37,118 nt of DNA from a virus. Taxonomy: Duplodnaviria; Caudoviricetes. This document shows positions 1 through 37,118 of the stretch, piece by piece. The translations under genes and the position numbers were made by a program. The stretch lies in the IMG/VR virus record IMGVR_UViG_3300005805_000219, positions 1-37,118 of that record; one strand, 5' to 3'. The notes beneath the pieces were generated by a model. That model did no database searches. It had not been told where the DNA came from and worked only from the letters and a program-made list of their open reading frames with translations. The number at the start of each line of letters is the position of its first letter. Positions within the stretch are counted from its first letter, which is position 1.

Positions 1-34
1 ATATACCGATAGGCCTGTTGTCAATCCAGACATA

Positions 35-295
35 CTAAATGTTCAGGTTCAATACGAAGCAGGTAGTGGTCAATGGATAAATTGTTGCTTCAACATTAGC
101 TGCTGCATAATCTTGATGAAATTCAATAGCAACTGAATTATCGCCAAGTCCAGCAACACGTGTACGAGCAGTTGAACCAAATGCGGTTGTTTCTACAACA
201 TCGTCATTTGTTGTTAAAGTAACACTTGCAATGTGGTCAGAAAGATTGACTGCATTGATAGTGATATATGCGTTTGTAAGAACTAAACGGGCCAT
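35..295 (-). pseudogene. Truncated duplicate of tail tube protein gene (contig-edge copy of 36333-36740)
   Basis: Matches the 36333-36740 protein up to ATIYPL, then runs into ~70 bp of unrelated sequence. Confidence 0.8.
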
Positions 296-673
296 TATTC
301 GTCCGCTCCTTTTTCTATTACTGGTTTGGTTGGTGTATTACTTGATAGATGTTCACCCTTGACTAGCGCTTCTGGGTTACAACCTGCATCGAGCAATTCT
401 TTTTCAGTGACTTGGTCACCTTTTTTCTTATCTCCGAATACAAAATTATCGGACTTTATTGTATATGACATTATGCTCCATCTCCATATATGGTTACTTG
501 GTATCTGTATGATAAATATTCAACATCAGCAGCTTGGTAAACTCCTGATTGAGCCGCAGTAACTCTAAGCGTATCGACTTCTCCACCGAGAGTACGATCT
601 GATTCAATTGCTGCTTTTATTGAATAATCTCCTGAACCAGAAAGATATTTGTCAAGTTTGTCTTGTCCAGTGC
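74..673. repeat. Terminal redundancy copy A (diverged duplicate of 36519-37118)
   Basis: Aligns without gaps to 36519-37118 at offset 36445. Differences are mostly third-codon, and the last 85 bp (589-673) are identical. Confidence 0.95.
295..471 (-). CDS. Small hypothetical virion-module protein, 58 aa (not in ORF track)
   Basis: MSYTIKSDNFVFGDKKKGDQVTEKELLDAGCNPEALVKGEHLSS...GADE. Start and stop overlap the neighbouring genes, and the ORF is conserved in the second copy at 36740-36916. Confidence 0.8.
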   Translation of the reverse strand: MSYTIKSDNFVFGDKKKGDQVTEKELLDAGCNPEALVKGEHLSSNTPTKPVIEKGADE

Positions 674-878
674 GTTCTGAGAATCGTTGAACAATTACCA
701 TGACATCTATATTTGCAGAATCTAGTCCACGCGCATTGTTGAGATCAAATGTAAGATCTAATTGACCAATTATTGCACATGGAGGGACTATTACATCAGG
801 AACTAGATCGTAAACTCTAAGTCCATCTATTTCTTGTAAGTTGTTTTTTAATCCTTCGCGGACTTTACTTGGTTGCAT
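471..878 (-). CDS. Tail terminator / tail completion protein
   Basis: 135 aa, between head-tail adaptor and tail tube genes. SIKAAIESDRTLGG motif is typical of this position. Confidence 0.65.
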   Translation of the reverse strand: MQPSKVREGLKNNLQEIDGLRVYDLVPDVIVPPCAIIGQLDLTFDLNNARGLDSANIDVMVIVQRFSERTGQDKLDKYLSGSGDYSIKAAIESDRTLGGEVDTLRVTAAQSGVYQAADVEYLSYRYQVTIYGDGA

Positions 879-1486
879 TAGTATGCAACTCCATTCAACT
901 TCTTAAGTGGACGAATCAATGCTTCAACATCTGGATCTAATCTAGATGTCAAACGTACTGTTCCCATATCAACTGAACCAGCAACTCCAAATGGAGATTG
1001 TTTGCGGATAAATAATCTTGATGCTTGTAAACGTGCAGCTAAATTGATTTCTGCAGGTACAGCAGACCATCCCCATACTCCTGTTACGCGTACAGTTTGA
1101 GGATAAAGACGTGGAAATAAATATCTATCAATAGCTAAAATACGAGTATATGGCCAACCTCTACGTGGATTGTTGATTGGCTCAATCATGTAATCTGTTG
1201 CAGTCCATATTGTTGTATAACTACGGTCAAAGTTTTCATCTGTTGCAATTTCACTAATCGAAACAAAGTCATCTGTATTACAGATCCACCAATCATTTGG
1301 TGTGTAATAACGAATTACAGGTGCAGCATTTGTACCATCTTTATAAAAAAATCTACCAGTATAGTCATCAATCATTCTACATGCAGCAACAATCGCAGCT
1401 TCGATAGCTAGATCATCATTGATGTCCTCGATTGCAAGAGCATTCTTGACATCCGATAGGGTGCAATAGGCGTTTGTTAGTGCCAT
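878..1486 (-). CDS. Head-tail connector/adaptor protein
   Basis: N-terminal YCTLSDVK, AACRMIDDYTGRFF, VRVTGVWGWSAVP. Lies downstream of the capsid gene. Confidence 0.8.
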   Translation of the reverse strand: MALTNAYCTLSDVKNALAIEDINDDLAIEAAIVAACRMIDDYTGRFFYKDGTNAAPVIRYYTPNDWWICNTDDFVSISEIATDENFDRSYTTIWTATDYMIEPINNPRRGWPYTRILAIDRYLFPRLYPQTVRVTGVWGWSAVPAEINLAARLQASRLFIRKQSPFGVAGSVDMGTVRLTSRLDPDVEALIRPLKKLNGVAY

Positions 1487-1598
1487 GCGTTATCCTTTTC
1501 TCTGATTTAGGCTGCATTGCTCGTTCTAAATCGGGCAAAGCCGTTGCTGTTTGCTTTTTCTTAAATAATTTTAATTTCATAATCACCCCGTTTTTAAG

Positions 1599-1640
1599 GT
1601 GTAGAGCCGATAAGTCGGGGGAGTCTTACCGGCTCTACAC
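1599..1640 (-). terminator. Stem-loop downstream of major capsid gene (terminator or processing site)
   Basis: 11-bp inverted repeat GTGTAGAGCCG/CGGCTCTACAC with inner TAAG/CTTA pairing, 19 nt after the capsid stop. No clear U-tract. Confidence 0.5.
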
Positions 1641-1658
1641 TATTGTTCTAAGCTTTGC

Positions 1659-3002
1659 TTAGAATGTTGGAGCTACCAAACCGGTGCCTGAGATAATTGA
1701 GGCAGCTGCTGGGTAACGACCTGCTGAGAAGGCTGCGTAGCCATAAACAACAGACTTGATTGTCAAGCTGCCAGCACTAGTTGCATCGAAGTTCAATGCA
1801 AATGGTGATCCTGCTTGCTCCCATAGGTGCATTTCAGGTGCAGCAACGCAGTAAATCTTGTCCTGGTTTGTACCAGCACCTGCGTTTGTAACAACGTTTG
1901 CATCAGTAATGATTGGAAGACCCATCAATGAGTAACCTGAGTTACCATATGATACTGCTCCAGCTCCTGCTGCAATTGGGTTCATTGGACCGTAGTTATT
2001 TGGAACAACAAGTGGACGGTTTTGACTGTCAACTGCTGCAAGCAAATAAGCTAGGCGGCGTGGGTGCATGATCCAGTGTGTTGGTTGCTGGAATGCAGTT
2101 GTCTGGATCTGTTGTACAGCGTCAGCGAGCTTTGGATAAAGAAGCGCTACTGTTGGAGATGCAGATGTGTAAGTGATTGCGTTTCCACCAGAGTTATCAA
2201 GACCAAGAACTGTTCCTGATGTACCAGCACCATTTAGGCATTGGTTATCTAGTGTTGTGTGCCATGAACGGATCAAGTCAGCAAGGATGAATGAATCAAT
2301 TCCTGTACCGCGCTCAATTGCTTGGCGTGAAATGTCCTGCTGTCCTGCAACTGTACGCACATTGATAGTCAATAGTGTGTCATCAGCATCAGTGTTTGAT
2401 ACTGTTGCATTTTCTGTTGCTTGGATTGCAGTTGTTGTACCTGTTGTCATGCGGCTGATATTAAGTGTCATTCCGCTTGCAGGTAGCGCATGCTTGTTTG
2501 TAGCAGCATCCAAGAATGGACGGCCAGCACGTGCAAATGGTGCAGCTAGATCTGTTAGGTACTGTGGTACCACAAGACCATCAAAGTTGCCAGTGGCAAC
2601 TGCGCGGTTTTCGACTTTTTCTTCACGCATGTGGCGTGCTAGACGCTCCTGTGCAGCAAAATCGTTCTTGAATTGTGCGTTATACGCATCCTTCACGAAT
2701 GATGCTTCTGCTTCAGGTGTGTATGTACGTGGTTCAGAGATGACGCGTGCGGCACCTACTGGTGTTGCAACTGGTGCAACTGCTGAACGGATTTCTGCAG
2801 CCTTAGCGTCTGCATCAGCCTGTGTCTTCAGCTTTTCGATTTTTGCATCGAGTGAACGTGACTCTTCTACAAGAGCGTCAACCTTCTCGGTCTCCTCTGC
2901 AGTAAGGTCGGTGCGGTTCTCTTCAGCAACTGCTTCAAGAACTGCATCCATTTCTGCCTTAACTGCATCACGGCGCTCGATTACTTTGTCAAGGTATGAC
3001 AT
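1659..3002 (-). CDS. HK97-fold major capsid protein with N-terminal coiled-coil delta domain
   Basis: 447 aa, coiled-coil N-terminus, GLVVPQYL, WIMHPRR, LMGLPIITD. Follows the prohead protease and has an AAGGAG RBS. Confidence 0.93.
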   Translation of the reverse strand: MSYLDKVIERRDAVKAEMDAVLEAVAEENRTDLTAEETEKVDALVEESRSLDAKIEKLKTQADADAKAAEIRSAVAPVATPVGAARVISEPRTYTPEAEASFVKDAYNAQFKNDFAAQERLARHMREEKVENRAVATGNFDGLVVPQYLTDLAAPFARAGRPFLDAATNKHALPASGMTLNISRMTTGTTTAIQATENATVSNTDADDTLLTINVRTVAGQQDISRQAIERGTGIDSFILADLIRSWHTTLDNQCLNGAGTSGTVLGLDNSGGNAITYTSASPTVALLYPKLADAVQQIQTTAFQQPTHWIMHPRRLAYLLAAVDSQNRPLVVPNNYGPMNPIAAGAGAVSYGNSGYSLMGLPIITDANVVTNAGAGTNQDKIYCVAAPEMHLWEQAGSPFALNFDATSAGSLTIKSVVYGYAAFSAGRYPAAASIISGTGLVAPTF

Positions 3003-3116
3003 TGTATTCTGCTCCTTATGAGTTTAATCGAGGTGGTGGCGATAAGCATCACGGCGCTTTTGGGGTGTGAGTCTCGCTCCGACTTCGGTATCTGTTAACT
3101 ATTTGCTAACAGAATA

Positions 3117-3896
3117 TTATTTTGTGTTATTTACTATTGCTTTAGCTAGACGAAGAGATATAGATCTTGGTACAGAAACTTCTTCTACAAGGTTTTTGTC
3201 TTCTTCATTTTCCATGTAAGTAGAATCTTCCATATCTTCTTCAATTTCAACTTCTTGATTTCCTAGTAATTGAGCCATTAGCTCTACTGACTTCATTACA
3301 TAGTCATGACCTTCACTTAGATCTTCAAAAATGCTTTTTAAGACTAGCAAAGAATCTCCAGATATTTCTCTTCCTTCTTTAACAGCTGTAATAGCATTTT
3401 TTAGATGCTCACGAGCTTCGACTGAAGTTGCTGGATAGGCTGGATAAGTAACTACTGAAACATCACCATCGGCCAATGATACTTCTGTCAGTGTCCGCAT
3501 CGTGCGGTCTTCATTCCACTTTTGTCTAATCACTCGGAAAGCAAAACTCATTTGATCTACATCGCCTCTAGCAATAAGAGCATGTAGGTCTCTTGCTTCT
3601 TGAGTATCTGCTAATTCGGCATCAAATCTTAATCCGATGTCATCTTCTGTTAGCGTCATTGTACCATTTTTAGTACGAGCTAATGGAAGTCCTTCATGAT
3701 TAACTAGTAATCGGACATCAGGTATTTCTGTTAATGTTTTTCTAAATGCACCTTTAGCAATTGTTTCGATGAATGGTAGAGGGACGCTAGGACTATCAAA
3801 CTTTGCTGCATATCCTGACAAGCGTAGCTTTCCATCGTCATCTGCCCGAGTTTCAACATCTTGCACAGTATATGTGCGTCGTTCGATTTTTTTCAT
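3117..3896 (-). CDS. HK97-family prohead maturation protease
   Basis: LSGYAAKFD, FIETIAKGAF, LLVNH, QMSFAF, VSVVTYPAY motifs. ATG at 3896 is preceded by AAGGAG. Confidence 0.93.
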   Translation of the reverse strand: MKKIERRTYTVQDVETRADDDGKLRLSGYAAKFDSPSVPLPFIETIAKGAFRKTLTEIPDVRLLVNHEGLPLARTKNGTMTLTEDDIGLRFDAELADTQEARDLHALIARGDVDQMSFAFRVIRQKWNEDRTMRTLTEVSLADGDVSVVTYPAYPATSVEAREHLKNAITAVKEGREISGDSLLVLKSIFEDLSEGHDYVMKSVELMAQLLGNQEVEIEEDMEDSTYMENEEDKNLVEEVSVPRSISLRLAKAIVNNTK

Positions 3897-3928
3897 TTTG
3901 CTCCTTGAGTCTTTCTCTTCATTCAACA

Positions 3929-5374
3929 CTACTCCACCTCGTATGCTGCTTTAGGATCCGTTGGATCTATTGTTGAAATTGGTTGCAATTGATTTGAAGG
4001 CAAACCCGTGTGATTCATGTCAGGTAAACCAACAGCTTCAATTACTGATTTTGGATCAAAACCTACTTGAATTAACTTGGCGGCAATATCGGCGCGAAGG
4101 TTTAGACCCACATCTTTTGCGTCCGCTGCATCGATATTTTGCAATGGAACTCGGTACTGATCTCCAGATTCTCCAAGAGGTGCTAAATCTTCTACATAAC
4201 GGACATCGTTCAGACTTAAGAAGCCTTCACGTAGACCTTTTGTATATGCATCATAACGCTCAATTGTTGTTCCACGCAGTAAAGCATCTAAATTAAACTT
4301 AATAAAACCATCTGGTTCAGGAAGCAAAGGCGATAGTGCTTGCTCTAATCTTTCAAGCAACGGTCTTAGCGAGTGTTGTACAAATGATAAGTTCTGAGCT
4401 TCAACAGATGCAAATGACATTGCGCCAGCAACAGGGTGGCCAAGCAGTGATACAGGAACACGAAATAGTCTAGCAATTTCTTCTACACCAAATCGTCGTA
4501 CTTCTAGTAGTTGTGCATCTGCAGCATTCAGAGTTAGTGGCTTAAATGTTGCGCCACTAGTTAAAATGCCAAGTTTTCCTGCGCGATAAGGTCCTGTGTG
4601 TGACATATTCCAGTTACGAGCAATATCAGCGGCTTGTTCTTCAGTCATTTCACCTGGAGATTCAATAACTCCACCAGGATTTGCTGCATTTCCAAAATAA
4701 CTTGCTGCATAAACTTCTGCGGCCATAGCAGAACCTAAAGTGATGCGAGCTGCTGCAATTGGGCCAAGTCCAAGCAATTGTCCTGGCAACTTAAACATAG
4801 GAATGTGTAGCATTTCGTTCTTTGTCAGAACCATTGTTTTTACTGACATTGGATCAAACGGTTGTGCATTGTCATAAAACTGATTTACTGGATCTTGTGC
4901 ATTTTGTCCAATAGTAACTATGTATTCAATCTCGCCCATTGGATCAGGACGACGAATACGAACTTGGAGTGGGTTTATGCAGTAAAGTTCTTGAACGTCG
5001 CCCAGATCGTCACGTACCGTTAAAATGAATGCATTGCCATGAAGGTTTAGAGAAGAAATTACTTGCTCATAAAACTCTAAGCGAGTTGAGTCAGGATTTG
5101 GTTTGTTAATCCATGCAGGCATTTCACCATATACTGATGCATAATTTATTCTAGAACGACCACGACGGACGTAAGCAGAAAGTGGTAGAGAACTAATAGT
5201 GTCACCTAATAGTCGGACACAAGCATAGACAGTTGACATACGAATTGCTGTATCAGAGTTGACATCTACTCCAGCTGGAGTTGCATATAAAGCGCGGCCA
5301 GGTAAAAATGGTTCAAGGTACTGATTGTTTGACCTTTTTTCTCCTGCTTTACGCAGTCTATTCGATAGACTCAT
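3929..5374 (-). CDS. HK97-family portal protein
   Basis: VYACVRLL, LHGNAF, EEIARLFRVP, FNLDALLRG motifs. Confidence 0.95.
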   Translation of the reverse strand: MSLSNRLRKAGEKRSNNQYLEPFLPGRALYATPAGVDVNSDTAIRMSTVYACVRLLGDTISSLPLSAYVRRGRSRINYASVYGEMPAWINKPNPDSTRLEFYEQVISSLNLHGNAFILTVRDDLGDVQELYCINPLQVRIRRPDPMGEIEYIVTIGQNAQDPVNQFYDNAQPFDPMSVKTMVLTKNEMLHIPMFKLPGQLLGLGPIAAARITLGSAMAAEVYAASYFGNAANPGGVIESPGEMTEEQAADIARNWNMSHTGPYRAGKLGILTSGATFKPLTLNAADAQLLEVRRFGVEEIARLFRVPVSLLGHPVAGAMSFASVEAQNLSFVQHSLRPLLERLEQALSPLLPEPDGFIKFNLDALLRGTTIERYDAYTKGLREGFLSLNDVRYVEDLAPLGESGDQYRVPLQNIDAADAKDVGLNLRADIAAKLIQVGFDPKSVIEAVGLPDMNHTGLPSNQLQPISTIDPTDPKAAYEVE

Positions 5375-6450
5375 TTATCTGCCTTTTCTGTGCTTAGTTG
5401 ATACCAGCCGTCGTCCCATAGAGTCAACAACCTTTGAAAGTAATCTTGATACTTAGGTGCAATTGCTTTAAGTGAGTATTTTTCTATTGCTTGCTTTCTA
5501 ATAAAATCTCTGTCAAGATCTTTTACATCTTCTGCAGCTTTGATAAAGTCCGCAAGAGATCTACATCTAAAACCAGTAATTCCATGGATATTGGTTTCTG
5601 TAAAAGCTCCCCAATCCGTTGTGATTGTTGGAGTTCCACAAGTCTGAGCTTCTACTACTATATTTCCAAATGGTTCAATATAAGTAGTAGGGGCAAATAA
5701 TGCAATGGCATTTCCCATTAGTTTTGCTCGTTCTTCAGGGCCAATATTGCCTATAAACTCGCCATAACCGGTGCCTCTTTCATCACCTGGACCTGCCAAA
5801 ATTAACCGTTTGCCTAATCGTTCACATACTTCTTGAGCAATTCTAAAACCTTTTCGCTCAATCATGCGGCCAATATAAAAGTAATAGTCACCTTTTCCTG
5901 AGCCTTTTGGAAACATTTCCGGTTCAAGATAACCATTTATAACGCCATCAAAAAATTCACCATCAACCGTGGTCGGATTCTTATAAGCTGCATAGATTGA
6001 ATGCATCCATGCATAAGATTCAAACACACGATATTTTGCAAAAGTGCCACCATAACCGATACCAAATTCTACTGACATGTGATCTGGAAAAGCATCTGCA
6101 ATCGGTTTGTGAGCATATCCACCAATAAGACAAATAAAGTCTTTTGGTTGAAGTCTATTAGTCATTTCTTTAATGACATTCCCATTAAAGATTTGCCAAT
6201 GCGGTAAAGTTGTATCAAATGAAGCAGAAGTATAATGATTATTACCAACTGCCGCTTGTCTTTCGTTTTCTGAAATACAAGTTACTAGTTCTGTTACTGA
6301 TGCTTCATTTTCTGATCCGGCATAAAGGATGACTTCATGCTCAAGATCTTTCATCATGATGCAGAAGCGCCTAACTTTTTCGGTGAATGCGCAGCTTGTA
6401 AAGTCTTTAGTCGTGTTTGTGTGTGGAAGCGATACAACGTGAAATCTCAT
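5371..6450 (-). CDS. GT-B fold glycosyltransferase (GT4-like)
   Basis: GRMIERKG and EPFGNIVVEAQTCGTPTITTDWG (EX7E) motifs. ATG at 6450 follows a GGGGGA RBS. Confidence 0.9.
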   Translation of the reverse strand: MRFHVVSLPHTNTTKDFTSCAFTEKVRRFCIMMKDLEHEVILYAGSENEASVTELVTCISENERQAAVGNNHYTSASFDTTLPHWQIFNGNVIKEMTNRLQPKDFICLIGGYAHKPIADAFPDHMSVEFGIGYGGTFAKYRVFESYAWMHSIYAAYKNPTTVDGEFFDGVINGYLEPEMFPKGSGKGDYYFYIGRMIERKGFRIAQEVCERLGKRLILAGPGDERGTGYGEFIGNIGPEERAKLMGNAIALFAPTTYIEPFGNIVVEAQTCGTPTITTDWGAFTETNIHGITGFRCRSLADFIKAAEDVKDLDRDFIRKQAIEKYSLKAIAPKYQDYFQRLLTLWDDGWYQLSTEKADK

Positions 6451-6470
6451 TGGTCCCCCGACCTTGTTCA

Positions 6471-6698
6471 CTAGAGTGCAGCGATTTCTTCTGCTGTAAG
6501 CCCAAGAGCTGCAAGTTTTGCTTCTGCTGAGGCTTTGGCAATCGCTTTGGCCTCTTCTTCTAATTTGCGTGCTTCATCTCTAGCAGCCAATTCATCAGCA
6601 ACTTTTTTATTTGCTTTGATTTCTTCTTCTGTAAAAGGACGTCGTATAACTTCACCAGTTGTGCAATTAACTTCGACGACCATAGGTTCTTCGTTCAT
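6471..6698 (-). CDS. Hypothetical protein (possible fibre chaperone/assembly factor)
   Basis: 75 aa with helical C-terminus AKLAALGLTAEEIAAL. AAGGAG RBS. Confidence 0.7.
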   Translation of the reverse strand: MNEEPMVVEVNCTTGEVIRRPFTEEEIKANKKVADELAARDEARKLEEEAKAIAKASAEAKLAALGLTAEEIAAL

Positions 6699-6708
6699 AT
6701 TTCTCCTT

Positions 6709-7233
6709 TTATTTTATTCCGTAAAGTGATATTTTTGAGTTAGCTGAAAACGACAAACCGCCAGCAGCTGTAAAGGTAATAGACGTGATCGCTTGCGTAT
6801 TGTTGGAGTTATTGTACGACACCAAGTTTAGGAATACTTGGTTTGTGTTTGCACCGTAGCCACCAATAGAGTGCATTTGTTTGTGGTACACAGTAGAAGT
6901 ATAGTTTGGAATCCAAAAATCAATCCCAGTAAATCTAGGCCCGTTACCACTTTGCGGCATGGCATGTGTAGCCCCTTGACCGCCACCACCACCTGTAATA
7001 TCTCCTAAGCGAGTGTTGCCATCATAAAAAAGCATACGTTTTCCATAATAGCCACTGCCATCTGTATTGTCCGAATTGAAAGCAACCCTAAAATCGTTAC
7101 GCCCGAGACCGCCATTAGAGTCTTGTATTTGTGCTTTTAGCCAAAGAGTCTCGTAGGTTTGGGGAATTGTGTTGAAAACGATGCTGCCAGCACTAGAAAC
7201 CAACGTGTTTGTTTGAATCAATTCAAGAGCCAT
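6709..7233 (-). CDS. Beta-rich virion fibre/decoration protein, paralog 3
   Basis: Likely start MALELIQT. Shares IPQTY..L, ITSITF and SKISLYGIK motifs with the two upstream genes. Confidence 0.65.
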   Translation of the reverse strand: MALELIQTNTLVSSAGSIVFNTIPQTYETLWLKAQIQDSNGGLGRNDFRVAFNSDNTDGSGYYGKRMLFYDGNTRLGDITGGGGGQGATHAMPQSGNGPRFTGIDFWIPNYTSTVYHKQMHSIGGYGANTNQVFLNLVSYNNSNNTQAITSITFTAAGGLSFSANSKISLYGIK

Positions 7234-7751
7234 TATGCAGCCGCCTTTATTCCCCAAATACTTACTGTTGAACCAGAAGCAAACAAACCGCCAGAACCCC
7301 CGCAAGCAAATTGAATTCGATTTATCGCCGCTGAAGTGTTCAACCAATTGTTAAGTCTATAGTTAGCCTCATAATTTTGAGTGATATATGATGTCAACTG
7401 AGTTCTGTAATGACTTGTTGATGCGTAGTTATTTATAAAAGCAACAAACGGAGTATAGAACCAGCCGCTTGCTCCTGGAGCGCTCACTGCCCCAAAAGTG
7501 GCTTGACTGTCACTATTATTAGTTGATAAAAACCCACCACTATAAAACAAACCACGCATATCGCCGTAATTTGCTCCAAAATCACTGTTGAAGTTCATCC
7601 ATGCATTCTCTACAATTGAACTGCCGCCAGCAGCTCTAAGTTGTCCTGTCAGTATGAGATCTGTGTATGTGTTTGGGATTGTTGTAAAATCAAAAGACCC
7701 ATTTGTGGTTAGTGTAGTGGTAGCAATTTTTTCATATGTGGCTGTAGGCAC
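7233..7751 (-). CDS. Beta-rich virion fibre/decoration protein, paralog 2
   Basis: TYEKIATTTL, IPNTYTDL, AINRIQF, STVSIWGIKAA. Confidence 0.65.
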   Translation of the reverse strand: MPTATYEKIATTTLTTNGSFDFTTIPNTYTDLILTGQLRAAGGSSIVENAWMNFNSDFGANYGDMRGLFYSGGFLSTNNSDSQATFGAVSAPGASGWFYTPFVAFINNYASTSHYRTQLTSYITQNYEANYRLNNWLNTSAAINRIQFACGGSGGLFASGSTVSIWGIKAAA

Positions 7752-7753
7752 GA

Positions 7754-8317
7754 TTATCCTCTTATTCCATAAAGTGCAATTTTTGAGTTTGCATTGAAAG
7801 TACCAATATCTGGAAACAGAGTAATCGAGGTAATCGGATCACTATTTGCGATAAAAGTGCCTTGACTCATTGTGTAGTTATTTTGCCCTGATGCACTGCC
7901 ACCCTGAGCAAAAGCTCCTTGAGCGCGATAAGGTTTTTGTTTAGTCGAGTTTATATCGTAAACGTCCATGTACCCACTAGAATAATAGTTTGCATATGTG
8001 TTTCCAGCTAAACCAGTATAAATGCCGCTGTTAATAGCTGAACTTTGGTACATGGGCCCAGTGCCGTCCCACTCAACCACCTCTTGCAAATAGTTGGCTG
8101 CTGTATTGCCATTCAATTGCAATACAAGTGTGGCGTTTGGTGCCGAACGCGAACACTTTGCAACCCATCTAACTTGAAGATGAGTGTAAATGCTCCACAC
8201 GCCGCCGCTATTGAAAGTTACACTGCCAGTACCGCCAGAAGTCAAGTTATAAGTTTGAATTGACTCGTATGTACCTGAAGCTTGCCTACTAGAAGCAACA
8301 ATCCCGATGATTGGCAT
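7754..8317 (-). CDS. Beta-rich virion fibre/decoration protein, paralog 1
   Basis: TYESIQT, YTHLQVR, ITSITL, SKIALYGIRG. Confidence 0.65.
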   Translation of the reverse strand: MPIIGIVASSRQASGTYESIQTYNLTSGGTGSVTFNSGGVWSIYTHLQVRWVAKCSRSAPNATLVLQLNGNTAANYLQEVVEWDGTGPMYQSSAINSGIYTGLAGNTYANYYSSGYMDVYDINSTKQKPYRAQGAFAQGGSASGQNNYTMSQGTFIANSDPITSITLFPDIGTFNANSKIALYGIRG

Positions 8318-8318
8318 T

Positions 8319-9026
8319 TTAGGCTATGTCTCCCACGATGGTAAAGGTATTTGCTGCGGTGCAGATTACAGTAGCCGCTGAGTATTGTGCCCTTGTTTTT
8401 GGAGCTGCAACTGTTGCACCAGTTGAAGTAATAGTAACACCTGAACCTTGTGCAAATGTTATTTGACCTGTGCCGATTTGTTGGACATGAATCTGGTCAT
8501 TTGCACTAAACACTGAAGGAGGTACAGTCAGCGTTGCAGCTGCATTGATAGTTACAATCTTATTTAGATCTCCAGCAACAAGAGTGTAGTTGCCAGTTTG
8601 TGCGTTAAAACCAACCAAAAGACCAGGACCTGTTGGACCAGTTGCTCCGGTTGGTCCTGTTGCACCTACAGGTCCAGTTGCACCGACTGGGCCAGTTGCA
8701 CCTTCGGGACCTGTAGCACCTGTTGGGCCAACGTCGCCTTGAACACCCTGCGGACCAGTTGCACCGACTGGACCTGTTGCGCCAGTTGGTCCTTCAACTC
8801 CAGTTGCACCGGTAGGACCGGTTGCACCGACAGGACCGGTAGCACCTACAGGACCGGTTGCTCCTGCAGCATAAGCATAAGCAAGAGAGTTCCATGCAGT
8901 TGCGCCATCACCAATCTTAAACTTAGTTGTATCAGTTTCATAACCGATTTCACCTTGCGCAAGTGTTGGATTGTTAGATGTCCAATTTGCTGCCGTATCT
9001 CGGCGATTTTGGAGTCTTGCTGTCAT
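8319..9026 (-). CDS. Collagen-like fibre protein with Mtd/hyaluronidase-type N-terminal domain
   Basis: N-terminal [34 protein letters not shown], central Gly-X-Y repeats, C-terminal domain ending IVGDIA. Confidence 0.8.
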
Positions 9027-9047
9027 AGTGGCTTCTTTCTCTCTTTG

Positions 9048-10843
<1,796 letters not shown>

Positions 10844-10844
<1 letters not shown>

Positions 10845-11191
10845 TATCGTGTCACCTGCTCTGCAACTGTTAATTGACCTTGAATTAAACGAGAAATGTT
10901 TGAACCTGATGTCAATTCAAGATCATAAACATAAAAACCTGAATCAAGTAAACCTGTTTGTTCTGCCGTTGCATTGATTGTAATAGTTCCTGTAGCTCCA
11001 ACAATAGTGATTCCACCATTTGCTGTAGTCAAAGTCAGGTCTGCAGTTGCAGAATTATAGTTCTGACGTAGCTGCATTGACGCTGTATAACCTGTTAAAT
11101 TCACAGGTGTGTCATTAGAATCAGTGTAAACTAGTACAACTGACCACACAGAACCTTGATCTATGGTTGTATTGTAGATACCAGCGGTCAT
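10844..11191 (-). CDS. Virion beta-sandwich adaptor protein (fibre attachment, putative)
   Basis: [26 protein letters not shown] motifs. Directly upstream of the collagen gene. Confidence 0.6.
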
Positions 11192-11331
11192 CAATTAGCC
11201 TTTTCTGTAGCCCAAATTAGAAATCCGCCTACCGTTACAAAGGCAAGAGGAACTGAGAACATAGCGACCCCGATGGCGACAAGAATTACTCCTGCCAATT
11301 CTGTTAATAAAGCAAAGTCAAGTTTTTTCAT
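11191..11331 (-). CDS. Small membrane protein, 46 aa (not in ORF track)
   Basis: MKKLDFALLTELAGVILVAIGVAMFSVPLAFVTVGGFLIWATEKAN. AGGAG RBS, immediately after terminase. Confidence 0.75.
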   Translation of the reverse strand: MKKLDFALLTELAGVILVAIGVAMFSVPLAFVTVGGFLIWATEKAN

Positions 11332-11339
11332 GATGCTCC

Positions 11340-12902
11340 TCATACTTGTATCGAGAAATACCTGGCAACAGGTTCTTTAGGTTGCGGAGGTTGTGTTGCT
11401 CGGTCATAACCAAAGATAGAAGCAACTGCAGCATCTACTTTTCTTCTAGATGAAGCTTTGGCAACCATTACCCCTCTTGATGATTGCTTAGTTACGCAGT
11501 TAGCCACATGTCGAGATAGACGTTCATCTCCATCATGAGTAAATGACTGATTGACTACAGCTTCATAGAACTTTTGTGTTGCAGGAACCATACGTTCAGC
11601 AGAGTTTGGATATGAAACGCATGGTAAACCATCTTCATCTAGTACCATAAAGGTTCTATTCCATCGTGCAGGATCAAAAACAATTTCTTTTACGTTAAAT
11701 CTACCATCTCTGCACGTGTCTATAATGGTCTTTTCGACCTCTGCAACAGGTACATGCCACGATTGATCTGCATCAAGTGGTCTTTCCCATATGCCAACTA
11801 CCATTAAATGTGGTTTTTCAGAGCCTACAAGCCACGCAATTAGTGCTGTAGAGTCGTTAGAAAAGGCTCCATCGAATGCGAGAATGACGTCTTCACCTTG
11901 CATTGGCACTCTGTCCTTGTCGACCAATGCGTCCCAGCTTCCGGTAGGGAGCCAAGCAGTAGCTGTTGAAACAAAGCAGTTAGTTCGCTTAGTTCGAAAT
12001 TCTGCTTCTGGTGTTCTAAGCACCGAAGACTCAAAATCTTCAGAGTCGACAATGTCGTTAAAACCTGGGTTTGATTCTTCCCACATGAATCGTTCTCGAT
12101 GATCTGCCTCGACATTCTTTGGTTCCCACCAAGCAAAGAAAAACGATGGATCTTCTAATTCACCTTTAACTAGTTGCTGTCCGTATTGGTAAAGCGAATA
12201 ACACAAAGAATCTTGGCCATCAGTTTGTGTTTTAACACCAGCCGTAGTAATACCAAACAACAAAGAATCAGATCTTGCGCCTCCGGCAAGAGACATTACA
12301 TCCCAAAGTTCACGATTTGGCTGCGCATGAACTTCATCGAAGATCACAAGAGGTGACGGATTGAGACCTTCTTTTGTGTAAGCCTCTGCCGAGAGGACTT
12401 TATAGACAGAACCTGTATCTTTATACTCGATTGCATCGCGGTAAAGAGTAAACATTTTAGACAGTTCTTCGTCTAATTCAACCATTCGCTTAGCAGTTCC
12501 AAACACAATTCGTGCTTGTTCTCGATCTGCTGCACAAGAATAAATCTCAGAACCTTGTCCACCTAATGTCAAACCAGCTAAACCGACAGAAGCACCAAGA
12601 GCAGACTTACCATTTTTACGAGCCATGCCGATTAGTGCAATGCGATGCTTAAATCTGCCGTTCTCTTTTCGAGCCAATGCATGGTTCAAAAGATTTTCTT
12701 GCCAATGACGCAAGCGGATCAATTCGCCTGCTTGTCCGCCTAATGAATCTTTAGTAACGCGACAAACTGTTTCGGCAAACTGCTTGAAGATCGGACCATC
12801 GCCTCTTAGTTGATCTTCTTCAGAGACAGGTGTAAGCCATTTAGGTGGCCAAGAATTATTTGGCTCGTTTGGTTGCAATGAGTTGTTCGAGAGCTGTGAC
12901 AC
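11340..12902 (-). CDS. terL: Terminase large subunit
   Basis: Walker A MARKNGKS, Walker B VIFDEVH, ITTAG, nuclease FDGAFSND and KVDAAVA. Confidence 0.95.
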   Translation of the reverse strand: MSQLSNNSLQPNEPNNSWPPKWLTPVSEEDQLRGDGPIFKQFAETVCRVTKDSLGGQAGELIRLRHWQENLLNHALARKENGRFKHRIALIGMARKNGKSALGASVGLAGLTLGGQGSEIYSCAADREQARIVFGTAKRMVELDEELSKMFTLYRDAIEYKDTGSVYKVLSAEAYTKEGLNPSPLVIFDEVHAQPNRELWDVMSLAGGARSDSLLFGITTAGVKTQTDGQDSLCYSLYQYGQQLVKGELEDPSFFFAWWEPKNVEADHRERFMWEESNPGFNDIVDSEDFESSVLRTPEAEFRTKRTNCFVSTATAWLPTGSWDALVDKDRVPMQGEDVILAFDGAFSNDSTALIAWLVGSEKPHLMVVGIWERPLDADQSWHVPVAEVEKTIIDTCRDGRFNVKEIVFDPARWNRTFMVLDEDGLPCVSYPNSAERMVPATQKFYEAVVNQSFTHDGDERLSRHVANCVTKQSSRGVMVAKASSRRKVDAAVASIFGYDRATQPPQPKEPVARYFSIQV

Positions 12903-13317
12903 GCTTAACCTCCGCTACGCCTAATTGCGAGCGAGATGTAGGTGTAAATCCAAGTGAAGCAAGAGCCTCGTGGAAAGATTTACTTAGTGCAACTACAAGC
13001 CGCCCGTCTTGTGAGTCACGCGTCGTATTATAAATCGTTCTTGCTAAAGCCAAATCATCTGCAACTCGGCAAGCGTGATGGACTTGTGTTAAGTCACTTA
13101 CAGGAGAAAGCCAAGTGATTGCTCGGTCCCAAGCTTTTGCCCAAAGATCTCTACCTTCGAGACCAAGATCCATCGGAGGAGTCGGAATACCATCGGCCAT
13201 CGGCAAGACAGTAATCTTTTGAACATCAGGAAGTTTGCGTCCGCCTGAATCCGTTGTAGGAGTTCGGCCTGTTTTGCGCTTCTGTTCGATAGGTTTGCGT
13301 GGACGACCCGCGGTCAT
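12856..13317 (-). CDS. terS: Terminase small subunit (P27-like)
   Basis: GRPRKP N-terminus and LGFTPTSRSQL C-terminal motif, upstream of TerL. Confidence 0.85.
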   Translation of the reverse strand: MTAGRPRKPIEQKRKTGRTPTTDSGGRKLPDVQKITVLPMADGIPTPPMDLGLEGRDLWAKAWDRAITWLSPVSDLTQVHHACRVADDLALARTIYNTTRDSQDGRLVVALSKSFHEALASLGFTPTSRSQLGVAEVKRVTALEQLIATKRAK

Positions 13318-13320
13318 CAA

Positions 13321-13463
13321 ATTCCTCCAGTTTGGTCAAATCAATAATTTTGATACTTTGCACGCACCCATGGTCGCGGGGTATCCAGCGCGGTTTGTGC
13401 ATGAAGATTTAGGCCATACCATACTACCCGTTGGCCATCTCTATGATTTATGATAACAAATTG
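13321..13463. other. Candidate cos/packaging site region
   Basis: Non-coding GC-rich gap between HNH and terS, the usual cos location in HK97-like phages. The exact site is not identifiable. Confidence 0.35.
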
Positions 13464-13775
13464 TTATACAGGACTGGATGAACCTTTGCTGCTGTTGCAC
13501 CTTCTACATAGAACTTGCAGATTGGATTCGACTGTGAGACCACCGCTCGATAAAGGAATCACATGATCCACAGTCAAATCGTTGGTTGCTTTACAAATAG
13601 AACAATAAGGTTGCATTAGTCTTAGTTGTCTTGATAACCTTTTCCAATTTGCATCGTAACCCCTATCAGCACGTGAAGGACGAGAGGTTGCTTTAAACTT
13701 CTGATACTTCTTATTGCAGATAGGACATCTAGGTTTGTTTGCTAACACACCACAATCTAAGCATGGTTTATTCAT
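13464..13775 (-). CDS. HNH endonuclease (terminase-associated, HK97 gp74-like)
   Basis: RGYDANW, TVDHVIPLSSGG, NLQVLCRRCNSSKG. Confidence 0.9.
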   Translation of the reverse strand: MNKPCLDCGVLANKPRCPICNKKYQKFKATSRPSRADRGYDANWKRLSRQLRLMQPYCSICKATNDLTVDHVIPLSSGGLTVESNLQVLCRRCNSSKGSSSPV

Positions 13776-13829
13776 TAGCGTCCGATTTTTTAGATAGCTG
13801 TAGTTCGGTAATCCCTATTATAAATTACA

Positions 13830-14444
13830 TCACTGTGATTGTACAGAGGTTTCTACCATGAGTTTAGCCAATCTTGACCACTGCTCATATGCCCATTGAT
13901 GTGTCTTATCGTGTATACAATGGACATCACCATTAGGTTCTAATCTTAAACTACCAATGCAGTCTTGTACAGGACACTGAACAGGCTTAGGTGGTTTTCT
14001 TTCACCATAGATAATACTTCTTAATGTTGTCCATGGTTCTCTAATCTCATTGTAGTAATCAGTCCACAATTCACCATCAGCTATCCAATCATTATGCGTA
14101 TCTAATACACGATGCAACATATGCAGTTTGTTTATCTCCTTTGTAGATCTTAGGCAATTAGTGTCCAACTTTCTTGTTTCTACCACATACTCACACCATG
14201 CTTGAAGAACACTTTGAACACCTGTTTTAGCAATAAGATCTACAATCTGGATATTTATTACTGATCTATCAGATAATGAACCTCGACCTTCTTGTTTAGA
14301 AGATACCTGTTGTCTAAGGGAAGGATTAGCAATGAGAAGATCTATGAATGCAACTAACTCATTCAGCATTTTTTTTAATCTTCTTCTGCAATGTGGACAA
14401 GCACCTTTCTCACTTACCCCTCTACAACTAAGGCATTTATCCAT
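13830..14444 (-). CDS. Zinc-binding hypothetical protein (possible late transcription regulator)
   Basis: N- and C-terminal Cys clusters. Last gene before the packaging module. Confidence 0.5.
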   Translation of the reverse strand: MDKCLSCRGVSEKGACPHCRRRLKKMLNELVAFIDLLIANPSLRQQVSSKQEGRGSLSDRSVINIQIVDLIAKTGVQSVLQAWCEYVVETRKLDTNCLRSTKEINKLHMLHRVLDTHNDWIADGELWTDYYNEIREPWTTLRSIIYGERKPPKPVQCPVQDCIGSLRLEPNGDVHCIHDKTHQWAYEQWSRLAKLMVETSVQSQ

Positions 14445-14898
14445 TTTTCTTTCTTAGCCTTTCCATTAACAATTTAACTTCTTCTGGTGGACCTGACCTC
14501 TGATGATTATTGATGGTTATATGATGATTAGGGTGGCCACCAGCTTGACCTCTACCGCTGGCCATAGCTGTGACCTCAGCCGCAGGACGTTCAGTGTCGT
14601 CATTATGCGTGGACAGGACATCAGTGACCTGCGGCTTTTTGTATAACAATCTGTAACGATTATTAGAAATACCTGCTCTGGAATGCTGTTCTATAAACAA
14701 ATAGTTATCAGCAATCATCTGATGAATGATTCTACGGATTTGTCTCACGCTGATCTTGCACTTATCTGCCAAATACTGTTGACTTGGCCAACAAATACCT
14801 TGGTCATCACAATGATCTGCCAATGCTAAATGGACAATCAAAGCATTGCCATTGTAGGGAGAGTTTTCCCACACATAGGTCATAGCTTTAACTGACAT
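14437..14898 (-). CDS. Winged-HTH replication initiator-like protein
   Basis: LALADHCDDQGICWPSQQYLADKCKISVRQIRR resembles the HTH_36-type N-terminus of phage replisome organisers. Confidence 0.75.
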   Translation of the reverse strand: MSVKAMTYVWENSPYNGNALIVHLALADHCDDQGICWPSQQYLADKCKISVRQIRRIIHQMIADNYLFIEQHSRAGISNNRYRLLYKKPQVTDVLSTHNDDTERPAAEVTAMASGRGQAGGHPNHHITINNHQRSGPPEEVKLLMERLRKKNG

Positions 14899-15296
14899 TA
14901 GAACACCGCTTCTGTAGGATCCCAAGCAACTGGATCTGGATTCTTAGATCTTGGAGTGCCATGATATTTTTGTACAACGATTTGCTTTGCAATAGTATCA
15001 ACCAGGACCTCATATGACGAGCGCTTATTTCCGTCTTTGTCAATCCATGTCGTTTGCTTAATTGTTCCTGTAATGGTTACCAGATCGCCTCGTTTGATGT
15101 TATCTACAAGAGCCTCGGCGTAACCACCAAACGCTTTGCATTCCCACCAACTTGTATCTGCATCTACCCATTCTTCATTAACTTTCTTGCGGGTGTTGGA
15201 CACAACGCTAAATGGAACATATGCTTTACCTTGTTGAGTAAACTTTATGTCCATATCTTTGCCGATGCGGCCTTTGATTGTTATTGCTGCACTCAT
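14898..15296 (-). CDS. ssb: Single-stranded DNA-binding protein
   Basis: OB-fold: IKFTQQGKA, WVDADTSWWECKAFG, GDLVTITG, acidic C-terminal tail. Confidence 0.9.
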   Translation of the reverse strand: MSAAITIKGRIGKDMDIKFTQQGKAYVPFSVVSNTRKKVNEEWVDADTSWWECKAFGGYAEALVDNIKRGDLVTITGTIKQTTWIDKDGNKRSSYEVLVDTIAKQIVVQKYHGTPRSKNPDPVAWDPTEAVF

Positions 15297-15571
15297 TTTT
15301 GCTCCTTTATTTGTCGGACTAGATCTTTAATGTCTTTATTTTTCATGCCACCCCATACTCCATAAACAGGCCAGTTTTTTATTGCATAACCTAAGCATGG
15401 CATTTGAACTGGACAGTCTTTGCATATGCTCAGCGCTGCTCTTTGTTCTAAATTAGTCGGATGCTCACTGTCAGGAAAAAACCAATCAGGATCTATACTC
15501 GGATCCGTACAATTAGCGTTTTTAGTCCATTCAGCCGCTTCGACTTTGAAATCTAAATCTCGAATTGTCAC
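15293..15571 (-). CDS. whiB: WhiB-family Fe-S transcription factor
   Basis: C...DWFFP...CKDCPVQMPC...YGVWGG signature. Indicates an actinobacterial host. Confidence 0.92.
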   Translation of the reverse strand: MTIRDLDFKVEAAEWTKNANCTDPSIDPDWFFPDSEHPTNLEQRAALSICKDCPVQMPCLGYAIKNWPVYGVWGGMKNKDIKDLVRQIKEQK

Positions 15572-15906
15572 AAGTAACCTGCTTCTTTCAGTAGTTGTAT
15601 CATTACGCTTACTGGAACACAAGCTGGCCAATTTTCTATATCGGCTTCACCCTGTCCATTCTGTCTTAAAACAGCGATGGGGATGACGCCTTCTTTGATT
15701 CGTTTTGCCTGTTGTTTCATTGCTGATTTTGGATCAAAGTCTGCTCTAGCCTTCAATTCCCAATCAACTCCGATAACTCCTTTTATATCTGTGCCTGCAG
15801 CTGAAGAACTGCTTGCTTCAGCATAAATCCAACCTTCTCGTTTCAAGTACTCAGCAAAGATCAGTTCGGTCTCTCGCCCTCTTCGTTTTCTAGACAGATT
15901 GGTCAT
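15568..15906 (-). CDS. Holliday junction resolvase-like PD-(D/E)xK nuclease
   Basis: RKRRGRETE...GTDI...WELKAR pattern. Confidence 0.7.
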   Translation of the reverse strand: MTNLSRKRRGRETELIFAEYLKREGWIYAEASSSSAAGTDIKGVIGVDWELKARADFDPKSAMKQQAKRIKEGVIPIAVLRQNGQGEADIENWPACVPVSVMIQLLKEAGYL

Positions 15907-16067
15907 TGTTTTCCTCCCCAACCGTCACCTTTGAAAATAGCGGGTACAGCGGTAAAAACTTTCTGCATAACTTCTCCACAATCACATCGAGGACCGTGCT
16001 CTGAGACGGAATGACTGACTTCGACTGTGATTCCACATTGTTGGCATTTGTAGTCATAAGTTGGCAT
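15903..16067 (-). CDS. FmdB-family zinc ribbon protein, 54 aa (not in ORF track)
   Basis: MPTYDYKCQQCG...CDCGEVMQKVFTAVPAIFKGDGW. Confidence 0.85.
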   Translation of the reverse strand: MPTYDYKCQQCGITVEVSHSVSEHGPRCDCGEVMQKVFTAVPAIFKGDGWGGKQ

Positions 16068-16333
16068 CATTTATCCCAGGAATTCTTAAGCCAACCTGTT
16101 CGAGTGGCTTCTGCAGGATTTGTTGTAATCCAAAAATGACATGCATGACAAAGAGCTCTACAATTGTTAATGTCCAAAATAGATCCTCCTCTAGCTCTAC
16201 TTAGAACTTCATGAACTTCTTCTGAAGCCTTTGCATTACATCTCTGGCACATTGGATATTGCTCAAGCATATATGCAACTAATTTACGCCGTTCCACATA
16301 CTTTTTTGTCATTTTTTTGCTTCGTGCTCTCAT
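16067..16333 (-). CDS. HNH-like endonuclease
   Basis: CQRC...EVHEVLSRARGGSILDINNCRALCHACH. Confidence 0.75.
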   Translation of the reverse strand: MRARSKKMTKKYVERRKLVAYMLEQYPMCQRCNAKASEEVHEVLSRARGGSILDINNCRALCHACHFWITTNPAEATRTGWLKNSWDK

Positions 16334-16683
16334 GTGTATTGACCAACACCTTCTGCGCTAAATTGTTGTCTAATTGCAGCTGACAGTGATTGTCCAATAG
16401 AGATTTGAGATCTTAAAGTATTGATTCGTTCTTTAATTGCCCTTACTTCTGCTTCTGCAATTTCCATCGCTAAACGTAAATCAGCACAAGCAAGAATCGC
16501 TTCTTGTCGCCTTACATCCATGGATCCATTTGATTGTAGAAAGGATCTTGCATATGCAACTTCGTAAGAACCTTTTGCTTTAACTGCTTTGTCATCACAA
16601 ACAGCAATTTCTTCAGTTGCAGCATCAAGCATACGAGAAAGTTCACTAAGTCGCTTTACAACTTCTGTTTGATTAGGCAACAC
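16330..16683 (-). CDS. Coiled-coil hypothetical protein
   Basis: 117 aa helical ORF translationally coupled to its neighbours. Confidence 0.6.
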   Translation of the reverse strand: MLPNQTEVVKRLSELSRMLDAATEEIAVCDDKAVKAKGSYEVAYARSFLQSNGSMDVRRQEAILACADLRLAMEIAEAEVRAIKERINTLRSQISIGQSLSAAIRQQFSAEGVGQYT

Positions 16684-16807
16684 GGCGTTTGCCTTTCTGT
16701 TTTGCTTTGCAATCGTTGCAAAAATGAGGATTACCCATGAGTTTATCTAATGCGTATAAATAAGTCCATGCCCCACATGCTTCACATCTAGCAACTGGTT
16801 CAGTCAT
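16673..16807 (-). CDS. Small zinc-finger protein, 44 aa (not in ORF track)
   Basis: MTEPVARCEACG...FCNDCK. Fills the gap between adjacent genes. Confidence 0.6.
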   Translation of the reverse strand: MTEPVARCEACGAWTYLYALDKLMGNPHFCNDCKAKQKGKRRVA

Positions 16808-17609
16808 TGATTTTACCTGCCAAGAATCTTTCGAAACGAGTCAATTGATCTGGTATGTTGCCTTTGAGAATAGATCTTGCGGTATGACTGATTTCACCAA
16901 TGCTATTTCCGGTCCACATAGGCTCGTAATCTTTGAATGAGCCATTAAAGTAGGCTTTAATCCATTGTGCTTGAGGTATGTGTTCATCATAAATGTGTAA
17001 ACTACCTACAACATGCACATATTGACCCATTTCAATGTCTAAAGCTTTTGCAATTGCACCTTGTAGAGCAATAAATTGTGTTAAATCATATGGAAGACCT
17101 AAAAATACGTCGTTGCTTCTCATATTAGTTCTAGCAATCAATTTGTTATCTCTGATAAAATATTGCAAGTTCAAGGTACATGGAACATCTTTAACATCAA
17201 CGTTAAGATCTTTATTTGAGTCAAATATAGTCAAAACAGCTTGTCTGGTTGAATAGTCTTTTTTCAATTGCTCAACAAGTTTATTTAGATTACCGTGAAT
17301 TCGTGGACCATAAGCGCCATGGAGAATGCCACCATCCATGTACTTTCCAAACACTTGACTTGTATCTGTCATTGCTTCTGGATCAGTAACTTGTCCAACT
17401 AGTTGTAATGCTTCTTTAATGCCAATATTATGGTTTAGTTTACGGTTTTCCATAGACACAGGTATGTTCCATGGCTTTTCAACCTGTAAAGTAACATTTA
17501 GAAGCTCTCTGGTAACCATTCCACGAGGTGAAATTGCCTCACCATGTTCAATCACATATTGAGTTGCAAGTTCTAAAGCTTCACTTGGATTTTCTGTAAT
17601 TATATGCAT
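16800..17609 (-). CDS. Thymidylate synthase-superfamily enzyme, probably dCMP (hydroxy)methylase
   Basis: GAYGPRI, TRQAV, catalytic DVPCT, MRSNDVFLGLPYD (Asp where ThyA has Asn), GSLHIY. Confidence 0.85.
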   Translation of the reverse strand: MHIITENPSEALELATQYVIEHGEAISPRGMVTRELLNVTLQVEKPWNIPVSMENRKLNHNIGIKEALQLVGQVTDPEAMTDTSQVFGKYMDGGILHGAYGPRIHGNLNKLVEQLKKDYSTRQAVLTIFDSNKDLNVDVKDVPCTLNLQYFIRDNKLIARTNMRSNDVFLGLPYDLTQFIALQGAIAKALDIEMGQYVHVVGSLHIYDEHIPQAQWIKAYFNGSFKDYEPMWTGNSIGEISHTARSILKGNIPDQLTRFERFLAGKIND

Positions 17610-18052
17610 TACCTAACCACCTCACTATGGATTATTTTTTTGTCTAAATATCGAACTTGTCTAAATGCTTCTACAAATAAAGATCTAGAATGCAAAACAA
17701 AATCTATTTGCATTTCTTCGCCTCTTCTTAATAATTCTTCAGCAATTGCATCTTCAGATCTTGTAAGTAGGATTAGTCTAGCACCTAACTTAGCAAGTTC
17801 CCAATTACAATAGTCAAATGTCGTTTCATCAAATAGTGATTGTCGACCGTATATTTTAGGCCATACAACTTCACCTAAATGCCAACGATCTAAAATCATA
17901 TTTGGTGAGGTAATTGGTCGGATATATTCATCAGACCATAACCTTGTTTTTGGTTGTTCAGCATGTAAATATTTTGCATTAAATCGTTCAGATAATTTTT
18001 GAGCATAAGTAGTTTTACCTGTACCATCTGCGCCTTCGATAATGGTAATCAT
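17609..18052 (-). CDS. Deoxynucleoside monophosphate kinase (dTMP kinase-like)
   Basis: P-loop EGADGTGKTT and ILDRW motif. Confidence 0.85.
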   Translation of the reverse strand: MITIIEGADGTGKTTYAQKLSERFNAKYLHAEQPKTRLWSDEYIRPITSPNMILDRWHLGEVVWPKIYGRQSLFDETTFDYCNWELAKLGARLILLTRSEDAIAEELLRRGEEMQIDFVLHSRSLFVEAFRQVRYLDKKIIHSEVVR

Positions 18053-18936
18053 CTAAACTCACCCCATTCTCTAAAACTATCGACTTGTGAATGGACCATT
18101 GTAACTGGTTTTACGTCACCTGCTACATTCCATACTAAAGTTGATGCTGTTTTAGGTGCTGCTGTTTTGTCCAACATAAATCTTTCTAAACCTTTGCAAT
18201 CATAGGTTGGTGCTGAGTCAATTTCTTCATTGATCTTGTCTGCATAGTCAGCTTTTTCTCTGAAACCTTTATGGTACGTTGCAACGTCCGCTCTTCCGAT
18301 TTCACCTGGATGTAGATTTCTTGCAACTGCGACTCCGTGGAAGATGGCATTTGGCCATGCAATTTGTAAAGTTCTTGTAAGTACTCCTGTACTAATGACT
18401 GATACAACATCTCTTGGTTCATCTCGATCTCCCCATTGTTGGATTGTTGATTTGACTCCAGCTGCGACCACTAATGGATGATCCAATCCAAAAGGTACGA
18501 ATTGAGCATTGTTTTCATTTGCCCAATCTTTTGCGTATTTGTTTAGAACTGGCATTGCTGCGATTCTTCGAAAGATTGGATTTGCTCCTCTTTCAATACA
18601 AACAAGCTGATGGTCACTTACTACTTTTGAGGAAGGCATAAACAATGTTAACTTTTTGTTATATTTCTTTGCAAGTGCGGCTAATGATACTCCTGCCCAA
18701 CCAACTCTAGGTTGGACATATACCAAATGATCTGATTCCATTGTTTTTACTAATAGATCTCCCCACCGGCCTTTTGTACCAACTCCTGTATTTGAATCGT
18801 CCCAAATAGTTGCACCATGGAATGTAGTTATATTTGGTGGTTGAGTTTCATCTGTCCAATCACCCGCAAGATCTAGCCATTCTTCTCTTGATTTGTGTGC
18901 ATACTTGCTTGATGTGTCCGTCGTTATCTTAAACAC
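18049..18936 (-). CDS. PLP-dependent enzyme, fold type II (Trp synthase beta/cysteine synthase-like)
   Basis: GTKGR (putative PLP Lys), GWAGVSLAALAKKY, LFMP, STGVL phosphate loop, YDCK, WNVAG. Confidence 0.7.
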   Translation of the reverse strand: MFKITTDTSSKYAHKSREEWLDLAGDWTDETQPPNITTFHGATIWDDSNTGVGTKGRWGDLLVKTMESDHLVYVQPRVGWAGVSLAALAKKYNKKLTLFMPSSKVVSDHQLVCIERGANPIFRRIAAMPVLNKYAKDWANENNAQFVPFGLDHPLVVAAGVKSTIQQWGDRDEPRDVVSVISTGVLTRTLQIAWPNAIFHGVAVARNLHPGEIGRADVATYHKGFREKADYADKINEEIDSAPTYDCKGLERFMLDKTAAPKTASTLVWNVAGDVKPVTMVHSQVDSFREWGEFR

Positions 18937-19981
18937 CGTGCGCCTCCAAATGTTTGTGGTAAGTCCAATGTTTCGTATGATTTGGTATAAGTGATTTGTT
19001 TGTTACCTGCCAAGGTTTCAAGTACTCATAACCTTTTGGTACATAACATTCAACATATCGGACGTAGTCGCATGCAACATCTTCAAGACTTAAACCTTTG
19101 CCTAGATTTCTTTCATGGTCACGAGAATCATACGGAGATCTAAACTCATTACAAATCTTTTCCATTGCAGCATCTAAAAAGTCTTTTTGCTTATAACCTT
19201 CGTTTTTGAACAATAGATTTAATGCTTCGATTGCATTCTTACCATAATTGACTTGACTCCATGGATCTATTAAATCAGGGAAATATTGTGCAATGTCCAT
19301 AACAAATGCAGTCATTACAAAATGAAAACACTTTAATCCATTTGACCTGTGCCATTCGTTAATCCAATCAACTCCTTCACGAATTGACATTGATAATGGA
19401 TTATAGGATAAATGAGTATAAAAATCTTTTACTAACCGTGGCATATATTCAGAAATGTATAATTGTGAACCACGTGGGTATTGATCCGTTGGTTTTGGAA
19501 ATTGTGGAATCTGATTGCCAATACTAGTAAATATCGGTCTACCTGATCTCATTTCACTCAAAACATAATTCCTCATGTGAATCATATTATCTGCATTTAT
19601 AGCCATATCAGCTAAAATGCTATTTCTAAATCCATGGTCGTAACTGAATGATGCTCCTGATCCGGTAACTCTATGAATCATAAACAAATAAAACCAGTCC
19701 ATTGCATGTAAATTGTAATTGTCAAAACGTTTATCTACTTGCCACTTCTTTGGATTGTTTGATCCGTACCAAATCTGTTGAATTGCATTACTAAATCCGG
19801 CAAACTCACGGTCAACTGTGTCATAAATTGTAATGTGATGTTGTAGCGGATCATCTACATGCAAATCTTCAGTAGTATCACGACCATTTGGACTTGCAAT
19901 GTTGATTGTTTGCAAGACGACGGCTTTATCGTAATATTGCTTAAAGTCTTCCCAATAGATTGTCTCAATAATTTGGGGCAT
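18929..19981 (-). CDS. aGPT-Pplase1/5-hmdU DNA kinase helical-domain-like DNA-modifying enzyme (putative)
   Basis: Motif order IYDTVDRE...FVMD...YGKNAIEAL...LEDVACDYVRY resembles this helical superfamily, and the gene context fits. Confidence 0.5.
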   Translation of the reverse strand: MPQIIETIYWEDFKQYYDKAVVLQTINIASPNGRDTTEDLHVDDPLQHHITIYDTVDREFAGFSNAIQQIWYGSNNPKKWQVDKRFDNYNLHAMDWFYLFMIHRVTGSGASFSYDHGFRNSILADMAINADNMIHMRNYVLSEMRSGRPIFTSIGNQIPQFPKPTDQYPRGSQLYISEYMPRLVKDFYTHLSYNPLSMSIREGVDWINEWHRSNGLKCFHFVMTAFVMDIAQYFPDLIDPWSQVNYGKNAIEALNLLFKNEGYKQKDFLDAAMEKICNEFRSPYDSRDHERNLGKGLSLEDVACDYVRYVECYVPKGYEYLKPWQVTNKSLIPNHTKHWTYHKHLEAHGV

Positions 19982-20963
19982 TTTTCACCAAATCCCATTC
20001 ATAAAACTCTGGAGATAAATGTACGGATCCAGGTTTTTCCATATAAGTTTTAGCATAATCTTCAGGATCTATGATGTACCAATTTGTTGGCCACTCGTGT
20101 ACGTTCTCAAATTGATATTTCATTTCGTTAGTCATAATGCCCATCAGTCTATCTCTTGATGGCCAAGACCCATAAAATGCTGTTCCCTTATAGAATCCAG
20201 TCTTAGGTATTTTTCTTTCTTCATGCTCAATTGGATATGGAGCAGTTACCTCAAAAGTTCCTATTTTTCCTGTTTGTTGTAACCACTCAAGTTGAATTTT
20301 TAGTGTAGTAACTAGTTTTCTTGCCGCTCCTTCTGGATCTAATTGCCGGCATAAATGATGACGAATGTCGACATTGCCTGCATAAATAACTAAATGCGGC
20401 ACAAAATAGTCAGGTAAATATGAACTGACTCCTCGTTCAGTTAATCCGTGAAGTGTCAAACCGTCATGGCGATAAACAACAGTGTTTGCTCTATATCTAG
20501 AAATTGAATGTGAGTCACCAATAACTACTCGTTGAATATCTAAAACTAGATCTTCATGCTTAATTACTTCACATTTCATTAGATCACGAATCTTAGACCA
20601 TTCTGATTCAGTAAAATCAAAATCAGTTTTTGCAGCACGTGGACGCAAGATTCTTTCAATGTCTCCAATTGGCATGTCCAAAGCTTTGATATTTACAAGA
20701 TCCATATCCAATACTCTGGCAATTCTATCTCTTGTTTCTCTAGTATAACCACCAAATAGATTAAAAACTTCACCTTTGAACTCCATTGGCGTTGATACTA
20801 ACCATGTGCCTTCTTTGACAAGTTCGTCATTATTAAAAGCAATTTCAGATTTAGTATTGAAAGCATTGTCGACCATACATTTCTGCATTCTTGGCCAAGC
20901 AGATCTATGACTAGCAATTCGATCTGTAAATGAAGTAACTACATCATCTAGTATGTATCTCAT
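19965..20963 (-). CDS. SGNH-hydrolase-fold protein of unknown function in modification cluster
   Basis: VVIGDSHS (block I), YAGNVD (block III), GSVHLS (block V). Confidence 0.55.
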   Translation of the reverse strand: MRYILDDVVTSFTDRIASHRSAWPRMQKCMVDNAFNTKSEIAFNNDELVKEGTWLVSTPMEFKGEVFNLFGGYTRETRDRIARVLDMDLVNIKALDMPIGDIERILRPRAAKTDFDFTESEWSKIRDLMKCEVIKHEDLVLDIQRVVIGDSHSISRYRANTVVYRHDGLTLHGLTERGVSSYLPDYFVPHLVIYAGNVDIRHHLCRQLDPEGAARKLVTTLKIQLEWLQQTGKIGTFEVTAPYPIEHEERKIPKTGFYKGTAFYGSWPSRDRLMGIMTNEMKYQFENVHEWPTNWYIIDPEDYAKTYMEKPGSVHLSPEFYEWDLVKNAPNY

Positions 20964-21391
20964 TCTATATGCTCACAAGCAATAGGAGTACAAAGAACAG
21001 CTGCATCATCAAAAGCTCGTCCACAAGTTTTACACTTGCCTTCAACTCCATCGTAACCAGCTAATTGACGTTTTGCATTTTTCTCTGCTTTTGCAAAATA
21101 AACATCTAAGATTTCTTGTTCATTGACATTTGTTACAAGAATTAAATTGCACCAAAAGTGAAGTACATCAATCATTTCTCCAATAAATGCCAACCGATTT
21201 ATATGTCTACTAGTAGCCCATGGCTTCCAACCAGTTTCATTCAAAGCCTCATGCAATTCGTCTGTCAATGCTAATGACATGTCACGGATATACTGAGCTC
21301 TTTCTTCGTCATTCAGAGTGGTAACGTCCACTCCATATGACTTAAGTTGTAGTTTTCTTTGATTGTCCAAAATCATTTGTAAAGCACTCAC
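20960..21391 (-). CDS. All-alpha dimeric dUTPase/dCTPase (T4 gp56-like)
   Basis: DELHEAL...WKPW...EMIDVLHF...YFAKAEKNAKRQ..GY. Confidence 0.85.
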   Translation of the reverse strand: MSALQMILDNQRKLQLKSYGVDVTTLNDEERAQYIRDMSLALTDELHEALNETGWKPWATSRHINRLAFIGEMIDVLHFWCNLILVTNVNEQEILDVYFAKAEKNAKRQLAGYDGVEGKCKTCGRAFDDAAVLCTPIACEHIE

Positions 21392-21813
21392 GGTTTTACC
21401 TCCTGTTTTAGTGAAATATTAAATGTTCTTGCTAATTCAGCAATGGCACCGAGATCGTAAACCGTTCCATCTATCAGATCAGAATACATAACGGAAGTAA
21501 TTCCATAACTAGCAATTACTTTTATACATTCAGAACATGGATGATGCGTACAATACATATAGCCATTTTTTGTTTGATCTGGAGTGCAATAACGCAATGC
21601 GTTCACCTCTGCGTGTATTACAAAACCACGCCTAGCGTCCCTATCTTCCCACGGAATCGTGACGCCAGGCGCAGCCCCATTGTAGCCGATGCTTATTATG
21701 CTTCTATCCCCGCGTAGAACACATGCACCAACTTTTAGATATGGATCTTCACTGCGATAGGAGGCTGCTCTCGCAATCTCCAATCCATATTTGTCCCAAG
21801 ACATTCGAGTCAT
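21388..21813 (-). CDS. dCMP deaminase
   Basis: KVGAC, GYNG, HAEVNAL and PCSEC zinc motifs. Confidence 0.92.
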   Translation of the reverse strand: MTRMSWDKYGLEIARAASYRSEDPYLKVGACVLRGDRSIISIGYNGAAPGVTIPWEDRDARRGFVIHAEVNALRYCTPDQTKNGYMYCTHHPCSECIKVIASYGITSVMYSDLIDGTVYDLGAIAELARTFNISLKQEVKP

Positions 21814-22361
21814 GACTCAACAACCGCCAGGTGTTTGATGATAAGAGCAATCTCATCATCAGTCAAGTCACTACTCGAACTTATTTCACGACTTACTAGG
21901 CCGCGTACTGCCGCTAGAATAGCATCCTTCTCCGTGATGCCTTTTATTCCTAGCAACTCTACTATTTGCTTCAAACCAGGATTTGCACGTTTCATCATAA
22001 CTTTATCTGGTTTGTTGCGTTCAATTGCAAGTTCGACTTCCTCTTTGGTTGCAATTGCTTTATCGATACCAATACCTAAAGCACCAATAGCTCGACCCCA
22101 ACAACTGGTTTCAAGATTTTGTATTTCACTTCCTCTAGTAAAGTTGGTTTTTCCTGGTAAATATTCCTGAGCTGTGCCTATACCAGGCTTTTCATCATTA
22201 GGATGACGATAAGCGTATGCTCGTCCAATTACAATTATCTGATCTCCAACAGTCTGGAATTGCAGATCTGGATCCATTTGCAACGAACCTTCTGGATACT
22301 TCTCATAAAACAATTTAATTCTATGAGGTACATCTACATAATTTTCAAGACGCTTGTCCAT
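21810..22361 (-). CDS. Putative single-strand annealing/recombination protein
   Basis: YVDV..RI, NLETSCWGRAIGALGIG. Directly downstream of the exonuclease. Confidence 0.55.
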   Translation of the reverse strand: MDKRLENYVDVPHRIKLFYEKYPEGSLQMDPDLQFQTVGDQIIVIGRAYAYRHPNDEKPGIGTAQEYLPGKTNFTRGSEIQNLETSCWGRAIGALGIGIDKAIATKEEVELAIERNKPDKVMMKRANPGLKQIVELLGIKGITEKDAILAAVRGLVSREISSSSDLTDDEIALIIKHLAVVES

Positions 22362-23112
22362 TTAATCCCCCTATTTGTGTCAATAAACTTTCAATGTGTT
22401 CTAATCTGTTTGCCAAATCGATGACAGTTAAAAATGAATCCCATGCTAAGTCTGCATCTGTCACTTCATGAAATGTTGTGCCATTTTCAGATACATGAAC
22501 GATTCCTAGTCCATCAAGAGTTGGCAAAGATCTTTCAATGCCTTCTTCATCAAGATAAAAATCTGCATTGGCATATGCCGCAATCTGCATTGCCATTTCA
22601 CCGTAAACTCCTGCGCTGGTTTTCCAATCGCAGAGATATGTCTTGCCAGCTAATGGACCATTGCCAAACTTAAGAATTGCATCAAAAGTACCAGCATAAC
22701 CGTGAACTCTGTTTGCTACAACTTTCTCAGTCAATACAGGAATTACTTCCCATTGATCTAACCATTCTACATAGCCATTGACATATTCAGCAAACTCTCC
22801 AGCGACTTCTGCTTCTCCACCATGAATGATAGTTTCAGCAATAGAATGGATCTCTGTTCCTCGTGCTCCAGCTTTGTCTCTTTGATTCCAAGGAATCATT
22901 TTTAAGAACTTGACAGCTTCTTCACGTTCACGGTTAATTAGATTAGGAAGGTTTGCAAAATTGTCATAGACATATTCTGCGACCAATTTTGCACTCCAAT
23001 ATGGAAGTGCAGGTTTCGGCATACCAGATCCAATAAGAGTGGTAACACCTTTGACAGGTTGGCCATCAAGAACATACTTATGACCACGCTTTGTTTCAAT
23101 GCGTTCTAGTCC
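22345..23112 (-). CDS. PD-(D/E)xK exonuclease (RecB/Cas4/YqaJ-like)
   Basis: RGTEIH, YAGTFD, DWKTS, QIAAY motifs. Confidence 0.88.
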   Translation of the reverse strand, partial: GLERIETKRGHKYVLDGQPVKGVTTLIGSGMPKPALPYWSAKLVAEYVYDNFANLPNLINREREEAVKFLKMIPWNQRDKAGARGTEIHSIAETIIHGGEAEVAGEFAEYVNGYVEWLDQWEVIPVLTEKVVANRVHGYAGTFDAILKFGNGPLAGKTYLCDWKTSAGVYGEMAMQIAAYANADFYLDEEGIERSLPTLDGLGIVHVSENGTTFHEVTDADLAWDSFLTVIDLANRLEHIESLLTQIGGLNGQAS

Positions 23113-23441
23113 CATGAGCTCTTCAAAGTTCTCTTGGTAAAGAAGTTAGCAAGTCCTTTTTCGTTTGCCTCAATTAGTCTTGAGTATCGACTTGCATAAT
23201 TATTAGAAATAGCAAATTGCTCCCCCGAAGACCTAATTCCAATTTCCCATCGTAGTTTGTTGATTAACAAATCGATGGAACAAATATCGTGACCTGCTGA
23301 TTTCCATTGATAAGCAAGATCAACTAGTTGACGATAGATGTGTGGATTTTCATGATGAAACTTGTTGAACTGTTCATCAATCGGATCTGCCAATAAAGAT
23401 AATTGCTTTGGTTCAAACCATTCCCTGGCGGTTTCTGACAT
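23106..23441 (-). CDS. Hypothetical protein
   Basis: 111 aa, FHHENP...LRWE...NNYASRYSR. Confidence 0.7.
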   Translation of the reverse strand: MSETAREWFEPKQLSLLADPIDEQFNKFHHENPHIYRQLVDLAYQWKSAGHDICSIDLLINKLRWEIGIRSSGEQFAISNNYASRYSRLIEANEKGLANFFTKRTLKSSWD

Positions 23442-23442
23442 T

Positions 23443-23883
23443 TTATGCCTTTCGTGTTAGTTGTTTTGGTACTAGTTCATTGCATTTAGAGTTGACTGCC
23501 CAATGTGTCCAACCGGACCAATGGTATTTTGCATTCAACACTGCTACAAATCCTACATCTTGGTAGATAGGTTCCCATTGATCTATGGACTTTGATTGCA
23601 GGTGCTTCACCAGCTTCTTAGTCTTAGACTTCGGCATTCCAAAATCTACTAATCTGTTTGCAACCATAAAAGATAAACCATGTCTCCATTGCTTATCTAA
23701 GAATTGCCATCGTCCTCTTGCGGAAGACTGATCTCCTACTGCTTTGTAGTTACCTCTAGATTCATGATGGCTTACACATTTTGCGTAAGCAACCTGATCT
23801 TTAGGAACTCTTGCTGCTGCTGTTTTATAGTCCACCGCATTGGCATTTGGTGACACTAATAAAAAGGCTACAGCGATTGCCAT
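23443..23883 (-). CDS. Secreted lytic transglycosylase (Rpf/lysozyme-like)
   Basis: Signal-peptide-like N-terminus and CVSHHESRGNYKAV...SARGRWQF catalytic Glu motif. Confidence 0.75.
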   Translation of the reverse strand: MAIAVAFLLVSPNANAVDYKTAAARVPKDQVAYAKCVSHHESRGNYKAVGDQSSARGRWQFLDKQWRHGLSFMVANRLVDFGMPKSKTKKLVKHLQSKSIDQWEPIYQDVGFVAVLNAKYHWSGWTHWAVNSKCNELVPKQLTRKA

Positions 23884-23967
23884 GACCTTCAGACATCGTT
23901 CCTCTGACGGCGGACAGATACAGCATAAATAAACACAAACATAGTTGCCTCCTAGTCGTTGTGTTAG

Positions 23968-24150
23968 TTAGCTTTTGGTTCCATTCATCAATGCATCTAA
24001 TGCATCTTGATAAACGTAACGTAAGTTCGAAGGTGTTTTATAACCTTCGACTTTTCCAAGATCAACCCAACGTCGTACTGTTCGTGAGTTGCGTCCAATG
24101 AGCTTTGCAGCTTGCCCCGTTGTTAGGGACTTTCTATTTTCATTTGTCAT
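23968..24150 (-). CDS. MerR/excisionase-like HTH DNA-binding protein
   Basis: LTTGQAAKLIGRNSRTVRRWVDLG..GYKTPSNLRY. Confidence 0.85.
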   Translation of the reverse strand: MTNENRKSLTTGQAAKLIGRNSRTVRRWVDLGKVEGYKTPSNLRYVYQDALDALMNGTKS

Positions 24151-24253
24151 GTGCACATCCTAAACTGTCCGTAGTGACCATTCGACCATTGCCGCATGGT
24201 GTTTTATCAGCGGACATAAACATAAAAATAAATTATGTTGTACAATCCGCATG

Positions 24254-24291
24254 CGATTAACCGGTTTACCTGGCGGTTCTCCGGTTAATCG
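24254..24291. promoter_or_regulatory. Perfect 11-bp hairpin with AACCGCCAGG (minus strand) in its loop
   Basis: CGATTAACCGG / CCGGTTAATCG arms around the 16-nt loop TTTACCTGGCGGTTCT. Confidence 0.7.
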
Positions 24292-24431
24292 TCTAACATA
24301 CATTTAACCATAGTTCCCCAACAATAACCATCTTCTGTCCACCAAAGATTCATGGACACTTGCCAAATTGCAAACAAACCAATCAAGATAAATACAGCAC
24401 GAACTCGTTTACCGCGTTTAGTTAGTTTCAT
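24285..24431 (-). CDS. Small membrane protein
   Basis: MKLTKRGKRVRAVFILIGLFAIW. AAGGAG RBS before ATG 24431. Confidence 0.7.
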   Translation of the reverse strand: MKLTKRGKRVRAVFILIGLFAIWQVSMNLWWTEDGYCWGTMVKCMLDD

Positions 24432-24523
24432 TATTAGTCTCCTTAGTTTGTTGACAAGAACAGACTTCCACATCGTACTCCTCCTTGTAGGAATGATAAA
24501 TGTATCCACGTCCATAACATAGA

Positions 24524-24682
24524 TTACAAGTCATTGGAATCCTCCAGATCTAAAGCAATTTCCGAATTGATACAAGTCTGCACACTGCAAACCCAACGTT
24601 GTAATCCACCGTAAACTCTACTGGAAATGGTCACATCAGAACCACATGCTGCACATTTTAGTTTGCCAGATCTAGTTGTCAT
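24524..24682 (-). CDS. Small zinc-ribbon protein
   Basis: CAAC...CSVQTC. Start overlaps the upstream stop. Confidence 0.6.
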   Translation of the reverse strand: MTTRSGKLKCAACGSDVTISSRVYGGLQRWVCSVQTCINSEIALDLEDSNDL

Positions 24683-25104
24683 GGCATTCTCCAATATCCA
24701 TAGACGCATCTAGTACCGTCTCTTGACGGATCATGAGTGTCATGAATGACTCCATCTACAATAGCGACAATATGCTTTGAGACACTAGCAATAATTTTGC
24801 CACTAGGTAATTCAGATTCTCGTAAATGGACTTTACAACCAGAACCAATAGCCATAGTAGGAGTCCATTCAAATCCTAAATCTTTCATGATTTTTCTAAC
24901 TGTGGCATTGCGGACTCCGGTTCTAGAATTAGACTTTTTCTGTTTACTAGATTTCCGTTCTTGACTGCCATAAGTATTGACCAGATCATAAACTTCCTGA
25001 TATGGCTTATTAGTCACTATCGCTATTGCTCTAGTAACGCAATCTGAAGTAGATCCGCGGTAACCCGCAATTGATCTACCACCATCATTATATTCGTACT
25101 TCAT
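24679..25104 (-). CDS. Hypothetical protein with papain-like Cys-His-Asp triad
   Basis: SDCVTRAIAI...KHIVAIVDG..HDTHD. Start preceded by AACCGCCAGGAGG. Confidence 0.65.
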   Translation of the reverse strand: MKYEYNDGGRSIAGYRGSTSDCVTRAIAIVTNKPYQEVYDLVNTYGSQERKSSKQKKSNSRTGVRNATVRKIMKDLGFEWTPTMAIGSGCKVHLRESELPSGKIIASVSKHIVAIVDGVIHDTHDPSRDGTRCVYGYWRMP

Positions 25105-25130
25105 TTTTCCTCCTGGCGGTTAGTGTTACT

Positions 25131-25146
25131 GGACCATTATACACTG
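25131..25146 (-). promoter_or_regulatory. Promoter-like repeat CAGTGTATAATGGTCC
   Basis: Contains TATAAT. A 15/16 identical copy lies at 25717-25732, and both sit upstream of AACCGCCAGGAGG starts. Confidence 0.6.
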
Positions 25147-25289
25147 CGGACTTTTTGAGTCGTAAGTTTATCGTGCAATTCAGCACAATTTGTGCATATA
25201 CTTGCAATGAAACGCTGACCGTTGTCATATTGATACCAACGATTTTGCGTACTGTTGGTTTCCCAACCACACATCTGACAAATCTTCAT
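25137..25289 (-). CDS. Small zinc-ribbon protein, 50 aa (not in ORF track)
   Basis: MKICQMCG...ICTNC. ATGA overlap with the upstream gene. Confidence 0.65.
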   Translation of the reverse strand: MKICQMCGWETNSTQNRWYQYDNGQRFIASICTNCAELHDKLTTQKVRSV

Positions 25290-25462
25290 GATTCAGATCC
25301 TCTCATTAGTCTGCCCCATACCGCAAGCATTTCGATTTCTGATTCGAAACGTCCATCAGCTTTTGCACGGTCAATGATGTCATTGACGCTAGATAGTTCA
25401 GGATAATCTGAACGAAGTTTTGCAGCAAACTGAGTTGCCCATTCTTTTGTTAAGTGAGTCAT
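25286..25462 (-). CDS. Small hypothetical protein, 58 aa (not in ORF track)
   Basis: MTHLTKEWATQFAAKLRSDYPELSS... TAATG coupling and AAGGAG RBS. Confidence 0.7.
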   Translation of the reverse strand: MTHLTKEWATQFAAKLRSDYPELSSVNDIIDRAKADGRFESEIEMLAVWGRLMRGSES

Positions 25463-25677
25463 TACTTCATCTCCTTTGATGTTGCAATAGCAATTTCCAT
25501 CAAAAGATCATCAGCAAATTGTTTTTCTTCTTTTGTCCATGTTAAGTAGTACTCGTTATATTCATCTGCAGTAACACTTAGATCTGCATAACCAAGTACT
25601 TTCTTTTGTACTTCGAATTTACGTGGCAATCCACAAGAATAGTTCCAGCGGATTTGCTCTTTTGACATTGTGTTCAC
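25462..25677 (-). CDS. Hypothetical early protein
   Basis: GTG start preceded by AACCGCCAGGAGGCAAAA. Confidence 0.7.
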   Translation of the reverse strand: MNTMSKEQIRWNYSCGLPRKFEVQKKVLGYADLSVTADEYNEYYLTWTKEEKQFADDLLMEIAIATSKEMK

Positions 25678-26062
25678 TTTTGCCTCCTGGCGGTTTAGGT
25701 AAGCGGTTGCTTACAAGGACCAATATACACTGAATGTGGACAAATATCCACCATTTGTAGAAATGTTTCTAAAAGATCTTATTTACTAGAACATCTGTTC
25801 TGGCCGGTGGCACATAAGTTAACCAGAGCCACCAGGATCCACCAGGACGCGGGTCCATTTGTGGTGAGTATAAATATACTCGGATCGATATGTCCGTGGT
25901 CCTGGGACAAACCTGGCCGCTCGATCTGGACTAAACGGACTCCAAAAGGTTCCAAAAGGTTCCCATAAGATCTTATTCAATAGAGTGTACAAATACCGGT
26001 GGACAGTATTGAATGTACCTATGAGCAACCAACCGGTTGCCATAAACCGCCAGGAGAAAAAA
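25678..26062. promoter_or_regulatory. Divergent early control region (possible origin)
   Basis: Largest non-coding gap and the point where gene strands diverge. Contains AAGATCTTATT x2, TCCAAAAGGT x2, two AACC-loop hairpins and two AACCGCCAGGAG motifs. Confidence 0.75.
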
Positions 26063-26269
26063 ATGACTACAAACATCAAGAAAGTAAGTTGCTTAGTTTG
26101 TGATTGGTCAAGTGAATCACAAAATGATATTGAAAGCGCAAATCAATATGGTGAATGCTTAAATGTTTGCGATGGAACAGCAACATTACTTCGTTGGGAT
26201 TACACAGACGGTAATATTAGAATTAGTAATACATCAAATGGTGATTATGTTGATTTAGTCACAGAATAA
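26063..26269 (+). CDS. Small Cys-containing protein, 68 aa
   Basis: MTTNIKKVSCLVC...CLNVC. ATG preceded by AACCGCCAGGAGAAAAAA. Confidence 0.7.
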   Translation: MTTNIKKVSCLVCDWSSESQNDIESANQYGECLNVCDGTATLLRWDYTDGNIRISNTSNGDYVDLVTE

Positions 26270-26324
26270 GGACGAAACACTCCGCAAGGAGTGTCCAGTG
26301 TTAAATGACACTGCTGATGAGTCC
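26270..26324 (+). ncRNA. Type II hammerhead ribozyme
   Basis: GGAC-GAAA-CACTCC(GCAA)GGAGTG-TC-CAGTGTT(AAAT)GACACTG-CTGATGA-GTCC. All core nucleotides and three stems are present, with a GUC cleavage triplet at 26293-26295. Confidence 0.93.
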
Positions 26325-26351
26325 ATCAGAATAAATCGCCAGGAGGAAAAA

Positions 26352-27320
26352 ATGTCAGTACAAATCCAAAACGCAGCACGTCGCAAGGCTCCATGGATCA
26401 GTACAGCAACATGGGTAAATACAAGTGACGAGCAAATCTCTGCAGCTCAAGTTCTTGAGAATGCAAATCTTGATTGGGAAGTTCAACACACTCCACTTTC
26501 AACTACAGCAATTAACAATGACGGCGTGACAGTCGTCAAACTTCAAGACAAAGTTGCTACAACTCGTGTCAATAAGGACGGATCAGCTTCTGTTCTTGGT
26601 ATCACTTCTCCTACATATACAATTGTCCAGAATAACGACATCGTCAACATTGTGGACTCTGTTATGTACGAAGCCGGTGCAATTTACCAGTCAGCTGGTG
26701 AACTACGCGGTGGAAAAAAGATCTTTATGGCTGCAAAGCTTCCAGACACATTAGATCTTACTCTTAAGAATATCGATCCAATCGAATCATTCTTAGTTGC
26801 TTCAAATACTCACGATGGAACAGATTCACTTCGCTTTGAAATCAAGTATCTTCGCTTGATCTGCACAAACGGAATGACTCGTTGGACGAATGCTTCATCT
26901 ATTGCTTTCCGTCATTCAGCTCGTATGAGTGTCAAGATCGAAGATGTTCGTGAGACTCTAGGAGTTGTTCTTAAGTCAAATCAAGAGTTCAACCTTCTAT
27001 CTTCTGCTCTTCTTGAGAAGAAAGTTGCTAATTCTGACTTCTGGTCAATCGTCAAGGACGTTCTTCCACTAGATGAGAACAACATGACTGAGCGTCAACA
27101 GAATAATGTTCGTGAACGTCAGCAGACTCTTCTAGGTATCTGGAACGGACCAACTCAAGAAAACATCAAAGGAACTGCATGGGGAATTGTCAATGCATTC
27201 ACAGAGTACGAACAATGGACTCGTACAACTCGTTCAGCCAATGATTTTGCAGCTGGTGAGCGATTCATGATGAATCAAGGAACATCTCTCTCAGATCGAG
27301 TCTTGGAGATGGTTCGCTAA
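26352..27320 (+). CDS. DUF932/DUF945-family phage/plasmid protein
   Basis: ANLDWEV, YTIVQN, SAGELRGGKKIF, NTHDG, RLICTNG, GTAWGIVNAFTEY motifs. Confidence 0.85.
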   Translation: MSVQIQNAARRKAPWISTATWVNTSDEQISAAQVLENANLDWEVQHTPLSTTAINNDGVTVVKLQDKVATTRVNKDGSASVLGITSPTYTIVQNNDIVNIVDSVMYEAGAIYQSAGELRGGKKIFMAAKLPDTLDLTLKNIDPIESFLVASNTHDGTDSLRFEIKYLRLICTNGMTRWTNASSIAFRHSARMSVKIEDVRETLGVVLKSNQEFNLLSSALLEKKVANSDFWSIVKDVLPLDENNMTERQQNNVRERQQTLLGIWNGPTQENIKGTAWGIVNAFTEYEQWTRTTRSANDFAAGERFMMNQGTSLSDRVLEMVR

Positions 27321-27323
27321 GAC

Positions 27324-27366
27324 AAAAAGAAAAGAGCCCCTGCCGAAAGGCAGGGGCTTCTTTTTT
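27324..27366. terminator. Bidirectional rho-independent terminator
   Basis: AGCCCCTGCC-GAAA-GGCAGGGGCT stem with A-rich 5' and T-rich 3' flanks between convergent genes. Confidence 0.92.
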
Positions 27367-27373
27367 GCTTCTT

Positions 27374-27970
27374 TTAATCTAGAAATGCAATGTGATTTTT
27401 TCCAGCTTTTGTCTGTAAGGCTATTTGGACTTGACCACCACTATTGATATCGAATCGGATTGCTGTTTTAACCGCTTGTTCTAAGATCTCGATTGCTTCT
27501 TCATATTCATCTGCTTCATCAATTCCTAGCGCATGAGCAGCTCCAAGAGCAAGTTTGGCGCCTGTTCCTGTGGTGTAAACCTTGTCTTTTGTCTTCTCTA
27601 ATCCATAAACTTCATCGATAAAGTACAAAGTTCCATTGACGGCAACTATGAAATCATTCTCAAACGATGATGGATAGCCTTCAGACTTAATGTCATAACC
27701 TGAGATTCCAAAGGTTTTACGTAGATTTGGCACAAACTGAGTTACCATAAATCTATCTAGATTTTTAGATCTTGGAGGCGCCGGTGGATTAAAAGCATGT
27801 TGGATCAGATTCATGCCTCGGACTAAACCTGCAGCAGAAACTAAGTATTTGCCATTTTCAGCAATTTTGCCCATAGGAGAACAATCAGCTCTCATGTCAT
27901 AACCAGTTGTTTGCGTATCTGCAGCAATGATGCAATAGTCATCATGTTGGTATGCAATGAGTGTTGTCAT
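27374..27970 (-). CDS. Ntn-hydrolase, proteasome beta/HslV-like peptidase
   Basis: M-TTLIA N-terminal Thr, IAADTQ, K at ~33, GTGAKLALGA, DINSGG. Confidence 0.8.
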   Translation of the reverse strand: MTTLIAYQHDDYCIIAADTQTTGYDMRADCSPMGKIAENGKYLVSAAGLVRGMNLIQHAFNPPAPPRSKNLDRFMVTQFVPNLRKTFGISGYDIKSEGYPSSFENDFIVAVNGTLYFIDEVYGLEKTKDKVYTTGTGAKLALGAAHALGIDEADEYEEAIEILEQAVKTAIRFDINSGGQVQIALQTKAGKNHIAFLD

Positions 27971-28236
27971 TATTCCTCCGTAGCCAGTTCTCCGCCAATA
28001 GCCATATAAGCTGCACCATCTACCCAACCATCTAATTTCTCAGGTGATTGGACTAATCGAGCAACTTTGACTTGATTCATACATAATGCAACTTGCCAAG
28101 GTTCTACGGTAATGCCTAAAACTACACTCCAAAGCTTTGCAATGCGGTCATGGTTCTCTTGTGGAGTTCCATAATCTGCTTGCCTATCGTTATAAATTAA
28201 ATGTGTTGCTTCATCTAAGATCTCTTTGCGATTCAT
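27970..28236 (-). CDS. DUF6378-like protein
   Basis: DRQADYGTPQENHDRIAKLWS...VKVAR...DGWVDGAAY. Confidence 0.75.
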   Translation of the reverse strand: MNRKEILDEATHLIYNDRQADYGTPQENHDRIAKLWSVVLGITVEPWQVALCMNQVKVARLVQSPEKLDGWVDGAAYMAIGGELATEE

Positions 28237-29285
28237 TAGTCTAACCAAACTTGATAACAAGCAGTGACACGACCTCGTTCGGGATCAATGAAGTGGAGTC
28301 TTTGAGAAGGAACACCTGAGGCGGCCATAGAGTCGCGCGCGTACCTATTATCGGACTCTGTTGAACCGGTCCAATATACTGATCCAAGACCATCTGATAA
28401 CGGTTCTTGTGCATGACGATGGTAATGACCCAAGTATATGTCTTGAAAGTTCCAGTCGTAAGCTCCAGCTTTCCATCTGTTTCCTGCTGCTTGCCATCCG
28501 GCCGGAGAAGCAAAACCAGATCTACCAACTTCATCGCCATGCATAAGAAGAGCTCGATAGTTGCCGATCTCAATGCGCTGAATATCTTCAACACCATGGC
28601 GTGGATCCCATGTCAGTCTTTTAGCAGTCGCTTCTTCAGAACATAATAACTGACGAGCCAACTCATAACACATACGGTCAAAATTATCAGACTTCGGTAC
28701 GTCCGCTCTTTTGTTTCCGATTCGGCCATGATTTCCCCATTCTGCAATAACAGTCACATGGTTGTAAACTGCCAATGCTTGTCGTACAACATCTACAATT
28801 AAACGACTAACTGTTATGTATTGGTCATATAAACTAAGATCTATTTCCCACAATTGAGCAGGATAGTTAAAAAGACCTTCAACCATATCTCCACCAAAGC
28901 AGATTACAACATCATTGACTGGATGGTCTTGTCTTTGTATTTCAGTAATTTTTGTTGCTTTGATTGTAAAGTCCATAACTCTAGTTCTCATGATTTCTGA
29001 GTTATAACTAGGAGTTACTTTTGCTCCTTGCCAATCGGTAAGATGCCATAAAGCAACTTCTGCTCTTTTGCGGCGTTTATCTACCTTTGGACCTTCTATC
29101 GGCTTCATTGGTCCTAAAGCCAAAGTTGCATCTTTGCATGCTTGGATTGTGGCTTCTACTAATTCTTCTGTCCGCTGTTTTGCTTTGGATAATTCTTTTT
29201 GAGTTCTAACAAGTGTCTGACGCAATTCTGCAACTGATTCATCTACTTCAATTTGTAGTTTTTTTGCGTCATCGGACAGAGTCAT
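28236..29285 (-). CDS. Calcineurin-like metallophosphoesterase
   Basis: TDWQ, GGDMVEG, GNHGR, HGD, GHYH motifs. Confidence 0.85.
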   Translation of the reverse strand: MTLSDDAKKLQIEVDESVAELRQTLVRTQKELSKAKQRTEELVEATIQACKDATLALGPMKPIEGPKVDKRRKRAEVALWHLTDWQGAKVTPSYNSEIMRTRVMDFTIKATKITEIQRQDHPVNDVVICFGGDMVEGLFNYPAQLWEIDLSLYDQYITVSRLIVDVVRQALAVYNHVTVIAEWGNHGRIGNKRADVPKSDNFDRMCYELARQLLCSEEATAKRLTWDPRHGVEDIQRIEIGNYRALLMHGDEVGRSGFASPAGWQAAGNRWKAGAYDWNFQDIYLGHYHRHAQEPLSDGLGSVYWTGSTESDNRYARDSMAASGVPSQRLHFIDPERGRVTACYQVWLD

Positions 29286-29533
29286 AAATTCCTAAAGCAC
29301 GGGCATTGTTTTTTTCTATGGACAGTGACTGCAGTATTTCCTAATTGGAAATTATGTGATCTTAAAAGATTCACTATTTGGACAATAGTAACTTTTGATT
29401 CAATCAATTTTTCTAAAGCTTCTGCATCAGATGGAAGTAATTCTGATTTAATTTTTCCAACAACACATAATTGTTTACCGTGATTGTTCAAAAGATCTTG
29501 TATAGCTTTTGATAAGTCCCCCGCACTTGTCAT
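29282..29533 (-). CDS. Hypothetical small DNA/Zn-binding protein
   Basis: C...HRKKQCPC, upstream of the phosphoesterase. Confidence 0.6.
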   Translation of the reverse strand: MTSAGDLSKAIQDLLNNHGKQLCVVGKIKSELLPSDAEALEKLIESKVTIVQIVNLLRSHNFQLGNTAVTVHRKKQCPCFRNL

Positions 29534-29716
29534 TTACTTAGATCTACCAAATTCAGGAGCTGATGAATCAAGCCACTTAAGTACTGGACCTAGAAAACCA
29601 GCTAATGCTGCAGTTCCGAGGACTTTTAGATCAGTTTCTCCTGCTAAGTACAATGCAATTGCCGCTGCGGCAGCTGCACGAAACCAAGTAAGAGCAACTT
29701 GCTTTAGTGTTTCCAT
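29534..29716 (-). CDS. Holin-like membrane protein
   Basis: Two hydrophobic segments and a PVLKWLD...FG C-terminus. Follows the endolysin. Confidence 0.7.
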   Translation of the reverse strand: METLKQVALTWFRAAAAAAIALYLAGETDLKVLGTAALAGFLGPVLKWLDSSAPEFGRSK

Positions 29717-30231
29717 TATTTTTCCTTTCCTTGCTTTCCGTGGACAGGACAGCAAGTACATGTGTCAGGATTATTATAAGCTTGTTTTTTAGGAATTGTT
29801 TCAATTTTAGCTAGTATTTGATTAGTAATTTTAGGTTGATTCATCCACCAGAACCACGGACTAGTGTCTTGAGCTTTGTCGTTATAAATATTTATGTGTA
29901 AATGCTTTGTATGTGGATTGCTGCCAGTATAGGCACGATTACCTTGTTTTGCCTTAGCTTTAGACCAAATCTTTTTATCAAAAATTAAATACTCAACTCG
30001 TTCATCTTCTTTAAGTTTTTCAAAAATAACAGCACAATCAATACCATTTGCAGGGTCATGGGTCAAGTCCACTGCAAGTCCACTGTTATGGTCAGAATTC
30101 GGACTAGCTTTTTGATGTGCTAAAGAAGGCAACAAACCATCTGATAATTTTTTTCGCTTTGGATATAACGCTGTTGCTTGACGGAGAACGGCAATAGCAG
30201 CAGGTGAAGCTACTTTAACTAGCGGCTTCAT
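29716..30231 (-). CDS. Endolysin (Zn peptidase, M15/Hedgehog-like fold)
   Basis: SDHNSGLAVDL and NPHTKHLHI metal-binding motifs, between membrane proteins after the tail genes. Confidence 0.7.
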   Translation of the reverse strand: MKPLVKVASPAAIAVLRQATALYPKRKKLSDGLLPSLAHQKASPNSDHNSGLAVDLTHDPANGIDCAVIFEKLKEDERVEYLIFDKKIWSKAKAKQGNRAYTGSNPHTKHLHINIYNDKAQDTSPWFWWMNQPKITNQILAKIETIPKKQAYNNPDTCTCCPVHGKQGKEK

Positions 30232-30434
30232 TTGTTTCCTTTTTTATTAGTTAACATTTGGATCACTAATTCCATTTGTGTTTCTAATCTAGTCACAGAG
30301 TCTTTTAGACTAGATCCACCATTTGGTTTTAATTCATTTAGGAAATGTTTTACAAGCCATCTTACGGCCATGACAAACGAACCTAGTATTGATATGACCG
30401 CAAGTATTAGTGCAGCCCAGTCATTCACGGTCAT
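30228..30434 (-). CDS. Membrane protein of lysis cassette
   Basis: N-terminal TM helix followed by ELKPNGGSSLKD. Confidence 0.7.
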   Translation of the reverse strand: MTVNDWAALILAVISILGSFVMAVRWLVKHFLNELKPNGGSSLKDSVTRLETQMELVIQMLTNKKGNK

Positions 30435-30567
30435 TCTTCTCCTTGAGTGCTTTTTCGAGGTCCCCCACTCTAGCCGTCAACATTGCTTTGTCTAGAGCTA
30501 GCAGACCGATCTGCTCTCTTAGTACAGCAATAACAACATTGATGTCTAGTTCTGTTTTGTCGTCCAT
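30421..30567 (-). CDS. Small coiled-coil protein, 48 aa (not in ORF track)
   Basis: MDDKTELDINVVIAVLREQIG... GGGGGA RBS. Confidence 0.65.
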   Translation of the reverse strand: MDDKTELDINVVIAVLREQIGLLALDKAMLTARVGDLEKALKEKNDRE

Positions 30568-30568
30568 T

Positions 30569-30721
30569 TTATCCCCCTTGTTTTGTTAATTTAACTAATA
30601 TAATATTTAAGTCAGGATGAAGTGGTTGCGCTTTTATTTTAGCTTCATCTTTATCCATTGCTGTAATAGGTTCTAATATAAGAATACCATCATTATTAAA
30701 TCCAACTGAGTAACTATTCAT
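30569..30721 (-). CDS. Small hypothetical protein, 50 aa (not in ORF track)
   Basis: MNSYSVGFNNDG...KLTKQGG. Fills the gap, and its start overlaps the tail fibre stop. Confidence 0.55.
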   Translation of the reverse strand: MNSYSVGFNNDGILILEPITAMDKDEAKIKAQPLHPDLNIILVKLTKQGG

Positions 30722-32303
30722 TGCTACCCTCAAGTATTTCTACTCGTGCATAAAGATCTTGTATCAAGGCAAGTAAACCTGGAACTACATAACGGTCATT
30801 CCATGATTCAATAACACCTTCAACCTGATCGGCTGCAATTGAATATATATTTGCTACTTCTTCAGCAATAAAACCAGGTAGTAATGAACCAGATCTATCA
30901 TCTGCTGAATCTAAATAATCTGCTTTATACTTAAAAGCGCGTACAGGTAAAGCAAGTAGTTTTTGTGGATCTAAATCTGCAACTGTCCGAATATCAACAA
31001 TATCTTCTTTGTAACGCTGACTTGATGCTGTGCTTCGACGTGTTAAACCTGTTGAGGCCGACATCCAAGTATTTGCAGCGTTGGTGGTTGTGGTGGTGTC
31101 TTGGTTGTAGAAGTTGTCGGGTGAGTACAAATCGCCTTTTGCGATTACACCGAGGCTGTTGACTTCTAAATACCTAGTTGACGCCTGTGCGAGTATGGCA
31201 GACCCCGATGACACAAAACAAAGTGGGTAGGTGGTAGCGTTTGCGTTGAAAGTAGTGCCGTAGTGCATGAGCACGCCAGATGTTGAAGCAGGGCCAACCC
31301 AACCAACTACGTTGCTGGCTTCTGTGAATGAGATTGCGTTGTTAGCTGCTGAAACTGTCACACGGCGAGAGCCTGATGAAGTGCGAAGTGTAAAAGCGGT
31401 AAGAGTACCAGCGGTTAAGCGGTCAACAGTAATTGAGTTTGCTTTTATTTCTGCTCCAGTAATTGTTTCAAATGCAATTTCATCAGCGGTTAAAGTAAAA
31501 AGAACCATTTTGTCAGCCGTAATAGTACGAGTTGATATTTTATCAGCTGTAATAGTTCCTGCAGCAATTTGTGTTGCTGTAATAGTGCTAGTAGCAATTT
31601 GACTTGCAGTAATCGTTCCTGCAGCAATTTTACTTGCAGTAATCGTTTCTGCGGCGATTTGTGCTGCTGTAATTGAACCTGCAACAAGAACTGTGGCGTC
31701 TAAGGATGCTGCTTGTATGCGACCTGCTGCTAGAAAACCAGTTGTAATCTTTCCAGCGTCAAGGTTTCCAATAGCAAGGTTGCCAAAACCATAAGCTTCC
31801 CAAGCACTACCATTCCAGCGATTCGGTTTATTATCTTCTGAAGTGTTAAACCATAAATCACCAACAACAAATGTACCAGTTGGAGCTGTGGCCTGTCTGT
31901 AGATTTTATTTTTACCATCTGCAGTTGTTTGCGCTGCCGTTGCCGCTGCTGCCGCTGCTGCCGCTGCGGTTACCGCCGCTGCCGCTCCAGCTTCTGCTGC
32001 TGCAATTCCAAGATCTTGCACAGAAACCCAAGCAGTACCAGTCCAATAGTATTGCTTGTTTCCATCGTCTGTATCAAACCAAACATCGCCCTCTGTTAAA
32101 GGAAAAACAGATCCATCTGGAGCAGTTGCTTGTCGATAAATGTGATTCTTGCCGTTAACAGATACTTCAATGGTGTCAATTTCAACTTGAAGTTCATCTA
32201 TCTCTTCTGTTGTTGCGGCAACGATAGGAATGATAGATGTTGTAGTCATACCTGTTGAAGTAACTGTAATCGGTGTAATCACGATTTGCGGACACAGTGG
32301 CAT
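30714..32303 (-). CDS. Tail fibre/spike with C-terminal S74-type intramolecular chaperone
   Basis: Duplicated KN.IYRQATAP..GD.WF.T module, 10-aa ITASKIAAGT repeats, SSQRYKEDI autocleavage motif, GFIAEEV. Confidence 0.8.
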   Translation of the reverse strand: MPLCPQIVITPITVTSTGMTTTSIIPIVAATTEEIDELQVEIDTIEVSVNGKNHIYRQATAPDGSVFPLTEGDVWFDTDDGNKQYYWTGTAWVSVQDLGIAAAEAGAAAAVTAAAAAAAAATAAQTTADGKNKIYRQATAPTGTFVVGDLWFNTSEDNKPNRWNGSAWEAYGFGNLAIGNLDAGKITTGFLAAGRIQAASLDATVLVAGSITAAQIAAETITASKIAAGTITASQIATSTITATQIAAGTITADKISTRTITADKMVLFTLTADEIAFETITGAEIKANSITVDRLTAGTLTAFTLRTSSGSRRVTVSAANNAISFTEASNVVGWVGPASTSGVLMHYGTTFNANATTYPLCFVSSGSAILAQASTRYLEVNSLGVIAKGDLYSPDNFYNQDTTTTTNAANTWMSASTGLTRRSTASSQRYKEDIVDIRTVADLDPQKLLALPVRAFKYKADYLDSADDRSGSLLPGFIAEEVANIYSIAADQVEGVIESWNDRYVVPGLLALIQDLYARVEILEGSNE

Positions 32304-32311
32304 TACTCCCC

Positions 32312-33400
32312 CTAAATTGTAATCGTGTAAGGGTCAACTACGGATGTAAAATAACTAACTCTCCAATTATCTGCAGTTATAGAATGAGCTAATCCTTCTA
32401 CTACACAGTTAATTGTAATATTTCGTCCATCATAAGTTAAACGCTTTACTTGGACAAGATCGTTGAGTTCTGTTTCTAACATATCGGTTGCAAGTGCGCC
32501 AATACCGATTGCTGTAAAGTCAATTTGTTCTGCTAGTACAACAGCATCAGCATCTTTTCTAGCAGCATATAAAGCAAGATTTGCTGCACTAGTTTCATTT
32601 AGGATAGGTGCATCTAGTTTTTTAGACTTAAGTCCATATGTGGCAACACTAGATGTAAACTTTGCTGTCTTCTGAGCTTTCTTTGGACCTCTAAATACTA
32701 TTGCTTCATTGTAAACATAATCAGTTCCAGGATTAGTAATAATGCCGTCATAGCCAACACTGTTTGCATCGCCTTGGTCACTAAATAGTAATCTAGTTGG
32801 TCTAGTAAACTTGTCAGATATAGGAACAAGAGTTGCAACTCCTGATCGGCTTACATAGAATCGTCCACCAACACAGTTTGCACATTGCTCTAGCATTTCA
32901 AGACAACTCATATTTTGTTTTGTCTTTTGCATAACTGTTGTTCCCGTAAGACTACGTCCACCAGTCCATTCGGCAAGATCAAGTGCTCTAGTTGCTCTAG
33001 CTGAAGCTGATTCTGAAAAGTCACTTACAGCTAATGCTGGCGCTATTGCTTTGGCAATTTGTGCAAGGCCATCAACAAATGTCAATGAAACTGTTGGATA
33101 AATACCTTGATTAACTTCGTTATTTTCTAAAAAGCCTGTATAAATAGTTATACCATTGCCTTGGATTCTTACTTGCATTCCTGCAATCAAAATTCCATAC
33201 CATGGACTTGATGTGTTACTTGGATCAAAAGCACCTGACTGATTATTTAGTACGACATCAGCAGTTCCAGCTTCTAAAAAGTCATTTTGATATTGACGGC
33301 CTCTGCGAATATCAACCGACAACAAAAGATCAGCACTGACTGCGGTAAAAGCTCCTCCGTTACTAAATGAAACGGTAAGTGTAGGTGCATTTGCTGGCAT
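32312..33400 (-). CDS. Minor tail (distal tail/hub) protein
   Basis: Directly after the tape measure gene. IRRGR...AGTA.VVLNNQSGAFDP motif. Confidence 0.75.
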   Translation of the reverse strand: MPANAPTLTVSFSNGGAFTAVSADLLLSVDIRRGRQYQNDFLEAGTADVVLNNQSGAFDPSNTSSPWYGILIAGMQVRIQGNGITIYTGFLENNEVNQGIYPTVSLTFVDGLAQIAKAIAPALAVSDFSESASARATRALDLAEWTGGRSLTGTTVMQKTKQNMSCLEMLEQCANCVGGRFYVSRSGVATLVPISDKFTRPTRLLFSDQGDANSVGYDGIITNPGTDYVYNEAIVFRGPKKAQKTAKFTSSVATYGLKSKKLDAPILNETSAANLALYAARKDADAVVLAEQIDFTAIGIGALATDMLETELNDLVQVKRLTYDGRNITINCVVEGLAHSITADNWRVSYFTSVVDPYTITI

Positions 33401-34965
33401 TAGAGCACCGCAAACTGACTGCCACCACGTCGGCGCATAAGAGTTGCAAGACCGTTCTTAATACCATTTACAAGATCACCTTGTGAAACAACAGAACCAG
33501 CAACATTAACCGTAATGTTACCACCATTCATTGTTGTATTTCTAGCGATGTTTCCATGTCCAGCAGAAGCTAGCAATGAGATAGTAGGACTTGAAAGACC
33601 TAGTTGACGTTGTTTTACAAGATTTTTTCTTACAGCTTCCAATGTTATTGGATCAGTTGAATCTATCTTTTTAATACCAAATTGATCTCTCAATTTTGCT
33701 AATAACTTAGTATTATCTATAGCCTTTTTAGTTGAGTCATTTTGTTTATTCTGAGCACTAGTAATTTTATCTAGTCCATTAGTATAATCACTAGCATCTA
33801 GTTTTAACCCTTTTAGATCTGCTCCAAACTTGCCAAGTGAATCTGCAGCTTTATCAGAATCTTTATTAAACTTATTTGCCGCCACTGCGATTCCACCTAG
33901 AGCAACAGCAAATGCAGCAGCTCCAGCAGCGGCTGAAACACCACCAGTTGCTAATGCTGTTGCGGCAGCAGATGCAAGTGAAACAGTACGCAATGCTTTC
34001 ATAACTTTGATAATCGCTTGAATTCCTGAAACTAATGCAGTGACTGCAGCTGCAACTTTAGCTCCAAAGAATGCAGCAACTATTGTTGCACCTAATACTG
34101 CAAATACCTTTGAATTACGGGCAACAAAAGAAAATAAATCATATACTAGCTTAAAGAATGCCACGCCATAACTTATTGCAGTCTTAAATGCTCCTGCTAG
34201 TTTAGCACCATTTTCTTCGATCCATTTAGAAAGTGCTGGCAAAATCTTTTCTTGTATAATGCTTACATACTTCTGTAAAAATGGTATAAGTGCATAACCA
34301 ATTTGATCTAATAATTGGTTAAATCCTAATTGTAATTTTTTGAGTTGAAACTCAAATGTCTTAGATCTTTCTGTTGCTTGTCCACCAAATGTATCAGCAA
34401 GACTATTAAGTACAGTTTGTAGATCTCCAGATTTTACGGCGGCTTTGTCTAAAGGAACACCTAGTCTTGTTAAGGCTGAAATATTTCCACCGACCGCTTT
34501 TGCTAAAGCAATAGATACGGTTGCTAGATCTTTTCCACTGCCAGCCGAGACATCTAGAGCAAGACGTTGCAAAGTTTGTGCTTGTGTTAAATCTCTAGTT
34601 GCTTGTACTAATACTTGAAGGCTAGGTATTAACTCATTATTATCTACTCCAACTTGTAATTCAAGTGTATCTAGATAATCTTGATTAGCGGCAATTGCTT
34701 CTCTTGTTGCATTGGTTGTATTAGTTAAAGCAAGCGCTAAAGCAGCTTGTTGTTTCTGATCTTCCATTGCACCTTGGACAGCATCTTTGCCAAGTTTTAC
34801 AGCAAATGCTCCCGCTGCAAGAGTGGCTAATCCAAAAGCTTTTGCTGCTTTATTTGCAAAATCGCCAAATCTTTTTTCCATCTTACTAATGTCTTTGATA
34901 GCGGCTTTAGTGCCTTTATCAGAGTATTGGGTAAGGATCCGGGCGACTACTGCACCTACTGCCAT
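33400..34965 (-). CDS. Tape measure protein
   Basis: 521 aa, Ala-rich and helical with hydrophobic segments. Position in the tail module fits. Confidence 0.85.
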   Translation of the reverse strand: MAVGAVVARILTQYSDKGTKAAIKDISKMEKRFGDFANKAAKAFGLATLAAGAFAVKLGKDAVQGAMEDQKQQAALALALTNTTNATREAIAANQDYLDTLELQVGVDNNELIPSLQVLVQATRDLTQAQTLQRLALDVSAGSGKDLATVSIALAKAVGGNISALTRLGVPLDKAAVKSGDLQTVLNSLADTFGGQATERSKTFEFQLKKLQLGFNQLLDQIGYALIPFLQKYVSIIQEKILPALSKWIEENGAKLAGAFKTAISYGVAFFKLVYDLFSFVARNSKVFAVLGATIVAAFFGAKVAAAVTALVSGIQAIIKVMKALRTVSLASAAATALATGGVSAAAGAAAFAVALGGIAVAANKFNKDSDKAADSLGKFGADLKGLKLDASDYTNGLDKITSAQNKQNDSTKKAIDNTKLLAKLRDQFGIKKIDSTDPITLEAVRKNLVKQRQLGLSSPTISLLASAGHGNIARNTTMNGGNITVNVAGSVVSQGDLVNGIKNGLATLMRRRGGSQFAVL

Positions 34966-34966
34966 T

Positions 34967-35524
34967 TTAGTCTGCCTTTCCCGCTACATTAAGATGATTT
35001 TGTAATTCACGTTTTGCGTCTTCTAAAGCTTTTTCTACTACTTTCTCAATACGTGGTCGTTCTTTATCTACAACTTTCCAGACAAGACGAGAAGCCTTAC
35101 CAAACCAGTTAAGTCTTTCAATAAATGATCCACTCTTTTTATTACGTCCTGAAAGTTCAAATACTTTACCAGCATCAGAAGTGTTTAACAAAGCTCCGGC
35201 ACTAGTAGTATAATCACCACGAGTTCTTCTTTGGCTTTTGCTTTTTTTAATACCTTCTTTTATTGTTGAACGATCCCATGCAGGCCAACCAGCTCCGCCC
35301 CATGTACGTCCATTTATTGCTTGAGTAGATCTCCAATTACGCATTGGTGTGTCCGTAGTTCTACTTTGAATACTATCAACTAAACGGTGAGCAGCATTTT
35401 CAGCATTATTTAATTCAGTATTGACTATTTTATTGAACTTTGTTACAGCTTTTTTATCAAACTGTTTTAGAGCTCTGAGAGTAGGTTCAATACCTGTTAA
35501 AATAATTGCTTGTTCTTCTGCCAT
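34967..35524 (-). CDS. Basic neck/tail completion protein (HK97 gp10-like, putative)
   Basis: LTGIEPTLRALKQFD N-terminus and basic composition, between the chaperone and tape measure genes. Confidence 0.5.
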   Translation of the reverse strand: MAEEQAIILTGIEPTLRALKQFDKKAVTKFNKIVNTELNNAENAAHRLVDSIQSRTTDTPMRNWRSTQAINGRTWGGAGWPAWDRSTIKEGIKKSKSQRRTRGDYTTSAGALLNTSDAGKVFELSGRNKKSGSFIERLNWFGKASRLVWKVVDKERPRIEKVVEKALEDAKRELQNHLNVAGKAD

Positions 35525-35925
35525 TTAACTACCTTTTGCCCGTTCTTTGAGATAGGCTAGAATAGCTTCTAAAATACCATCAGGAGCATCTAGCAAATCT
35601 ATTGGTGAAATGCCTGTCTCCACCGCAATTGCTGCAACGTTATACGTTAAGCTTTCACGGTGGATTCGGAATTTGGGTCTGAGTCCAACTCTGCGCTGAT
35701 AATTGTATCTAGGAATTCTGGACCAAATGGTTTTACAACAATTCCACCAACTTGCATAGATTTCCAAGCAAGCCAATAAATATGTTCAATTCGTTGTTCT
35801 TCACCAATCAATTTTGGTAAACCTTTACCAAATTGTTGTTCAAATGCAACGATGACTCTAGGCGTCAACTTATATGACGCTTCAAGTCCATCTGTTGTTT
35901 TTACTTTTATTGCTAAGCCATCCAT
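35525..35925 (-). CDS. Tail assembly chaperone (G: 35647-35925; GT via -1 frameshift to 35525)
   Basis: Slippery C CCA AAT (35677-35671) near the end of the 92-aa ORF. The -1 frame continues KFRIHRESLTYNVAAIAVETGISPIDLL. Confidence 0.8.
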
Positions 35926-35943
35926 GATTTCCCCCTTGTTAGA

Positions 35944-36333
35944 TTAGGACTTAGTGATTGTACCACTAATTGGCCAGGTTACTGATGCAGTTGCAAGTTC
36001 ACCAACGGCACCATTTAATGGTGTCCATTCTGAAACTAATGCGCTAAAACTATATGCAGGTGACGATCCAGCAACTGGACGAACTGTTATTGAAACTGCT
36101 GTTCCAAGTGTTGGATATACAGTTGCTTCTAAAGCTCCTCCTGCGTAATCTTGATTAAACTCAAAAGTTACACTATTATCTGCAAGACCAGCAACGCGAG
36201 TACGGGCGGTATTACCAAAAGCTGTAGTTTCTACAACATCGTATGTAGATCCTAAAGTCACAGAAGTAACATAAGATGAAATATCAGTTGCTCCAAAAGT
36301 AACAGCAACATTAGTTAAAACGATACGTGCCAT
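35944..36333 (-). CDS. Tail tube protein, paralog 2
   Basis: ETTAFG.TARTRVAGL, SEWTPLNGAVGELATASVTWPISG. Confidence 0.8.
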   Translation of the reverse strand: MARIVLTNVAVTFGATDISSYVTSVTLGSTYDVVETTAFGNTARTRVAGLADNSVTFEFNQDYAGGALEATVYPTLGTAVSITVRPVAGSSPAYSFSALVSEWTPLNGAVGELATASVTWPISGTITKS

Positions 36334-36740
36334 TATGAAACCGCCTTTGTTACTTCACCGCTGATTGGCCAAGTTACTGATGCAGTTGCAAGTTCTCCAA
36401 CAGCTCCGTTCAAAGGAGTCCATTCTGAAACTAAAGCTGTAAATGAGTAAGAAGGATTATCGGCTGCTGTTGTTGATCCATTTGGCTTTACTACAACTGC
36501 TGTTGTGTTACCAAGTAGTGGATAAATTGTTGCTTCGACGTTAGCTGCTGCATAGTCCTGGTGGAACTCAAGAGCAACCGAGTTATCTCCAAGTCCAGCA
36601 ACGCGCGTGCGTGCAGTTGATCCAAATGCAGTTGTTTCAATAACATCATCATTAGTTGTTAAAGTAACACTAGCAATGTGGTCAGAAAGATTAACTGAAT
36701 TGATTGTTATGTATGCGTTGGTAAGAACTAAACGGGCCAT
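36333..36740 (-). CDS. Tail tube protein, paralog 1
   Basis: Same motifs as the adjacent paralog. Follows the tail terminator module. Confidence 0.8.
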   Translation of the reverse strand: MARLVLTNAYITINSVNLSDHIASVTLTTNDDVIETTAFGSTARTRVAGLGDNSVALEFHQDYAAANVEATIYPLLGNTTAVVVKPNGSTTAADNPSYSFTALVSEWTPLNGAVGELATASVTWPISGEVTKAVS

Positions 36741-36916
36741 TATTCGTCCGCTCCTTTTTCTATTGCTGGTTTGGTTGGGACATTACCTGATAAATGGTCA
36801 CCCTTAATTAGTGCTTCAGGGTTGCAACCGGCATCAAGTAATTCTTTTTCGGTGATCTGGTCACCTTTTTTCTTGTTTCCGAATACAAAGTTATCGGACT
36901 TTATTGTATATGACAT
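36740..36916 (-). CDS. Small hypothetical protein (allele of 295-471)
   Basis: Same ORF with a few substitutions. Confidence 0.75.
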   Translation of the reverse strand: MSYTIKSDNFVFGNKKKGDQITEKELLDAGCNPEALIKGDHLSGNVPTKPAIEKGADE

Positions 36917-37118
36917 TATGCTCCTTCTCCGTATATCGTTACTTGATATCGGTATGATAGATATTCAACGTCAGCAGCTTGATAAACTCCTGATTGAGCT
37001 GAAGTAACTCTAAGTGTATCAACTTCTCCACCAAGAGTACGATCTGATTCAATTGCTGCTTTTATTGAATAATCTCCTGAACCAGAAAGATATTTGTCAA
37101 GTTTGTCTTGTCCAGTGC
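36916..37118 (-). CDS. 3' part of tail terminator gene (allele of 471-878, cut by window edge)
   Basis: Matches 471-673. Confidence 0.8.
   Translation of the reverse strand, partial: TGQDKLDKYLSGSGDYSIKAAIESDRTLGGEVDTLRVTSAQSGVYQAADVEYLSYRYQVTIYGEGA

Follow-up and report, generated by a model that had tools for sequence, protein, structure and literature searches.

A candidate pathway for an amino-acid-derived modification of 5-hydroxymethylcytosine in a small siphovirus-like genome, with an SGNH-fold protein as the proposed activating enzyme

The T-even pathway for 5-hydroxymethylcytosine (hmC) consists of the gp42 dCMP hydroxymethylase, the gp56 dCTPase, the gp1 kinase, cd and the alpha- and beta-glucosyltransferases. 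Hypermodification of cytosine is typically the transfer of a sugar, according to a 2026 paper (PMC13326640). The adducts of amino acids and amines in the literature examined are all on thymine and are all begun by a DNA kinase (PMC8989533, PMC11472151). In the thymidine hypermodification of Salmonella phage ViI (5-NeOmdU) and of Pseudomonas phages M6 and PaMx11, the pathway comprises a dUMP hydroxymethylase, the 5-hmdU DNA kinase (5-HMUDK), aGPT-Pplase2/AADT and a PLP decarboxylase (PMC8989533). A published survey gathered its contigs by the 5-HMUDK gene (PMC8989533), so that clusters such as the one described here would be missed. Our literature search, the coverage of which left out Iyer 2013, found no paper describing such a system and no modified-base data for any member.

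The window, i.e. the whole stretch of DNA analysed, is the 37,118-bp IMG/VR record IMGVR_UViG_3300005805_000219, which is classed as linear and scored at 100% by CheckV. It has HK97-type head genes and is a putative siphovirus. The seven coupled genes named in an earlier note on this DNA are indeed present at 16800..21813, all on the minus strand and each overlapping the next:

21388..21813, minus strand, dCMP deaminase gene; 4-bp overlap with the pyrophosphatase gene
20960..21391, minus strand, all-alpha dNTP pyrophosphatase gene; 4-bp overlap with the SGNH gene
19965..20963, minus strand, SGNH protein gene; 17-bp overlap with the helical gene
18929..19981, minus strand, helical protein gene; 8-bp overlap with the PLP gene
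18049..18936, minus strand, PLP enzyme gene; 4-bp overlap with the kinase gene
17609..18052, minus strand, dNMP-kinase-like gene; 1-bp overlap with the TS homolog gene
16800..17609, minus strand, thymidylate synthase (TS) homolog gene; end of the seven-gene run
15293..15631, minus strand, WhiB gene, outside the pathway (PF02467, E 9.2e-16)

The translational coupling runs on upstream into recombination genes (21810-23115), and the seven genes are therefore a portion of a longer unit. The WhiB gene points to an actinobacterial host.

The cluster shares with the T-even phages a TS homolog of the D143/D177 type, a gp56-like pyrophosphatase, a dNMP kinase, a deaminase and a BGT-type N-domain, but it has no DNA glucosyltransferase, its BGT-like domain forms one protein with an SGNH domain, and no phage DNA polymerase was found in the 37-kb genome. 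With ViI, M6 and PaMx11 it has in common a precursor route through a TS homolog, a predicted HhH-fold transferase with a candidate Glu/Cys motif and a PLP enzyme that falls in the gp52 PHROG of M6. Unlike those pathways, it has D177 instead of N177 in the TS homolog, lacks both 5-HMUDK and a radical-SAM gene, has a putative transferase that falls outside PF18723/PF18724/PF18746 by sequence, and contains an obligate SGNH partner. The 5-hmC carbamoyltransferase of the MetaGPA study (PMC8670742) adds a non-sugar, acyl-type group to the 5-hydroxymethyl oxygen of cytosine, as is proposed here, and lies beside a TS homolog, but its enzyme family is another one. The main text of that paper contains none of the terms SGNH, GDSL, PALP, aGPT and pyridoxal.

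The precursor genes suggest a cytosine route. The TS homolog (PF00303, E 1.9e-21), when aligned with controls, has D141, C144, T145, D167 and D175, of which D141, D167 and D175 correspond to ThyA residues 143, 169 and 177. Asp at ThyA-177 marks a preference for dCMP, and an acidic residue at ThyA-143 a hydroxymethyl product (PMC13326640); the window protein has the former in D175 and the latter in D141, with the catalytic C144 and D167 kept. Since D167 (Asp169) is kept, the protein should not be a 5-hydroxy-dCMP synthase, and it is predicted to be a T4 gp42-like 5-hmdCMP synthase. All 27 of the linked TS homologs that were aligned, from 25 IMG/VR genomes (this one included) and from Aeromonas phages 44RR and 25, have D143/D177, and the hmU-type controls from M6, PaMx11, May and YungSlug have N177. 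The pyrophosphatase (PF08761, E 1.5e-12) has a WKPW motif and matches T4 gp56 with both the family profile (E 4.7e-20) and the single sequence (E 2.2e-8), which predicts a gp56-like dCTPase/dUTPase. The deaminase (PF00383, E 4.5e-19; phrog_174, E 4.5e-37; HAE...PCxxC motifs) belongs to the dCMP/dCTP deaminase family and likely supplies dUMP for dTMP while reducing the dC pool. The P-loop protein of 17609..18052 (phrog_761, thymidylate kinase, E 1.4e-9), which carried the sole Walker A motif in a scan of the window, is predicted to be an hmdCMP kinase.

The cluster is thus predicted to make 5-hydroxymethylcytosine DNA, to which an amino-acid-derived group is likely attached. By analogy with known families, the TS homolog would convert dCMP to hmdCMP and the small kinase hmdCMP to hmdCDP, while the gp56-like enzyme and the deaminase would deplete dCTP; because no phage polymerase was found, incorporation of hmdCTP would be left to the host replicase, and C would perhaps be replaced only in part. 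Our preferred reading of the subsequent steps, to which we give a little under an even chance, is that the SGNH protein O-acylates hmC in DNA, that the helical transferase then puts an amino acid in place of the ester, and that this is finally decarboxylated by the PLP enzyme. In this scheme, binding of hmC-DNA would fall to the BGT-like N-domain, and addition of an acyl leaving group, most simply acetyl, to the Ser151/His315 site. Cys304 of the helical protein would attack C6, so that the carboxylate is expelled via an exocyclic methylene, and the nucleophile would then add at the C5 methylene. A radical-SAM isomerase is not among the seven genes, so that the alpha-amine of the adduct must stay free for the PLP enzyme, and attachment of the amino acid through its side chain is therefore likely. 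With serine, the product would be 5-(2-aminoethoxy)methyl-dC, which corresponds on cytosine to the ViI base; which amino acid and which acyl donor are used is a guess. The modification would likely shield C-containing sites from host nucleases.

The SGNH protein consists of an N-domain (about residues 1-100) and an SGNH C-domain (about residues 140-325). It has no Pfam match at E<=0.1, and the SGNH fold is apparent in predicted structures alone (AF2 model pLDDT 93.6; Foldseek match to SGNH, E 3e-5; VIA Z 13.6, rmsd 2.8, 166 aligned). Blocks I (GDS), II (G), III (N) and V (H) are represented by S151, G168, N197 and H315, with S151 kept in 124/124 homologs, H315 in 123, G168 in 95 and N197 in 94. 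The triad aspartate of D-x-x-H is absent, position 312 being Gly in 84/102 sequences, the window protein included (G312), and Arg in 17/102. SGNH enzymes with a catalytic dyad instead of a triad exist. The SGNH folds matched here are mostly hydrolases, and the fold itself shows no direction of reaction. The N-domain matches the T4 beta-glucosyltransferase family (hhalign probability 97.7, E 2.4e-12; 17 decoys <=9.7 and 40 shuffles <=0.84) and shares N68-L-F-G-G with its N-domain; PF09198 matched 2/125 SGNH homologs, both below the cut-off. We rejected a glucosyltransferase identity for the whole protein, as the C-domain is SGNH and the sugar-nucleotide-binding GT-B domain is lacking. The residue roles in BGT suggest plain hmC-DNA as the substrate. 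We propose from these models that the protein is an hmC O-acyltransferase, probably activating the base in place of a DNA kinase.

The distribution of the genes bears on this role. In all 46 IMG/VR loci where the helical gene has 2.5 kb or more of flanking sequence on either side, SGNH and PLP genes are present as well. Many of these loci are near-identical contigs of one clade, and no helical gene without an SGNH gene was seen among them; the association is far beyond chance. Among 15 long representatives, SGNH is fused to the window-type helical clade in seven and to a second, PF18723-like helical clade in two. phrog_800 (5-HMUDK family, PF18748) gave no match in the window, and among 32 SGNH-bearing genomes it gave none in 21 and weak ones in 11 (E 2e-5 to 1e-3), against 3/3 controls matched at E<=4.8e-32. 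Two complete genomes with terminal repeats, G023 and G024, have the SGNH, helical, PLP and TS genes and neither kinase family, and a Walker A scan of G024 found no small kinase.

An alternative, unlikely though far from negligible, retains the same amino-acid-derived hmC and has the SGNH protein act as a tailoring acyltransferase late in the pathway or as an editing esterase, with activation by the small kinase acting on DNA, by a host enzyme, or by the helical enzyme using hmC directly. It would suit the acetyltransferase at the end of the PaMx11 pathway (PMC8989533), the preponderance of hydrolases among SGNH folds, and the small kinase in 12/14 near-complete virus records. The Aeromonas phage 25-type genomes also fit a tailoring role, in that their SGNH gene lies next to a gene for UDP-galactopyranose mutase and one for a putative glycosyltransferase, and neither a 44RR-type helical domain nor any other helical partner was found. 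Against this alternative stand the constant SGNH partner of the helical gene, the lack of both kinase families in G023 and G024, the match of the small kinase to the dNMP-kinase and not the 5-HMUDK family, and the BGT-like N-domain, which points to plain hmC-DNA as substrate.

The helical protein (350 aa; AF2 model pLDDT 96.4) has an HhH-glycosylase-type two-bundle fold in its predicted structure. The best match among 48,161 solved chains (VIA) was the PaMx11 gp46 amino-acid:DNA transferase (8z2m; rmsd 4.1, 215 aligned), with a Z of 10.5 at 6% identity, which by the tool's own scale is in the usual range for helical proteins. Glycosylase-type folds take up ranks 2-12, the next matches being DUF2419 (queuine-salvage glycosylase) and AGOG at Z 7.9, and an ADDT-labelled protein in BFVD matched with E 1.5e-17 and TM 0.81. 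E300-D301-x2-C304-D305 is invariant in 123/123 sequences, and its E300-x3-C304 has, along the sequence, the spacing of E243/C247 in PaMx11 gp46 (PMC11472151). The protein has no Pfam match at E<=0.1, PF18723/PF18724/PF18746 matched none of ten homologs at E<=0.5, and there is no significant sequence similarity to aGPT-Pplase1/2 (HMM E>0.2; hhalign probability <=3.7). It thus lies outside these families by profile, yet may work like a member, and a divergent aGPT-Pplase/amino-acid:DNA-transferase-like clade is its best-matching assignment. For the PLP enzyme, the PHROG matched is that of M6 gp52 (phrog_7093, E 3.5e-28; hhalign with gp52, probability 63, E 7e-5); its PALP match is weak (E 0.004, below the cut-off), and K55, invariant in 102/102, lines up with the cysteine-synthase lysine motif. 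It appears to be a fold-type II PLP enzyme of the gp52 decarboxylase family with K55 as the Schiff-base lysine, and is proposed to decarboxylate the amino-acid:base adduct in DNA.

It is rather improbable that, on a cytosine base, the helical protein acts not as a group transferase but in glycosylase, base-exchange or repair chemistry, with O-acyl-hmC or some product that is not an amino-acid adduct at the end. The lack of a significant sequence link to aGPT-Pplases and the DUF2419 and AGOG matches would accord with this; SGNH genes without a nearby helical gene occur in L146, L153, L154 and Aeromonas phage 25, and in L146 and L154 they directly adjoin a D177 TS. Against it are the invariant E-x3-C, the top PDB and BFVD matches, which are amino-acid:DNA transferase or Pplase proteins, and the constant gp52-family partner.

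The earlier note had joined a T4-like cytosine route to ViI/M6-like chemistry, and the D177/D143 TS homolog, the helical fold of 18929-19981, which in prediction resembles a DNA-modifying enzyme, and the gp52-family PLP enzyme support that combination. Of the families it named for checking, the SGNH fold held, PALP was weak and PF18723/PF18724/PF18746 failed by sequence. Missing from the note are the need of ViI/M6-like chemistry for a 5-hmdU DNA kinase, which is not encoded here, and the BGT-like N-domain of the SGNH protein.

Palindrome avoidance gives indirect support for cytosine modification. Four-mer palindromes with O/E<0.5 occurred in 33 cases in 8/9 cluster-less relatives, all containing C and including the T-free CCGG, GGCC and CGCG, against three cases (two AT-only) in 15 cluster-bearing genomes, the genomes not being independent of one another. 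The mean O/E of GC-only 6-mers was 0.68 and 0.63 in two cluster-bearing sets versus 0.22 in the cluster-less set, with no relief for AT-only 6-mers (0.48 and 0.70 versus 0.57); AT-only 4-mers differed slightly too (0.92 and 0.90 versus 0.85), and G010 lacks GATC altogether (0 versus 108 expected). We consider it quite improbable that the final base is thymine-derived, the deaminase turning hmdCMP/hmdCTP into hmdU and the three enzymes then working on hmU in the manner of ViI and M6. Published deaminases associated with a TS of the D177 type are able to deaminate hmdC (10.1101/2024.12.05.627091), and every transferase of the helical fold characterised in the sources cited acts at T positions. 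However, T-free palindromes show the relief and AT-only 6-mers do not, ThyX was found in 2/15 cluster-bearing genomes, the N-domain is BGT-like, and the cultured SGNH-bearing phages 44RR, 31 and 25 carry the hmC-system genes 42, denB and alc (PMC2993671) and also a canonical TS. The end product is very probably cytosine-based. Mere nucleotide supply, with at most plain hmC and the middle three genes serving e.g. cell-surface or small-molecule chemistry, is very improbable: SGNH and PALP folds are frequent in envelope and amino-acid metabolism, but two of the three middle genes have DNA-enzyme domains, and the trio is kept in small siphovirus-like and T7-like genomes as well as in contigs >100 kb, most often close to a D177 TS.

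The system is common: an estimated ~990 IMG/VR stretches carry the SGNH motifs, and 474 clusters at 50% identity match. In the cultured Aeromonas phages 44RR2.8t/31, the uncharacterised ORF233c joins in one protein an SGNH domain (32% identity over 323 aa) and a Pplase-type helical domain that carries E-x3-C, in a genome with a gp42-type D177 TS. That helical domain is of the other, PF18723-like clade, with no detectable sequence similarity to the window protein; the neighbouring gene encodes a sodium:solute symporter, and no PLP gene was among the neighbours tested. We tentatively suggest, with somewhat less than even confidence, a widespread cytosine platform in which the BGT-N/SGNH protein esterifies 5-hmC and interchangeable HhH-fold transferases install various nucleophiles, an amino acid with PLP trimming here and an inositol-type polyol in the second class. 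Both the base and the activation chemistry that the cluster predicts would be new; if the platform is real, it would be the first case of an amino-acid-derived cytosine in DNA and also the first of an SGNH enzyme whose substrate is a DNA base, and the hmC-specific acyltransferase/transferase pair is a possible tool for 5hmC labelling. Aeromonas phages 44RR, 31 and 25 have gene 42 but no T4-type glucosyltransferase, and what decorates their hmC is a question posed in PMC2993671, to which the SGNH/helical system offers a testable answer.

The virus record (37,118 bp) was rated 100% complete, and the window contains HK97-type portal, protease, capsid and terminase genes but no terminal repeat; its WhiB gene points to an actinobacterial host. 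All seven minus-strand ORFs of the cluster (16800-21813), described in the earlier note, were found at their coordinates, with overlaps of 4, 4, 17, 8, 4 and 1 bp between consecutive ORFs, and the proposed deaminase, pyrophosphatase, kinase and thymidylate synthase (TS) homolog each gave a plain family match. For the three middle genes, identification relied on structure and context. Parts of the cluster were present in 20 sequencing runs from 13 studies, labelled mostly as freshwater, and the helical gene occurred on five GTDB contigs (every one a MAG or bin contig), four of which also carried the SGNH, PLP and D177 TS genes. The cluster is real, conserved and widespread. A metatranscriptome run covering all 30 bins was set aside as expression evidence, since its contigs (one of 9.5 kb) may be DNA. 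The GC content drops to 36-38% over 16001-22000, whereas most of the genome has 40-50%; this hints weakly at an acquired module. The window features referred to below, and two further genes, are as follows.

5371-6471, minus strand, GT1-family glycosyltransferase, with the portal gene on one side and the collagen-like tail genes on the other
18049-18936, minus strand, PLP enzyme
18929-19981, minus strand, helical protein
19965-20963, minus strand, SGNH protein
26298-27320, plus strand, DUF932 protein (no other long plus-strand gene had a family match)
27374-28027, minus strand, HslV/proteasome-like peptidase (family match)

The part of PMC13326640 that bears on ThyA positions assigns a dCMP substrate to Asp at 177, a hydroxymethyl product to an acidic residue at 143 and 5-hydroxy-dCMP to Asn at 169. 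By alignment, the window TS homolog has D143, D169 and D177, as do all 27 aligned TS homologs of SGNH-bearing genomes (25 IMG/VR records including the window, and Aeromonas phages 44RR and 25; among the 30 IMG/VR records searched, three were fragments without TS and two TS matches were left out of the alignment). Position 177 was N in the controls M6, PaMx11, May and YungSlug and D in phage G gp319; for May, YungSlug and phage G the base type is taken as background, the first two being hmU-type. The pyrophosphatase profile matched T4 gp56 (E 4.7e-20), and ThyX was found in 2/15 cluster-bearing genomes. Contigs with modified cytosine often have a deaminase next to a D177 TS, according to the part of bioRxiv 2024.12.05.627091 concerned with such neighbours. 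An hmU route via deamination, ending in a thymine-derived base, is a real though minor alternative, because some D177-TS-linked deaminases act on hmdC (same source, in part).

Palindrome avoidance gave an indirect, genome-wide sign of base identity. We compared observed/expected (O/E) ratios between 15 cluster-bearing genomes and nine near-complete cluster-less relatives (G030-G038, loci L311-L328; TerL 75-82% and capsid 72-76% identical), which lack all seven genes in a search with the phage's own genome as positive control; the genomes were compared irrespective of host. Thirty-three four-mer palindromes with O/E <0.5 were found in eight of the nine cluster-less relatives, every one containing C and including the T-free CCGG, GGCC and CGCG, with near-total avoidance of ACGT, CATG, CCGG, AGCT or GATC. 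The cluster-bearing genomes showed three such cases: G010 had no TTAA (80 expected) and no GATC (108 expected), and G009 had 12 ATAT sites where 124 were expected. Mean O/E values, in the order of the six-genome set around the window phage, the remaining nine genomes with the cluster and the relatives without it, were 0.68, 0.63 and 0.22 for GC-only 6-mers, 0.87, 0.87 and 0.61 for mixed 6-mers, and 0.48, 0.70 and 0.57 for AT-only 6-mers; AT-only 4-mers also differed slightly (0.92, 0.90 and 0.85). The relief from avoidance tracks C, not T, although the missing GATC in G010 is at odds with it, and p-values for the comparison are overstated because the genomes represent few clades. Plain hmC could produce the same pattern. 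A cytosine core for the modified base is very likely.

The helical protein had no match in Pfam or PHROG, nor by tblastn among 50,697 phage records, so that a cultured phage with the exact clade was not found there; 415 metagenomic homologs were collected. With its model (pLDDT 96.4), Foldseek against the PDB gave nothing at E<=0.001. In full structural alignment, PaMx11 gp46 ranked top among 48,161 chains (Z 10.5, rmsd 4.1, 215 residues aligned, 6% identity), a score in the range, below about 13, where matches between helical proteins can be non-specific; DUF2419 and HhH-type glycosylases followed at Z 7.9 and lower. The best BFVD match was labelled amino acid:DNA transferase (AADT; E 1.5e-17, TM 0.81), followed by Pplase1-type proteins. 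The motif E300-D301-x2-C304-D305 was invariant in 123/123 helical sequences, and E300/C304 have the same spacing as E243/C247 of gp46 in the section of PMC11472151 on that protein, a glycine:DNA transferase; the transferase mechanism is described in part of PMC8989533. Profile comparison with clade 1 and clade 2 (aGPT-Pplase) proteins was not significant, and PDB-sequence profile searches with the helical or SGNH alignments gave nothing credible, their uS15 matches being due to chance. The proposal of a DNA-modifying helical enzyme thus stood as to fold and not as to sequence profile, and the protein falls outside PF18723, PF18724 and PF18746. Judging from the modelled structure, it appears to work like an AADT, and a C5-methylene group transferase is a likely assignment.

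The SGNH fold proposed for the next protein was borne out over about residues 140-325 (Foldseek E 3e-5; structural alignment Z 13.6). Among 124 diverse homologs, S151 was conserved in 124, H315 in 123, and several Arg and His residues were near-invariant; the triad Asp is absent from the protein. Its N-domain was compared with beta-glucosyltransferase (BGT). A narrow alignment gave hhalign probabilities of 2.7 and 11.8 and an HMM score below shuffles. With the diverse 124-sequence alignment the probability was 90 for T4 BGT by itself and 97.7 (E 2.4e-12) when the target comprised six BGT-family sequences (17 decoys <=9.7, 40 shuffles <=0.84). N68-L-F-G-G aligned with N70-F-F-G-G of BGT, which we take to be the base-flipping loop; the roles we ascribe to N70, F72 and D100 are likewise presumed. 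ESM Atlas searches returned viral clusters without names and a single GDSL lead; the SGNH N-domain had no match there.

The SGNH and PLP genes accompanied the helical gene in 46/46 adequately flanked loci (79 loci fetched), and SGNH was fused to the window-type helical clade in 7/15 and to a second, PF18723-like clade in 2/15 representatives of at least 420 aa. SGNH genes with no helical gene nearby lay beside a D177 TS (loci L146 and L154) or sugar genes (phage 25). This one-way dependence of the helical gene fits SGNH acting before the helical enzyme. The occurrence beside sugar genes in phage 25 also fits a tailoring enzyme. Given the cytosine core and the helical transferase, an activating role for SGNH is fairly probable.

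A 5-hmdU DNA kinase (5-HMUDK) precedes each characterised transferase in the systems covered by the relevant parts of PMC8989533, PMC11472151 and PMC13458397. Its family, phrog_800, was matched in M6, PaMx11 and May (E<=4.8e-32) by the genes listed here.

L156:11686-12249, 5-hmdU DNA kinase of M6
L155:11218-11787, 5-hmdU DNA kinase of PaMx11
L084:839-1501, 5-hmdU DNA kinase of May

Both the records and phrog_800 label these genes 'terminase small subunit'. Of 32 SGNH-bearing genomes, many of them fragments, 21 including the window had no phrog_800 match and 11 had weak ones (E 2e-5 to 1e-3). The sole Walker A motif of the window belongs to the 147-aa kinase next to the TS, which matches the thymidylate-kinase family; a gene of this type occurs in 12/14 near-complete records, and two terminal-repeat genomes (G023 and G024) lack it and keep the other cluster genes, which makes the small kinase unlikely as an obligatory activator. 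The GT1 gene was not linked to the pathway, having no homolog in the searched flanks and being present in 3/9 cluster-less relatives.

The PLP enzyme matched phrog_7093 (E 3.5e-28), to which M6 gp52 also belongs, with a modest direct hhalign match to gp52 (probability 63), and K55 is invariant in its homologs. As set out in part of PMC8989533, the M6 and ViI members of this family decarboxylate adducts with a free alpha-amine, after a radical-SAM isomerase in M6 and not in ViI, because the serine of ViI is O-linked. No such isomerase is encoded among the seven genes, from which we infer an amino acid attached via its side chain; several products can be guessed at, a serine-derived one among them. 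Homologs in Erythrobacter phage R6L (L003:6885-9307) and Microcystis phage Mae-JY30 (L004:6381-8699), in which ParB and DNA-methylase-like domains are fused to the PLP domain or lie next to it, were set aside owing to this different context; they are possibly another base-modification system.

A second locus class was observed in large phages (L101-L152; for example, L114:9950-15107 and L122:9938-15111), with SGNH, myo-inositol-1-phosphate synthase (PF01658), a small HAD-like ORF (labelled by motif), FkbM methyltransferase, a PF18723-like helical protein with E-x3-C and a dNTP pyrophosphatase. In this class, TS matches came from G001 alone, which has a canonical TS alongside a D177 enzyme, and one protein (P0382) joins FkbM, helical and SGNH domains in one fusion. 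The PF18723-like clade is accompanied by inositol-synthesis genes or, in phage 44RR, by a solute symporter. Two Aeromonas phage loci are listed here.

L001:7408-11388, Aeromonas phage 44RR2.8t ORF234c-233c, SGNH-helical fusion and adjoining sodium:solute symporter
L002:6776-10047, Aeromonas phage 25, UDP-galactopyranose mutase (PF03275 E 5e-54), a 358-aa ORF, then the SGNH gene

Matches to the helical half of the 44RR2.8t fusion were confined to 19 Aeromonas phage records, and the symporter could import the donor. The 358-aa ORF, unannotated and without Pfam support, may be a glycosyltransferase, and the phage 25 locus suggests a galactofuranosyl-type hmC modification. According to the part of PMC2993671 that treats phages 44RR, 31 and 25, all three encode gene 42, denB and alc and lack glucosyltransferase homologs, and further modification in phages of this type was not known.

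PF00476 DNA polymerase is absent from the window, and none of its 12 ORFs of at least 300 aa matched a polymerase family over the catalytic domain in Pfam and PHROG searches; one polymerase-labelled PHROG match covered a collagen repeat only and was not counted. The host replicase would therefore have to accept hmdCTP; it would incorporate it into DNA, where substitution of C may be partial. The SGNH protein would then O-acylate hmC, the helical transferase would exchange the ester for an amino acid and the PLP enzyme would decarboxylate the adduct. The conjunction of cytosine core, helical C5-methylene group transferase and SGNH activator is a serious possibility, somewhat short of probable.

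The earlier note held this combination to be uncharacterised, and our literature search agreed, with no description of the cluster system, of an amino-acid-modified cytosine or of an SGNH enzyme in DNA modification; most subscription papers and supplements were outside its scope. Also outside it was Iyer et al. 2013, which reportedly defined the aGPT-Pplase clades and may already list such neighbourhoods in its text or supplements. The transferases have been extended to diaminopropane, on thymine, in a study whose main text does not contain 'cytosine' or 'SGNH' (PMC13458397), and the main text of a study of 5-hmC carbamoyltransferase does not mention SGNH, GDSL, PALP, aGPT or pyridoxal (PMC8670742). 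The cluster is probably a variant of pyrimidine hypermodification that is aimed at cytosine, and probably one with a new activation step.

What the first reader, a model, noticed from the sequence alone, without database searches (positions are those of the whole stretch)
18049..20963. SGNH-fold / aGPT-Pplase-like / PLP trio with no recognisable amino acid:DNA transferase
Known thymidine hypermodification needs both a DNA kinase and an amino acid:DNA transferase before the PLP step. Here I see only one helical-domain gene. The extra gene has SGNH-like blocks (GDSH, GNVD, SVH), a fold used for acyl transfer and hydrolysis. Inference: the SGNH protein may acylate or aminoacylate the base, or process a PLP-made donor, which would be a different chemistry.
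Basis: inference. Interest (0 to 1): 0.75.

Follow-up and report, generated by a model that had tools for sequence, protein, structure and literature searches.

The report
Esterase-fold phage cytosine hypermodification module
This phage carries a widely shared three-gene set that sits beside genes predicted to make hydroxymethylcytosine DNA, and it likely disguises that base by a route not found in the papers searched, in which an esterase-like enzyme probably primes the base and a partner enzyme then likely attaches an amino-acid-derived group.

Summary
The three genes are real and travel together in distant phages, but the frame is cytosine, not thymidine. The neighbouring thymidylate-synthase homolog has the dCMP-hydroxymethylase signature (76 of 80 contigs with such a gene), and no hmU-DNA kinase was found in the complete genome. 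ORF 19965-20963 joins an N-terminal domain resembling T4 beta-glucosyltransferase's (HHalign about 82-85%, decoys 3% or less) to an SGNH fold with invariant Ser151/Asn197/His315. The helical gene is not a missing piece: its best fold match is the PaMx11 amino acid:DNA transferase, with the Glu-x3-Cys catalytic spacing kept. The PLP enzyme resembles M6 gp52 decarboxylase. Across phages the SGNH gene stays while the cassette swaps (helical-A+PLP versus helical-B+inositol synthase; 77%-identical SGNH pair), and SGNH-helical fusions recur. Best model (about 45%): SGNH O-acylates hmC in DNA in place of the kinase, the helical enzyme swaps the ester for an amino acid, PLP decarboxylates. Against: Aeromonas phage 25 and PTm1 keep a diverged SGNH with no helical partner. 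No chemistry is shown. This scan noted the module before on other DNA; I found no paper on it.

The parts
19965..20963 (-). 332-aa two-domain protein: N-terminal domain (about aa 1-138) resembling the N-terminal domain of T4 beta-glucosyltransferase, plus an SGNH domain (about aa 142-325; S151, G168, N197, H315; no canonical DxxH Asp, E309 invariant). Predicted 5hmC-DNA O-acyltransferase.
18929..19981 (-). 350-aa all-helical HhH-glycosylase-like protein of the aGPT-PPlase group ('helical-A'), with E300-x3-C304. Predicted cargo:DNA transferase.
18049..18936 (-). 295-aa fold-type II PLP enzyme; K55 invariant and aligned with M6 gp52 K36. Predicted decarboxylase of the amino acid-base adduct.
16800..17609 (-). 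Thymidylate-synthase homolog with D141/C144/D167/D175 (= E. coli L143D, C146, D169, N177D). Predicted dCMP hydroxymethylase.
17609..18052 (-). 147-aa TMK-like dNMP kinase, predicted to phosphorylate hm-dCMP; no PF18748 (hmU-DNA kinase) match.
20960..21391 (-). Dimeric dUTPase_2-family pyrophosphatase, likely dCTPase/dUTPase supplying dCMP (role of T4 gp56).
21388..21813 (-). dCMP deaminase, balancing the pyrimidine pool.

Best explanation
These genes form a conserved phage module predicted to hypermodify 5-hydroxymethylcytosine (hmC) in DNA: the SGNH protein likely O-acylates the hmC hydroxyl as an activating step, the helical protein likely replaces that ester with an amino acid side chain, and the PLP enzyme likely decarboxylates the adduct. 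Step 0 (sequence signature; inferred activity): the pyrophosphatase, dCMP hydroxymethylase and dNMP kinase make hm-dCTP, which is built into DNA. Step 1 (fold shown, reaction inferred): the BGT-like domain engages hmC and the Ser151-His315 SGNH site transfers an acyl group, most simply acetyl from acetyl-CoA, giving 5-acyloxymethyl-C. This does the job that the 5-hmdU DNA kinase does in thymidine pathways. Step 2 (catalytic motif shown, reaction inferred): Cys304 attacks C6, the carboxylate leaves, and the exocyclic methylene is captured by a side-chain nucleophile. Serine hydroxyl is the simplest guess, as in ViI, because the cluster has no radical-SAM isomerase to free an alpha-amine. Step 3 (inferred): decarboxylation gives a cationic base such as 5-(2-aminoethoxy)methyl-dC. 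Purpose (inferred): protection from host nucleases. Confidence that the module acts on hmC DNA is about 0.85; confidence in this full order of steps is about 0.45.
For: Substrate: the TS homolog's best PDB hit is the CMP hydroxymethylase MilA (E 1.4e-21); it has the L143D/D169/N177D signature described in PMC13326640. 76 of 80 SGNH contigs with a TS-profile hit carry D/D/D. All 40 Aeromonas/Stenotrophomonas records with an SGNH homolog also appear among the gp42 hits, and 44RR, 31 and 25 are reported to have g42 but no glucosyltransferases (PMC2993671). SGNH N-terminal domain versus a 7-sequence BGT alignment: probability 85%/E 5.8e-6 and 82%/E 1.1e-5 locally, against 3% or less for 49 decoy families and 0.13% for reversed BGT. 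No hmU-DNA kinase in the complete genome or in 5 related records, while M6 and PaMx11 ring. Helical protein: top fold match is PaMx11 gp46 (Z 10.2, 220 aligned, rmsd 4.2), whose Glu243/Cys247 are catalytic (PMC11472151); E300 and C304 are in 29 of 29 rows. SGNH is fused to helical-A in 8 and to helical-B in 2 of 149 representative proteins examined. Cassette swap: of 146 SGNH contigs, 74 carry helical-A+PLP and 45 helical-B+inositol-phosphate synthase, with no cross pairing. The cassette label changes at least 4-5 times on the SGNH tree, and an A/B pair is 77% identical, so SGNH does a cargo-independent step.
Against: No activity was measured for any protein. Aeromonas phage 25 and Tenacibaculum phage PTm1 (complete records) keep an SGNH homolog with no helical gene detected. 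Phage 25 has UDP-galactopyranose mutase and a possible glycosyltransferase there instead. PTm1's synthase has the 5-hydroxy-dCMP signature, which cannot form a methylene. These SGNH copies keep Ser/Asn/His but have lost 5 and 11 of 26 invariants, so they may be relics or repurposed. By language-model features the helical protein is nearer clade 1 (PF18723), and M6's clade-1 gp55 was dispensable in vitro (PMC8989533). Z 10.2 for a helical protein lies in the range the tool calls ambiguous, and profile-sequence searches against gp46/gp51/gp55 found nothing. The BGT link covers about 70-90 columns and BGT did not appear in fold searches of the whole model. The acyl donor is unknown. The sample is redundant and partly selected on helical-A.
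Confidence: 0.45

Rival explanations
1. Decoration last: the helical enzyme adds the cargo directly to unactivated hmC (Cys-C6 adduct, loss of water), and the SGNH enzyme is a terminal acyltransferase that caps the cargo (amine, inositol or sugar hydroxyl) or leftover hmC.
For: SGNH persists without a helical partner beside sugar-pathway genes in phage 25 and PTm1 and keeps Ser/Asn/His. PaMx11 ends its pathway with an acetyltransferase (PMC8989533 Table 1). An O-carbamoyl ester of hmC is a stable natural end product (PMC8670742). Cytosine methyltransferases can couple thiols to unactivated hmC (recalled, not checked).
Against: 77%-identical SGNH proteins pair with an amino-acid cassette and an inositol cassette, which is hard to fit with acting on the cargo. 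The BGT-like domain points to the hmC hydroxyl as acceptor. Known transferases of this fold need a leaving group.
Confidence: 0.25
2. One reading: SGNH is the group-transfer enzyme. It loads an aminoacyl or other acyl group, possibly made by the PLP enzyme, onto the base, while the helical protein is only a base-flipping or accessory subunit.
For: The SGNH fold and Ser/His are intact. SGNH-helical fusions parallel the kinase-helical fusion of SP10 gp186. M6 gp55 of clade 1 was dispensable.
Against: The cargo genes follow the helical type, not the SGNH lineage. The catalytic-type Glu/Cys is invariant in both helical types. The PLP gene resembles a post-transfer decarboxylase, which needs a free carboxylate that an ester would not leave. 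SP10 makes glutamyl-T with only a clade-1 domain listed.
Confidence: 0.12
3. SGNH activates or edits hmC by non-acyl chemistry (for example phosphoryl or other group transfer through Ser151), or is an esterase that removes a protecting group.
For: Many invariant basic residues (R165, R201, H203, R250, R270) and no DxxH aspartate are unusual for a plain acyltransferase. Most structural neighbours are hydrolases.
Against: The oxyanion-hole residues G168 and N197 are kept, as expected for acyl chemistry. The basic residues could bind DNA or CoA. No gene for installing a removable group is conserved in the clusters.
Confidence: 0.12
4. A thymidine (hmU) hypermodification system like that of M6 or ViI.
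For: The helical and PLP genes are relatives of M6/ViI enzymes, and a dCMP deaminase and a dUTPase-family gene are in the operon.
Against: Asp at the N177 position here and in 77 of 77 readable linked synthases found by the profile. T4-type hmC phages carry the same accessory genes. No PF18748 kinase.
Confidence: 0.04

Closest known systems
Thymidine hypermodification of phages ViI, M6 and PaMx11 (5-HMUDK kinase, aGPT-PPlase2/AADT, PLP decarboxylase; PMC8989533, PMC11472151)
   Same: HhH-fold transferase with Glu-x3-Cys, fold-type II PLP enzyme related to M6 gp52, clustering with a TS-family hydroxymethylase.
   Different: Cytosine-type synthase; no P-loop DNA kinase; an SGNH gene in its place; the helical protein is outside PF18724 and below the PF18723 cut-off.
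T4 hmC glucosylation (gp42, gp56, gp1, beta-glucosyltransferase)
   Same: Predicted hm-dCTP supply genes; the SGNH protein's N-terminal domain resembles BGT's, including the N-(L/F)-F-G-G motif.
   Different: The UDP-glucose-binding C-terminal domain is replaced by an SGNH domain (129 of 129 full-length hits); transferase and PLP genes are added.
5hmC O-carbamoyltransferase of phages (PMC8670742)
   Same: An ester-type group placed on the hmC hydroxyl of DNA, by a gene linked to an N177D synthase.
   Different: TobZ-like fold, not SGNH; the carbamate is the end product, with no helical transferase or PLP step.
SGNH/GDSL esterases and O-acetyltransferases (for example OatA C-terminal domain, PatB, Ape1, MsAcT)
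   Same: Fold, and Ser (GDS), Gly, Asn and His positions.
   Different: No DxxH aspartate, fused to a BGT-like domain, found in DNA-modification operons; no sequence-level Pfam hit for the window protein.

Membership tests
SGNH hydrolase superfamily | Alpha/beta/alpha SGNH fold | tested here: met
   Foldseek E 2e-5; VIA Z 13.6, rmsd 2.8, 167 aligned
SGNH hydrolase superfamily | Block I Ser, block II Gly, block III Asn, block V His | tested here: met
   S151, G168, N197, H315 invariant in A1; S151, N197, H315 invariant in the more diverse A5; positions fit the secondary structure
SGNH hydrolase superfamily | Block V Asp-x-x-His | tested here: not met
   The sequence is P-G-S-V-H; invariant E309 could stand in, but geometry was not measurable (no coordinates given)
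SGNH hydrolase superfamily | Acyl-enzyme catalysis | not testable with these tools
   needs an assay
Amino acid:DNA transferase (PF18724, aGPT-PPlase2) | Profile match to PF18724 | tested here: not met
   0 of 111 members matched; M6 gp51 control matched
Amino acid:DNA transferase (PF18724, aGPT-PPlase2) | HhH-like two-bundle fold | tested here: met
   8z2m is the top hit, Z 10.2, followed by HhH glycosylases; Z is in the ambiguous range for helical proteins
Amino acid:DNA transferase (PF18724, aGPT-PPlase2) | Catalytic Glu and Cys four residues apart | tested here: met
   E300/C304 in 29 of 29 rows versus E243/C247; equivalence is by motif, not by superposition
aGPT-PPlase1 (PF18723) | Profile match above cut-off | tested here: inconclusive
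   No HMM hit for the window protein; Atlas neighbours at 0.96-0.97 carry PF18723 on 11-14% of members; helical-B proteins pass the cut-off
Thymidine hypermodification system | dUMP-specific hydroxymethylase (Asn177) | tested here: not met
   Asp175 at this position
Thymidine hypermodification system | 5-hmdU DNA kinase (PF18748) | tested here: not met
   none in G000, estimated 100% complete; control rang in 2 of 2
dCMP hydroxymethylase | L143D/E, D169, N177D, catalytic Cys | tested here: met
   D141, C144, D167, D175 (signature)
T4 beta-glucosyltransferase family | N-terminal domain homology | tested here: met
   HHalign 82-85%, E about 1e-5, decoys 3% or less; moderate evidence, not confirmed by fold search
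T4 beta-glucosyltransferase family | C-terminal UDP-sugar-binding domain | tested here: not met
   the C-terminal domain is SGNH
M6 gp52/ViI gp226 PLP decarboxylases | Homology and Schiff-base lysine | tested here: met
   profile hits M6 gp52 at E 6e-5 (Z=20,000) versus 2.9 for a cysteine-synthase-like protein; K55 in 30 of 30 rows

The most novel reading that the evidence does not exclude
A chimeric enzyme, T4 glucosyltransferase's hmC-engaging domain grafted onto an SGNH acyltransferase, activates hydroxymethylcytosine in DNA as an ester. Swappable HhH-fold transferases then load amino-acid-derived or inositol groups onto it. This would be an acyl-activated, kinase-free hypermodification logic producing a family of undescribed cytosines across siphoviruses, T7-like and T4-like phages.
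Probability: 0.45. Interest if true: 0.85.

Novelty: new variant of a known kind. Interest (0 to 1): 0.68.

Why it matters
In the papers I read, the groups on phage hmC are sugars or a carbamoyl, and amino-acid transfer has been shown only on hmU after phosphorylation. This module would add amine-bearing and polyol cytosines, a DNA-acting SGNH enzyme, and a new way to activate a base. It makes an open question testable in cultured phages: what Aeromonas phages 44RR, 31 and 25 put on their hmC without T4 glucosyltransferases (raised in PMC2993671). An enzyme pair that activates and substitutes 5hmC could also be a labelling tool for epigenetics. The family is common: about 990 stored viral stretches matched the SGNH patterns by the tool's estimate.

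Tried and rejected
Pfam and PDB sequence searches gave nothing useful for the SGNH or helical protein; the uS15 hit at E 0.001 is spurious. Foldseek on the helical model gave no match at E 0.001 or better. The Atlas feature search of the N-terminal domain was blank. The complex prediction of helical with SGNH returned no answer. HHalign of helical-A against the AADT and clade-1 pairs was weak (4% and 0.6%). The small kinase matches the M6/PaMx11 DNA kinases only over the 35-column Walker A region, so I rejected it as the DNA kinase. The module was not found in T4, VPE25, ATCCB, M6 or PaMx11 (0 of 5; that call had no positive control). Iyer et al. 2013, the source of the aGPT-PPlase names, is not held, so I could not check whether it or its supplement mentions this family. 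A search for structural text on BGT Phe72 found 0 papers; the role of BGT's N-terminal domain in binding DNA and hmC is recalled.
Full report
Setting. The window is a whole viral record of 37,118 bases, estimated 100% complete, about 40% G+C, with terminase, portal, HK97-type capsid and a WhiB gene. An actinobacterial host is inferred from WhiB. The finding lies in a run of overlapping minus-strand genes: dCMP deaminase, dimeric dUTPase-family enzyme, 332-aa, 350-aa and 295-aa proteins, a small kinase and a thymidylate-synthase (TS) homolog.

Observation. The three ORFs and the motifs are as described. The 332-aa protein folds confidently (pLDDT 93.5) and its residues about 140-325 match SGNH enzymes. 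S151, N197 and H315 are invariant in 33 diverse homologs, together with many basic residues; the canonical Asp before His is absent.

The base is cytosine. The TS homolog's best solved relative is the CMP hydroxymethylase MilA. It has Asp at the positions of E. coli L143, D169 and N177. PMC13326640 (sections 24, 28, 29 read) ties these to dCMP use and hydroxymethylation, and D169N to hydroxylation. PMC8670742 (passages) also links Asp177 to modified cytosine. Among 146 SGNH-bearing contigs, 80 had a hit to my TS profile: 76 read D/D/D, 1 read E/N/D (PTm1) and 3 were unreadable. The profile was built from these loci, and the parser did not score the ordinary ThyA copies that G001 and PTm1 also carry. 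All 40 Aeromonas/Stenotrophomonas records with an SGNH homolog (40 of 43 hits) are among the gp42 hits. PMC2993671 (passages) lists 44RR, 31 and 25 as having g42 without glucosyltransferases.

The N-terminal domain. A 33-row alignment of residues 1-140 aligns to a 7-row alignment of T4-type beta-glucosyltransferases at 85% probability, E 5.8e-6, over 70 columns, including N-L-F-G-G against N-F-F-G-G. In a local rerun it scored 82%, against at most 3% for 49 decoy families and 0.13% for the reversed alignment. This is moderate evidence: whole-model fold searches did not list BGT. A profile of the domain found 285 representatives at E 0.001 or better. Of the 149 examined, all 129 of 290 aa or more carry the SGNH domain behind it, 126 with GDSH. 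That BGT's N-terminal domain binds DNA and the hmC acceptor is recalled.

The helical gene. No HMM match, but its model (pLDDT 96.4) ranks PaMx11 gp46 first (Z 10.2, 220 residues, rmsd 4.2), then HhH glycosylases. Atlas neighbours carry PF18723 on 11-14% of members. E300 and C304 are in 29 of 29 diverse rows, the spacing of gp46's E243/C247 (PMC11472151, passages). PMC8989533 (sections 14 part 1, 17, 19, 21 and passages) shows this Cys and Glu are essential and that transfer runs through an exocyclic methylene. Clade membership is unsettled: M6's clade-1 gp55 was dispensable, but SP10 lists only a clade-1 domain (PMC5889632, passages). What I did not find is the DNA kinase: PF18748 gave 0 of 1 for this genome and 0 of 5 related records, against 2 of 2 controls.

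The PLP gene. K55 is in 30 of 30 rows and aligns with M6 gp52 K36; the profile prefers gp52 (E 6e-5) to a cysteine-synthase-like protein (E 2.9). No radical-SAM gene appeared among 52 window ORFs scanned, so a side-chain linkage as in ViI is the simpler inference.

Co-occurrence and the swap. After merging duplicate fetches there were 154 contigs or records, 146 with the SGNH domain: 74 helical-A+PLP, 45 helical-B+inositol-1-phosphate synthase, 13 synthase only, 5 helical-A only, 2 PLP only, 2 helical-B only and 5 with none; no cross pairing. The 8 contigs with a helical gene but no SGNH all start at a contig edge. Caveats: 93 of the 146 fall in two near-identical groups, and loci L102-L158 were selected on helical-A. 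At 60% identity there are 31 groups: 20 A+PLP, 6 B+inositol, 1 B, 1 mixed, 3 none. The 19 loci from genome contigs were selected on SGNH only and show both cassettes in the same gene frame. On a quick tree of 41 chosen SGNH rows the cassette label needs 7 changes, at least 4-5 forced by well-supported branches; L191 (A, helical gene cut by the contig end) and L196 (B) are 77% identical. SGNH is fused to helical-A in 8 and to helical-B in 2 of the 149 representatives, including 44RR ORF233c. The cargo genes therefore follow the helical type while SGNH stays, which is what a shared activation step predicts.

Results against. Phage 25 has no helical-B match and no phage record matched helical-A. 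It carries UDP-galactopyranose mutase and a 358-aa gene weakly like BGT's C-terminal half (6.7%, E 0.005) beside a stand-alone SGNH. PTm1 has no helical match and a D169N synthase. Both SGNH copies keep Ser/Asn/His but only 21 and 15 of 26 invariants, against 26 of 26 in 44RR and AS4. They may be decaying or may acylate a sugar or the base directly, which keeps the 'decoration' rival alive. L093, L100 and L101 have an intact SGNH and TS with no helical gene on fragments 3-24% complete, which is inconclusive.

Literature. Searches found no paper joining SGNH with DNA base modification; in the lists, no DNA-modification paper contained the term. PMC11955845 (part 1 of 2 read) concerns a different thymidine cluster. 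Iyer et al. 2013 could not be read, and no supplements were opened; either may bear on novelty. Earlier notes of this scan describe the same module and the inositol variant on other genomes. I had reached the cytosine and inositol readings before seeing them (and my stated reading), and they are not independent support.

Verdict. A real, widespread and apparently undescribed hmC hypermodification module. It works like the ViI pathway but fails membership on base and kinase. It is a new variant of a known kind with possibly new activation chemistry, and every reaction is still inferred. Interest 0.68.

Noticed in passing
L203:1276-4547 (Aeromonas phage 25, NC_008208): A third cassette at the same locus: UDP-galactopyranose mutase, a 358-aa unknown weakly like BGT's C-terminal half, and a diverged stand-alone SGNH. 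It suggests galactofuranosyl-hmC in phage 25 relatives, in place of 44RR's symporter plus SGNH-helical fusion.
   Followed up: partly
L001:5408-9388 (44RR2.8t ORF234c-233c); L003: A sodium:solute symporter lies directly upstream of the SGNH-helical-B fusion and no inositol synthase is nearby; the phage may import its cargo (inositol or a sugar).
   Followed up: partly
L048-L099, L192, L195, L196, L198-L202: Inositol-1-phosphate synthase + HAD + optional FkbM methyltransferase + PF18723 helical + SGNH; a predicted inositol-modified hmC. L054 and L072 carry a related gene (TAGT glycosyltransferase by Pfam in L072) in place of or beside the methyltransferase.
   Followed up: partly
L171/L176 (Tenacibaculum phage PTm1, 120913-123851): TS homolog with the E143/N169/D177 5-hydroxy-dCMP signature beside a nucleotidyltransferase-kinase and a histidine phosphatase: a candidate glycosylated 5-hydroxycytosine phage.
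   Followed up: partly
window 1-37118: No DNA polymerase among 52 ORFs scanned, so the host replisome would have to use hm-dCTP; substitution may be partial.
   Followed up: no
window 27970-28260: DUF6378 gene, far from the operon here but adjacent to the SGNH or TS gene in many other loci.
   Followed up: no
window 5371-6471, 8319-10844, 27374-28027: GT-B glycosyltransferase (Glycos_transf_1) among the structural genes, collagen-repeat tail proteins, and a small proteasome-subunit-like gene.
   Followed up: no
L032/L103: PLP gene cut at 110 aa with downstream genes inverted; probably a misassembly or rearrangement.
   Followed up: no

What the first reader, a model, noticed from the sequence alone, without database searches (positions are those of the whole stretch)
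26270..26324. Intergenic type II hammerhead ribozyme that would cut the early transcript just before DUF932
Seen: a complete core (CUGAUGA, GAAA, GUC) with stem I CAGUGUU/GACACUG, stem II GGAC/GUCC (open end) and stem III ACACUCC-GCAA-GGAGUGU. It starts at the base after the upstream stop codon and ends 27 nt before the DUF932 ATG. Cleavage after C26295 would give the DUF932 mRNA a 5'-OH end capped by the stem I hairpin. Inference: it controls stability or translation of an early host-takeover gene.
Basis: partly seen in the sequence, partly recalled or inferred. Interest (0 to 1): 0.82.

Follow-up and report, generated by a model that had tools for sequence, protein, structure and literature searches.

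The report
Phage hammerhead ribozyme with core clamp
An intact hammerhead ribozyme motif lies between a swappable small gene and a fixed DUF932 gene in an uncultured phage; it likely cuts their shared messenger RNA in two, a layout known since 2011, and its short tail is predicted to fold back onto the catalytic core, probably keeping the second gene's ribosome site open after the cut.

Summary
In detail: a complete type II hammerhead lies at 26270-26324, with the cut site after C26295. Orthologues keep all 17 pairs, 7 with compensatory changes. The element extends to 26269-26329. It lacks the Rfam-type pseudoknot. A U in loop I and the A before stem II, here the last base of the upstream stop codon, are near-invariant (149 and 151 of 156). 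The upstream slot holds 9 unrelated small genes in 35 sequences; one relative lacks both slot gene and ribozyme. The tail AUCAG can pair with the core. It covaries with core position 7 (38/2/0/23 in 64 phage members) and is predicted to out-compete the active fold by 2.8 kcal/mol. Best reading: a natural insulator that splits the two-gene transcript, with the clamp freeing the DUF932 ribosome site afterwards and slowing the cut. Cleavage and transcription were not shown, and 'host takeover' has no support. Phage type II hammerheads between variable genes are published (Perreault 2011); my searches found no paper on the clamp. This scan noted both before on other DNA (e1-3483521, e1-5915387).

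The parts
25982..26035 (+). Conserved upstream block, the likely promoter region of the two-gene plus-strand unit (start site not mapped)
   Evidence: Near-identical in relatives with different slot genes and in L217; the sigma-70 scan gave no hit inside it
26044..26062 (+). First copy of the repeated ribosome-binding motif (AACCGCCAGGAG) before the slot gene
26063..26269 (+). Swappable slot gene, 68 aa, no family; the last A of its TAA (26269) is the A just before stem II
   Evidence: No Pfam or PHROG hit; 9 unrelated families in 35 slots
26269..26324 (+). Type II hammerhead, pseudoknot-free class: A26269; stem II 26270-73/26321-24; GAAA 26274-77; stem III 26277-83/26288-94; cut after C26295; stem I 26296-301/26308-13; loop I U26302-G26307; core CUGAUGA 26314-20
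26314..26329 (+). Clamp hairpin: CUGAUG 26314-19 paired with CAUCAG 26324-29, loop AGUC; incompatible with stem II
26333..26351 (+). Second copy of the ribosome-binding motif (Shine-Dalgarno AGGAGG 26341-46)
26352..27320 (+). DUF932 (TIGR03299-type) gene, 322 aa, fixed downstream partner
   Evidence: Pfam PF06067 146 bits against a cut-off of 23
27334..27359 (.). Bidirectional intrinsic-terminator-like hairpin closing the unit

Best explanation
This type II hammerhead sits between a swappable small gene and DUF932 and likely cuts their shared early mRNA after C26295, so that DUF932 would get the same 5'-OH, hairpin-capped leader whichever gene fills the slot. Shown: the motif, its compensatory changes, the slot variation and the clamp covariation. 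Inferred steps: (1) The unit is transcribed from the conserved block near 25982-26035 to the terminator at 27334. (2) The active fold is held by a U26302-A26269 contact like the one in the sTRSV hammerhead, not by a pseudoknot. (3) After the cut, the freed core and GUCC strand pair with the AUCAG tail. This gives two stacked hairpins at the 5' end and stops GUCC from pairing with the Shine-Dalgarno site. (4) The same clamp competes before the cut and lowers the cleavage rate. (5) The 5' product keeps the stem III hairpin right after its stop codon as a protected 3' end. In effect it would be a natural RiboJ-like insulator.
For: Fold: 17 of 17 pairs are paired in all 8 distinct sequences, 7 with changes on both sides, spread over all three stems. 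Presence: the complete motif is in 32 of 40 DUF932 loci; the other 8 contigs start inside the gene (7) or inside the ribozyme (L032). One search adds L221-L223. Insulator logic: 9 unrelated slot genes in 35 sequences, stop codon ending at 0 (27), +1 (6), -2 and -3 relative to stem II. L217 (69% DUF932 identity) runs promoter-RBS-DUF932 with neither slot gene nor ribozyme. Contact: A at -1 in 151 of 156 and U first in loop I in 149 of 156 non-redundant members, neither specified in the search; this matches the U7-A(L4) pair described in PMC11875169. Clamp: TCAG in the first 15 tail bases in 37 of 170, against 2 and 3 in control windows. A dedicated search gave U7-A 38, U7-G 2, C7-A 0, C7-G 23 and one U7-U in 64 members, p 3e-15, whereas non-clamp C7 members have A at +1 in 24 of 41. 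In the 3' product the native tail ranks in the top 2 of 1024 five-base tails for openness of the ribosome site (0.73 against a median of 0.60). Precedent: tandem prophage hammerheads cut in vitro and in E. coli, and three Desulfovibrio type II hammerheads cut in cells.
Against: No cleavage, transcription or 5' end was shown. In the nearest-neighbour model the uncut RNA is almost wholly clamped (-24.4 against -21.6 kcal/mol; P(stem II) 1e-4), so cleavage needs tertiary energy that the model omits. About four in five members of the class have no clamp (29 of 156), so it is not essential. The gain in ribosome-site openness holds in only 13 of 20 clamp members (mean +0.08). The p-values are not corrected for relatedness. 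The 'no slot gene, no ribozyme' control is one locus. L034 has two slot genes with no ribozyme between them. A 5'-OH end can also trigger decay, as with glmS.
Confidence: 0.55

Rival explanations
1. The clamp is mainly a switch before cleavage. A ribosome ending on the slot gene's stop codon would cover A26269 and GGAC-GAAA, let the clamp form and delay the cut, so processing of the DUF932 mRNA would depend on translation of the slot gene or on a factor.
For: The stop codon supplies the contact A and ends within -6..+1 of stem II in 66 of 85 members with a called upstream ORF; 99 were examined and 14 had no ORF. Stem II probability falls from 0.998 to 0.013 as the tail emerges. The native tail is the strongest of 1024 at suppressing stem II. 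The clamp fold is favoured by 2.6 kcal/mol in all four diverged orthologues tested.
Against: Stop adjacency is no commoner with the clamp (8 of 14) than without (49 of 71). The clamp is already about 99% formed without a ribosome in the model, leaving little to switch. Genome compaction plus the need for an A at -1 would explain the adjacency.
Confidence: 0.22
2. Cleavage destabilises the DUF932 message, as in glmS: the 5'-OH product is degraded, giving a short early pulse whose timing the clamp sets.
For: glmS cleavage is followed by degradation (PMC6765202). That actinobacteria carry a 5'-exonuclease (RNase J) is recalled, not checked.
Against: The first base of the product is paired in a 6-7 bp hairpin followed by a second hairpin; glmS-type decay needing an unpaired 5' end is recalled. 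Many phages place such a ribozyme before most genes of an array, which fits punctuation better than silencing.
Confidence: 0.1
3. The conserved 82-bp spacer matters mainly as DNA, as a homology arm for swapping slot genes, and the inverted repeat is a protein site or a template-switch by-product; cutting is secondary.
For: Slot genes switch exactly at the motif's first base (a loose contig end at 26267). The repeated RBS motif on both sides of slot gene plus ribozyme would let recombination delete both, as seen in L217.
Against: Stem sequences change while pairing and core are kept, which points to selection on RNA structure. The clamp follows RNA pairing rules: U-G is tolerated and C-A is never seen. 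This role can coexist with the best explanation.
Confidence: 0.08
4. The ribozyme is a silenced relic, locked by the clamp.
For: P(stem II) is 1e-4 in the full RNA. Median P(stem II) is 0.013 in 29 clamp members against 0.47 in 127 others.
Against: The core and all three stems are intact with compensatory changes in clamp-bearing orthologues. Among pattern hits with the tail, 109 of 136 keep three stems.
Confidence: 0.05

Closest known systems
Type II hammerhead ribozymes flanking variable genes in prophages (Perreault et al. 2011, PMC3088659; Rfam RF02276)
   Same: Same core and permutation (open stem II), intergenic position in a phage, non-constant neighbouring genes, proposed cutting into single-gene mRNAs.
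   Different: No loop I-tail pseudoknot; 4-bp stem II and 6-bp stem I with a short loop; scores below the Rfam gathering cut-off (29.2 against 37); single copy; the tail pairs with the core. The passages read mention neither stop-codon overlap nor a clamp; the supplementary alignments were not read.
sTRSV and Schistosoma hammerheads with the U7-A(L4) Hoogsteen contact (as described in PMC11875169; PMC6155905)
   Same: U seven bases after the cut and A just before the second strand of stem II.
   Different: There the A is the last base of a closed GNRA loop II; here loop II is open and the A is the last base of a stop codon. The contact is inferred from conservation only.
RiboJ synthetic insulator (hammerhead plus downstream hairpin; described in PMC8942793)
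   Same: Removes variable upstream RNA to give a uniform 5' end, with a hairpin between the cut and the RBS.
   Different: Engineered. Its hairpin is described as a downstream part; here it is made from the catalytic core itself and competes with the active fold.
HHphage of haloviruses HF1/HF2 (PMC3088659)
   Same: Hammerhead just upstream of an early phage gene; a mapped 5' end lies within 3 nt of the cut site.
   Different: Core-variant ribozyme in an archaeal virus; no slot or clamp described in the passages read.
glmS ribozyme
   Same: Self-cleavage upstream of a coding sequence leaving a 5'-OH.
   Different: A different fold, needs a metabolite cofactor, and leads to decay.

Membership tests
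Hammerhead ribozyme class | Core CUGANGA, GAAA and NUH at a three-way junction | tested here: met
   invariant in 8 distinct orthologous sequences
Hammerhead ribozyme class | Three base-paired stems supported by covariation | tested here: met
   17 of 17 pairs, 136 of 136 cells paired, 7 pairs with changes on both sides; slid controls 21-49% paired
Hammerhead ribozyme class | Self-cleavage after N17 | not testable with these tools
   Only contigs were available for 8 runs
Type II topology | Stems I and III looped, stem II open | tested here: met
   Rfam alignment
Rfam RF02276 Hammerhead_II | Gathering score of 37 bits | tested here: not met
   29.2 bits, E 0.0026
Pseudoknotted type II consensus (Perreault 2011) | At least 4-bp pseudoknot between loop I and the 3' tail | tested here: not met
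   No enrichment in 156 members. Short class 4 of 38 against 2.9 permuted; long-loop class 32 of 43 against 10.7
sTRSV-type loop-loop contact | U at +7 after the cut and A before the second strand of stem II | tested here: met
   U26302 and A26269; 149 and 151 of 156; 34 and 34 of 38 in the less biased sample
sTRSV-type loop-loop contact | The Hoogsteen pair forms in three dimensions and speeds cleavage | not testable with these tools
   Needs mutagenesis or a structure
DUF932 (PF06067) | Pfam gathering score of 23 | tested here: met
   146.1 bits
Host-takeover or anti-defence protein (for DUF932) | Sequence or fold relation to a characterised protein | tested here: inconclusive
   Model pLDDT 90.8; viral and Atlas neighbours are DUF932/TIGR03299 or unnamed

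The most novel reading that the evidence does not exclude
A widespread phage subclass of pseudoknot-free type II hammerheads recruits the upstream stop codon into its tertiary contact and carries a covarying clamp on its own catalytic core. It would be a natural two-state ribozyme insulator whose cutting is gated by the terminating ribosome and whose product refolds to switch on the next gene.
Probability: 0.2. Interest if true: 0.8.

Novelty: new variant of a known kind. Interest (0 to 1): 0.5.

Why it matters
What phage self-cleaving ribozymes are for is an acknowledged open question (PMC6155905; PMC6765202). This locus gives a clean natural experiment: one ribozyme, a fixed downstream gene, nine interchangeable upstream genes and a relative lacking both slot gene and ribozyme. 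The covarying clamp gives a specific, cheap test of whether these RNAs are plain cutters or two-state elements. It also shows that the Rfam type II model can miss a class making up about half of a phage sample (38 of 81). The ribozyme and its gene context alone are ordinary.

Tried and rejected
RNA evidence: 22 runs were listed and 8 laid, all as contigs. X1 looks like DNA (an 11-kb contig across both strands). The others gave 2-5x pieces, nearly all inside DUF932, with the most upstream starts at 26327 and about 26339, none at 26296, and none bridging the ribozyme. This is no evidence either way.

Pseudoknot between loop I and the tail: rejected. Extension of stem II with upstream GAUUUA: rejected, because that sequence belongs to the variable slot gene. 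Internal promoter at 26305-26332 (9 of 12 consensus matches): rejected, because the last base of the -10 hexamer is lost in L030, L033 and L034 and the hit count is near chance (9 against 5.4 +/- 2.0). The longer ORF start at GTG 26298 inside the ribozyme is not favoured, as the Shine-Dalgarno site and most homologue lengths fit ATG 26352. No second hammerhead was found in the window or within about 2.5 kb in relatives.

DUF932 function: Foldseek PDB gave nothing at E <= 0.001, VIA-align best Z was 5.0 at rmsd 4.0 over 122 residues, and the search listings for DUF932 (13 papers) and TIGR03299 (2 papers) showed no functional study (listings only). Distant DUF932 loci at 43% and 28% identity (L228, L229, L232) have no hammerhead. 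DUF932 follows such a ribozyme in 4 of 132 downstream ORFs, 2 from this clade, so the link is not specific. A link between clamp and longer downstream ORFs is borderline (median 181 against 85 aa, n 12 and 64, p 0.05) and is not relied on.

Literature searches that showed no description of the clamp or stop-codon overlap. Most subscription journals are not covered, and the supplementary alignments of Perreault 2011 were not read.

Full report
Context. The window is a near-complete siphophage genome of 41% GC with HK97-type head genes and a WhiB gene. Its terminase is closest to Pontimonas phage phiPsal1 (47%), so an actinobacterial host is inferred. Nearly all genes are on the minus strand. 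The plus strand carries one two-gene unit: a 68-aa orphan (26063-26269) and DUF932 (26352-27320; PF06067 146 bits), closed by a bidirectional terminator-like hairpin (27334-27359). Both genes, and two minus-strand genes, share a ribosome-binding motif. That the unit is early is inferred from its position at the divergent promoter region.

Observation. A loose type II descriptor finds this site only, with 0 hits in 40 simulated windows. Rfam gives Hammerhead_II at 29.2 bits, E 0.0026, under the cut-off of 37. Of 40 DUF932 loci, 32 hold the whole motif, 7 contigs begin inside the gene and 1 begins inside the ribozyme. A profile search added L221-L223 with the motif, L217 without it, and three distant loci (43% and 28%) without it. 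Many of these loci are near-identical and not independent. On 8 distinct sequences all 136 cells pair and 7 of 17 pairs change on both sides, including two in stem II.

Structural class. A pattern fixing only the core and the GGAC/GUCC stem gave 146 loci, with about 410 stretches estimated for the collection, reduced to 156 non-redundant ribozymes. A precedes stem II in 151, U opens loop I in 149, and a 6-bp stem I is intact in 151; pseudoknot potential equals the permuted control. A search not fixing the outer stem II pairs gave 81 non-redundant members in two classes. The long-loop class (43) has mostly 3-bp stem II and pseudoknots (32 against 10.7 expected). The short-loop class (38) has mostly 4-bp stem II, no pseudoknot excess (4 against 2.9), and the U and the A (34 each). 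The U is seven bases after the cut and the A sits where the last base of loop II would be. This is the pair described for the sTRSV and Schistosoma structures in PMC11875169 (passages; O'Rourke 2015 seen only through it). The contact is inferred. Here the A is the last base of the slot gene's TAA.

The slot. In 35 sequences (the window and 34 loci; L034 was left out because its last slot gene failed my start rule) the gene before the ribozyme falls into 9 unrelated families of 46-104 aa. Its stop ends at 0 (27), +1 (6), -2 or -3 relative to stem II. L217 goes from the conserved promoter block straight to DUF932 with neither gene nor ribozyme, the outcome expected from recombination between the two RBS repeats (inference). 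L034 has two slot genes with no ribozyme between them. Across the class the upstream stop ends within -6..+1 in 66 of 85 members with a called ORF, of 99 examined. Downstream genes are mostly small orphans, and many contigs hold 2-5 copies within 3 kb. Cultured Streptomyces phages Rooney, Gibson and Wentworth carry the same class; the Gibson stretch shows at least six hammerhead-like spacers in 8 kb, none with the clamp tail.

The clamp. The tail AUCAG is invariant in the orthologues while stems and later bases change. It pairs with CUGAUG and excludes stem II. Predicted energies are -24.4 against -21.6 kcal/mol, and P(stem II) drops from 0.998 for RNA ending at 26325 to 1e-4 for the full leader. 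The tail occurs in 29 of 156 members against 1.8 after shuffling, and in 8 of 38 short-class against 0 of 43 long-class members. A dedicated search leaving core position 7 and the facing tail base free gave 136 hits, 109 with three stems and 64 non-redundant: U-A 38, C-G 23, U-G 2, U-U 1, C-A 0, across at least 10 stem II variants. In genomes 13 of 70 hits had three stems, and the 12 non-redundant ones showed the same trend. Without the tail, C7 members have A at that place in 24 of 41. Relatedness is not corrected for. The native tail is the strongest of 1024 at suppressing stem II, and in the 3' product it is among the top 2 for ribosome-site openness; the family-wide effect is weaker (13 of 20).

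Mechanism. I commit to a self-cutting insulator (0.55). It splits the two-gene message, leaves a hairpin after the slot gene's stop, and gives DUF932 a constant 5'-OH leader of two stacked hairpins and an open Shine-Dalgarno site, with the clamp also slowing the cut. Shown: motif, covariation, slot variation. Inferred: transcription, cleavage, tertiary contact, clamp role, effect on expression. The rivals are a ribosome-gated switch (0.22; weakened because stop adjacency is 8 of 14 with the clamp and 49 of 71 without), glmS-like decay (0.10), a DNA-level recombination arm (0.08, compatible as a side role) and a relic (0.05). The RNA runs did not decide. DUF932 folds confidently but has no characterised relative in my searches, so 'host takeover' stays a guess.

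What is known. Perreault 2011 (PMC3088659, passages; supplements not read) describes type II hammerheads flanking non-constant prophage genes, shows activity, proposes single-gene processing and notes members without pseudoknots. PMC8782182 (passages) shows three type II hammerheads active in Desulfovibrio cells. PMC6155905 and PMC6765202 (passages) call the function open. PMC8942793 (passages) describes RiboJ. Searches showed no paper on the clamp or the stop-codon overlap; most subscription journals are not covered. Earlier notes of this scan report the same locus type in a related phage and the clamp in another. I had the clamp before reading them, and they are not independent support.

Verdict. 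The feature is real and is a hammerhead of type II topology, but not a match to RF02276 at its cut-off nor to the pseudoknotted consensus. It is a new variant of a known kind. Interest 0.5.

Noticed in passing
window 16800-21813 (-) and 5371-6471 (-): Cluster of thymidylate synthase-like, thymidylate kinase-like, weak PLP-enzyme-like, two unknown, nucleotide pyrophosphohydrolase and dCMP deaminase genes, plus a glycosyltransferase. It resembles a modified-base pathway; the resemblance is recalled, not tested.
   Followed up: no
window 1-673 and 36445-37118: The ends overlap: the last 85 bases repeat 589-673 exactly and 74-373 is 87% like 36519-36818, suggesting a circular genome of about 36.4 kb assembled from strain variants. 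Two tandem major-tail-like paralogues lie at 35944-36740.
   Followed up: partly
window 25118 (-), 25692 (-), 26048 (+), 26337 (+): An extended ribosome-binding motif ending in CGCCAGGAG precedes four genes around the divergent region. The spacing of the minus-strand copies varies among relatives, hinting at more swappable slots without ribozymes.
   Followed up: partly
L365 (Streptomyces phage Gibson MK305891.1, 53223-61277): At least six unannotated hammerhead-like spacers of the pseudoknot-free class lie between small genes of a cultured phage, a ready model system.
   Followed up: partly
L041-L044, L049, L050, L057-L059, L073, L091: Arrays of 4-6 type II hammerheads, each just after one small gene and just before the next ribosome site.
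   Followed up: partly
run X1, record 4, on window 26293-26330: A contig carries a related hammerhead with a different stem III but the same stem I, core and tail.
   Followed up: no
L137:2-241 (-): One member of the class precedes an ArdC N-terminal-domain gene, echoing the ardA association in Perreault 2011.
   Followed up: no
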